Positions 1 to 38,369 of a DNA stretch of 38,369 bases are shown piece after piece; position 1 is the stretch's first letter; each line of letters begins with the position of its first letter. The DNA is taken from contig JBDRFA010000124.1 of the NCBI GenBank assembly GCA_043819235.1, positions 1 to 38,369 on the forward strand. Direction: 5' to 3'. Position numbers and translations under genes: made by a program. Below the pieces are notes generated by a model. That model was not told the DNA's origin. It saw nothing but the letters and a program-made list of their open reading frames with translations, and ran no database searches. The stretch comes from Candidatus Omnitrophota bacterium. Its GTDB lineage: Bacteria; Omnitrophota; Gorgyraeia; Tantalellales; Tantalellaceae.

Positions 1-8
1 AGTCGGAT

Positions 9-36
9 CGTCGCTCGTCGCTTGTCTCTCGTCGCT
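9..36. repeat. 7-nt tandem array (CGTCGCT-type) just downstream of the tilS stop
   Basis: Plus strand reads cgtcgct (9-15), cgtcgct (16-22), tgtctct (23-29), cgtcgct (30-36). It abuts the tilS stop at 40-42 and may continue beyond the window edge. Confidence 0.6.
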
Positions 37-39
37 CGA

Positions 40-1065
40 TCATCGGCTGTCATCCCGTGATTTCAACATGAACGTAAGCCTGCCGTTATCCTTGACGGCC
101 TTTATGCCCCCGGGAAGGTCGAGGGAACTGTTCTTTTCCGCGGTACGGAGAAAACAGTCCAGGTCCATCCAGTGCCTGTACGTAAGCCCTTTGATATCGC
201 CTCCCGCCTTTCTGAACAGTTCTTTGAATATCTCTTTTCTCACCGTCTTCTGCTGAAGGATGATATCCTTGACCTTTATCCCGGGCGTTTCCGACGGCAC
301 ATCGGCATATTTGCCTGTGTTCTTACTCATTTCCCCCTTAAGGAAGATAAGGTCTTCCCTTAAAGTGTCGGATATATTGACGAGCGAACGTTTTATCCGC
401 GGGTTGTATTTTTCAAGGAACGGCAGGATCTCACGGCGGATACTGTTCCTCTTGAGCCTCACATCACGGTTCGTGCTGTCTTCCACGTATCCCAGGCCGG
501 ACCCTTCCAGAAAATCCAGTATTTCCCGCCTCTCTACCCTTATCAGCGGCCTGATGATCCTCACCTCGCCGTCTTCCCGGACCGGTGGTATACCCGTTAT
601 CCCCGAAAGTGAAGAACCGTAAATTATCCTCATAAGCACCGTTTCGGCCTGATCGTCCATGGTGTGCCCCGTCGCGATGACGTTGCACCCTTCCCTGAGG
701 GCCGACTCGCGAAAGAACGCGTACCGCTTTTCCCGGGCGCGTTCTTCCAGCGACGCGCCTTTTTTTCCGGGCGGCCTGACGTCGATCTTCTTATATACGA
801 GCCCAACACCCAGCTTTCCGCAAAGCTCTTTCACGAAAGACGAATCCCTCGCGCTTTCCGCGCCGCGGAGGCAGTGGTCCATGTTCCCCACGATCACATC
901 TATTTTGACGGACCGGCGGATATCAAGCAGCGCCTTCAGCAGGCACACGGAATCCGCCCCGCCGGATACGGCCGCAAGGACCCTGTCCCCGTCGTCCAGC
1001 ATATCATACTGCTTTACGGTATCCCGCACCCTTTTCAAAAAAGCCGAACATGACAACCGTTTCAT
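40..1065 (-). CDS. tilS: tRNA(Ile)-lysidine synthase
   Basis: PP-loop motif SGGADS close to the N-terminus (LAAVSGGADSVCLL) and TilS-like overall layout. I trimmed the track ORF 40..1227 to the ATG at 1065 (MKRLSC...), because the longer form overlaps queH. Confidence 0.85.
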   Translation of the reverse strand: MKRLSCSAFLKRVRDTVKQYDMLDDGDRVLAAVSGGADSVCLLKALLDIRRSVKIDVIVGNMDHCLRGAESARDSSFVKELCGKLGVGLVYKKIDVRPPGKKGASLEERAREKRYAFFRESALREGCNVIATGHTMDDQAETVLMRIIYGSSLSGITGIPPVREDGEVRIIRPLIRVERREILDFLEGSGLGYVEDSTNRDVRLKRNSIRREILPFLEKYNPRIKRSLVNISDTLREDLIFLKGEMSKNTGKYADVPSETPGIKVKDIILQQKTVRKEIFKELFRKAGGDIKGLTYRHWMDLDCFLRTAEKNSSLDLPGGIKAVKDNGRLTFMLKSRDDSR

Positions 1066-1075
1066 ATTATCACTC

Positions 1076-1669
1076 CTATGCCTTGCTACTTGACCCTTGA
1101 CCCTGTCTTTTTTTATCCCTCGCGGCTTTATCCTCCCTCTTATACTTCTCTTCCAGGCTGTATACGCATCCGCAATAACATTGTTTGTACAGTCCCCATT
1201 CACGGGCAAGCTCCATTGTTCTTTCATATCCGCCTTTTTTCTTGAAATCCGCGCAGATAAAACGGGTTTCGTCTATTTCCCTTCCTATACGGTTCACGTT
1301 GGCCACATCTTTGTGCGGGCTGACTGTCAGCGTCGTCGTGAACCTGTCGAACATCTTCTTCCTGAGATACTCATATGTTTTCTTTAACCGCATCTCGAAA
1401 CATATATCGCACCGTGCCCCGCCCTCGGGCGCGTACTCCTTACCCTTGACCGCCAGGAACCAGTTCTCGCGGTCATACGGCCCCTCTATGAACTCGACGC
1501 CCCACTCTTCGGCGACTTTGCGGGCCGCTTCCAGGCGTTTCCGGTACTCATCGACGGGATGGATGTTCGGGTTATAAAAATAACATGTCACCTCAAACCC
1601 GTCGCACTTCAACCTTTCCACTACCGAAGAAGCGCATACACCGCAGCATACATGCAATAAAGCTTTCAT
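1076..1669 (-). CDS. queH: epoxyqueuosine reductase QueH (DUF208 family)
   Basis: N-terminal LLHVCCGVC, an internal CDICF motif and a C-terminal YKQCYCGCVYS Cys cluster, at the typical size of about 197 aa. Confidence 0.8.
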   Translation of the reverse strand: MKALLHVCCGVCASSVVERLKCDGFEVTCYFYNPNIHPVDEYRKRLEAARKVAEEWGVEFIEGPYDRENWFLAVKGKEYAPEGGARCDICFEMRLKKTYEYLRKKMFDRFTTTLTVSPHKDVANVNRIGREIDETRFICADFKKKGGYERTMELAREWGLYKQCYCGCVYSLEEKYKREDKAARDKKRQGQGSSSKA

Positions 1670-1698
1670 ATCGCCCCCTTACAACGCGCCTTCCCGGT

Positions 1699-1740
1699 CA
1701 CCATCCACTATCCACCATTCACGATTCACTATTCACCCTC
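1699..1740 (-). repeat. 7-nt tandem array, GTGAATN family (plus strand CACNATY)
   Basis: Six consecutive heptads: caccatc, cactatc, caccatt, cacgatt, cactatt, caccctc. The array ends at the rnz stop codon (1740-1742) and lies upstream of queH. Confidence 0.8.
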
Positions 1741-2654
1741 TACACCTCCACCGTTAGAAAATCTTCGGCGAGGGTCATGTTTTTGTGTTTTTCTACCAGC
1801 GCTCTCAATTGCCCGGAGTCCTGGTATCTCCTGCTCACATGCGTAAGGACGGTCTTTTTAACGCCGGACTCCTCTACCATCTTTACGATCTCAGGCAGGG
1901 ATGAATGGCCGTATATTTTCTCCCCGGCGCAGTTATCGAAATAAGTGCAATCCTGTATCAGGAGGTCCGCGTCTTTCGCCAGTATTCTCAGGTTATCACA
2001 GATCTCGGTATCCCCGGAATAAACGACCTTTTTCCCCTTCTTTACGACCGAAATATCACCGAGAACGATACGCCGCCCGCCGAACGCGATCTCACCTTTC
2101 TCCTTTATCTCCTTATATATCTCTCCCTGTTCAGGCAAACCCAGGGCGGCCGCTTTTTCGCGGTCGATACCGGCTTTGTCTTTTTCCATAAAAGCGTATG
2201 ACACCGACGGTATATTGTGTTTGCCCGGTATGGATACGATCCGGAACCGGCCGGCGTCAAGGAGGGTAGCCGGCTTTTTCCCTTTCGCGGGGACGTTATG
2301 CGCCTTGACCCTGAAATCTCCGAAGGAATAACTGAAACCCAGGCACCGCCTGAGACGCGACACTTCCGGAGCGTAAATATCGAGAGATTCCTTCCGGCCT
2401 TCAAACCCCATGGTGTCGACGAGGCCCGGCAGGCCCAGGCAATGGTCCCCGTGCCAGTGCGTTATGAAGACGCTTTTTATTTTCATGATATTCAGCCCGG
2501 CCTTCATCATCTGCCTCTGTGTCCCTTCCCCGCAGTCGAAAAGGCAGTTAAATGTCTTCTCATCGCCGTAACCGACATGTATCGCCGTATGGCCCCTCTC
2601 GACCGTAGGCACACCGGCGGTAGTACCCAGCATAGTGATCCGTATTTTCGACAT
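1740..2654 (-). CDS. rnz: ribonuclease Z (metallo-beta-lactamase fold)
   Basis: LGTTAGVPT, FDCGEGTQRQ and the HWHGDH (HxHxDH) motif at short-form RNase Z length. GGAGGAG RBS upstream of the ATG at 2654. Confidence 0.8.
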   Translation of the reverse strand: MSKIRITMLGTTAGVPTVERGHTAIHVGYGDEKTFNCLFDCGEGTQRQMMKAGLNIMKIKSVFITHWHGDHCLGLPGLVDTMGFEGRKESLDIYAPEVSRLRRCLGFSYSFGDFRVKAHNVPAKGKKPATLLDAGRFRIVSIPGKHNIPSVSYAFMEKDKAGIDREKAAALGLPEQGEIYKEIKEKGEIAFGGRRIVLGDISVVKKGKKVVYSGDTEICDNLRILAKDADLLIQDCTYFDNCAGEKIYGHSSLPEIVKMVEESGVKKTVLTHVSRRYQDSGQLRALVEKHKNMTLAEDFLTVEV

Positions 2655-2669
2655 ATCTCCTCCGTATCA

Positions 2670-2750
2670 GTGGATCGTGAATCGTGAATCGTGAATCGTG
2701 TGGACCATCTGCCCACCATTCACCATTCACGATCCACCATTCACGATCCA
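2670..2750. repeat. inverted pair of GTGAATC heptad arrays (long imperfect hairpin)
   Basis: Left arm 2670-2700 is GTGGATC followed by (GTGAATC)x3 and GTG. Right arm 2714-2750 is CACCATT, CACCATT, CACGATC, CACCATT, CACGATC, which is the reverse complement of the same heptad family. The epimerase stop codon (2741-2743) lies inside the right arm. Confidence 0.85.
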
Positions 2751-3694
2751 GAGCCTTTCCGTTCCTTCCAATGGCGGACTGTTCGGCGCAGGGCTTCTTC
2801 TGTTGGGACGGAAGGCGCGTATCCCAGGATCTCGCGTGACCGGGAAATATCGTAGGCCCGGTCCTTTCCTATGGATCCTATCTTTTTTCTCAAAAAAGGC
2901 ACGGCCGCCAGGATCCGCACAACCCATGCCGGTATTACGGGCGGATACCCTTTGCCGAGTTCGTCGTAGATAAGTTCCACGAATTTCCTTAATGTTATGG
3001 CCTCTTCATCCGCCACGATGAACGTGCCCTGAAGGGCCGCGTCGTTTTTGAGCGCGAGGATAAGCGCCTGGACGACGTTCCCGACGTAACCCAGCTGAAG
3101 TTTCGAGTCCATCGCCGGCACGTCGAGGACCGGTATGCGCCTCGATGACGCCAATTTCAGGATCCTGCCCAGCGCATGCGGTTCTTCTTCGCCGTAGATC
3201 ATGCAGGGCCTGATCATCACGGCTTTAAGGCCCTTTTCCCTGTATTCCGCCACTATCCTTTCAGCCTCCAGCTTCGACTGGCCGTACGCGTTGTTCGCCC
3301 TGCGGGGCATATCGTCCGTCAGGGGCGTTTCCCTGTTCCCGCTGACCACCGCGACGGAACTTAAGTAGATGAGCCGCCCTACATCCGCCCTGAGGCACGC
3401 TTCACAGATATTGCGCGTGCCTGTGACGTTCGTCCGGAAGAGCCTGGATTCGTCCTTTTCCATAACGGAAGCGGCGCAATGAAAAACGGCTTCGGGACGG
3501 TTACGGGCGAACGCTTCAAGGACCGCCCCGGCATCTGTTATATCACAGTTTACCAGAGTTACGCCCGCCTTTTCAAGGAACGCGGTGTCGCTTGTCACCC
3601 TGACGGTACAGGCCACCTCATGGCCCTCCTCAAGCAGGCGTTCAACAAGGCGCTTCCCGATAAAACCGGTCGAGCCCGTTACGATCATCCTCAT
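2741..3694 (-). CDS. NAD-dependent epimerase/dehydratase family protein (extended SDR)
   Basis: GSTGFIGKRL Rossmann motif at the N-terminus and a YGQSK (YxxxK) catalytic motif. I trimmed the track ORF to the ATG at 3694, which forms an ATGA overlap with the upstream stop. Confidence 0.75.
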   Translation of the reverse strand: MRMIVTGSTGFIGKRLVERLLEEGHEVACTVRVTSDTAFLEKAGVTLVNCDITDAGAVLEAFARNRPEAVFHCAASVMEKDESRLFRTNVTGTRNICEACLRADVGRLIYLSSVAVVSGNRETPLTDDMPRRANNAYGQSKLEAERIVAEYREKGLKAVMIRPCMIYGEEEPHALGRILKLASSRRIPVLDVPAMDSKLQLGYVGNVVQALILALKNDAALQGTFIVADEEAITLRKFVELIYDELGKGYPPVIPAWVVRILAAVPFLRKKIGSIGKDRAYDISRSREILGYAPSVPTEEALRRTVRHWKERKGSGS

Positions 3695-3966
3695 TTCCCT
3701 TCCACCCGCCTGTTCCTGAACTTCCTGATAACTATATACAGACAAAGTACGAACGATAGACAGTTCGACATTATGATCGGAAATTCCCCGATCAGGATAC
3801 CGTATACGAACCACAACAGGATACCGCTGGTAAGGATAATATACATCCACAGCGAAATATCCCTGGTCTGCCCGGTCTTGACTATCTTCAAGATCTGCGG
3901 CAGGAACGATACCGTAGTACACAGCCCCGCAACGACCCCTATCAACCCTATGTGAACACCCTGCAT
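3691..3966 (-). CDS. SemiSWEET / PQ-loop sugar transporter
   Basis: 91 aa with three TM helices. The motif TTVSFLPQILKIVKTGQTRDIS followed by LLWFVYGIL matches the bacterial SemiSWEET signature. ATG at 3966 is preceded by a GGAGGAGGAG RBS. Confidence 0.85.
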   Translation of the reverse strand: MQGVHIGLIGVVAGLCTTVSFLPQILKIVKTGQTRDISLWMYIILTSGILLWFVYGILIGEFPIIMSNCLSFVLCLYIVIRKFRNRRVEGK

Positions 3967-4030
3967 ACTCCTCCTCCTGAAATACTCTCTCAAATCCAGC
4001 TCTTCTCTTGCTAGCCAAATATTACAGATC

Positions 4031-4127
4031 ATCCGAACGGGGACGACCGCTATGCTCCTACCGGGGGCCCCTCCGCCCGGTGTGGATCCTCCCCCGTACG
4101 GAGCATAGCGCTCATCCCCATTCGGAT
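4031..4127. repeat. conserved-core/variable-arm hairpin element, copy a (core inverted relative to the others)
   Basis: Inner arms cgctatgctcc (4048-4058) and ggagcatagcg (4100-4110). Outer arms atccgaacgggga (4031-4043) and tccccattcggat (4115-4127), with one mismatch. The core at 4059-4099 is a close reverse-complement variant of the core in copies b-d. Confidence 0.8.
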
Positions 4128-4194
4128 ATACCCGTATCAATTTATCCCATTTTCGCGGGAACGCCTGGCGTGGGTGTTCCCCCTTATCACCCGG

Positions 4195-6165
4195 TTATTG
4201 CTCCAGCATCTTTTTCAGCTTGCCTATCTGGTCTCGGCACACGATGGCTTTTTCGAACTGGAGGTTTCTCGCGGCAAGTTCCATTTCGTATTCCAGTTGT
4301 GAAATAACCTCATGAATGTCATATTCCTCTTCGCTGATATTCACCACACCTTTGACTATCTCCTTAGCGGCCTTGTATGATTCTATGCCTTCCTTGACGG
4401 CGCTGATGATAGTTTCGGGGGTTATGCCGTGTTCCTCGTTGAACTTCTCCTGTTTTTCTCTCCTCGCGTTCGTAACATCGATGGTCTTTTCCATGGATCC
4501 CGTCATCTTGTCGGCGTAGAATATCACTTCCCCGTTCACGTTCCGCGCCGCCCTGCCCGCTACCTGTATCAGCGAGGTATGGCTGCGGAGAAACCCTTCC
4601 TTATCCGCGTCGAGGACGGCTACAAGGGAGACCTCCGGCAGGTCAAGGCCCTCCCGGAGCAGGTTGATACCGACCAGGCAATCGAACTCGCCCATCCTGA
4701 GGTCCCGTATTATCTCTATGCGGTCCAGCACGTTTATCTCGGAATGCATGTACCTCACCCGGAGCTTCATCTCGGCGAGATACCGGGTGAGTTCCTCGGC
4801 CATACGTTTGGTCAGGGTGGTTACGAGTGTCCGTTCGCCTTTCGCGGCGCGCTTTTTCACCTCATCGATAAGGTCATATATCTGGTTTTCGGTGGAACGG
4901 ACAATGATAAGAGGGTCAACCAGGCCCGTCGGGCGTATTATCTGCTCGGCCACCATGGAACTTCCGGATATCTCATAATCGCCCGGCGTGGCGGAAGCGT
5001 ACAGGATCTGTTTCGTGATGCCCAGGAACTCCTCGAACTTGAGCGGCCTGTTGTCCAGCGCCGAAGGCAGACGGAACCCGTAATCGACAAGCGTCTTTTT
5101 CCTCGCCTGGTCACCGTTATACATGGCCCGGAGCTGCGGCAGGGTAACGTGCGACTCGTCTATGACGACCAGGAAATCGTCGCCGAAATAATCGATAAGG
5201 CACCACGGCCTCGAGCCCGCCGGCCGTGCCGAAAGGTGACGGGAATAGTTCTCGATGCCGTTACAGTAACCCAGTTCGCTCAGCATTTCCAGGTCATACT
5301 TTGTCCTCGTCGCGAGCCTCTGGGCCTCCAGGGCCTTTCCTTCTTTCCTGAGTTCCTCAAGCCTTTCTTCCAGTTCTTCCGAAATGGACACAACGGCCTT
5401 TTTTATCTTGTCTTCCGTCGTGACAAAATGTTTCGCCGGATAGACCGATACCCTGTCCAGGTCCGCGATCACTTCTCCCGAAACGGGATGCACCTCGGAT
5501 ACGCGGGTGACCGTATCACCGAAGAACTCCACCCTGAAAACCGTCTGCTTATAGGATGGCAGTATCTCGACCACATCGCCCCTCACCCGGAACTTTCCGC
5601 GCTGGAGCTCTATATTACTGCGTTCATACTGTATATCCACCAGCCGCTTCAGCAATTCTTTCCTGGCCAGGCCCTGCCCTTTTTCCACCTTGACCAGCAT
5701 ACCCGCGTAATCCTCCGGGGACCCCAACCCGTAAATGCAGGAGACGCTCGCCACTATGAGCACGTCCTTCCGCGAAAAAAGCGAACTGGTAGCGGACAGC
5801 CTGAGCCGGTCGATATCCTCGTTTATGGAAGCGTCCTTTTCGATGTACACGTCCGTCTGCGGCACGTACGCTTCAGGCTGGTAATAATCATAGTAGCTGA
5901 CAAAATACTCGACGGCGTTCTTCGGGAAAAACCCCTTGAATTCGGCGTAAAGCTGAGCCGCCAGGGTCTTGTTATGCGAGATGACCAGGACCGGTTTATT
6001 CAGGCGTTCCACGATATTCGCTATAGTGAACGTCTTCCCGCTCCCGGTGACCCCCAGAAGCGTCTGCGCCGGCGCACCCCGGCGGATAGAACCGGCCAGT
6101 TTATCGATAGCCTCAGCCTGATCCCCCGCGGGTTTCAGATCGCTAATAAGTTGAAATCTATCCAT
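4195..6165 (-). CDS. uvrB: excinuclease ABC subunit B
   Basis: GVTGSGKT Walker A, helicase motifs and a C-terminal UVR domain (ELAARNLQFEKAIVCRD). 656 aa. Confidence 0.97.
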   Translation of the reverse strand: MDRFQLISDLKPAGDQAEAIDKLAGSIRRGAPAQTLLGVTGSGKTFTIANIVERLNKPVLVISHNKTLAAQLYAEFKGFFPKNAVEYFVSYYDYYQPEAYVPQTDVYIEKDASINEDIDRLRLSATSSLFSRKDVLIVASVSCIYGLGSPEDYAGMLVKVEKGQGLARKELLKRLVDIQYERSNIELQRGKFRVRGDVVEILPSYKQTVFRVEFFGDTVTRVSEVHPVSGEVIADLDRVSVYPAKHFVTTEDKIKKAVVSISEELEERLEELRKEGKALEAQRLATRTKYDLEMLSELGYCNGIENYSRHLSARPAGSRPWCLIDYFGDDFLVVIDESHVTLPQLRAMYNGDQARKKTLVDYGFRLPSALDNRPLKFEEFLGITKQILYASATPGDYEISGSSMVAEQIIRPTGLVDPLIIVRSTENQIYDLIDEVKKRAAKGERTLVTTLTKRMAEELTRYLAEMKLRVRYMHSEINVLDRIEIIRDLRMGEFDCLVGINLLREGLDLPEVSLVAVLDADKEGFLRSHTSLIQVAGRAARNVNGEVIFYADKMTGSMEKTIDVTNARREKQEKFNEEHGITPETIISAVKEGIESYKAAKEIVKGVVNISEEEYDIHEVISQLEYEMELAARNLQFEKAIVCRDQIGKLKKMLEQ

Positions 6166-6183
6166 ACCTGGCCTTGTTGCTGG

Positions 6184-6234
6184 AACTTAGATCCCTCGAC
6201 TTCGCGCCCTAAGGGCGCTCCGCTCGGGATGACA
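6184..6234 (-). repeat. start-proximal box element, long form (upstream of uvrB)
   Basis: Plus strand aacttagatccctcgacttcgcgccctaagggcgctccgctcgggatgaca. Apart from the 3-nt hairpin loop it is identical to 25925-25975. It ends 18 nt from the uvrB ATG. Confidence 0.85.
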
Positions 6235-6301
6235 AAACATTTTAAAACGGTTGAATGCAAAGCCCCATTATACCTCATCTGAGAAACTTTCTTCTCAAGG
6301 A

Positions 6302-6339
6302 GGGCCGGGTATCCTAAGCCGGGCCGGGTATCCCAAGCC
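6302..6339. repeat. tandem 19-nt direct duplication
   Basis: gggccgggtatcctaagcc (6302-6320) and gggccgggtatcccaagcc (6321-6339) differ at one position and run into the left arm of hairpin copy b. The unit resembles the 3' part of the conserved core (ggcccgggtagg). Confidence 0.8.
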
Positions 6340-6420
6340 GGGGTCGGCTGCTATGGCCCGTACCGGGAGGATCCACACCGGGCGGAGGGGCCCGGGTAGG
6401 GCCATAGCAGCCGGCCCCGG
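6338..6420. repeat. conserved-core/variable-arm hairpin element, copy b
   Basis: Arms ccggggtcggctgctatggcc (6338-6358) and ggccatagcagccggccccgg (6400-6420): 21 bp with one G-T pair. The core is cGTACCGGGAGGATCCACACCGGGCGGAGGGGCCCGGGTAg. Confidence 0.85.
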
Positions 6421-6455
6421 CGCCACGTACCGCAGGGAACGCCTGTACCGGACCG

Positions 6456-7349
6456 TCAGCGGTTCAATAGGACTTCGAGGCTGAAATCTACCGGGCGTAC
6501 GGAGCCTGTGATAGAGCCTGAAGAGATGATGTCCACGCCCGTGGACGCGTAATCCGCGATATTGTCGCGGGTTATCCCGCCCGAGACCTCGAAAAACACT
6601 TTCCCTTTAAGGCCCTTCTTTTCCCGCATATCGACAGCGTCCCTGATCATGGACGGTGACATGTTGTCCAGCATGATAACGTCGGGGCGCTCTTCAAGAG
6701 CGTACTCGCACTCTTTAAGGGTCTCGACCTCTATTTCTATCCGGATATTTTTCTGCACCGCGCCCCTCACCCGGCGGATGATCTCCTTTATGACCGTACG
6801 GGTGTCGCGGGTCCTGATCTGCATTTCAAAAGCCCGCAAATGGTTGTCCTTTATAAGGACCATGTCCCACAACCCTTTCCTGTGATTAACCCCGCCGCCG
6901 ACGGTAACGGCGTATTTCTGGAGATACCTGTGTAACGGGATCGTCTTACGCGTGTCGTATATCCTGACACCCGTGCCTTCGACAAGGCTTACCAGTTCAC
7001 GCGTCGAGGTAGCGGCGCCGCTTAAAAGCCCCAGGAAGTTCAAAGCCGTCCTTTCCGCTTTCAATATGGACAGCGCTTTCCCTTCCACAAAGGCGATCTC
7101 CTGATCCGGGGCGATATTGTCGCCGTCCTTCACCTGGGGCCGGAATTTCAGGTCCGTGTCGACCGCGGCAAAGACCCTCTCGACGATATCCATACCGCAA
7201 ATCGTGCCTTTCCCCCTAGACAGGATGACCGCGTCGATGACCGACGCCTCATCGATGACCGATCGGGACGTGATGTCCCCGGTCCATATATCTTCTTTAA
7301 GCGCGAACCGTATTATCGTGTCTATCCTCTTCCGGTCCAAACGATCCAT
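6456..7349 (-). CDS. nadC: nicotinate-nucleotide pyrophosphorylase (carboxylating)
   Basis: ALKEDIWTGDITS at the N-terminus, then ERTALNFL and IMLDNM motifs. The track start at 7355 is TTG. I prefer the ATG at 7349, but either is possible. Confidence 0.9.
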   Translation of the reverse strand: MDRLDRKRIDTIIRFALKEDIWTGDITSRSVIDEASVIDAVILSRGKGTICGMDIVERVFAAVDTDLKFRPQVKDGDNIAPDQEIAFVEGKALSILKAERTALNFLGLLSGAATSTRELVSLVEGTGVRIYDTRKTIPLHRYLQKYAVTVGGGVNHRKGLWDMVLIKDNHLRAFEMQIRTRDTRTVIKEIIRRVRGAVQKNIRIEIEVETLKECEYALEERPDVIMLDNMSPSMIRDAVDMREKKGLKGKVFFEVSGGITRDNIADYASTGVDIISSGSITGSVRPVDFSLEVLLNR

Positions 7350-7351
7350 GA

Positions 7352-8077
7352 TCAAGCCCCTCTCTTGGCCTTCTTCAGCTTTGCCACCTCTTCGGCGGTA
7401 AGTGCCCGGTGTTCGCCCGGTTTCAGGGACCCCAGCGTGAGCCCGGCGTATCTTACCCTGGCCAGGTCCACTACCCTGGCGCCCGCGGCTTCGAACATCA
7501 TCCTTATCTGCCTCTTCCGCCCCTCGTGCAGGATTATCCTGTATACCTCCCCGCCGGGATCCGTTCTCACGAATTTTATTTTACACGGCGAGGTTCTTTT
7601 CCCCTCTATATCTATGCCTTTTTCCAGACGACGTATGTTCCTTTCCGGGACCCGCGGCCCGACCACCGCCAGGTATTCTTTTTCTATCTCGAAAGAAGGA
7701 TGGGAAAGCTTATGAGTAAGGTCCCCGTCATTGGTCACAAGGAGGATACCCGTCGTATCTTTATCCAGACGGCCCACCGGGTAGAGCCGCGCGGTAACGC
7801 CTTTAAAATAATCCGACACTTTCCTGCGGCTGTGCGTATCGGTGACCGTGGAAATAACACCACGCGGCTTGTTGAAAAGAAAATAATACTTTTTCTCCTC
7901 GCGGGATATAACGCGCCCCTCGGCCTCTATCTCATGGGCCGACGGGTCTACCCGGAACCCCTTTTCGGTGACCACGGCCCCGTCTACCTTGACCTTCCCG
8001 TCTTCGATAAGCTCCGCCGCGCGCCGCCGGGAAACCACCCCCGCGTGCGCCAATACTGTCTGCAATCTCTTGTCCAT
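7352..8077 (-). CDS. rluB: pseudouridine synthase, RsuA/RluB family, with S4 domain
   Basis: S4 region RLQTVLAHAGVVSRRRAAELIEDGKVKVDG and catalytic VGRLDKDTTGILL. I trimmed to the ATG at 8077, because the longer track ORF runs into an inverted-repeat arm. Confidence 0.85.
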   Translation of the reverse strand: MDKRLQTVLAHAGVVSRRRAAELIEDGKVKVDGAVVTEKGFRVDPSAHEIEAEGRVISREEKKYYFLFNKPRGVISTVTDTHSRRKVSDYFKGVTARLYPVGRLDKDTTGILLVTNDGDLTHKLSHPSFEIEKEYLAVVGPRVPERNIRRLEKGIDIEGKRTSPCKIKFVRTDPGGEVYRIILHEGRKRQIRMMFEAAGARVVDLARVRYAGLTLGSLKPGEHRALTAEEVAKLKKAKRGA

Positions 8078-8135
8078 AAGTTTAATCGATCCCTGTTTTC
8101 CAACCGGCCATAGACCATATTTGTACGTCTTGTAT

Positions 8136-8327
8136 CCGCCAAAGGATGGCATATGCCCATATGGACTATTAGCAGATCTCAGGATCTTTTATGACTTTTG
8201 AGGGAAAAAGTGTAAAAGACTGTCTGAGCCCGCGAAACGGGCGAGTTTCTTTTACACCCCTCGAAAGTCAGAAAAGATCCGTTAAGAGGTCTGCGTGTCC
8301 ATATGGGCATATGCCATCCTTTGGCGG
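8136..8327. repeat. 192-bp palindromic element with perfect 31-bp terminal inverted repeats (MITE-like or long-hairpin RNA)
   Basis: ccgccaaaggatggcatatgcccatatggac (8136-8166) is the exact reverse complement of 8297-8327. The interior is also largely self-complementary (gcagaYctc, ggatcttttNtgactttYgaggg, tgtaaaaga), with the apex hairpin GCCCG-CGAAA-CGGGC. Confidence 0.85.
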
Positions 8328-8337
8328 GTGTTCCCTT

Positions 8338-8355
8338 CACTATTCACGACATCAC
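8338..8355 (-). repeat. degenerate GTGAATN heptads at the valS stop
   Basis: cactatt, cacgac, atcac overlap the valS stop codon (8352-8354). This is a short, weak copy. Confidence 0.35.
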
Positions 8356-11069
8356 TCCAGCGCCGCCAGGTTATCTTCAAGCGTTTTGAGTTGTTCCGTG
8401 AATTTCTGTTTTTTTTCTTTCTCTTTGGCGACGACGTCTTCCGGCGCGTTGTCCACGAACGCCCTGTTAGCGAGTTTCTTTTCTATGCCGCCGAGATAAG
8501 CGCGTATATCAATGACCTTTTTTTCGATACGGGCCTTCTCTTTATCCACGTCTATCGTCCCGCCGAGCGGCACGAACACTTTTATCGTCCCCGCGAGAGA
8601 AGCGACGGACTGCGCGGGCCTCCGGACGTTCCCGCCCGACGCCGTGACCCTGCAGCGGGCCATCTGTTCGATATAATGGGCGTTCTCTTTAAGTAAAACC
8701 GCGTCCTCCGGAGCCGCCGTGTTAAGAAGGGCCTCTATTCTATCCGCCGGCGATATGTTCCAGAAAGCCTTGACGTTCCTGATAACCGCGATAACGCTGA
8801 TAAGTTTTTCCATGTCCGCCGCCGCTTTTTCATCATCGTACCTCTTCTCCGCGCACGGCCAGGAAGACAACATCAGCCATTTTACGTTCTTTTCACCGCT
8901 TCCGGCCGTCCCCGGATCATCCGGTATTTTCTGCCATATCTCTTCCGTTATGAACGGCATGAAGGGATGCAAAAGCCCGAGGATATCCTTAAGTACCTTC
9001 ACCAGTATCTTCCGCGTAGTTTCCCTGCTGGCGGAAAGTTTGGAACATTCCAGGTACCAGTCGCAGTATTTGTGCCATATAAAATCATACAACGCGGACG
9101 TCGCGTCGTTGAACCTGTACATGCCGAGGCTTTCCGTGACCTTCTCTTTCGCCCTGTTCAAACTGTCGAGTATCCAGCTGTCCGCCAGGCTGGCACGGGA
9201 CATGTCGATATCTCCCGATATGTCCGCCCCGTCGATATTCATCAGCACGTACCGGGAGGCGTTCCACAGCTTGTTCGCGAAATTCCGTCCCAGCTCGAAT
9301 TTCTCCCTGGACAGGAACACGTCCTGGCCCTGTGACGTGATGGATATCACGCTGAAACGTAAAGCGTCGCTGCCCACCTCGTCTATGACGTCGATAGGGT
9401 CTATGACATTGCCCAGGGATTTGGACATTTTTGTCCCCGTGACGTCACGGACCGTCCCGTGGATATACACGTCGCTGAACGGTATTTTCCCCATGAACTT
9501 GATCCCCGACATGATCATCCTGGCGACCCAGAAAAAGATGATCTCGGGCGCCGTGACCAGCACATCGGTCGGATAGAACTTTTTGAGTTCCGGCGTATTA
9601 TCCGGCCAACCCAGGGTGGAAAAGGGCCACAGCCAGGAACTGAACCACGTGTCGAGGACGTCGGGGTCCTGTTCGAGATCACCGCTCCCGCATGAGGCGC
9701 ATTTTTTGCCGGCCTCCGTGCCGGAGTAAATACCGGGGATACCCGGTTTATCGACGGCCACGTCCCGCACGTTATCATATTTCAGGCAATCTTTACAGTA
9801 CCAGACGGGTATACGGTGCCCCCACCATATCTGGCGCGAAACGCACCAGTCCCTTATGTTCTCCATCCAGTTAAGATATACTTTGGTCCACCGTTCCGGG
9901 TAGAATTTTATCCTGCCGCCGGTAACCGCTTCTATAGCTTCCTTCGCGAGAGGTTTCATCCGCACAAACCACTGTTTTGAAAGACGCGGCTCCACGACAG
10001 TATGGCAGCGGTAACAGTGCCCGACGGAATGCGCGTGCTTTTCCGTCCTGACGAAAAGCTTCCTTTCTTTCAGGTCCTCTATTATCGCTTCCCGGCACTC
10101 GAACCGGTCCATACCCTCATAATCCCCGCACAATTCGTTCATCGTACCGTCGGGGCGCATGACGTTTATCCTTTCAAGGCCGTGCCTCTGGCCGAGTTCG
10201 AAATCGACGGGATCATGCGCGGGGGTGACTTTGAGAGCCCCCGTGCCGAACGACGGGTCGACAGTATCGTCCTTTATCAGCGCCAGTTCCCTTTTGAGTA
10301 TGGGCAGGATGAACTTCTTTCCGCAAAGGCCGGAATACCGGGGGTCTTTCGGGTTGACCGCGACGGCCACATCCCCGAGCATCGTCTCCGGACGGGTAGT
10401 AGCCACGACGACATAGTCCTCGTTCTCCTTTTCCGGTTTTTCCCTGCCGGCCACCGGGTATTTTATGTAGTACAGCATGCCGTCCACATCACGGTGTTCG
10501 GCTTCCTCATCGCTGAGAGCGGTACCGCACCGCGGGCACCAGTTTATGATGTAGTCCCCTTTATAAAGCAGGCCCTCATCATATAACCGGACGAAAACCT
10601 CTCTAACGGCGTTCGAAAGCCCCTCATCCATCGTGAACCGCGTACGGTCCCAGTCACATGAACACCCCAGCCGCTTAAGCTGCCGGATTATCGTGCTCCC
10701 GCTCTCTTCCTTCCACTGCCATACCTTTTCAAGGAATTTCTCCCTGCCCAGGTCCGCCCTTTTAAGCCCCTCTTTGGCTATTTCCCTTTCCACGACGTTC
10801 TGCGTAGCTATGCCCGCGTGGTCGGTACCCGGCATCCATAACACGTTAAAGCCCTGCATGCGTTTCCACCGTATAAGTATGTCCTGGAGGGTATTATTGA
10901 GGGCGTGCCCCATATGGAGGATGCCCGTCACGTTGGGAGGAGGGATCACGATGCAATAAGGCTTTTTCCCGCTCTTTTCATCCGCGTGAAAAAGCCTTTC
11001 GCGGGACCACGCGCTATAGATCCCCGCTTCTATCGTTTTTGGGTCATATCTGGTAGGTATTCCTGTCAT
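8352..11069 (-). CDS. valS: valine--tRNA ligase
   Basis: HMGH (HIGH-type) and KMSKS motifs, a CP1 editing region and a C-terminal coiled coil. 905 aa. Confidence 0.97.
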   Translation of the reverse strand: MTGIPTRYDPKTIEAGIYSAWSRERLFHADEKSGKKPYCIVIPPPNVTGILHMGHALNNTLQDILIRWKRMQGFNVLWMPGTDHAGIATQNVVEREIAKEGLKRADLGREKFLEKVWQWKEESGSTIIRQLKRLGCSCDWDRTRFTMDEGLSNAVREVFVRLYDEGLLYKGDYIINWCPRCGTALSDEEAEHRDVDGMLYYIKYPVAGREKPEKENEDYVVVATTRPETMLGDVAVAVNPKDPRYSGLCGKKFILPILKRELALIKDDTVDPSFGTGALKVTPAHDPVDFELGQRHGLERINVMRPDGTMNELCGDYEGMDRFECREAIIEDLKERKLFVRTEKHAHSVGHCYRCHTVVEPRLSKQWFVRMKPLAKEAIEAVTGGRIKFYPERWTKVYLNWMENIRDWCVSRQIWWGHRIPVWYCKDCLKYDNVRDVAVDKPGIPGIYSGTEAGKKCASCGSGDLEQDPDVLDTWFSSWLWPFSTLGWPDNTPELKKFYPTDVLVTAPEIIFFWVARMIMSGIKFMGKIPFSDVYIHGTVRDVTGTKMSKSLGNVIDPIDVIDEVGSDALRFSVISITSQGQDVFLSREKFELGRNFANKLWNASRYVLMNIDGADISGDIDMSRASLADSWILDSLNRAKEKVTESLGMYRFNDATSALYDFIWHKYCDWYLECSKLSASRETTRKILVKVLKDILGLLHPFMPFITEEIWQKIPDDPGTAGSGEKNVKWLMLSSWPCAEKRYDDEKAAADMEKLISVIAVIRNVKAFWNISPADRIEALLNTAAPEDAVLLKENAHYIEQMARCRVTASGGNVRRPAQSVASLAGTIKVFVPLGGTIDVDKEKARIEKKVIDIRAYLGGIEKKLANRAFVDNAPEDVVAKEKEKKQKFTEQLKTLEDNLAALE

Positions 11070-11090
11070 TCCCGCTTCTTCCCGCGCCGG

Positions 11091-12686
11091 TCACTTCTTT
11101 TTGCGGCGGTCTTCATCTTTCATGAATTTGTATTCTATCGAATCTTTGAGGGCCATCCAGCTCGCTTCGATGATATTTTCCGAAACACCCACGGTCCACC
11201 ATGAATCGGTCTTATCCTGGGACTGGATAAGGACCCGGACCTTCGCCGCGGTAGCCGATTTTTCATCAAGGACCCGGACCCTGAAATCCGAAAGATGCAT
11301 TTCGTTCAGGGACGGGAAAAACTCGACAAGCGATTTCCGGACAGCCTGGTCCAGGGCATGGACAGGCCCGTCCCCGAGAGAAACGGTATGCCGCCGGTCC
11401 TTGCCGACCCTGAGCTTGACCGTGGCCTCGGAGATGATCGGGGCGCTGTTATCTTTCCTCTTCTCCACGATGACCCTGAAATCCTCCACCTCAAAATGCT
11501 CCCTGAAAGTTTTGGACGCCCGCCTCATCAAAAGGGCAAGGGAAGCCTCCGCCAGTTCATACTGGTACCCCTCTTTTTCCAGGTCCTGGACATGCTCCAA
11601 TATCCGTTTGGCGCTGTCCGAAGCCTTTTCGATCTCTATCCCCATCTCCACGGCTTTCCCCGCGATACTGGACTTTCCGGAAAGTTCCGATATGAGCATC
11701 CTGCGTTTATTTCCCACCTTCTCGGGTTCGATATGCTCGTACGTCCTGGAATTCTTCAGGATAGCGTTCACATGCACCCCTGCCTTATGCGCGAACGCGC
11801 TTTTGCCCACGTACGGCTGGTAATCCTGCTGTTTGACGTTGGAGATCTCGGCTATATACCTGGACGCTTCGGTAAGTTCCTTGAATTCGAAATCGGAAAG
11901 GCAATCCAGCCCCAGCTTATATTTCAACGTCGGCAGGATCGACACGAGGTTGGCGTTCCCGCATCTCTCCCCGTAACCGTTGAACGTCCCCTGCACATGC
12001 GTACAGCCTGCCTGTATGGCCGCCACGGAATTGGCGACCGCCATATCGGCGTCATTATGCACGTGTATCCCCAGCGGGACCTTGAATTTCCCGATCACTT
12101 CCTCGACTATCTCAAAAACGCCGCTGGTGAGAGTGCCGCCGTTCGTATCGCAGAGCACCAGTACCTCGGCCCCGCCGTTTACGGCCGCCTGCAGGGTTTC
12201 CATGGCATAACCCGGATTATCTTTATACCCGTCAAAAAAATGCTCGGCGTCGAAGATAACACGCCGGTCCTTTTTCCTGAGGTACCCCACCGACTCCTCT
12301 ATCATCTTGAGGTTCTCGGCAAGCGTGGTCCTGAAAACCTCTTTGACATGCAGGTCCCAGCTTTTACCGAAGATGGTCAGGTACCTGGTTTCGGCTTTCA
12401 ACAGCCCTTTTATCACGGGGTCGGAAGACGTCCTGGAATCCGCGCGGCGCGTACTGCCGAAAGCCGTCAACCGGGACTTTTTCAATTTAAGCCCTTTCCG
12501 GGCTTCCATGAAAAATTCGTCGTCCTTCGGGTTGGACCCCGGCCATCCGCCTTCTATGAAATCCACGCCGAGCTCATCAAGTTTCTGCGCGATACGTATC
12601 TTATCCTTTACGGTAAAAGATATGCCCTCGGACTGGGCGCCGTCCCGGAGTGTCGTATCATAGATAAATATTTTCTTCGCGTTCAT
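11091..12686 (-). CDS. cimA: (R)-citramalate synthase (LeuA/CimA family)
   Basis: IYDTTLRDGAQSEGISFTVKDK and IEGGWPGSNPKDDEFF are typical of the citramalate-synthase branch. About 530 aa with a C-terminal LeuA-dimer-type regulatory domain. Confidence 0.75.
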   Translation of the reverse strand: MNAKKIFIYDTTLRDGAQSEGISFTVKDKIRIAQKLDELGVDFIEGGWPGSNPKDDEFFMEARKGLKLKKSRLTAFGSTRRADSRTSSDPVIKGLLKAETRYLTIFGKSWDLHVKEVFRTTLAENLKMIEESVGYLRKKDRRVIFDAEHFFDGYKDNPGYAMETLQAAVNGGAEVLVLCDTNGGTLTSGVFEIVEEVIGKFKVPLGIHVHNDADMAVANSVAAIQAGCTHVQGTFNGYGERCGNANLVSILPTLKYKLGLDCLSDFEFKELTEASRYIAEISNVKQQDYQPYVGKSAFAHKAGVHVNAILKNSRTYEHIEPEKVGNKRRMLISELSGKSSIAGKAVEMGIEIEKASDSAKRILEHVQDLEKEGYQYELAEASLALLMRRASKTFREHFEVEDFRVIVEKRKDNSAPIISEATVKLRVGKDRRHTVSLGDGPVHALDQAVRKSLVEFFPSLNEMHLSDFRVRVLDEKSATAAKVRVLIQSQDKTDSWWTVGVSENIIEASWMALKDSIEYKFMKDEDRRKKK

Positions 12687-12707
12687 GGCTGCCTCTCCCC
12701 TTATCTT

Positions 12708-13952
12708 TTATTTTTTGGATCCCTTTTTCCCTCCAAGCTCAAAGGCCTTATGAAGCGCTCTAACGGCCTTGTCCGCGTATTTCCTGTTCACGACGCAGGA
12801 TATCTTGATCTCGCTCGTCGATATCATCTCTATGTTCACCTTTTGTAAAGCGAGAACTCTGAACATCTTCGCCGCCACACCCGAATGGCTCCGCATTCCT
12901 ATCCCCACTACCGATACCTTCGCGACATTGTCGTCATATTTCGCGCCCTTGGCCCCGATCTTCTTTATGACCTTCTCGACGACATCCTGCGTTTTTTTAA
13001 GGTCCTTCTTTTCCACGGTAAAAGAGATATCCGTGGACCCCGTCCGGGACACGTTCTGGATTATCATGTCGACATTGATATCGGCCTTTGCCAGCCTTTC
13101 AAAAAGCCTGCTGGCCTCACCCGGTTTATCCGGAACATCGCACACGGTGACCTTTGCCTCGTCCTTATTCGCGGTAATGCCGCGTACCAATACATCCTCC
13201 ATCGCTTCGACCTCCTTGATCACCAAAGTCCCCTTTTCATCGGAAAAACTGGACCTGACATGCACAGGAACGTTAAATTTACCCGCGACCTCCATGCTCC
13301 TGGCCTGCATGACCTGCGCGCCGAGTGACGCCATTTCCAGCATCTCCTCATAACTGATACTTTCAAGCTTCCGGGCGTCCGGCACGATCCTGGGATCCGC
13401 CGTATACACGCCTTTGACATCGGTATATATCTCGCACATTCCCGCCTTCAGTACTTTGGCCAGCGCCACCGCGGTCATGTCGGACCCGCCCCTGCCGAGC
13501 GTCGTTATTTCCTGTTCAGGGTTGACCCCCTGGAAACCGGCAACGATAACGATCTTCCCGGAGTTCAGATGCTTTAAGATCTTACCGGTGTTGACATTGA
13601 CTATTTTCGCTTTAGTATAGGAAGAATCGGTCCTGATGCCCGCCTGAAAACCGGTAAAAGATATCGCCTCATACCCCAGTTCATGCAGGGCCATGGCAAG
13701 AAGAGCGACCGAAACCTGCTCGCCGGTCGCCAGGAGCATATCCAGTTCCCTTTCCGGAGGGTTCCGGCTTATCTGTCCGGCAAGTTCCAAAAGTTCGTCC
13801 GTAGTATCCCCCAGGGCCGAAACCACCACCACCACATCGTTCCCTTTAGTTTTACAGGCGGCGACTTTCCGGGCGACGCCCATTATCCTCTCCGGGTTAG
13901 CCATACTGCTGCCGCCGTACTTCTGCACTATAATATTCTTGCCCTTCTTCAT
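12708..13952 (-). CDS. lysC: aspartate kinase
   Basis: VQKYGGSS N-terminal motif, an amino-acid kinase fold and two C-terminal ACT-like repeats. Confidence 0.92.
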   Translation of the reverse strand: MKKGKNIIVQKYGGSSMANPERIMGVARKVAACKTKGNDVVVVVSALGDTTDELLELAGQISRNPPERELDMLLATGEQVSVALLAMALHELGYEAISFTGFQAGIRTDSSYTKAKIVNVNTGKILKHLNSGKIVIVAGFQGVNPEQEITTLGRGGSDMTAVALAKVLKAGMCEIYTDVKGVYTADPRIVPDARKLESISYEEMLEMASLGAQVMQARSMEVAGKFNVPVHVRSSFSDEKGTLVIKEVEAMEDVLVRGITANKDEAKVTVCDVPDKPGEASRLFERLAKADINVDMIIQNVSRTGSTDISFTVEKKDLKKTQDVVEKVIKKIGAKGAKYDDNVAKVSVVGIGMRSHSGVAAKMFRVLALQKVNIEMISTSEIKISCVVNRKYADKAVRALHKAFELGGKKGSKK

Positions 13953-15157
13953 GACTTTTTCCCTTTCAGCAGCATCTTCATAAGGTCCGAACCTTTGTCC
14001 AGTGAAACGCTTCCCGCCCTAGCCGATTTCTCCGTAAAGACCGTCACGTCATCGGGCATGATGCCCTCCCCGGCGATGGCGAACGGGACAGGATCGGCCG
14101 TGTGGGTCCTTTTACAGATCGGCGTGGGATGGTCCGGAAGGATCAATACCCTGTAGGCGATGTTCCTCCCGGAAAGCTCTTTCGTTATTTTCCCCGTGAT
14201 CTTACTGTCAAAGTTCTCAATAGCTTTTACTTTCGCCGTGATATCCCCATTATGCCCCGCTTCATCGGGGGCTTCCACATGGACGAATACCATATCGCGC
14301 CTTTCCAGTATTTCCAGGGCCGCGCGCGCCTTGCCTTCATAGTTCGTATCGTAATACCCGGTAGCCCCCGGCACATCCGCCACTTCAAGGCCCAGGACGC
14401 GCCCCATCCCTTTCAAAAGGTCCACGGCGGATATGATACCGCCCGAGATACCGTACGCGTCCTTGAATAGCGGCATATCGGGCAATCTGCCCTGGCCCCA
14501 GAACCATATCATATTCGCGGGGTTCTGCCCCAGATCGATCCTGACCTTGTTGATATCGTGGTGGGCCAGCAGTTCTTTCGACCTTTCCATCAGGTCCACC
14601 AGTTCAGGGGCCTTCGGTAAATGTTTCGCATAGGGCTTATCCGTTATATCATGCGGCGGATAACATTTCACCCCTGACAGCGTTTCCGCTTCTTTGGCGG
14701 AATCGCACCGCACGACGCATAGATTACGGTAACTTGTACCGGTATAAAAGCTGAATTTCCTGCTCCCCAGCTCCCTGTTAAGCAGATCGACCAGTACGGA
14801 AGTTTCCCCGGTCGCAATATGGCCGGCGCTGTAATCCACCATTTTACCGTCCGAGACCGTGACCATATTGAACCTGAAAGCGATGTCGTTCTCTTCGAGT
14901 TCCACTCCCAGGTTCGCCGCTTCCAGCGGACCGCGCCCGCAATAATACTTTACCGGGTCATACCCGAGTATCGACAGGTTTGCCACGTCACTGGCGGGAG
15001 TCATGCCTTTAGGCACGTTCCTGGCCTGTCCGACTATGCCCCGCCTGGCGATCGCGTGCATATTCGGGGCGTTCGCCGCTTCCATGCATGTACGGTCACC
15101 CAGTTCTTCCAAAGGCAGGTCTGCCATACCGTCCGGTACAAGTATAACGTACTTCAT
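13949..15157 (-). CDS. ApgM-type cofactor-independent phosphoglycerate mutase family protein (possible non-canonical homoserine kinase)
   Basis: MKYVILVPDGMADLP N-terminus and HVEAPDEAGH metal-site motif of the alkaline-phosphatase-superfamily ApgM group. It is embedded between thrC and lysC, with an ATGA overlap to lysC. Confidence 0.8.
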   Translation of the reverse strand: MKYVILVPDGMADLPLEELGDRTCMEAANAPNMHAIARRGIVGQARNVPKGMTPASDVANLSILGYDPVKYYCGRGPLEAANLGVELEENDIAFRFNMVTVSDGKMVDYSAGHIATGETSVLVDLLNRELGSRKFSFYTGTSYRNLCVVRCDSAKEAETLSGVKCYPPHDITDKPYAKHLPKAPELVDLMERSKELLAHHDINKVRIDLGQNPANMIWFWGQGRLPDMPLFKDAYGISGGIISAVDLLKGMGRVLGLEVADVPGATGYYDTNYEGKARAALEILERRDMVFVHVEAPDEAGHNGDITAKVKAIENFDSKITGKITKELSGRNIAYRVLILPDHPTPICKRTHTADPVPFAIAGEGIMPDDVTVFTEKSARAGSVSLDKGSDLMKMLLKGKKS

Positions 15158-15170
15158 GATCCTCCTGTTC

Positions 15171-16238
15171 TTATAATAATCCCGCCGCCCTTACAATATT
15201 CTCAAGCGCCGGTTCCACCACCACCGGATACTCAAGGCATTTTATGGCGCGGTCAGGGTCCTTAAGCCCATGGCCCGTCAGAACGCAAACTATATCTTTT
15301 TTCCCGGACGCGGGGTCCACCGGCGGGAAATACCCTTCTTTCGACTTCTTCAGGATACCCGCCACACTTGCCGCCGACGCGGGTTCGGCAAACACGCCGA
15401 CTTCGCCCGCGAGCAGGCGATATGCCTCTATGATCTCGTCATCCGTCACTTTATCAATTAGCCCGCCTGAGGAGTCCCGCGCTTCTTCCGCCTGTTTCCA
15501 GCTCGCCGGGTTCCCTATCTTTATGGCGGTCGCCAGCGTCTTCGGGTCCTTTATAACGCGTTTCTCGACAATAGGCGCCGCGCCGGCAGCCTGGAAACCC
15601 AGCATCCTGGGAAGAGCGTCTATTTTCCCTTTCTCCTTATATTCCCTGTACCCCTTCCAGTAAGCCGTAATGTTCCCCGCGTTCCCCACGGGTAACGCGT
15701 GATAACACGGCGCGTGCCCTAAACGGTCGCATATCTCGAAAGACGCGGTCTTCTGCCCCTCTATCCTGTAAGGGTTTATGGAATTCACAAGAGTTATCGG
15801 GTATTTTTCCGTCAGTTCCTTCACTATTTCAAGGGCCTGGTCAAAATTCCCTTTTATCGCTATGACACTGGCGCCATGAATAAGCGCCTGCGCCAGCTTA
15901 CCAAGCGCTATGGCGCCCTCGGGAATAACAACTATACACTTTATCCTCGCACGCGCCGCGTACGCGGCGGCGGAAGCCGAAGTGTTCCCCGTAGACGCGC
16001 AGGCCACGGCCTTCGAGCCCTCTTCCACGGCCTTCGAGACCGCCATGGTCATGCCTCTATCCTTAAAACTGCCGGTCGGGTTAAGCCCTTCATACTTGAG
16101 CCACACGTTGTATCCGGGCCCGATCCTTTCCGCTATCGTGTCAGCCTTTATAAGCGGCGTATCCCCTTCTTCCAGGCTTATGACCGGCGTCCTCGCGGTC
16201 ACCGGAAGATATTCCCTGTACTTTTCTATGATACCCAT
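15171..16238 (-). CDS. thrC: threonine synthase
   Basis: PLP-lysine motif [10 protein letters not shown] and [12 protein letters not shown]. 355 aa. Confidence 0.93.
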
Positions 16239-16251
16239 TCGTCACCCTCTC

Positions 16252-16286
16252 TCGATCCACGATTCACCATTCACGATCCACGCCCC
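16252..16286 (-). repeat. 7-nt tandem array, GTGAATN family
   Basis: Heptads ctcgatc, cacgatt, caccatt, cacgatc, cacgccc lie between the hom stop (16292) and the thrC start (16238). Confidence 0.75.
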
Positions 16287-16291
16287 CCCGA

Positions 16292-17593
16292 CTACTCTTC
16301 GATCCTGACCACTACCGTCTTGTCCGAAACGTACTCCAGGGTATCGATCTTTCCGATAGCTTCCCTCATGCTGCCTTCCCTGGCCTTATGCGTTATTATC
16401 ACGACGGGCACCTTTTCGCCCTTTTTCCTCTCTTCCTGTGAAACACTGGCGATGCTTATGTTGTTCTCCGCGAGAATGGAAGATATCCCCGCCAGAACAC
16501 CCGGGTTATCGATGACTGAAAACCTCAGGTAATAAGATATCCTCAGTTCTTCCATACGGTTTATCTGTTTATCTTCGGGGGCGTAATGCATCCTGCACGG
16601 TAAAGTATTTTCATCGCCGACGAACGCGATATGTTTTCCTATACCGACGATATCCCCCAGCACCGCGCTTGAAGTGGGCTTCCTGCCGGCGCCTTTACCG
16701 AAAAGAAGCGACTCCCCTATAAGATCCCCTTTGATATAAACCGCGTTATCCTCCCCTCTCACGTCCGAAAGGAGATGCGACGACCGGAGCAGCGTGGGGT
16801 GCACACGCAGCTGGAGCCCGTAAGGCGTGTCCTTCGCTATGGCTAGAAGCTTCAGGCTGTAACCCATCTTTGCGGCGTTCTTGAGATCCTCGGGGCCTAT
16901 ATTCGCGATACCTTCGGTATAAATATCGTCGGGCGATATATCCATCCCGAAACTGATCCTGGAAAGTATGGCCAGTTTGTGCGCGCTGTCCTTACCGCTT
17001 ATGTCGAGCTCGGGGTCCTTCTCGGCTATACCTTTCTCCTGGGCCACTTTCAACGCGTCGCTGAAAGAACGTCCGTTCTCCGACATCCGGGTCAATATGA
17101 AATTAGTGGTGCCGTTCAGGATACCATAGACGGTATTGATGTTATCGGCGACAAAACTTTCGCGCAAGGTCCGGATAACGGGGATAGCGCCGCCCACGCT
17201 GGCCTCGAAGTTCACAAAGACCTCGTTCTCTGAGGCAACCGTGAATATCTCCTTCCAGCACTTCGAAAGGAGCGCTTTATTCGCCGTGACAACATGTTTT
17301 TTGTTCCGCAAAGCGTTAAGCACTACGTCTTTAGCGGCTGTCACTCCGCCGATCAGCTCGACGATTATATCTATATCTTTGTTCCCGATCAGGTCGTCGG
17401 CACATGCTGTCTTCAGTACCTCTTCCCCCGCGCCGACGCTTTCCAGCGCTTTCTTATCTTTGTCGCATACGCCTTTTATCACCAGCGAAAGCCCTGTCCG
17501 CCGCGAGATCAAGTCCCCGTTACTGACGACCGCGTCATACACACCTTTGCCGATGGTGCCGAGACCGACCAATCCTATGTTAACCGTTCTCAT
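16292..17593 (-). CDS. hom: homoserine dehydrogenase with C-terminal ACT domain
   Basis: VGLVGLGTIGKGV NAD-binding motif, a conserved catalytic domain and a C-terminal ACT-like region. AAGGAG RBS upstream. Confidence 0.92.
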   Translation of the reverse strand: MRTVNIGLVGLGTIGKGVYDAVVSNGDLISRRTGLSLVIKGVCDKDKKALESVGAGEEVLKTACADDLIGNKDIDIIVELIGGVTAAKDVVLNALRNKKHVVTANKALLSKCWKEIFTVASENEVFVNFEASVGGAIPVIRTLRESFVADNINTVYGILNGTTNFILTRMSENGRSFSDALKVAQEKGIAEKDPELDISGKDSAHKLAILSRISFGMDISPDDIYTEGIANIGPEDLKNAAKMGYSLKLLAIAKDTPYGLQLRVHPTLLRSSHLLSDVRGEDNAVYIKGDLIGESLLFGKGAGRKPTSSAVLGDIVGIGKHIAFVGDENTLPCRMHYAPEDKQINRMEELRISYYLRFSVIDNPGVLAGISSILAENNISIASVSQEERKKGEKVPVVIITHKAREGSMREAIGKIDTLEYVSDKTVVVRIEE

Positions 17594-17606
17594 GTCCGCT
17601 CCTTAC

Positions 17607-17623
17607 AAGTTAGATCCCTCGAC
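17607..17623 (-). repeat. start-proximal box element, short form (upstream of hom)
   Basis: aagttagatccctcgac, 13 nt from the hom ATG, with the AAGGAG RBS in between. Confidence 0.75.
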
Positions 17624-17654
17624 CCATGCGACTTGACCCTTGCCCCTGAAAAAT

Positions 17655-17730
17655 TGGTCGGGACGGCCGGACTCGAACCGGCGGCCACTTGTCCCCCAGA
17701 CAAGTACGCTACCAACTGCGCCACGTCCCG
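17655..17730 (-). tRNA. tRNA-Pro (anticodon GGG), CCA encoded
   Basis: The minus-strand read is CGGGACG-TG-GCGC-AGTTGGTA-GCGT-A-CTTGT-CTGGGGG-ACAAG-TGGCC-GCCGG-TTCGAGT-CCGGC-CGTCCCG-A-CCA. This gives a 7-bp acceptor stem, a 5-bp anticodon stem, a loop CT-GGG-GG with G37, and a canonical T-arm. 76 nt. Confidence 0.9.
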
Positions 17731-17736
17731 ACTGTT

Positions 17737-18720
17737 TCACTCCTCTTCCTTCGATTCCCTCGTCATCAGCTCGGCTACCGCGGCTGCGGGGTTTTTCCCC
17801 TCGTAAATGACCTCGTATACCTTTTGCGTTATGGGCATCTCGACGCCGTGTTTTTTAGCCAGTTCATACGCCGACCGGCAGGTTGCGAGACCTTCCACCA
17901 CCATCTCGGTCTCTTTCAGGATCTCGGATACTTTCCGGCCCTTACCGATCTGTTCACCGAACCATCGGTTCCTGCTCTTAAGGCTTATACAGGTAGTGGC
18001 CAGGTCCCCCATGCCGCTCAAACCTCTAAAGGTACTCTCTTTGGCGCCGACCGCTACGCCCAGGCGCGTTATTTCCGCCAGCCCTCTGGTCAATATCGCC
18101 GCTTTGGAATTAGTGCCGAACCCGAGTCCATCGGAAATACCCGCGGCTATCGCGATGATATTTTTCAACGCGCCGCCCATCTCCACTCCCCTGATATCCC
18201 CTGAAGTGTAAACACGGAACCGGTCGGTAGACAATAGCTCCTGTATGTCTTTTCTCCATATTCCGTTCGAGGCGACCACGACCGTCGTCGGAATACCCGC
18301 GGCAACTTCAAATGAAATACTGGGGCCGGATATAACGCTTATCCTGGTATCGGGAAAAAACTCTTCCAGTATTTCAGAGGGCCTTTTCAAAGAACCGTTC
18401 TCAATCCCTTTAGTGGCGCTTATGATATGGCTGAAACCCGCTTCCCGGAACCTGTCCGCTACCGATCTCAGATACTCACAGGGGACCACGAAAAAAGCGT
18501 ATTCCGAACGTTTAACTATGTCATCATCGGACGTTATCTTAAGGCCCTCAGGCAACGGTATCCCTTTAAGAAACTTAACATTTTCCCTTTTTTTGTCCAG
18601 GAATTCGGCATATTGCGGAGAGACACTCCAAAGGACCGTATCAACGCCTTTCGCATGCAGTAAAAGGGCCAACGCCGTCCCCCACCCGCCATCTCCTATT
18701 ATACTGATTTTTTTACTCAT
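17737..18720 (-). CDS. gpsA: NAD(P)H-dependent glycerol-3-phosphate dehydrogenase
   Basis: KISIIGDGGWGTALA dinucleotide motif and GLKN/ALKNIIAIAAG motifs. I trimmed to the ATG at 18720. Confidence 0.92.
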   Translation of the reverse strand: MSKKISIIGDGGWGTALALLLHAKGVDTVLWSVSPQYAEFLDKKRENVKFLKGIPLPEGLKITSDDDIVKRSEYAFFVVPCEYLRSVADRFREAGFSHIISATKGIENGSLKRPSEILEEFFPDTRISVISGPSISFEVAAGIPTTVVVASNGIWRKDIQELLSTDRFRVYTSGDIRGVEMGGALKNIIAIAAGISDGLGFGTNSKAAILTRGLAEITRLGVAVGAKESTFRGLSGMGDLATTCISLKSRNRWFGEQIGKGRKVSEILKETEMVVEGLATCRSAYELAKKHGVEMPITQKVYEVIYEGKNPAAAVAELMTRESKEEE

Positions 18721-18796
18721 AATAACTTTCCAAAGTGTAACATATCTGATTTTTTGAGTCAATAATAATAAGAGTAAAGTAACGCGGGTTATAAAG

Positions 18797-18826
18797 AAAA
18801 GGGGACGGTAAATACCGTCCCCTTTT
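18797..18826 (-). terminator. intrinsic-terminator-like hairpin (potentially bidirectional)
   Basis: AAAAGGGGACGG (18797-18808), loop TAAATA, CCGTCCCCTTTT (18815-18826). On the minus strand the stem is followed by TTTTCTTTAT. It lies about 140 nt downstream of the 129-aa ORF. Confidence 0.6.
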
Positions 18827-18965
18827 CACTCTGGAGGCATGAAACCGCATGTTGGTACAGTTTCACGTTATTTCTTCAGGATCATCTCCACAAATAACAT
18901 CTGGCATTTCAACAAACACAGTTTAGCGATAGCTCTAAATATGGAATATATCCGCGACATCCTGT

Positions 18966-19355
18966 TTACTGTGACATCCATTTTACACCTCTGTTATTTT
19001 CTTTAACATTCTCGATCTGGATCCTGATGGAATTCACATAAACTACCCTATAGGCGGTTCTGCCGGAAATTACAAAGAATTCACCGAGGATCTTACAAGC
19101 TATCTTATTTTCTCCGGTTTTCCTATTCCCTTTTCTAAGAATGTGACTATTCTGCCTATATCCATTTTCCTTCCTTATCGTTATCCAATTCTTAAGGTCT
19201 TCGGGATTAGAAGAAGTATAGGCTTCCTTTATAAAATATTTACAAGACCGCCTTTTAGAGATTTTAATCTCGGGTTTATTACAGATCTCTTCGATGGAAA
19301 CTTCGTGTTTTCTTGGATTATCCCCCATCCTGTTTTTATAGAAAAGTTCTCTCAT
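18966..19355 (-). CDS. hypothetical protein (orphan ORF in AT-rich insert)
   Basis: 129-aa ATG-initiated ORF, Lys/Asn-rich, co-oriented with its neighbours. I recognise no motif, so coding status is uncertain. Confidence 0.4.
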   Translation of the reverse strand: MRELFYKNRMGDNPRKHEVSIEEICNKPEIKISKRRSCKYFIKEAYTSSNPEDLKNWITIRKENGYRQNSHILRKGNRKTGENKIACKILGEFFVISGRTAYRVVYVNSIRIQIENVKENNRGVKWMSQ

Positions 19356-19435
19356 AACCCTCTCCCTGTTAAAACTTTTAAAATGCGTTTAAAAAGTGAT
19401 TTCACAAAAACACTTTTTCTAATGCTAACACTTTG

Positions 19436-19463
19436 ATTATACACTATAAAGGAGGGAAAACAA
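19436..19463 (-). promoter_or_regulatory. candidate sigma70-type promoter for the 129-aa ORF
   Basis: The minus strand reads TTGTTT, a 16-nt spacer, then TATAAT (TATAAT is the complement of 19436-19441). It lies about 80 nt upstream of the ATG at 19355. Sequence pattern only. Confidence 0.3.
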
Positions 19464-19469
19464 GTAAAA

Positions 19470-20102
19470 TTATCTATCTTTTTTAAACCTTAACACTTTC
19501 TTTTCCGTACCTTGCAGTAATCTCTTTATGTTCGAACGATGAGAATAAATCCCGACAAGGCATATTACAGCGCACAGGAGGATAAAATCTAAACTCTTCC
19601 CCATGGCCAGCGCGAAGAACGGTAACGCGACGGCCGCCGCAATGGAGGCCAGCGACACATACCCCCATATCGTGAGAACAATGCCCCAGATGATGAGGCA
19701 GATCAGTAAAATACCCGGGGCTAACCCCGCCATCACTCCCGCCGCGGTCGCGACACCTTTTCCTCCCTTGAACCTGAGAAAAACGGTCCATATATGTCCG
19801 GCTATCGCCGCGACTCCCGGCAATATGTACGCGTACCCATAAGAACTGACGCCGTTGTCCGGGATGATCCTGCCAAGCACCGCCGGCAGAACGGTAACGG
19901 ACACGGCTCCTTTTAAAAGGTCCAGTACGAGCACAATGATCCCGGGCACCAGGCCTATAACCCTGAACACATTTGTGGCGCCTGCATTACCGCTTCCATG
20001 CTCGCGTATATCAATGCCTCTTAACACCTTTCCGAAAATATACGCTGTCGGGATCGACCCCATAAGATAAGCCAGGACTGTCAGGACAAATAAATATATC
20101 AT
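19470..20102 (-). CDS. plsY: glycerol-3-phosphate acyltransferase PlsY
   Basis: HGSGNAGATN motif, a polytopic membrane protein of 210 aa, and an ATGA overlap with der. Confidence 0.92.
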   Translation of the reverse strand: MIYLFVLTVLAYLMGSIPTAYIFGKVLRGIDIREHGSGNAGATNVFRVIGLVPGIIVLVLDLLKGAVSVTVLPAVLGRIIPDNGVSSYGYAYILPGVAAIAGHIWTVFLRFKGGKGVATAAGVMAGLAPGILLICLIIWGIVLTIWGYVSLASIAAAVALPFFALAMGKSLDFILLCAVICLVGIYSHRSNIKRLLQGTEKKVLRFKKDR

Positions 20103-21457
20103 TTTCTCTCCCTATTCGACCTTTTGAATATTACTTTGAAAGGTATTCCCGAAAGCGGCAGATTCGCCCGCAGCTGATTTTCGATAAAACTGATATGCGC
20201 GGGGATCACAGCCGAGGTATCATCCACGAAATATTTAAACTCCACAGGCCTTTGCCCGGTCTGTGTAATGTAATAGAACCTCGGGCGTTTTTTACTGCGC
20301 GGTACCGCTACGTTCGAGGGGTCCTTTTTTTCAAAGATCTTGTTCAACATCGGCGTCGGCGCTTTAATGTCAAGGTTCGCGTCCAGGACCTTGACCATCG
20401 CAAAACTGGAAAGCACGTTTTTCCCGGTTTTTGAGGAGATAAACTCCATGGGATACTTTTTTAATTTTTCGAAAGAATTGACAAGCTCTTTTTTATACTC
20501 TTCGCCGGAGATGTCCGGGGTCTCTTCAGCCAGATCCCATTTGTTGACAAGCACAAGGCATGGTTTCCCTTTTTCTTCGATAAAGTCCATTATCCGCATA
20601 TCATCCCTGGTCATACCGTCAGCGACGTCTATGAGCAGAACCGACACATCCGCCTTCTCGATAGCCTCCTTCGACCGGATAACGCTGTAAACATCCGCGG
20701 CGGCCTTGACCTTCCTTTTATGCCGGATGCCGGCGGTATCCACCAGGACATATTCATCCCCCTCGTAAGTGAAACGCGTATCTATCGAATCCCTGGTGGT
20801 CCCGGGAATGTCGCTGACGATAACACGTTCGCGTTTTAACAGATTGTTCACGTAACACGACTTCCCGACGTTCGGCCTGCCTACAACGGCTATCCTGATT
20901 TGCCTGAGCTCCGCTTCCGGGAGATGCCTCCCTCCACGCTCCCCCACCCCCTTGAGATGTTCCAGCAATATCTCCTTAAGCCTGCGTATGCCCCTGCGGT
21001 GAAGGCAGGAAACAGCCAACGGTTCCCCGAACCCCAATCTATAGAATTCCAAAGTATCGCCCTTGAACTTGTCGTTATCCGCTTTATTCGCGACAACGAT
21101 AACATGTTTGTTCGATTTCCTCAAGAGGAGCGCGAACTCCTCATCCGCGGGAGTGATCCCGGACATCGTGTCTACCATGATGATAACTATCAAAGCTTCC
21201 TGTATGGACCCGTATATCCGGTCCTTCACCTGCATGGAAAGTTCGTCCTTATTGGACAGGAGATACCCTCCCGTATCAATGAGCTTAACCTTGAATTTTC
21301 CCAGGGACATTACCGCTTCCACGCTGTCCCGCGTAGTGCCGGCTTCCGCTACGACCACGGCGCGTCTCTCTCCCAGCAGACAGTTGAAAAGCGAGGATTT
21401 TCCGACATTAGGCCTGCCGGCTATGCATATGGTGAATTCAGACTTATGTTTTTCCAT
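20099..21457 (-). CDS. der: ribosome-biogenesis GTPase Der (EngA)
   Basis: Two tandem GTPase domains (GRPNVGKSSLFN and GRPNVGKSCYVN P-loops; DTGG and DTAG motifs) plus a C-terminal KH-like domain. Confidence 0.95.
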   Translation of the reverse strand: MEKHKSEFTICIAGRPNVGKSSLFNCLLGERRAVVVAEAGTTRDSVEAVMSLGKFKVKLIDTGGYLLSNKDELSMQVKDRIYGSIQEALIVIIMVDTMSGITPADEEFALLLRKSNKHVIVVANKADNDKFKGDTLEFYRLGFGEPLAVSCLHRRGIRRLKEILLEHLKGVGERGGRHLPEAELRQIRIAVVGRPNVGKSCYVNNLLKRERVIVSDIPGTTRDSIDTRFTYEGDEYVLVDTAGIRHKRKVKAAADVYSVIRSKEAIEKADVSVLLIDVADGMTRDDMRIMDFIEEKGKPCLVLVNKWDLAEETPDISGEEYKKELVNSFEKLKKYPMEFISSKTGKNVLSSFAMVKVLDANLDIKAPTPMLNKIFEKKDPSNVAVPRSKKRPRFYYITQTGQRPVEFKYFVDDTSAVIPAHISFIENQLRANLPLSGIPFKVIFKRSNRERK

Positions 21458-21977
21458 TTATTTGCCCTGACCCTATCCTGATGTAATCCAGCCCGGAAAT
21501 GACGGTTAACACTACCGTGATGTTCCACATCCAGCTCGAAAAAATAAAACGTAATAGAACGGCGATTATAGTGAACATCTGGAAAAAAGTGGTTATCTTT
21601 CCGGTAATGGTGGGTTTTATGTCTATCTTCCCGGCGAGCAGATATATCACTACCGCTCCCATCAGTATTATCACGTCCCTGGAAATAACGATTATGGGGA
21701 CATACACCGGCATCTTCAGATATGACGGGAGGCCTGAAACCAGGCTGAAACTGATAAAGGCGCTGCCTATAAGCATCTTATCGGCAATGGGGTCCATTAT
21801 GGCGCCAAGCCTGGTTTTTTCCTTACGCGCCCTCGCTATGTAACCGTCCAGCCCGTCCGTTACGGTAGCGGCTATGAATATGACGAGAGCGATATTAAGC
21901 CGCTGGTAAAAAACAGCCATTATAAATACCGGAACAAGCACTATACGGCATATGGTCAATCGATTAGCCCAATTCAT
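21444..21977 (-). CDS. pgsA: CDP-diacylglycerol--glycerol-3-phosphate 3-phosphatidyltransferase
   Basis: CDP-alcohol phosphatidyltransferase motif DGLDGYIARA...G...DPIADK. I trimmed to the ATG at 21977; the longer track start is a GTG inside a palindromic repeat. Confidence 0.85.
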   Translation of the reverse strand: MNWANRLTICRIVLVPVFIMAVFYQRLNIALVIFIAATVTDGLDGYIARARKEKTRLGAIMDPIADKMLIGSAFISFSLVSGLPSYLKMPVYVPIIVISRDVIILMGAVVIYLLAGKIDIKPTITGKITTFFQMFTIIAVLLRFIFSSWMWNITVVLTVISGLDYIRIGSGQINGKT

Positions 21978-21997
21978 TGTGTCTCCGTTACACATAT

Positions 21998-22025
21998 GTA
22001 GGGGCACGGCGCGCCGTGCCCCTAC
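21998..22025. repeat. 28-nt perfect palindrome, GTAG-type (REP-like)
   Basis: GTAGGGGCACGGCGCGCCGTGCCCCTAC, between the lepB stop and the pgsA start. It is identical to 26004-26031. Confidence 0.85.
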
Positions 22026-22033
22026 CCGTACTC

Positions 22034-22627
22034 TTAATCGCCTTCCCGCAAAAGGCGTATGCGCTTTATCGGCCAGTGGATGAGAAAAGCTTTTCCGACG
22101 AGATTTTTATCCGGGACAAATCCCCAGTACCGGGAATCCATGGAATTTTTACTGTTGTCCCCCAATACGAAAAAATAACCTTCCGGCACGTGTAAGGCCT
22201 CGCCTTCGGCCCCGTATTCCCCACGGTTATAATAATAGAACCGGTTGAAAGGGACGCTGCCCACCGTCTTACCGTCGATGACCAGTTTGCCGTCCTCTAT
22301 CCGGACGGTCTGGTCCCCGCCGGCGATAAACCTTTTTACGAGATATTTTTTCTTTTCCACCGGGGACGTGAAAACAACTATATCCCCCGTTTCGGGCGTC
22401 CGCTGCCTGGGCAGCCTTATATCGGTGAACGGCACTTTGACGCCATAGATGAACTTATTGACAAATATCCTGTCCGCCGGTTTTAACGTCGGATACATGG
22501 AGCTTGTAGGTATTTTGAACGGTTGGACCACGAACGTCCGTATGAGCATAGCGAGGACCGCCGCCACCAGTATGGGTTTGACCCATTCTTCCCACAGATA
22601 CTCCCGGGTCTTCCTGTTAAATTTCAT
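22034..22627 (-). CDS. lepB: signal peptidase I
   Basis: Catalytic Ser box SSMYPTL, a Lys box, and GDNSKNSMDSRYWG. Confidence 0.9.
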   Translation of the reverse strand: MKFNRKTREYLWEEWVKPILVAAVLAMLIRTFVVQPFKIPTSSMYPTLKPADRIFVNKFIYGVKVPFTDIRLPRQRTPETGDIVVFTSPVEKKKYLVKRFIAGGDQTVRIEDGKLVIDGKTVGSVPFNRFYYYNRGEYGAEGEALHVPEGYFFVLGDNSKNSMDSRYWGFVPDKNLVGKAFLIHWPIKRIRLLREGD

Positions 22628-24426
22628 GATATCCTCATCGCTTTCAAGAAGGCTTCTTTAGGCACGTCCACTTTTCCGATCCTGCGCATTTTCTTTTTAC
22701 CTTCTTTCTGTTTTTCCCATAATTTCCTTTTTCGCGTTATATCTCCACCGTAACATTTCGCCGTCACGTGTTTTTTTAATGCCGATATGTCCGAGCGAGC
22801 CACGACCTCCCCGCCTATGGCGGCCTGTATAGCTATCTTGAACATGTGTTTCGGTATGGACTTTTTCAGTTCCTGCACCAGATCAAGCCCGCGCTTACGC
22901 GCCTTGTCCCTGTGCACAAGGCATGAAAGCGCGTCGCAGGCTATCCCGTTGATCAATATGTCGAGCTTGGCTATATTGGACTTCCTGTAACCCGTGATCT
23001 CGTAATCCAGGGAACCATACCCCTGTGTCGACGATTTTATCTTGTCGTAAAAGTCTATGACTATCTCCGACAGCGGTATATCATAGGTAAGCTGCGCCCT
23101 CGTGGGGTCGAGGTACTGGGTGCTCACGAACTCTCCCCTTTTCATCTCGCATAATTTCATGATAGTGCCGATGGCTTCCGACGGAACGAAAATATAACAT
23201 TTCACGAAGGGCTCCTCCACGTATTCTATTTTTTCCCTGTCAGGATACTTCGTGGGGTTATCCACATCTATGAGGTCGCCGCCCGATAATTTGACCTTAT
23301 AACTAACGCTCGGAGAAGACGCTATCAGGTCCAGGTCGAACTCTCTCTCCAGCCTTTCCTGTATTATCTCCATATGCAGAAGGCCCAGGAAACCGCACCT
23401 GTAGCCGAAACCGAGCGCCGCGGACATTTCCGGTTCATAGAGGAAGGACGCGTCCGACAGTTTCAGTTTCTCCATCGCCCCGCTGAGGTTCTCGTAATCC
23501 TCGTTACTCACCGGATAAATACCGCTGAAAACCATGGGTTTCACCTGCTTGTAGCCCGGCAAGGGCTTATCCGCCGGGTTATCCATGCCCGTTATGGTAT
23601 CGCCCACGACCACTTCTTTCGCCTCTTTGATGTTGCAGACGATATATCCAACTTCCCCGCAGCCGAGTTCCCTGACGGGCTGTTCGAACGGGGCGAACAC
23701 ACCCGCTTCCTTCACCTCGTACCTCGCGCCCCTGTTCATCATCTCGATATTCATGCCCGCGCGTATACGGCCGTTCTTGACACGTACATACACGATGACC
23801 CCGCGGTAAGTATCATAGGCGGAATCGAATATCAGCGCCTGCAGCGGCGCGTCAGGGCTCCCGGAGGGGGGCGGCACGTCCCTGACGACAGCCTCGAGCA
23901 CGTCTTCGGTGCCGATATTCTCCTTCGCGCTTATAAGCAGTATATCATCTTCATCCTCGACCCCGAGGATATCTATCATCTGATGTTTCACTTCTTCTAT
24001 CCTGGCGTTTTTGAGGTCTATCTTGTTTATGATCGGGATTATCTTGAGGTTATGCTCCATCGCCAGGTAAAGATTGGCGATCGTCTGGGCCTCGACCCCC
24101 TGGACCGCGTCTACCAAAAGAAGCGCGCCTTCGCACGCGGCTATCGTCTTGGATACTTCGTAGGAAAAATCGACATGCCCGGGGGTATCGATAAGGTTCA
24201 AAAGATAGGTATTGCCGTCCTTCGCCTTGTAAATTATCTTTACCGCGCTGCATTTGATCGTTATGCCCCTTTCCCTCTCCAGGTCCATATTGTCCAGGAA
24301 CTGGTCCCTGAATTCCCTGCCGTCAACGGCGCCGGTTATCTGGATTATCCGGTCAGCCAGAGTCGATTTACCGTGGTCGATATGGGCAATAATGCAAAAA
24401 TTTCTTATTCTGTCCAGTTCATTCAT
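22624..24426 (-). CDS. lepA: translation elongation factor 4
   Basis: IIAHIDHGKSTLADR, DTPGHVDF and NKID GTPase motifs plus the LepA C-terminal domain. 600 aa. Confidence 0.97.
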   Translation of the reverse strand: MNELDRIRNFCIIAHIDHGKSTLADRIIQITGAVDGREFRDQFLDNMDLERERGITIKCSAVKIIYKAKDGNTYLLNLIDTPGHVDFSYEVSKTIAACEGALLLVDAVQGVEAQTIANLYLAMEHNLKIIPIINKIDLKNARIEEVKHQMIDILGVEDEDDILLISAKENIGTEDVLEAVVRDVPPPSGSPDAPLQALIFDSAYDTYRGVIVYVRVKNGRIRAGMNIEMMNRGARYEVKEAGVFAPFEQPVRELGCGEVGYIVCNIKEAKEVVVGDTITGMDNPADKPLPGYKQVKPMVFSGIYPVSNEDYENLSGAMEKLKLSDASFLYEPEMSAALGFGYRCGFLGLLHMEIIQERLEREFDLDLIASSPSVSYKVKLSGGDLIDVDNPTKYPDREKIEYVEEPFVKCYIFVPSEAIGTIMKLCEMKRGEFVSTQYLDPTRAQLTYDIPLSEIVIDFYDKIKSSTQGYGSLDYEITGYRKSNIAKLDILINGIACDALSCLVHRDKARKRGLDLVQELKKSIPKHMFKIAIQAAIGGEVVARSDISALKKHVTAKCYGGDITRKRKLWEKQKEGKKKMRRIGKVDVPKEAFLKAMRIS

Positions 24427-24445
24427 TTATTAACTTCTCTCTTCC

Positions 24446-24470
24446 AAGTTAGATCCCTCGACTTCGTGCC
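24446..24470 (-). repeat. start-proximal box element, short form (upstream of lepA)
   Basis: aagttagatccctcgacttcgtgcc, 19 nt from the lepA ATG. It fills most of the 47-nt spacer after the PGM/PMM stop. Confidence 0.75.
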
Positions 24471-24473
24471 ATC

Positions 24474-25898
24474 TTACATCAACGATAAAGCGCACTTTTT
24501 CCCAAAATCGATATATTTTAACGACTCCCGTTTCGAATGCGTCTCGCAATAGATCCTGAGTTTCGGCTCCGTTCCCGACAACCGGAGGAGTATCCAGCTG
24601 CCGTCCCCGCAGATGAACTTGGTCCCGTCGTAACTTTTGACCTCAACGACCGGGTTATCGAGTACCTTTTTAAGGGGCTGTTTCTTCATGCCGTTTTCCA
24701 GCTTAGCCCTTTTCGATTCCGGGAAACTGAGATCCTCTCTCATGTACTCAAAATTCCCGTATTCCCTGTTCATCCCGGCTACCACCTGCGATAACGTCTT
24801 TTTTTCCTTCACTAAAAGTTCCATGAGCAGAAGCGCCGACAGGAAACCGTCACGTTCCGGCACATAATCCTTGAAACCTATGCCGCCCGTCTCTTCCCCG
24901 CCGATAAGTATATCTTTTTTCGTCATTATATCACATATATATTTGAAACCGACCGGCGTCTCTATCATTTCGAGCTCGTGATCTTCGCATATCCTGTTTA
25001 TCCGGACCGTACCGCAGATGGTTTGAACGACGCCGCCGGTCATCTTCCTGTTCTTAAGAAGATGCAGAAGAAGAAGCGCCATGATAGTATGCCCCGTCAA
25101 CACACCGCCTTTTTCATCGACTATGGCCAGGCGGTCGGCGTCGCCATCGGTAGCGACTCCCATGTCGTAACCGCCTTCCTTCATTTTACCTATAAGCTCC
25201 TTAAGGTGTTTTTCGTTGGGTTCCGGAGGCCTTCCGTTGAACCCGGGGTTAACGTCCGTATACATGAACTCCGTCTTTATGGATGTGTCTTTAAGTATTT
25301 CCCCGAGGTACCTCTCCCCGGCGCCGTTCATCGAATCCACGAGCACCTTGAGCCCGGAGTTCTTCAGAAGCTTCATGTCGGCATACTCTCTCACGTACCT
25401 GACCTGCGTCCCCACGATATCTTCCGGCATTATCTTTTTCTTTTTTACGGCATCACCGAACGGCATGGTCTTTACGCGCGTCTTGAAAAGCCTCTTTTCT
25501 ATCTCGCCGATGATATCACTGCCCGCGGACCCGGCGAAATAACCTTTATATTTGATCCCGTTATACTGCGCGGGGTTATGGCTGGCAGTTACCATCAAAC
25601 CGCCGCTCAATTTCTTATCCTTGATATATACGCATACCGCGGGAGTCGGGCTCGGCCTGTCGGACAAAATAACGCCGATACCGTTAGCCGCCAGAACGAC
25701 GGATATTAACTCCGCGTACTTATCCGACAAAAACCGCGTATCATATCCCACCACTACTTTCTTTTTCCGGTAGACCGGTTCTTTTCTGGAGTTGATAAAA
25801 TCCGCGACCGCCTGGGCGACTACCCTGACATTCTCAAACGTGAAATCCTCGCTGATTATAGCTCTCCACCCGTCCGTTCCGAATTTAATGTTAGACAT
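24474..25898 (-). CDS. phosphoglucomutase/phosphomannomutase family protein
   Basis: Active-site TASHNPAQYNGIK, the metal loop DGDADR and the sugar loop GGEETGG. Confidence 0.85.
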   Translation of the reverse strand: MSNIKFGTDGWRAIISEDFTFENVRVVAQAVADFINSRKEPVYRKKKVVVGYDTRFLSDKYAELISVVLAANGIGVILSDRPSPTPAVCVYIKDKKLSGGLMVTASHNPAQYNGIKYKGYFAGSAGSDIIGEIEKRLFKTRVKTMPFGDAVKKKKIMPEDIVGTQVRYVREYADMKLLKNSGLKVLVDSMNGAGERYLGEILKDTSIKTEFMYTDVNPGFNGRPPEPNEKHLKELIGKMKEGGYDMGVATDGDADRLAIVDEKGGVLTGHTIMALLLLHLLKNRKMTGGVVQTICGTVRINRICEDHELEMIETPVGFKYICDIMTKKDILIGGEETGGIGFKDYVPERDGFLSALLLMELLVKEKKTLSQVVAGMNREYGNFEYMREDLSFPESKRAKLENGMKKQPLKKVLDNPVVEVKSYDGTKFICGDGSWILLRLSGTEPKLRIYCETHSKRESLKYIDFGKKCALSLM

Positions 25899-25924
25899 CC
25901 TTACCCTCCGATTCTTCTGTTATG

Positions 25925-25975
25925 AACTTAGATCCCTCGACTTCGCGCCCTTCGGGCGCTCCGCTCGGGATGACA
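25925..25975 (-). repeat. start-proximal box element, long form (upstream of PGM/PMM gene)
   Basis: aacttagatccctcgacttcgcgcccttcgggcgctccgctcgggatgaca, 26 nt from the ATG at 25898. It contains the internal hairpin GCGCCC-TTC-GGGCGC. Confidence 0.85.
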
Positions 25976-26003
25976 ACTCTTTTTCATCCCTCGCTTGGCC
26001 CGG

Positions 26004-26031
26004 GTAGGGGCACGGCGCGCCGTGCCCCTAC
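26004..26031. repeat. 28-nt perfect palindrome, GTAG-type (REP-like)
   Basis: GTAGGGGCACGGCGCGCCGTGCCCCTAC. The rpe stop codon (26028-26030) falls in its last bases. Confidence 0.85.
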
Positions 26032-26672
26032 AGCCCCCTCAGCCCCTTTATCGCTTTCGCGTAGTCCTTCTCGCCGAAAACGGAAGTGCCCGCGACAAGG
26101 ACGTCCGTGCCGGCATCGACCGCCTTTTTTGCCGTGTCCGCGTTTATCCCGCCGTCTACCTCTATAGACCCGCCGAACCTGCCCCGTACCGCCCTCACCT
26201 TTTCCAGCGTTTCCTCCATGAAAGACTGCCCTCCGAAACCCGGCTCGACGGTCATTATCAGGACCATATTTACCTTCTCCAGAATGTCCCAGAGTACGGA
26301 AACATCCGTTCCCGGTTTTATGGAAACACCCGCCTTTTTCCCCTTCTGCCTGATCTTTTTTACGACATCCCCGGGCGATCCACAGGCTTCCATGTGGAAC
26401 GTGATAAGATCGCTCCCGGCATCGGCAAATTGGTCTATATATTTTACGGGGTCTTCTATCATCAAATGCACGTCAAAAAAAAGTCCGGTCACCGGCCTTA
26501 TTGACCCGATCACCTGGGGCCCTATCGTGATGTTGGGGACAAAAACGCCGTCCATAACGTCGATATGCACCCAATCGGCGCCTCCTTTTTCAATAGAATG
26601 GATCTCTTCGCCCAGCCTGCTGAAATCCGCCGACAATATGCTCGGCGCTATCAATACTTTATCCGGCCTCAT
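26028..26672 (-). CDS. rpe: ribulose-phosphate 3-epimerase
   Basis: IAPSILSADFSRLGEE, HIDVMDG and MTVEPGFGGQ motifs. The stop codon lies inside a 28-nt palindrome. Confidence 0.93.
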   Translation of the reverse strand: MRPDKVLIAPSILSADFSRLGEEIHSIEKGGADWVHIDVMDGVFVPNITIGPQVIGSIRPVTGLFFDVHLMIEDPVKYIDQFADAGSDLITFHMEACGSPGDVVKKIRQKGKKAGVSIKPGTDVSVLWDILEKVNMVLIMTVEPGFGGQSFMEETLEKVRAVRGRFGGSIEVDGGINADTAKKAVDAGTDVLVAGTSVFGEKDYAKAIKGLRGL

Positions 26673-26693
26673 CCAGGACTCCTTCCTTAACGG

Positions 26694-27773
26694 TTAAGCC
26701 ACGTTCTCATTCACCATCACATACAGCCTGTTTATGTCTTCCAGAGTGACCACGCCCGCTATTGTCCCGTTCTTTTCCACAGGCAAAGCGCGTGTATTAT
26801 GTTTCTGCATGAGCTTTCTTACGACATGCAGCCCGTCCGTAGCGCGGACCGCCGGTATATCCCTTCTCATGACACTGCCCGCGTTTATTTCCTTACCCCC
26901 TTCATGAATGCCGCGCAGGACCTCTCCACGCGTTATGAACCCCGCGAGGCTCCCGTTCTCAATTACGGGAAAATCTTCCTGATGGGTATGGAATATGAGT
27001 TCCAGTATTTTCGATAGAGTCGTTCCGGTATCCACGGACACAAAATCCCCCGACAGGATGTCCTGGACGGAATACCTCTTTATCGTCTCGTCCACATCCA
27101 CCTGGAGCCCCTCGCTCGAAGCAGCCATATAAATGAACACAGCTATGAGAATAAGGAAAATGTGCCCGTACACGATCCCGAGATAAGCGAACAGTATGGC
27201 GAAAATGTGCCCGAACCGCACGGCCGCGGCCGTAGCTTTCTTATATCCCATGCGATACGAGAGTACCGCCCTCAAAACCCTGCCGCCGTCCATGGGGAAC
27301 GCGGGCAGCATGTTGAAAACCACAAGCACGAGGTTGATCCAGTAAATATGCGCGATCACGTTAAAATTCCCCGCGTATTTGACCTGGCCGGTGATCGCCA
27401 GAAAAGGGTATAGCAGCGTCTCCCTGCCCAGCAGCAGATACAGCGGGTAATAGAAAATAAGCAGGACAAGCACGTTGGACAACGGCCCGGCCGCGGCTAT
27501 GACCAGCTCGTGTAACGGCTTTTTGGGTTCCTCAGGCATCGACGCCACGCCTCCTATCGGCAGGAGCGTTATCCTTTTTATCTTTATCCCGAAATACGCC
27601 GCGGCCAGGCCGTGACAGAGTTCGTGGACCGTGACAAAAAAGAACACTCCTGTGATAAGGACAACACCCTTGACCCCCATCATGACAAAGAAAAAGAACA
27701 GCAGCAACAGGAACGTCACATGGATATCTATATCTATCCCGAATATCCTGGCCAGACGAAATATACCCTTCAT
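26694..27773 (-). CDS. site-2 (M50) metalloprotease with C-terminal CBS pair
   Basis: HELCH (HExxH) in a TM helix, the second metal motif FNMLPAFPMDGG, and a C-terminal tandem CBS-like region. Confidence 0.85.
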   Translation of the reverse strand: MKGIFRLARIFGIDIDIHVTFLLLLFFFFVMMGVKGVVLITGVFFFVTVHELCHGLAAAYFGIKIKRITLLPIGGVASMPEEPKKPLHELVIAAAGPLSNVLVLLIFYYPLYLLLGRETLLYPFLAITGQVKYAGNFNVIAHIYWINLVLVVFNMLPAFPMDGGRVLRAVLSYRMGYKKATAAAVRFGHIFAILFAYLGIVYGHIFLILIAVFIYMAASSEGLQVDVDETIKRYSVQDILSGDFVSVDTGTTLSKILELIFHTHQEDFPVIENGSLAGFITRGEVLRGIHEGGKEINAGSVMRRDIPAVRATDGLHVVRKLMQKHNTRALPVEKNGTIAGVVTLEDINRLYVMVNENVA

Positions 27774-29041
27774 AAAATACCCAGTTCTTTCCTTATTTTA
27801 TCTTTAACGCCGCCGGTCATCTTGCCTATTATCGCCAGGTTGGCGGACGAAGCGCGGAAGATCCTGTCACATGCCTTCATTATCTCAGCCGTGCTCACGC
27901 CGTCGATGTTATCAAGCACTTCCTTTGTCGCCGGGATTTCACGGTGCACCATGATCCTGTCCCCGAGCCACAGCATCCGGCTTGACGTCCCCTCGATCGC
28001 CAGCAGGAACTGCCCTTTCGTGTATTCTTTCGCGCGCGCGAGTTCGTCTTCGGTCACGCCCAGGTCCCTTAATTTCTTCAGCTCATCCAGTATCGCCGTG
28101 ACGGACCGCAACGCTTTACTGTTATCCACACCGGCATGTATCTGGAGTTCCCCCAGGTCGCTGTGCCTCTTGTATGACGACGATATATCGTAACAAAGGC
28201 CGTATTTTTCGCGCAGTTCCTCAAAAAGCCGGGAAGACATGTTGCCCCCCAGGATCACGTTCATCAATTTTACCGCGAAACGCTCTTTCGTGTTATTGCA
28301 ATCGGCATGGAACCCCATGGCGATATGCGCCTGCTTCGAATTGCCGCCGCAGATCTTCACACGCGGGGCTTTCTGCCTTATTTTCGGCGTGTGTAACGGC
28401 TGTCTTTTTCCGTTCTTTCTATCCTTGAACTTTTCCGTGGCGGAAGCAAAGAACTTTTCGGTGTTGACTTTGCCTGAAGCTATAACGGCTATATTGCCGG
28501 GATGATAGTTCTTTTCTCTGAATGCTATCAGTTCCTGCCGCTTAAAACCTTTAACGTTCCCGGCGCTCCCCGTCAGCGGACGTCCAAGCGCGTTGTCCGG
28601 CCACACTATCCCGCTGAGAACGTCCAGGACATGTTCGGACGGCTGGTCCCGGTACATCTTTATCTCCTCGCAGACCACAAACTTCTCGCGCGCCAGATCC
28701 TCTTCATCAAATTTCGCGTTCATGACCATATCGGCCAGGATGTCCAGTCCGAGTTCCATATATTTCGAAGGGACCTTTACCATATAACACGTCACTTCAT
28801 CCGAAGTGAACCCGTTGAACGACCCTCCTACCCCCTCTATGGCCTCTTTCAGGTCTTTCGCGGAACGCATATAAGTGCCTTTGAACAACATATGCTCGAC
28901 CAGATGGCTTATCCCGCTCTGCGCGGCCGATTCATAACGCCCGCCCACGCCTATCCAGATGCCTATCGAGACCGACGCCATCTGGTTCATGGGAGATACT
29001 ATGGCCGTCAGCCCGTTCTTCGCGTGCAATTTTTTATACAT
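27770..29041 (-). CDS. M16 (pitrilysin/insulinase) family zinc peptidase
   Basis: Inverted zinc motif HLVEHMLFKG (HxxEH) and a two-domain M16 layout. Confidence 0.85.
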   Translation of the reverse strand: MYKKLHAKNGLTAIVSPMNQMASVSIGIWIGVGGRYESAAQSGISHLVEHMLFKGTYMRSAKDLKEAIEGVGGSFNGFTSDEVTCYMVKVPSKYMELGLDILADMVMNAKFDEEDLAREKFVVCEEIKMYRDQPSEHVLDVLSGIVWPDNALGRPLTGSAGNVKGFKRQELIAFREKNYHPGNIAVIASGKVNTEKFFASATEKFKDRKNGKRQPLHTPKIRQKAPRVKICGGNSKQAHIAMGFHADCNNTKERFAVKLMNVILGGNMSSRLFEELREKYGLCYDISSSYKRHSDLGELQIHAGVDNSKALRSVTAILDELKKLRDLGVTEDELARAKEYTKGQFLLAIEGTSSRMLWLGDRIMVHREIPATKEVLDNIDGVSTAEIMKACDRIFRASSANLAIIGKMTGGVKDKIRKELGIL

Positions 29042-29462
29042 CCGTCTCCTCCCGATTCCTGCTGTCCAGGTATCCCTGCAGGATGATCTGTGCCGCGAGT
29101 TTATCGATAACCATCTTTCTCTTCTTTCTCCTCACGGAAGCGCTTATCAAGACTTCTTCCATTTCTTTCGTGCTCAATCTTTCGTCCCACATCACTACGG
29201 GCAGCGAGAGCTTATCCTCAAGCAGCGACGCGAACCTTTTGCTGTCTTCAGCACGTTCTCCCATGGAACCATCCATATGTACAGGCAGCCCTACGACTAT
29301 CTCTTTTACCGAAAATTCCCCGGCAATAACCTGTATCTCGCCGACAGCCTTCTCGTCGCTCACCCTCTTTACGACCTGCCGCGCCTGCGCTATCGTCCCC
29401 GACTCATCGCTGACCGCGACCCCGATATTCTTAGTCCCGATATCCAGCCCCATTATTCTCAT
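29034..29462 (-). CDS. ruvX: putative pre-16S rRNA nuclease / Holliday junction resolvase-like YqgF
   Basis: MRIMGLDIGTKNIGVAVSD N-terminus and DERLST motif. I trimmed to the ATG at 29462, because the longer track ORF reads into a repeat element. Confidence 0.85.
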   Translation of the reverse strand: MRIMGLDIGTKNIGVAVSDESGTIAQARQVVKRVSDEKAVGEIQVIAGEFSVKEIVVGLPVHMDGSMGERAEDSKRFASLLEDKLSLPVVMWDERLSTKEMEEVLISASVRRKKRKMVIDKLAAQIILQGYLDSRNREETDV

Positions 29463-29475
29463 AGTTAATCCTGTG

Positions 29476-29591
29476 AACTTAGATCCCTCGGCTTCGTGCC
29501 CTTTGGGCACTTCGCTCCCCTCGGCTTCGCTCGGGACAAGCGGGATGACAAAGAGTTGTCATCCCGAGATCGGGACAGAGAGTTGTCATCC
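29476..29591 (-). repeat. start-proximal box element, extended mosaic form (upstream of ruvX)
   Basis: aacttagatccctcggcttcgtgccctttgggcac... is followed by a second ccctcggcttcg, the perfect hairpin cgggatgacaa-agag-ttgtcatcccg (29541-29566), and a repeated agagttgtcatccc. It lies 13 nt from the ruvX ATG. Confidence 0.8.
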
Positions 29592-29676
29592 CCCTGCCCC
29601 TCTGACACCTTGACACTCTACCCCCCCACTTAAGTTCCCGGCATTTTCTTTACCCTCTGTCCACAAACGTCGCGTT

Positions 29677-29769
29677 TCCCGCCCGGGGTGTTCGCTTTAC
29701 CCCGTACCGGGAGGATCCACACCGGGCGGAGGGGCCCGGGTAGGGGTAAAGCGAACACCCCGGGCGGGA
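29677..29769. repeat. conserved-core/variable-arm hairpin element, copy c
   Basis: Perfect 25-bp arms tcccgcccggggtgttcgctttacc (29677-29701) and ggtaaagcgaacaccccgggcggga (29745-29769), around the same core. It starts 5 nt after the trpA stop. Confidence 0.9.
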
Positions 29770-29774
29770 TAGGC

Positions 29775-30578
29775 TCACGCTTCGTGTACAGCCCGCGCAA
29801 GAGACGCCGCGAACTTTTTCACCCTCCGCACCATGGCGTTCTTATCCTTCAGGCCGTTCTCTATCAGTTTTATTATGGCGCTCCCGACGATCACCCCGTC
29901 AGCCGCCTCGGCCAGGCTCTTCGCCTGGACGGCATCCGACACTCCGAACCCCACGCATACGGGCCTCGCCGACACTTTTACCAGTTCCCGCAACTCGCCT
30001 TTCAATTTCCCTGAAAAGGACTTCCTCGCCCCCGTAACCCCGGTAAGGGAAATATAATATATGAACCCTCTCGAACATTTTGAGATCTTTTTGAACCTCT
30101 CGACCGGCGTGGTGGGCGCGGCAAGCATGACCAGGTAAAAATCTTCCTTATCCGCCGCCAGGCTCAATTCCCCCGATTCTTCCATCGGCAGGTCCGGCAC
30201 TATAACACCGTCGGCCCCGGCCGCCTTCGCGTCCCGGACAAACCTGCTTACACCGTAGTTGAAAATAATGTTGTAATAGGTCATAAAAACGAAGGGTACC
30301 TGGACGGTTTTCCTTAATTCTTTCACCATAAACAGGACTTTCCTTACGGTGCAGCCGCCCTCAAGCGACCGCTGTATCGCTTTCTGTATGGTCGGGCCGT
30401 CCGCCAGAGGGTCTGAAAAAGGCACTCCCAGTTCGATAATATCCGCGCCGGCGTTGACCAGCGCGCGCGTTATCCTTTTGGTAGTCTCCATATCCGGGTC
30501 CCCGGACGTTATATAAGGTATGAACGCCTTCTTCCCCTCCGCTTTCAACTGTCTGAACTTTTCATCTATACGGTTCAT
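29775..30578 (-). CDS. trpA: tryptophan synthase alpha chain
   Basis: FIPYITSGDP, ELGVPFSDPLADGPTIQ and YISLTGVTG motifs. Confidence 0.93.
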   Translation of the reverse strand: MNRIDEKFRQLKAEGKKAFIPYITSGDPDMETTKRITRALVNAGADIIELGVPFSDPLADGPTIQKAIQRSLEGGCTVRKVLFMVKELRKTVQVPFVFMTYYNIIFNYGVSRFVRDAKAAGADGVIVPDLPMEESGELSLAADKEDFYLVMLAAPTTPVERFKKISKCSRGFIYYISLTGVTGARKSFSGKLKGELRELVKVSARPVCVGFGVSDAVQAKSLAEAADGVIVGSAIIKLIENGLKDKNAMVRRVKKFAASLARAVHEA

Positions 30579-30629
30579 ATCCTCTCCTGTAATAAATTGG
30601 CTCGCACCTTGAAGTCTGGTTCTTCCTCA

Positions 30630-30726
30630 CTTCTCGCGTGAGGTGTTCCCTATGCTCCGTACCGGGAGGATCCACACCGGGCGGAGGGGCCCGGGTAGGA
30701 GCATAGGGAACTCCTCACGCGAGAAG
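30630..30726. repeat. conserved-core/variable-arm hairpin element, copy d
   Basis: 29-nt arms cttctcgcgtgaggtgttccctatgctcc (30630-30658) and ggagcatagggaactcctcacgcgagaag (30698-30726), with one mismatch, around the same core. It lies in the trpB-trpA spacer. Confidence 0.9.
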
Positions 30727-30742
30727 ACTTTTTCGTCACAGT

Positions 30743-31942
30743 CTAATCCATCGCCAGGTTTTCCCTGATAATATCTATATCCTTATCCCCGCGTCCGGAC
30801 AAACACATCACTATTATATCGTTCTTCTTCGTCTTACCCGCCAATCTGGTCAGGTAATAGACCGCATGGGCGGATTCAAGAGCGGGTATGATCCCTTCGA
30901 CCTCCGACAGGAGTTTAACCCCCTCAAGAGCCTCCGAGTCCTTCACCGATACGTACTCGGCCCTGCCGATCTGCTGATAATACGCGTGTTCCGGGCCCAC
31001 ACCCGGATAATCCAGCCCGGCCGATATGGAATGGGCGAGTTTTACCTGACCGTCGCTGTCTTCCAGGAGCATGCTCTTACTGCCATGAAGCACTCCCAGC
31101 TTCCCTTTTTTCAGCGCGGCCCCGTGATGGCCCGTATTCAGCCCCAGGCCGGCCGCCTCGACACCGATGAACGATACTTTTTTATCGCCGAAAAACGGAT
31201 AAAAAAGGCCCATTGAATTACTTCCCCCTCCCACGCACGCGACCAGATGCGTGGGGAACCTGCCTTCTTTTTTCATGATCTGCCTGCGTACTTCCCGTCC
31301 GATCACGGACTGGAAATCCCTGACCATGACCGGGTACGGGTGGGGCCCGGCAACGGAACCGATAATATAATAAGTGTCGCGCACATTGGTGACCCAGTCC
31401 CTTATAGCCTCGTTCATCGCGTCCTTGAGGGTACACGAGCCGCTGTCCACGGGTATTACCCTGGTCCCAAGGAGTTTCATACGGAAAACGTTCAGATTCT
31501 GCCTTTTGATGTCTTCGGTCCCCATGTAAACGTCGCATTTGAGGCCCAGGAGAGCCGCGACGGTAGCGGTAGCCACCCCATGCTGTCCCGCGCCGGTCTC
31601 CGCGATCAGACGTTTCTTACCCATATGGACGGCCAGGAGCCCCTGCCCGATCGTATTGTTTATCTTATGCGCCCCGGTATGCAGAAGGTCCTCTCTTTTC
31701 AGGTAGATCTTCCCGCCTCCGAGTTTTTTCGTAAGGTTTTCCGCGAAATATAACGGGGTCGGCCTTCCCGCGTATTCCTTCAGATAATAAACGAACCGTT
31801 CCCGGAAAAACCGTGTTTTTCTGAATTTGCCGTACGCCTCAGCCAGTTCTTCGACCGCCGGCATAAGGGTTTCGGGGATGAACCTTCCCCCGAATATCCC
31901 GAAATAACCTTTACTGTCAGGCACTTTGCGCGTTTTTCGCAT
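30743..31942 (-). CDS. trpB: tryptophan synthase beta chain
   Basis: [18 protein letters not shown], the PLP-lysine region [11 protein letters not shown], and GGGSNSMG. Confidence 0.95.
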
Positions 31943-32621
31943 TCTTGATAAACTCCTTTAAAAGGTCTTCATCTTTTTTGCCGGGGATCTTCTCGACCCC
32001 GCTCGATACATCAACACCATAGGGCCCCACGGCAATGACCGCGTCCGCCACGTTTTGAGGGGTAAGCCCTCCCGCTATAAAAAAAGGTTTTGTCAAACCC
32101 CCTTTTGCCTTCACAAGGACGTCCCAATCGAACCTGGTCCCCGTCCCCCCCTGCAACCGGGGATGGAACGTATCGAAAACAAAATAGTCCGCGTCATCAT
32201 AATCCCCGGCGGTATACGACCCGCAGGGCAGAATGTCCTCTTTTACCTTAAAAGCCTTGATGATCATAACCTCCGACCCGTACTTTTCCCTCAGGATCTT
32301 CTTGATCGTCCGGCAATCATGCGGGGTCTCTTCACCCTGTAACTGCACGTAATTGAACCCGCAATCCGAAACTATCCTCGCGATGCGTTCCGGAATATCG
32401 TTGTGGAAAAGCCCTACCCTCCCGACCCTCGTTCTCAGTTCTTCCGGAATACCCGCCATTATGATCTTAACGTCCGAGGGGTCATTTACACAGCGCTGCG
32501 TCCCCCGTATAAAAATGAACCCCAGAAGGTCCGCGCCGTAAGTTCCGGCCTTCAACGCGTCCTCCGCGCTGGTCAACCCGCATATCTTCACTTTAAGATC
32601 GCTCGCGGCTTTTTTCTCCAT
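31917..32621 (-). CDS. trpF: phosphoribosylanthranilate isomerase
   Basis: VKICGLT N-terminal motif and position between trpC and trpB. The 3' end overlaps the trpB start by 26 nt. Confidence 0.88.
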
Positions 32622-32624
32622 ATC

Positions 32625-33401
32625 CTATTCCCTCATGAGTTCCCTGACCTTCTCGCCTATCTTATCCGCCTTCATGAACGTTTCCCCGATCAATACGGCG
32701 TTCACGCCAAGGCTCTTCAGGAACATCACCTGTTCGTAACTTTCTATACCGCTTTCGGAAACGATCGTCTTGGTATCGGGTATCAGGTGGATCAGCCTCT
32801 GCGTAACGGAGAGGTCCACACTGAACGTCGTAAGGTCCCTGTTATTTATACCGATGATGGCGGCGGGGCTCTCAAGCGCTTTCCCGACCTCTTCCTCGTT
32901 ACGGACCTCGACCAGCACGTCCATGCCGAGCTCTTTTGCTATTCCGAAATACCGGTTCAATTCCCCCTGGGTGAGTATATGCGCGATCAGAAGTATGGCT
33001 TCGGCGCCCGAGGCCGCGGATTCATAGACCTGGTACTCGTCTATGATAAAATCCTTCCTGAGGACCGGTATCGTCACCCTTTCCTTTACAATTCCCAGAT
33101 ATTCGAGCCGGCCCTCAAAAAAACGTTCATCCGTCACCACGCTGATCGCGCTGGCGCCCGCGCCTTGATAAGCCACCGCGATCTGCGCGGGGTCAAAATT
33201 GACCCGCAAAACCCCTTTGGACGGCGACCGTTTTTTTATTTCAGCTATAAGGTTGATGTGCCCTTTTCTTGCTATGTTCTTTTTGAACATGCTTTTTATA
33301 TAAAGCGACTCCGCTTTTTTCTTTATATCGCTAAAGGAGATCCTTTTCATCGCCTTATCGACTTCCCTGCGCTTCTCCTCGATGATCCTCGATAATATCA
33401 T
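32625..33401 (-). CDS. trpC: indole-3-glycerol phosphate synthase
   Basis: IAEIKKRSPSKG, LRKDFIIDEYQ and GINNRDL motifs. The track start at 33404 is TTG. I prefer the adjacent ATG at 33401, which has AAGGAG upstream. Confidence 0.9.
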   Translation of the reverse strand: MILSRIIEEKRREVDKAMKRISFSDIKKKAESLYIKSMFKKNIARKGHINLIAEIKKRSPSKGVLRVNFDPAQIAVAYQGAGASAISVVTDERFFEGRLEYLGIVKERVTIPVLRKDFIIDEYQVYESAASGAEAILLIAHILTQGELNRYFGIAKELGMDVLVEVRNEEEVGKALESPAAIIGINNRDLTTFSVDLSVTQRLIHLIPDTKTIVSESGIESYEQVMFLKSLGVNAVLIGETFMKADKIGEKVRELMRE

Positions 33402-33422
33402 CAATTTTTTCTCCTTAGTCTC

Positions 33423-33448
33423 AGGGCAGGCACAAGGCCTGCCCCTAC
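33423..33448. repeat. related GTAG-type hairpin in the trpD-trpC spacer
   Basis: The minus strand reads GTAGGGGCAGGCCTTGTGCCTGCCCT, with an 8-bp stem GGGCAGGC/GCCTGCCC. On the plus strand it is followed by a T-run (cattttttatttt). Confidence 0.6.
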
Positions 33449-33494
33449 ATTTTTTATTTTCCTCCCCCCATCAAACATCACAAACATATCGCCT

Positions 33495-34523
33495 CTACTC
33501 ACACCCGCTGCCGTTGGTCATAGCGATCAGTTCTTCCAGTTTTTTCATGGCCGCGCCCGAGTCAATAGCTTCCGCGGCTAGCAGTACCGCCTCTTTCAGG
33601 TCTTCCGCCTTTTCCGACGCCATAAGCCCGAGTCCCGCGTTAATAAGTACTATATCTCTTTTGGGCCCCTTTTTCCCCGATAGAACGTCTTTCACTATCT
33701 GCGCGTTCTCCTTCACCGTACCGCCTTTTATATCCTCGATAGACGCTCTCTTTATTCCGGACTGCTCCGGTTCGATCATAAAGGAACGGACCGAACCGTT
33801 CTTCAGTTCGCTGACAGCGGTACTTCCGGTAATGGTAACTTCATCGAGCCCGTCATCGCCGCTTACCACATACGCGCGTTTTGTCCCCAGGTTCCTGAGG
33901 ACGTTCGCCAGGACCTCCGTAAGAGCGCGGTCATATACCCCCAGGACCTGCCGGTCGGCCGAAGCGGGATTAGATAAAGGCCCCAGTATGTTAAATATCG
34001 TCCGTATCCCTATTTCCTTCCGCGGAGCGGCGGCGTGTTTCATGGCGCCGTGATAGACCGGGGCGAAAAGAAAACCTATATTTATCTTATCTATGCACCC
34101 GGCCACGGACTCAGGCGGGATATCCAGCCTCACTCCCAGACTTTCCAGCACATCCGCGCTTCCGCATTTGCTGGACGCCGCCCGGTTACCGTGTTTGGCC
34201 ACTTTAACGCCGCAGGCCGCGATGACGAAGGCCGACGCCGTGGAAACGTTGAAAACCCCGGTCCCCGAACCGCCCGTACCGCAGGTATCCAGTACCGCGC
34301 CGGCGCCGGCCGGGTTTATCTTCAAAGCTTTCTCCCTCATGGCCAGGGCCGCGCCCGTTATTTCATCGACGGTCTCGCCTTTCATCCTGAGGGCCGTGAT
34401 GAACGCGCCTATCTGGGCCGCCGCCGCATGGCCGCTCATTATCTCATCGAACACCGAACGGGTCTCTTCGGCCGTCAGGTTCTCGAACAGAACAACTTTC
34501 CCTATCGCTCTCTTTATATCCAT
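33495..34523 (-). CDS. trpD: anthranilate phosphoribosyltransferase
   Basis: [10 protein letters not shown] and [18 protein letters not shown] motifs. Confidence 0.93.
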
Positions 34524-34537
34524 CCCTTACCCCTCAG

Positions 34538-35104
34538 CTATTTTATCTCGATAAAATTCTTCAGCAGTTTTTTTCCCTCCGTCGTCAATATCGATTCCGG
34601 ATGGAACTGCACCCCCCAGACGGCCTTATCTTTATGCCGCACCCCCATTATCTCCCCGTCCCCGGTCCGGGCCGTAACCTCCAGAGGGTCCTTAAGGCTG
34701 TCAGGGGCCACGACCAGCGAATGGTACCTTGTGGCGGTAAAAGGGGACGGTATCCCTCTGAAAATACCTTCTCCCTCATGATAGATAGAACTTACTTTCC
34801 CGTGCATGATAGTGTCGCCGCGCACGACCCTGGCCCCATAGACCTCGGCGATGCACTGGTGCCCCAGGCACACACCGAGTATCGGCACCTCTCCGGCAAA
34901 CCTCCGGATAACCTCTTCCGATATACCGGCGTCCTGAGGACGGCCCGGACCCGGCGAGATAACTATCCTTTCGGGTGAACGGGATACAAGTTCCTCCATG
35001 CCGACCTTATTGTTGCGATAGACGACGATGTCCTGGCCTAGCTCGCCCAGATACTGCACGAGGTTATATGTAAATGAATCGTAGTTATCTATGACGATTA
35101 TCAT
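34538..35104 (-). CDS. trpG: anthranilate synthase component II (glutamine amidotransferase)
   Basis: IIVIDNYDSFTYNLVQYL, catalytic GVCLGHQ and the FHPES triad. I trimmed to the ATG at 35104, which forms an ATGA overlap with the trpE stop. Confidence 0.9.
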   Translation of the reverse strand: MIIVIDNYDSFTYNLVQYLGELGQDIVVYRNNKVGMEELVSRSPERIVISPGPGRPQDAGISEEVIRRFAGEVPILGVCLGHQCIAEVYGARVVRGDTIMHGKVSSIYHEGEGIFRGIPSPFTATRYHSLVVAPDSLKDPLEVTARTGDGEIMGVRHKDKAVWGVQFHPESILTTEGKKLLKNFIEIK

Positions 35105-36576
35105 TCCAATCCTTCCTCGGAAAATTCTATGGCCTTTATCATCGCCATCGCCTTGTTCCGGGTCTCCTGGTATTCCTTCTCCGGTTCGGAATCCAGCACT
35201 ATCCCGGCCCCGGCCTGGATGCAGGCGGTATCCCCTCTCATGACTATCGTCCTTATGGTTATACACATATCGATGTTCCCCGAAAAACTTATATAACCTA
35301 CACAACCGGCATAGGGCCCGCGCCGCGTATTCTCAAGCTCGTCTATGATCTCCATGGCCCTGATTTTCGGGGCTCCCGACACCGTGCCGGCGGGAAAAAC
35401 CGCTTTCATAAGGTCGTAAATATCCTTATCCTTCCGCAACTTACCCGTGACATCCGTTACTATGTGCATCACGTGTGAATACTTCTCGATCGTCATTATC
35501 TCCCCGGGATGCACGCTGGAGTACTCGCATACCCTGCCTATATCGTTCCTCCCCAGGTCGACGAGCATGATATGCTCCGCTTTTTCCTTCGGATCGGCCA
35601 GGAGCTCTTTTTCAAGTCTCATATCCTCTTCTTCGGTCTCTCCGCGCCGGCGCGTACCGGCGATCGGCCTCACTTCGACGATATTGTCCTCACATCTGAC
35701 GAGTATCTCGGGCGACGACCCTATTATCCGGTTGTCACCGAACTTGAGATAGAACATGTACGGCGACGGGTTTATCGACCGGAGCGCCCTGTATATGGAG
35801 AACGGGTCCGAATGCGTGCGCCTTTTGAACCTCTGGGAAAGGACGACCTGTATTATGTCCCCCGCCCGTATATATTCCTTCGCGGCCTCGACGATGGAAC
35901 TGAAACCCTCTTCAGAAAAATTCGATCCCAGACCCGACAAAGCCTTGATCGGCCCGGCGCGTACCGGTTCGACCAGCTTCTTTTTAAGTTTTTCCATGAC
36001 CCTGTCGATCTCGCGGCAAGCCCTGTCATATGCTTCGGCGGGATCGCCTTCGATGACGGCGTTAGAAACGACCTTTATTTTGTGGTCCACATGGTCAAAA
36101 ATAAGGATAGTATCAGTGAGCGCCATCTGCATATCGGGAATATCAAAATCCTCGGGGTTCTTATCCGGCAGGTCCTCGATGAACCGGACCATATCGTACC
36201 CGATGTACCCTACAAGGCCCCCCGAGAACCTGGGAAGCCCTTTCACCGCGACGAACTTGAAACCCTCCATAAGGGACTTTATCTCCGCTATGGGGTCCTT
36301 TTCGGTCGCGTATTCTTCCGTCTTTTTTCCGCGCGTTATCCTGATATTCTTCCCTTTGCTCTCTATGACCAGGGCCGGGCCGCTTCCCAGAAAAGAATAC
36401 CTGGCCATATGCTCGCCGCCCTCTACGGATTCCAGAAGATAGGAAAAATCCCCCTCATCTATTTTAAGAAAAGCTGACAGCGGCGTATCAAAATCAGCCA
36501 GCATCTCCCGGTAGACAGGAATAACGTTTCCTTTTTTCGACAATTCGATAAATGTCTGTTTGTCGGGATTATACAT
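35101..36576 (-). CDS. trpE: anthranilate synthase component I
   Basis: LESVEGGE, GAPKIRAMEIIDELE and GPYAGCVGY motifs. I trimmed to the ATG at 36576 (MYNPDKQTF...), with AAGGAG 12 nt upstream. The longer track ORF overlaps the neighbouring AT-rich gene. Confidence 0.93.
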   Translation of the reverse strand: MYNPDKQTFIELSKKGNVIPVYREMLADFDTPLSAFLKIDEGDFSYLLESVEGGEHMARYSFLGSGPALVIESKGKNIRITRGKKTEEYATEKDPIAEIKSLMEGFKFVAVKGLPRFSGGLVGYIGYDMVRFIEDLPDKNPEDFDIPDMQMALTDTILIFDHVDHKIKVVSNAVIEGDPAEAYDRACREIDRVMEKLKKKLVEPVRAGPIKALSGLGSNFSEEGFSSIVEAAKEYIRAGDIIQVVLSQRFKRRTHSDPFSIYRALRSINPSPYMFYLKFGDNRIIGSSPEILVRCEDNIVEVRPIAGTRRRGETEEEDMRLEKELLADPKEKAEHIMLVDLGRNDIGRVCEYSSVHPGEIMTIEKYSHVMHIVTDVTGKLRKDKDIYDLMKAVFPAGTVSGAPKIRAMEIIDELENTRRGPYAGCVGYISFSGNIDMCITIRTIVMRGDTACIQAGAGIVLDSEPEKEYQETRNKAMAMIKAIEFSEEGLE

Positions 36577-36640
36577 TTCTAAACTAAACTCCTTTGTCGC
36601 CCCGCGGGCGCACAGACAATCCCAGTTCAAAGTTTCCGTT

Positions 36641-37093
36641 TCATAATAAGGTACTTGTTTTAACCAACAAGCCATAATCTCTAGCATTAATTTTAATCGC
36701 TGATTTACCTCGGAGAGCAAGGCCTATACCGTTTGAGGGATTATTAGTGCAGCTTTTCATGCTTTCCCTAATAAAATCTAACCTCAATTTAACCCCATCA
36801 AAAGCAACTCTCCCGCTCCATTCTTTGACACAACTCAGTTTAACTTCACAAACACCCGTTTTGTCATCGACTGATTTTCTTGTTGTAGTATATGAAAATT
36901 CACCTACAATAGCTTGACCAACAAAATACTTTTCCTTTTTAGTGTCGCTGAGATAAAAAATTATTTCGTCGCCTTTACGTGGAGTGACGCGGAGCTTCTT
37001 TGTGAATTGCCACGTCTTTTTTTTTATCATTTCCCTGAAACCTCTTTCACATTTCAAATTAACATGAGGAAAAATCCAATAATTTGCCACCAT
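36641..37093 (-). CDS. small PUA-like (EVE/ASCH-like) domain protein, tentative
   Basis: 150 aa from the ATG at 37093 (the track start at 37105 is TTG, and that TTG-GAG-GA stretch supplies the GGAGGA RBS). The pattern NYWIF...TWQF...KGDEIIFYLS...YFVGQAIVGEF...VKLSCV...LRGKSAIKINARDY resembles the EVE/PUA beta-barrel profile. This is motif-level resemblance only. Confidence 0.45.
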   Translation of the reverse strand: MVANYWIFPHVNLKCERGFREMIKKKTWQFTKKLRVTPRKGDEIIFYLSDTKKEKYFVGQAIVGEFSYTTTRKSVDDKTGVCEVKLSCVKEWSGRVAFDGVKLRLDFIRESMKSCTNNPSNGIGLALRGKSAIKINARDYGLLVKTSTLL

Positions 37094-37171
37094 CTTATCC
37101 TCCAATAATACCTTTGGCCCTCACCATAAATACGTGCAGGAATAGCTTTTTAATGTCGATCCATTAGCTTT

Positions 37172-38323
37172 CTACACAGAAATAGATTTAATCACCTTAT
37201 TTAACTTCTTCCTATCCCACAATTCCACATTGTTAACATTCGCTAACTCAATAGCGCTTTTAGTAAATGTACTGGTAATAACAACAACTGCTTTTTTCGC
37301 TTTATAATATTCTTTAGCGGCGACTATCTCCTGAACCGCTTTATTCCCGACACTCCCATTATATTTTTTAGCCTGAACGACTGTCTTGTTACCTTCTTGA
37401 TCCAGCAACACCAAATCCGCCCCTTGATCCTGGCTGAGTTTTGTTTGTATTGCCTTATACCCCAACGCTTTGAAAACTTCCTTCAAGTATTCTTCAAACT
37501 CATACCCATTTAAATTGTCAAAATTCCCAAAACTTATTTCCTTCTTTTTCCCCAAGTTTTGCTCAAACTCTTCTGCTTCTTTTCGGTCAGCGGATTCTTC
37601 CAACCAAGACTGGATAACGCTATCTTCAACTTCTGTGTTATACTGATTCAGAATAACGACTACAAAGTGAACTTTCTCTTTCTCATCAAAGTACTCATCA
37701 AACACAACTCCTAAATTAAAAGACATATTAGCTCGGAACTTCCTCATTTCGCGATCCTGAAACCTTTGCTCACTTAGTCCCAATATTTGTTTTACAACCT
37801 CAATCTTTTCTTCTGCCAAGCTATTTTCAGAAATATAGCCTAGCTGGGAAATTTTCTTTATTGTTTCGTCTACAAAAAATTTAAAAAGTTCCTCTCTTTC
37901 TTGTTTACCTTCATCATCTTCTTTCTGCTCTAAAAATCTAACAGCATTTATAAGATCTCTATCTGTTACTTTAAGATTCTTATGTTTGAATAGCTTTCTC
38001 ATTTTTTTCACATCATCAAGAAAATCCAAAACCCTTTCACCCCAGTTAATCTGCAACATTCTACCTTTCTCTCCACCATTAAAATCAAATTCCCCACGAT
38101 GCAGTCTTTCTAAAAAGTTCACAAAAAATGGTCTTGAGCCTTCCAATCGATCCGCAAATTTCGTAGTACTGGTATCGTCGCCAAGAGGAAGTCCCGGATC
38201 AACAAAATAATACAATATTATGCTTCGCAGATCATCAGGTGAATGCACATCAGCACTTAAATATTTCTCTACAATCTCCAAAAGTTCATCGTCCGGCTTC
38301 GAATAACATTTCTTACTGTCCAT
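37172..38323 (-). CDS. Mrr-type restriction endonuclease domain protein with uncharacterised N-terminal region
   Basis: C-terminal GYEFEEYLKEVFKALGY...DQGADLVLLD...TVVQAKKY...VQEIVAAKEYY...AVVVITSTFTKSA fits the Mrr_cat PD-(D/E)xK pattern (D...QxK). About 270 N-terminal residues are acidic and helical-looking, with no motif I recognise. Confidence 0.7.
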   Translation of the reverse strand: MDSKKCYSKPDDELLEIVEKYLSADVHSPDDLRSIILYYFVDPGLPLGDDTSTTKFADRLEGSRPFFVNFLERLHRGEFDFNGGEKGRMLQINWGERVLDFLDDVKKMRKLFKHKNLKVTDRDLINAVRFLEQKEDDEGKQEREELFKFFVDETIKKISQLGYISENSLAEEKIEVVKQILGLSEQRFQDREMRKFRANMSFNLGVVFDEYFDEKEKVHFVVVILNQYNTEVEDSVIQSWLEESADRKEAEEFEQNLGKKKEISFGNFDNLNGYEFEEYLKEVFKALGYKAIQTKLSQDQGADLVLLDQEGNKTVVQAKKYNGSVGNKAVQEIVAAKEYYKAKKAVVVITSTFTKSAIELANVNNVELWDRKKLNKVIKSISV

Positions 38324-38369
38324 AGTACGTGAAATTGGGAAACTTGTTTTTATATCATCCCACCATGCC

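Follow-up and report, generated by a model that had tools for sequence, protein, structure and literature searches.

A candidate family of dispersed intergenic hairpins in Omnitrophota with a frozen apical loop on a covarying stem

The trpA-ruvX spacer of a Candidatus Omnitrophota bacterium (contig JBDRFA010000124.1, of which a stretch of 38,369 nt, called the window here, was analysed) holds a hairpin that recurs elsewhere in the window, and this locus raises the question of what kind of element keeps its centre nearly unchanged from copy to copy while the arms around it differ and still pair. Three cores in one orientation and an inverted variant had been listed in a preliminary description. 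The 39-nt core GTACCGGGAGGATCCACACCGGGCGGAGGGGCCCGGGTA gave exact plus-strand matches at 6360-6398, 29704-29742 and 30659-30697, as against none in any of 100 shuffled windows; a 22-mer common to the core was also found inverted at 4068-4089, where the core variant reads GTACGGGGGAGG...GGGGCCCCCGGTA; and a covariance model run on the window returned exactly four copies, each enclosed by an inverted repeat over the same interval, which bears out the listed arrangement.

29672-29774, plus strand: copy c, the reported locus; 91.7 bits with the covariance model, -82.8 kcal/mol, z = -9.7; 5' arm 29677-29703, GTA 29704-29706, CC 29707-29708, invariant 29-mer 29709-29737, GG 29738-29739, GTA 29740-29742, 3' arm 29743-29769.
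30630-30726, plus strand: copy d; 90.7 bits, -73.1 kcal/mol, z = -8.8; 5' arm 30630-30658, GTA/CC 30659-30663, 29-mer 30664-30692, GG/GTA 30693-30697, 3' arm 30698-30726.
6337-6421, plus strand: copy b; 88.7 bits, -72.5 kcal/mol, z = -7.8; 5' arm 6337-6359, 29-mer 6365-6393, 3' arm 6399-6421.
4031-4127, minus strand: copy a, inverted; 79.3 bits; 29-mer 4065-4093 on the minus strand.

All four copies were folded by RNAfold into one unbranched hairpin, with energies of -72 to -83 kcal/mol and z-scores of -7.8 to -9.7. The arms pair with each other at every locus, as had been proposed, with 27 perfect pairs in copy c (the 25 counted earlier was too low); 14+14 pairs with one T·T mismatch between them in copy d; 23 pairs, one of them G·U, in copy b; and 16+11 pairs including G·U in copy a, where the G·U pairing exists only on the core strand, the closing helix carries a compensatory change to C-G plus GGGGG/CCCCC, and the core strand folds at -73.5 kcal/mol against -62.0 kcal/mol for the complement. 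The compensatory example given earlier was found again: copies a and d read CTATGCTCC/GGAGCATAG where copy b reads CTATGGCCC/GGGCCATAG. The word 'locus-specific' for the arms had to be given up, since arms of different copies and genomes are homologous and are always found together with the core: GGTGTTC is common to copies c and d, GCTATG to copies a, b and d, and the same arm family (..CGTTTGCCATGCTCC..) is present in other Omnitrophota genomes. Compared by sequence, the window arms are diverged versions of one putative ancestral arm and not truly specific to their loci.

Each copy lies in an intergenic spacer just 3' of a stop codon, in agreement with the first reading: copy c 5 nt past the trpA stop in the 313-nt trpA-ruvX spacer; copy d 16 nt past the trpB stop in the trpB-trpA spacer; copy b 34 nt past the nadC stop in the nadC-uvrB spacer, adjoining two other repeats; and copy a 67 nt past the uvrB stop (the neighbours uvrB, nadC, trpB, trpA and ruvX were assigned by Pfam, and nearly all window genes are on the minus strand). 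No T-tract terminator was called on the element hairpins in the window and the loop measures 23 nt, so an intrinsic terminator was ruled out, as the preliminary description had also held for the canonical kind.

The species-representative genomes were scanned with the core 20-mer GGATCCACACCGGGCGGAGG, and the matches listed comprise 88 loci at the least, spread over about 30 species-level MAGs, with at least eight loci from each of several genomes; nearly all of the MAG labels among these matches are Omnitrophota, with some Planctomycetia, Deltaproteobacteria and Bdellovibrionota, and the GC content of the host loci ranges from 35 to 69%. The host of the window fits this picture: its TrpA matches Omnitrophota proteins, the best at only 72% identity. 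The copies are extragenic, mostly near gene 3' ends, and occur in both orientations; in host genomes they are intergenic passengers and not terminators. Omnitrophota are known mainly from MAGs, and we know of no repeat element or RNA family described for them; a literature search on Omnitrophota repeats, hairpins, palindromes, RNA motifs and the core and basal strings returned nothing relevant. The core had no match in viral contigs, and BLAST against plasmids and phages gave none. As far as these sequences go, the element, termed here the X-hairpin, is a previously undescribed dispersed hairpin repeat family of Omnitrophota and a few other lineages.

For the anatomy of the element, 90 distinct copies of about 85-105 nt were extracted and aligned. 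The apical 29-mer GGGAGGATCCACACCGGGCGGAGGGGCCC, made of GGG, the 23-nt loop AGGATCCACACCGGGCGGAGGG and CCC, is essentially invariant among them; at the nine 29-mer positions outside the search word, 10 of 810 residues depart from the consensus, and a model search of 627 kb yielded one extra copy without the exact word, through a single A-to-G change. Copies recovered through their basal stem and not through the core carry 0-1 core substitutions each (three changes in 6 x 29 positions), so this estimate of core conservation is free of ascertainment through the core. Beneath the GGG/CCC helix follow two covarying pairs, a small purine-rich internal loop and a stem of 20-35 bp. The internal loop of Omnitrophota copies is either GTA/GTA (type 1, including all four window copies) or tandem GA/GA (type 2). 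The outermost stem is the least conserved part of the element, and the 90-copy alignment contains no conserved tetranucleotide at the hairpin foot, GTA being confined to the internal loop, and no conserved promoter or flank beyond the hairpin.

The stem behaves quite otherwise than the loop. Column conservation is 0.43-0.46 in the stem against about 1.0 in the loop, while 81.7% of the stem cells are in standard pairs against 51.2% in shuffles. The covariation score reaches 0.723, as compared with 0.196 for shuffled alignments and 0.13-0.20 when partners are slid; the 90 copies are mutually related, and these pairing and covariation figures therefore overstate independence and significance. Of 26 pairs, 23 have changed on both sides; most stem positions show every one of the four Watson-Crick pair types, and the same hairpin is predicted independently by RNAalifold. 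The covariance-model check suggested earlier thus came out in favour of the hairpin, with covariation well above both controls, and the initial view that pairing is kept while sequence varies around a conserved module extends to the 90 copies. Stem pairing is most probably under selection, and a loop that is about 1% variable across hosts of 35-69% GC cannot be neutral.

These observations bear on a passive account, by which template switching copies one arm from the other and the loop looks conserved since the arms mutate faster. Long near-perfect palindromes are known substrates for quasi-palindrome correction by template switching, and the arms do evolve far faster than the loop. Against this, the non-Watson-Crick loops GTA/GTA, GA/GA and UGA/GCAGGA persist uncorrected, the mismatches are polar along the element though its orientation is random relative to replication and transcription proxies, and the near-absence of variation in the 29-mer is not neutral. 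Pure templating of arm from arm, one of the ideas first offered, is a misfit with the conserved internal loops and the strand-asymmetric mismatches, and we consider the passive account very improbable.

The core-strand 29-mer (window 29709-29737 and equivalents) carries the G-tracts GGG, GG, GGG, GG and GGGG, and a G-quadruplex is conceivable on this sequence. Its complement is C-rich, and the tip of that strand would fold a helix of 5 bp, UCCGC/GUGGA, at a point where an A·C mismatch stands on the core strand.

Strand polarity was observed throughout the alignment. Outer-stem mismatches read on the core strand comprise 64 G·T against 20 A·C and 51 G·A against 8 C·T, and the core strand folds more stably than its complement in 68 of the 90 copies. 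Sorted by context, G·T outnumbers A·C by 20:5 where the copy is sense to its neighbours, by 24:8 where it is antisense and by 11:2 where the context is mixed. Orientation itself follows no neighbour: by crude ORF calls, 23 copies are flanked same-same, 15 opposite-opposite, 14 divergent and 6 convergent; orientation relative to the coding-strand majority splits 44:46, and relative to GC skew 41:49, the skew being a weak replication proxy that is 0.86 correlated with gene strand. The mismatch polarity belongs to the element and not to the host. Selection in place on host mRNA predicts a reversed sign in antisense copies, and none was seen, which argues against a cis role in host transcripts; the independence of the asymmetry from neighbour strand points instead to selection on a single strand intrinsic to the element. 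A role in 3'-end processing or stability of host mRNA, which had been among the first suggestions, is accordingly disfavoured, with orientation random and the G·T/A·C asymmetry following the element's own polarity. Two leading readings are left from the same list of suggestions: a structured RNA, and a REP/MITE-like DNA hairpin recognised by a protein.

The reading we prefer, to which we give a probability of roughly 0.45, is that the X-hairpin is a non-autonomous dispersed hairpin repeat, REP/REPIN-like with the conservation inverted, that passes through a single-strand intermediate in which a trans-acting factor reads the loop. The whole hairpin would be the unit copied to new intergenic sites; copying would run through a single-stranded intermediate of one strand, the one reading GGATCCACACC, either as ssDNA or as RNA; the hairpin would form in that intermediate, its apical loop being read by a conserved trans-acting factor; and selection at this single-strand step would keep the stems paired by compensatory substitutions and freeze the loop. 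The lack of orientation bias relative to the replication proxy, weak as that proxy is, argues against an IS200/IS605-like Y1 mechanism. Recurrent transposase, reverse transcriptase or other partner genes were absent among about 556 flanking ORFs in 8-kb blocks around the copies, where gene calls are crude longest-ORF calls; ORF clustering beside the copies returned recurrent families of housekeeping type only, and a parent IS element for the hairpin was not found among flanking ORFs, plasmids and phages.

Selection for a structured RNA is the main alternative, which we hold to be less probable. It would be a hairpin bound by protein, or else a small self-cleaving ribozyme of a new kind, that became multi-copy through, or as, a dispersed element. 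The active or bound core would then consist of the 23-nt loop, the GGG/CCC helix and, five pairs further down, the G·A loop, while the stem would just pair. An invariant core on covarying helices is what ribozymes and protein-binding RNAs usually show, only one strand tolerates G·U and G·A, and in Omnitrophota copies a tandem G·A, or G·A/U·U/A·G, is conserved with constant spacing from the loop. A C-to-U variant in GGATCC (loci L103 and L208) would keep a wobble pair on the core strand only, and the constancy of the 29 nt in hosts from 35 to 69% GC is easier to reconcile with a catalytic or multi-partner RNA than with known transposase-end pairs. A further point against the preferred reading is that within-genome copies in DAOVKF, CAZNEE and the window are 30-40% diverged in their arms, each still paired, and each copy may instead be under selection in place. 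The evidence on the other side is that there is no conserved promoter or flank outside the hairpin, that random orientation leaves about half of the copies transcribed only as the complement, that the mismatch asymmetry is no stronger in sense copies, and that the G·A loop is absent from the low-GC copies L024, L032 and L079.

The Rfam search proposed at the outset also weighs against an RNA of known class. Rfam 15 at the gathering threshold, applied to the window and 38 loci, matched nothing except tRNA, a fragment of a group II intron and a single off-position SRP RNA, and no family matched the element; at E<=10 there was sub-threshold miRNA-hairpin noise or nothing, and no known self-cleaving ribozyme class, the families covered including hammerhead, twister, twister-sister, pistol, hatchet, HDV-like and SRP RNA.

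Several resemblances were followed and rejected. SRP-RNA mimicry (AGG-UCC..GGA and GGCAGG.CCC) was unsupported by covariance models, the real SRP RNA of locus L162 lying elsewhere; a K-turn reading of the UGA/GCAGGA loop failed by inspection, position 2b being G and not A; a vector polylinker artefact, prompted by the BamHI, SmaI and ApaI sites in the core, is contradicted by many independent assemblies, varied contexts and covariation; and an assembly artefact is ruled out by the many independent assemblies and the covariation. Comparison of the core with the 3' end of 16S rRNA, and with the DnaA-box-like ATCCACA, gave partial matches only, by inspection.

Differential presence was observed between relatives: copies sit at non-orthologous sites in syntenic loci, and their positions are not conserved. 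The closest relative, CAZGQR010000009.1 (TrpA 72% identical), has the window's gene order trpD-C-F-B-A-ruvX, with a trpA-ruvX spacer of at most 16 nt against 313 nt, no hairpin at this orthologous 'empty' site, and a different hairpin, without the core, in the trpB-trpA spacer. Window 16-24 kb has syntenic counterparts in loci L001, L028 and L086, which carry their copies at other positions, the window region itself having a plain terminator in place of copies; canonical terminators are found at window 18799-18828 and in L028. At loci L040 and L065, nadC and uvrB overlap and leave no spacer where the window has copy b and two other repeats.

Near-identical sibling copies are found within JBFZAV, where AT|..|AT stands at the flanks in three of eight, a pattern equally explained as stem extension, the flanks being ambiguous. 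No insertion-junction signature was found among the copies, and neither a target-site duplication nor fixed termini could be defined. In JBDRIH and DAOVKF the hairpin belongs to a larger mosaic unit. In the SMAG MAG loci L017, L039, L068 and L087 the element is nested in a longer hairpin whose closing repeat is GGTGGAGGGCC / GGCCCTCCACC, so that the two tiers together span about 140 nt or more.

Truncated copies were seen at L059:1187-1229, L069:4417-4460, L065:2203-2235 and L041:~3375-3440; three are without the 5' arm (one of these also without the core), and one, directly abutting a complete copy, is without the 3' arm. The polarity of truncation was considered as a retrotransposition signature and set aside, three against one not being significant.

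The modularity of these hairpins suggests another account, in which mobility is confined to the apical module together with about 5-10 bp of the stem belonging to it; this part would insert at the apex of pre-existing hairpins, the arms being older repeats or 3'-end stems, and the composites could spread afterwards. The same 29-mer does sit on unrelated stems, namely the type-1 arms, the basal module GCGGGTGAC..GGCAGGACCCGC described below, the outer repeat of the SMAG MAGs and the AT-rich stems of low-GC MAGs, and the flanks of superfamily bases are again complementary in about half of the matches, read by eye. Set against this, arms without the core were not encountered in 650 kb, truncated copies aside, so that 'arms as pre-existing repeats' was rejected; the arms never occur with a plain loop in X-bearing genomes, the type-1 arms are homologous between genomes and so travel with the core, the orthologous 'empty' trpA-ruvX site is without any hairpin, and insertion junctions have left no signature. 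Entry at the apex is therefore unlikely in our judgement, and movement of the whole hairpin, as in the preferred reading, is retained.

Further repeats were observed in the window. A second family, with its motif on the minus strand at 6184-6243, 17607-17620, 24446-24470, 25925-25984 and 29476-29535, consists of a GC-rich hairpin (GTCATCCCGAGCGGAGCGCCC..GGGCGCGAAGTC) followed by GAGGGATCTAA(G/C)TT and stands always 13-30 nt upstream of a start codon (uvrB, the 433-aa, 600-aa and 474-aa genes, and ruvX), and looks like a shared 5'-leader element. Two identical perfect palindromes headed by GTAG (GTAGGGGCACGGCGCGCCGTGCCCCTAC), of classic REP-like form, lie at 21998-22025 and 26004-26031 and hint that this genome has a RAYT-type system. 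What looks like a separate MITE-like insertion is formed by a perfect inverted repeat of 31 bp (8136-8166 / 8297-8327) around 130 nt containing a hairpin. Tandem heptamers CACGATT/CACCATT/CACTATT occur at 1693-1748, 2667-2763 and 16245-16300, all intergenic, with an inverted pair at 2667-2763, and a tandem duplication of GGGCCGGGTATCCYAAGCC (x2, 6303-6340) directly abuts the 5' arm of copy b. Three different repeats are thus packed into the nadC-uvrB spacer of the window, both genes of which overlap in related genomes.

Type-2 copies end in a conserved base composed of P1 (GCGGG/CCCGC), an asymmetric loop UGA/GCAGGA and then P2. A metagenome scan anchored solely on GCGGGTGAC..GGCAGGACCCGC gave at least 120 loci (L093-L212). 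Among the 121 base matches listed, three have the exact core, three have the core with one substitution, and about 110, as read from the listed sequences, have other tips, commonly with an internal loop CGCGCA/GAGCAC or CCGCAG/GAGGAC, also in strand-swapped form, while some tips are long AT-rich hairpins. The superfamily hairpins measure 76-96 nt and are intergenic, usually 0-30 nt from a gene end, and their flanks often extend the stem with locus-specific complementary bases. Both kinds of tip occur together in Omnitrophota locus L011, at 2167-2263 on the plus strand and at about 1066-1161 as a minus-strand match. The superfamily has no Rfam match and the basal motif none in viral contigs, and no conserved neighbour gene was found beside basal-motif copies, where housekeeping families alone recur. 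A shared base with exchangeable tips suggests a general modular class of intergenic hairpins that RNA and repeat databases have missed.

A bolder proposal, speculative and in our estimate rather improbable, joins these strands: the 29-nt tip may be a new functional module, either a ribozyme core or the recognition loop (possibly a G-quadruplex) of a single-strand mobility system, set in a 'base plus exchangeable tip' hairpin class across many phyla. If so, it would be a recognition-loop module able to sit on, or enter the apex of, unrelated hairpins. Whatever its mode of spread, the X-hairpin supplies a well-delimited motif, together with a covariance model, by which dozens of species can be recognised, and the readings given here are directly testable.

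Compared with known systems, and judged by its sequence features, the X-hairpin is filed as a kind of interspersed palindromic repeat outside any named family. REP, BIME and REPIN elements, which are mobilised by RAYT (TnpA-REP, Y1 HUH) transposases in the case of REP/REPINs, are the closest in habit: like them the X-hairpin is an extragenic, high-copy hairpin of tens of bases near gene 3' ends in either orientation, non-autonomous, folding as a single strand, with genome-specific sequence families that are sometimes mosaic, as in JBDRIH and DAOVKF. Unlike them, it combines a loop that is invariant across phyla with a free stem, whereas REP/REPINs have a conserved, recognised stem with a 5' GTAG, a free loop and species-specific sequences; stem conservation and a GTAG at the foot are both lacking in the X-hairpin, and to our knowledge its 29-nt conservation across hosts of 35-69% GC far exceeds that of any REP/transposase pair. 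With MITEs and similar repeats (Correia/NEMIS, ERIC, RUP, BOX) it shares the form of a small non-coding dispersed inverted-repeat element in intergenic spacers and operon junctions whose presence differs between relatives; MITEs, however, have conserved terminal inverted repeats, a target-site duplication and a variable interior, while the termini of the X-hairpin are its most variable part and do not form conserved terminal repeats matching a parent IS.

The attC sites of integrons resemble it in conserving structure over sequence, in the extrahelical or unpaired bases of the stem, in their location just 3' of genes, and in being recognised as a folded single strand of one polarity, the X-hairpin likewise having one favoured strand; the basal-module superfamily also has, like attC, a 'variable terminal structure'. 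In contrast, attC conserves its base (R/L boxes, GTTRRRY) in one-orientation cassette arrays next to intI, whereas the X-hairpin conserves its tip, has no R''/R' boxes, occurs in mixed orientations in the window and lies beside trp, uvrB, nadC and ruvX genes in conserved synteny. Rolling-circle origin hairpins (the geminivirus/CRESS nonanucleotide loop, pMV158-type dso), whose loop is read single-stranded by an HUH nuclease, have the same invariant loop on a covarying GC-rich stem; those are single-copy, with 9-13 nt loops, 9-11 bp stems and an adjoining rep gene, whereas the X-hairpin is present in many chromosomal copies, has a loop of 23 nt and lacks a neighbouring rep gene. Small self-cleaving ribozymes residing in repeats (hammerhead, twister, HDV-like) are likewise multi-copy and orientation-agnostic with an invariant core and covarying helices, and the X-hairpin differs from them in having no Rfam ribozyme match and in being one unbranched hairpin without an evident junction or pseudoknot. 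Twenty-nine frozen bases on a freely covarying stem are thus the reverse of the REP/MITE pattern and match that of ribozymes and of origin or recombination hairpins; a conserved partner or activity has probably still to be discovered, and the pattern points to a putative function in recognition or catalysis.

Follow-up and report, generated by a model that had tools for sequence, protein, structure and literature searches.

At one end of a contig from Candidatus Omnitrophota, just upstream of the trp operon, we found a compositionally foreign islet that carries two co-oriented genes, one for an Mrr-family nuclease and one for a small standalone protein with a predicted EVE/PUA fold. The reading that we prefer, and to which we give about an even chance, is that this is a small defence islet holding two independently mobile defence-type genes. 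The first-pass annotation had proposed a two-component, modification-dependent system; our analysis did not support this, as homologues of the two genes did not co-occur and the closest EVE homologue lies in a different context. We show the foreign composition, both domains and folds, the intact catalytic motif and the lack of co-occurrence; we infer a defence role, modification dependence, the ligand and the independence of the two proteins.

The low-G+C islet and its setting

The window (the whole stretch of DNA analysed, 38,369 nucleotides, positions 1–38369) is an entire contig of a Candidatus Omnitrophota MAG, and the contig ends at 38369. The features discussed below are as follows.

36577–38369, unstranded: low-G+C islet (G+C 0.370), upstream of trpE and extending to the contig end
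37172–38369, minus strand: Mrr-family nuclease gene, 383 aa from ATG 38323, frame open to the contig end
37520–38323, minus strand: N-terminal and middle region of the Mrr protein, about 268 aa, no Pfam assignment, motifs EKYLS and LDFLDDVKKMRKLF
37193–37519, minus strand: predicted Mrr_cat PD-(D/E)xK catalytic domain (Pfam PF04471), residues 269–377 of the 383-aa form
37094–37171, minus strand: 78-nt spacer separating the Mrr stop codon from the EVE start codon, no terminator-like site on the minus strand
37099–37103, minus strand: EVE Shine-Dalgarno sequence GGAGG, 5 nt upstream of the EVE ATG
36641–37093, minus strand: gene for a standalone EVE/PUA-fold protein, UPF0310-like, putative modified-base reader, 150 aa
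36577–36640, minus strand: 64-nt spacer separating the EVE stop codon from the trpE start codon, contains the trpE Shine-Dalgarno sequence AAAGGAG, no terminator-like site
35101–36576, minus strand: trpE, anthranilate synthase component I (Pfam Chorismate_bind 5e-96, Anth_synt_I_N 4e-38)

G+C content is 0.528 over positions 1–36576 and 0.370 over positions 36577–38369. Equal-sized segments from other parts of the contig have a mean G+C of 0.528 (SD 0.026, minimum 0.427), and the islet is lower than these by about 6 SD. The EVE and Mrr genes have G+C contents of 0.364 and 0.365 and GC3 values of 0.32 and 0.34, respectively; GC3 is 0.59–0.66 in trpE, trpG, and trpD. The hand counts of G+C in the first-pass annotation were exact (22/60 at 37201–37260 and 32/60 at 10021–10080), and the low-G+C island that it described was upheld. 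The shift, which it placed at about 36620, is gradual (about 36450–36650), with its onset within the 5' end of trpE. The islet at 36577–38369 is compositionally foreign and was presumably acquired horizontally.

The native-composition flank of the islet is trpE, which heads a trpEGDCFBA operon; all of the trp genes were confirmed with Pfam, and the 64 nt previously counted between the stop of the small gene and the trpE ATG (36576) is correct. Only this boundary of the islet is visible, the other side being the contig end. We found no flanking repeats, tRNA, or Rfam elements at the boundary, and exact-protein look-ups returned no second contig with an identical Mrr protein, EVE protein, or trpE. 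Searches of phage and plasmid collections and IMG/VR yielded no relatives of the EVE protein and only domain-level (Mrr_cat) relatives of the Mrr protein, and lent no support to the islet being a prophage or plasmid fragment. When the locus was checked as a defence island, we found the trp operon on one flank and the contig end on the other, with only the two islet genes visible; the visible 1.8 kb has no methyltransferase gene, and the contig stops there.

Both ORFs (37172–38323, 383 aa from the first ATG, and 36641–37093, 150 aa from an ATG) lie on the minus strand, and their translations contain every peptide motif quoted in the earlier annotation. The co-orientation that it reported holds; its spacing of 66 nt had been counted to an in-frame TTG at 37105, and the distance to the ATG at 37093 is 78 nt. 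This ATG is the likelier EVE start because GGAGG sits 5 nt upstream of it and overlaps the alternative TTG. The closest EVE homologue (L004) has the same ...TGGAGGTATAAGATG arrangement, with the Shine-Dalgarno sequence conserved ahead of the ATG. Because no terminator-like site was found in the 78-nt spacer, co-transcription of the two genes is possible. Neither the promoter scan nor the terminator scan gave results exceeding those expected from shuffled sequence.

The Mrr-family nuclease and the EVE-family protein

The reading frame of the Mrr gene is open to the last base of the contig, NCBI annotates its product as "restriction endonuclease, partial" (398 aa), and there is no Shine-Dalgarno sequence upstream of ATG 38323, so the true N terminus of the protein is uncertain. 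The C terminus had been called as Mrr_cat, which we confirmed: residues 269–377 match PF04471 with an E value of 6.8e-30 and a score of 104 bits (cutoff 21) over model positions 2–114 of 115. The motif has the form GAD(303)-x13-Q(317)AK(319), with an EFEE helix upstream (383-aa numbering), and D318, Q332, and K334 (399-codon numbering, offset +15) are invariant in a 12-sequence family alignment (A1). The D, Q/E, and K of this motif are the catalytic residues in E. coli Mrr, and the predicted catalytic D...QxK motif of the window protein is intact.

PADLOC returned domain-level matches of the Mrr_cat region to the ZorD C terminus, PDC-S02, and mREase_IV. The ZorD match covers model positions 930–1062 of 1071, which is the nuclease domain only, and Pfam detected no helicase domain, so we rejected this identity. 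We likewise rejected NA-iREase1 (an inactive nuclease), to which the match was domain-level or non-significant and whose inactivity does not agree with the intact catalytic residues, and bpX0, to which the match was non-significant. PDC-S02, whose candidates are single genes, and mREase_IV, both matched through the Mrr_cat domain, provide a single-gene precedent.

Residues 1–268 have no significant Pfam match (bpX0 only, non-significant), an Mrr_N winged helix was not found, and a PDB profile search with the family alignment gave no meaningful match to the N-terminal domain. The region had been described as an unknown N-domain of about 270 aa. It is not peculiar to this locus: in alignment A1 (homologues of 416–511 aa), 37520–38323 corresponds to the helical middle domain of the Mrr family, and this helical part (KYLS and LDFLDDLEK motifs) is common to many of 301 homologues, many of which are about 40% identical to the query and cover about 75% of it or more. 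The homologues usually open with a Zn ribbon, so that the family build is a Zn ribbon, a helical domain, and then Mrr_cat. In the window's copy the N-terminal Zn ribbon is not visible, being either absent or past the contig end.

On its own, the 150-aa protein scores below the 23-bit cutoff against the Pfam EVE model PF01878 (18.6 bits, E 0.0019), and a word-indexed homologue search with this single sequence matched only the query itself. Nine of 11 relatives match Pfam EVE (best 4.4e-8), and a family profile matches the UPF0310 structures 2p5d (5.9e-12) and 1wmm (2e-9) in the PDB. An AlphaFold2 model built from 36 sequences has a pLDDT of 94 and a pTM of 0.88; the pLDDT from a single sequence is 31. 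Foldseek searches with the model returned 2p5d (E 1.2e-7, TM 0.71/0.74) and 1wmm and 2hd9 (TM 0.67–0.70), followed by THYN1-5mC DNA, YTH, VcaM4I, and McrB-N, all with probability 1.00. The family profile and the AlphaFold and Foldseek results bear out the PUA-like EVE assignment made in the first-pass annotation, and we conclude that the protein has a predicted EVE/PUA fold. Residues conserved across the family include W6, W28, Y47, W92, D42, and R72.

The EVE clade is rare and patchy, with about 35–45 proteins among 5.8 billion in an exhaustive HMMER search. Nuclease fusions (NucS_C/YhcG_C or NOV_C domains) occur in about 17 of the 37 EVE relatives; in many of the clade's relatives the EVE part forms the N-terminal half of an EVE-NucS/YhcG-type PD-(D/E)xK fusion, and one relative (P0128) has a weak, sub-threshold NucS_C-like N-terminal domain. 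Fast-evolving EVE domains occur in defence contexts (PMC7641849). The window protein may bind a flipped-out modified base in nucleic acid; m6A binding could not be detected for MJECL36, which is the nearest of the solved EVE structures (PMC6112328).

The relationship between the two genes

By the first-pass annotation's own test, homologues of the two genes should co-occur, and in the loci surveyed they do not. Among 37 EVE-family loci, retrieved with a tighter subfamily alignment (A5), most of them from distant relatives (24–35% identity) and 26 with at least 500 bp of upstream sequence, none has an Mrr_cat ORF alongside at E<=10. Similarly, none of 83 Mrr-family loci, drawn from many phyla and both domains, has a neighbouring EVE ORF at E<=10. 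The comparative sample is limited: many of the EVE contigs are short, and identity to the nearest relatives is only 30–55% for both proteins, so a lineage-specific EVE–Mrr pairing would escape it. No partner family is common to more than 7 of the 83 Mrr loci, and the families found at up to that number of loci represent lineage-specific synteny; at the loci checked, the Mrr family has no conserved partner. The closest EVE homologue (53% amino acid identity) has an unrelated upstream ORF and unrelated flanking DNA, DNA conservation being limited to the EVE coding region and the Shine-Dalgarno sequence. Its clade showed no shared partner among its neighbours, which are mutually non-homologous.

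In the mechanism that we favour, a low-G+C islet of at least 1.8 kb would have been acquired horizontally and inserted just upstream of the trp operon. The Mrr gene product would work as a nuclease on its own, as a single polypeptide of the type IV or "sensor plus Mrr_cat" kind, whose N-terminal part may supply target recognition or regulation and whose D...QxK site would cleave DNA. The product of the EVE gene, a UPF0310-like protein of a rare clade, would recognise its modified base separately. The two genes would lie side by side owing to the clustering of defence genes in variable islets, and not as a conserved pair. Their adjacency, co-orientation, 78-nt gap, and lack of an intervening terminator-like site count against this independence.

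The same features count in favour of a possible split type IV system, in which the EVE protein reads a modified base and recruits or activates the Mrr nuclease in trans, the two being expressed from one operon and the EVE protein replacing the missing Zn-ribbon targeting module. The near-identical G+C and GC3 of the genes suggest joint acquisition and are compatible with acquisition and expression as one unit. Relatives in the EVE clade are often fused to PD-(D/E)xK nucleases, so cooperation between EVE and a nuclease is the norm of the clade, and standalone EVE proteins that partner restriction systems have been described (PMC7641849). The nuclease domains fused to these relatives are, however, NucS/YhcG or NOV_C and not Mrr_cat, the closest EVE homologue has no Mrr gene beside it, and the two locus surveys revealed no co-occurrence. 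An Mrr copy that lacks the Zn ribbon could depend on a separate targeting subunit, and no ribbon is visible here, but it may simply lie past the contig end, as the ORF is open. We consider a split system a tentative alternative and rather unlikely. We are equally doubtful of its extension, that a locus-specific split system with a Zn-ribbon-less Mrr is a snapshot of modular exchange of readers and nucleases between DPANN/CPR-type donors and Omnitrophota.

It seems improbable that the pair belongs to a larger system continuing past 38369 (for example, one with a methyltransferase, an ATPase/helicase, or a type I R-M system), with one or both of the proteins as accessory components. The contig ends within or just upstream of the Mrr ORF, and standalone EVE proteins have been reported with type I R-M and SWI2/SNF2-nuclease systems (PMC7641849). 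Four distant standalone EVE relatives (L016, L028, L020, and L032) lie near ORFs with C5-methyltransferase motifs, and the Mrr_cat domain resembles the ZorD C terminus. Against this, the stretch stops at the contig end with nothing visible beyond it, the Mrr-family relatives have no conserved neighbours, and the resemblance to ZorD is confined to the nuclease domain.

We regard as very unlikely a non-defence reading in which the EVE protein is a cellular reader of modified RNA (such as tRNA or rRNA) and the Mrr-like gene, unrelated to it and possibly truncated, encodes a nuclease that is selfish or in decay. In its favour, a cellular RNA-reader role has already been suggested for conserved EVE and UPF0310 proteins, and the nearest structures are those of archaeal UPF0310 proteins with no assigned function (among them MJECL36, with no m6A binding detected). 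Some homologues also lie among housekeeping genes (one of them, L118, is located after leuCD-leuB-asd-truA), and the lack of a terminator ahead of trpE makes read-through into the trp operon possible. Against it, the EVE clade is rare and patchy, the composition is foreign, and the Mrr catalytic residues are intact; the clade also varies in context and is often fused to nucleases, which are traits of fast-evolving defence EVE domains and not of conserved housekeeping ones (PMC7641849).

As the evidence stands, two independently mobile genes would make this a routine case of defence-type genes in a small foreign islet beside a housekeeping operon. If the two proteins did cooperate, the EVE-guided type IV restriction enzymes would gain a split form that acts in trans, and the pair would offer a handle on the ligand read by UPF0310-type EVE proteins. 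The analysis has two by-products. A rare clade of standalone EVE proteins, with about 40 members known and EVE-NucS-type fusions among its relatives, gains a confidently predicted fold. The family with a Zn ribbon, a helical domain, and Mrr_cat is now outlined as one that spans both domains, lacks a conserved partner gene, and has an N-terminal module without a Pfam model.

Comparison with known systems

The fusion of EVE to a PD-(D/E)xK nuclease has been described before as a predicted architecture for type IV restriction: both EVE-PD-(D/E)xK and EVE-HNH fusions belong among the type IV modification-dependent restriction endonucleases, whether predicted or characterised (Bell, Wolf and Koonin, 2020, PMC7641849; VcaM4I/TspA15I group, PMC6765204, PDB 6yex). 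Like them, the locus brings together a putative EVE reader of the PUA fold and a nuclease of the PD-(D/E)xK class. The reader domain of VcaM4I is structurally matched by the window EVE model, and relatives of the window EVE protein belong to this class of fusions, carrying NucS_C/YhcG_C domains. Unlike in the fusions, the putative reader and nuclease here are separate genes; the nuclease is of the Mrr_cat type with its own long N-terminal region, and the EVE–Mrr pairing is not recurrent in other genomes.

The window EVE protein has the same size and fold as MJECL36 (2p5d) and PH1033 (1wmm, 2hd9), with Foldseek TM scores of 0.67–0.74, and the conserved Trp W25 of MJECL36 has its counterpart in W28. 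It differs from both in being bacterial, rare, and located in a low-G+C islet, with only 21–24% identity, and the profile alignment shows no clear equivalent of F79 and F90, the other two aromatic-cage residues of MJECL36. Standalone EVE proteins also occur with type I R-M or with a COG1743-DUF499-SWI2/SNF2-nuclease system (PMC7641849). As in those systems, the EVE gene here adjoins a restriction-type nuclease gene, but the visible islet contains no methyltransferase, DUF499, or helicase gene, and the match of Mrr_cat to the ZorD C terminus is the sole helicase-nuclease resemblance at the locus.

For the nuclease, the match to the PADLOC mREase_IV and PDC-S02 candidates covers the nuclease domain only. 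The N terminus of the window protein belongs to a Zn-ribbon-plus-helical region without a Pfam model and is not the winged-helix Mrr_N of E. coli Mrr. MspJI-type enzymes have been grouped as remote homologues of Mrr_cat type IV enzymes (PMC2938202). The window protein shares its C-terminal Mrr_cat domain and D...QxK motif with E. coli Mrr and the single-chain Mrr_cat type IV enzymes, and it resembles them in being encoded by a single gene with no conserved partner and in having a variable N terminus that is presumed to act as the sensor.

A low-G+C islet beside the trp operon

The window spans a whole Candidatus Omnitrophota MAG contig (38369 bp). The complete trpEGDCFBA operon occupies 29775-36576 (Pfam-confirmed), and between the trpE start codon (36576) and the end of the contig the G+C content is 0.370, compared with 0.528 in the rest of the contig. 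Because same-size windows elsewhere in the contig have a standard deviation of 0.026 and a minimum of 0.427, this islet lies about 6 standard deviations below them. The GC3 values of its two genes are 0.32 and 0.34, compared with 0.59-0.66 for trpE, trpG, and trpD. The hand counts from which the first-pass annotation had deduced a shift in composition (22/60 and 32/60 G+C) were exact, and both of the minus-strand ORFs that it described, with all the motifs it quoted, are present in the ORF list:

37172-38323, minus strand: Mrr gene, 383 aa from the first ATG
36641-37093, minus strand: EVE gene, 150 aa

The 383-aa ORF exists as described, but its frame has no upstream stop before the contig runs out, and so its N terminus is uncertain; ATG 38323 is not preceded by a Shine-Dalgarno sequence, and the NCBI annotation of the protein is partial. 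The spacing of 66 nt originally given for the two genes is correct if measured to a TTG at 37105, but becomes 78 nt for ATG 37093, the start of the 150-aa protein. As the GGAGG located 5 nt upstream of this ATG overlaps the TTG, we take 78 nt to be the real gap.

Searches of phage and plasmid collections and IMG/VR gave no sign of a prophage or plasmid origin for the islet, tRNAs, repeats, and RNA elements are absent from its boundary, and exact look-ups found no other contig with exact matches to three of the window's proteins. All large ORFs, like all ORFs that seem to be genuine genes, are encoded on the minus strand (window 1-38369). GC skew is negative throughout the window. A gap of ~700 nt (18763-19469) between gpsA (17737-18762) and plsY (19470-20102) also has a lower G+C content (~0.44-0.47 versus 0.53) and may be a second small insertion. 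Its sole ORF is the following:

18966-19355, minus strand: orphan ORF, 129 aa

Domain structure of the two proteins

Residues 269-377 of the larger protein match the Pfam Mrr_cat domain with an E value of 6.8e-30, and the GAD-x13-QAK motif is intact, which bears out the earlier assignment of this domain; the "inactive" NA-iREase1 model gives an overlapping, weaker match. The motif is invariant throughout the family alignment, so that an active PD-(D/E)xK site is expected from the sequence. We found 301 homologues at E ≤ 1e-3, the closest of which is 42% identical and many of which span ~75% or more of the query. From N to C terminus, the family comprises a CxxC...CxxC Zn ribbon, then a helical middle domain marked by the motifs KYLS(N)K and LDFLDDLEKMYKLF, and finally Mrr_cat, with extra C-terminal Zn ribbons in some members. 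The middle domain is present in the window copy, but the 15 codons 5' of its first ATG contain no recognizable Zn ribbon; this element has been lost or else is located past the end of the contig. Neither the N-terminal part of the protein nor the N-terminal module of the family has a Pfam or PDB sequence match, and the PADLOC matches of the protein (ZorD C terminus, PDC-S02, and mREase_IV) are all confined to the nuclease domain.

The small protein alone matches Pfam EVE below threshold (E 0.0019), and a word-indexed homologue search returned only the protein itself. Exhaustive HMMER searching yielded 12 relatives and profile searching 35; 9 of 11 family members match Pfam EVE (best 4.4e-8), and the family profile matches the UPF0310/EVE structures MJECL36 (2p5d, E 5.9e-12) and PH1033 (1wmm, E 2e-9) over its full length. 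AlphaFold2 gave a pLDDT of 94 and a pTM of 0.88 from a 36-sequence alignment, compared with a pLDDT of only 31 from the single sequence. The top Foldseek matches to this model in the PDB were 2p5d, 1wmm, and 2hd9 (TM 0.67-0.74), followed by THYN1 with 5mC DNA, YTH domains, the EVE-HNH enzyme VcaM4I, and McrB N-domains, all with a probability of 1.00. Because the profile matches, the model, and Foldseek agree, the PUA/EVE fold first proposed from sequence rhythm is correct. MJECL36 has an aromatic cage, and its binding of m6A was undetectable (PMC6112328). Of its three cage residues, only W25 is clearly conserved in the EVE family of the window (W28 in the window protein).

Genomic contexts of the homologues

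We examined 83 Mrr-family loci (L001-L003 and L033-L112; 3 retrieved by look-ups and 80 by scanning species-representative genomes), the hosts of which include DPANN archaea, Methanosarcinales, CPR bacteria, Omnitrophota, Acidobacteriota, Firmicutes, and Ignavibacteria. Neither of two EVE HMMs detected an EVE ORF at any of them at E ≤ 10, and any one neighboring gene family was common to at most 7 of the 83, such cases being lineage-specific synteny. We searched 37 EVE-family loci, obtained by a metagenome scan and exact look-ups, with a local HMM made from the sequences of 120 Mrr_cat domains; upstream sequence of ≥500 bp was available for 26 of these loci and downstream sequence of ≥500 bp for 26. 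Even with a cut-off of E ≤ 10, none of the 37 carried an Mrr_cat ORF. Upstream of the closest EVE homologue (locus L004, 53% identity) is an unrelated ORF without a Pfam match, DNA similarity between this locus and the window does not extend beyond the EVE coding sequence and the Shine-Dalgarno site preceding it, and the neighbors of the closest EVE clade have no homology among themselves or to the Mrr protein.

The contexts of the EVE family vary, and some loci adjoin small genes of unknown kind. A gene for a 160-aa HNH endonuclease lies 1.1 kb upstream of the EVE homologue P0125 (L113:4403-6435; also L114-L116, four contigs); three small genes of unknown kind separate the two, RmuC is located farther upstream, and the region may represent a further reader-plus-nuclease neighborhood. 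The EVE homologue P0127 (35% identity; L118:1-6447) is directly downstream of a leuCD, leuB, asd, truA cluster, an amino-acid-biosynthesis position whose resemblance to that of the trp-adjacent islet is probably a coincidence. ORFs opening with C5-cytosine methyltransferase motif I (FSGxGG/FAGAGG; L016:2372-3346, L028:1571-2545, L020:2226-3335, and L032:4472-5704) lie 1-3 genes from distant standalone EVE relatives, and this motif may place that branch in a 5mC-related context.

The first-pass annotation was thus accurate in its domain calls, but its system-level proposal, a two-component EVE plus Mrr system, is unsupported as a conserved arrangement because, by the criterion it had itself set, homologues of the two genes do not co-occur at the loci examined. 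On an even balance, we read the islet as a small defense-type patch of two independently mobile genes, in which the Mrr-family protein would work by itself as a "sensor plus Mrr_cat" nuclease, modified bases would be read by the standalone EVE protein, and their adjacency would be a product of defense-gene clustering. A true split system, with EVE working in trans, is favored by the adjacency of the genes, the lack of a terminator-like site between them, their equal composition, and the missing Zn ribbon, but the comparative data (0/37 EVE loci, 0/83 Mrr loci) do not support it and we consider it unlikely. It is less probable still that the islet shows just one end of a larger system that continues past the contig edge; the 83 loci revealed no conserved partner gene of the nuclease family.

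EVE-nuclease fusions and known systems

The proteins encoded at some 17 of the 37 loci of the EVE family are ~300 aa long and combine EVE with a C-terminal NucS_C/YhcG_C-type PD-(D/E)xK domain. One relative is fused to NOV_C/DUF3883 (PADLOC PDC-S36 and PD-T4-1 types), and P0128, a member of the clade nearest the window protein, carries a NucS_C-like domain N-terminal to EVE (a weak, sub-threshold match, E 0.0017). PADLOC candidate models of the PDC-S02 type match the nuclease portion of the fusion proteins (E 1e-46).

L009:6001-6879, L008:504-1394, and ~14 more loci: EVE-NucS_C/YhcG_C fusions, ~300 aa
L031:302-2119 and P0128: other EVE-nuclease arrangements (EVE-NOV_C fusion; reversed order with a weak NucS_C-like match)

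As the broader EVE family is tied to nucleases, a defense role for the window's EVE gene is plausible; a non-defense EVE protein beside an unrelated nuclease gene is very improbable. The family's association with nucleases does not link this gene to the adjacent Mrr gene. Standalone EVE proteins adjoin type I R-M and SWI2/SNF2-nuclease systems, and the EVE-PD(D/E)xK architecture is a predicted form of type IV restriction (Bell, Wolf and Koonin, PMC7641849); the NucS_C/YhcG_C fusions found among the relatives have this already described architecture. The split arrangement, if true, would depart only slightly from a described theme, and both islet genes are divergent additions to known groups, the Mrr_cat nucleases and the restriction-associated EVE readers.
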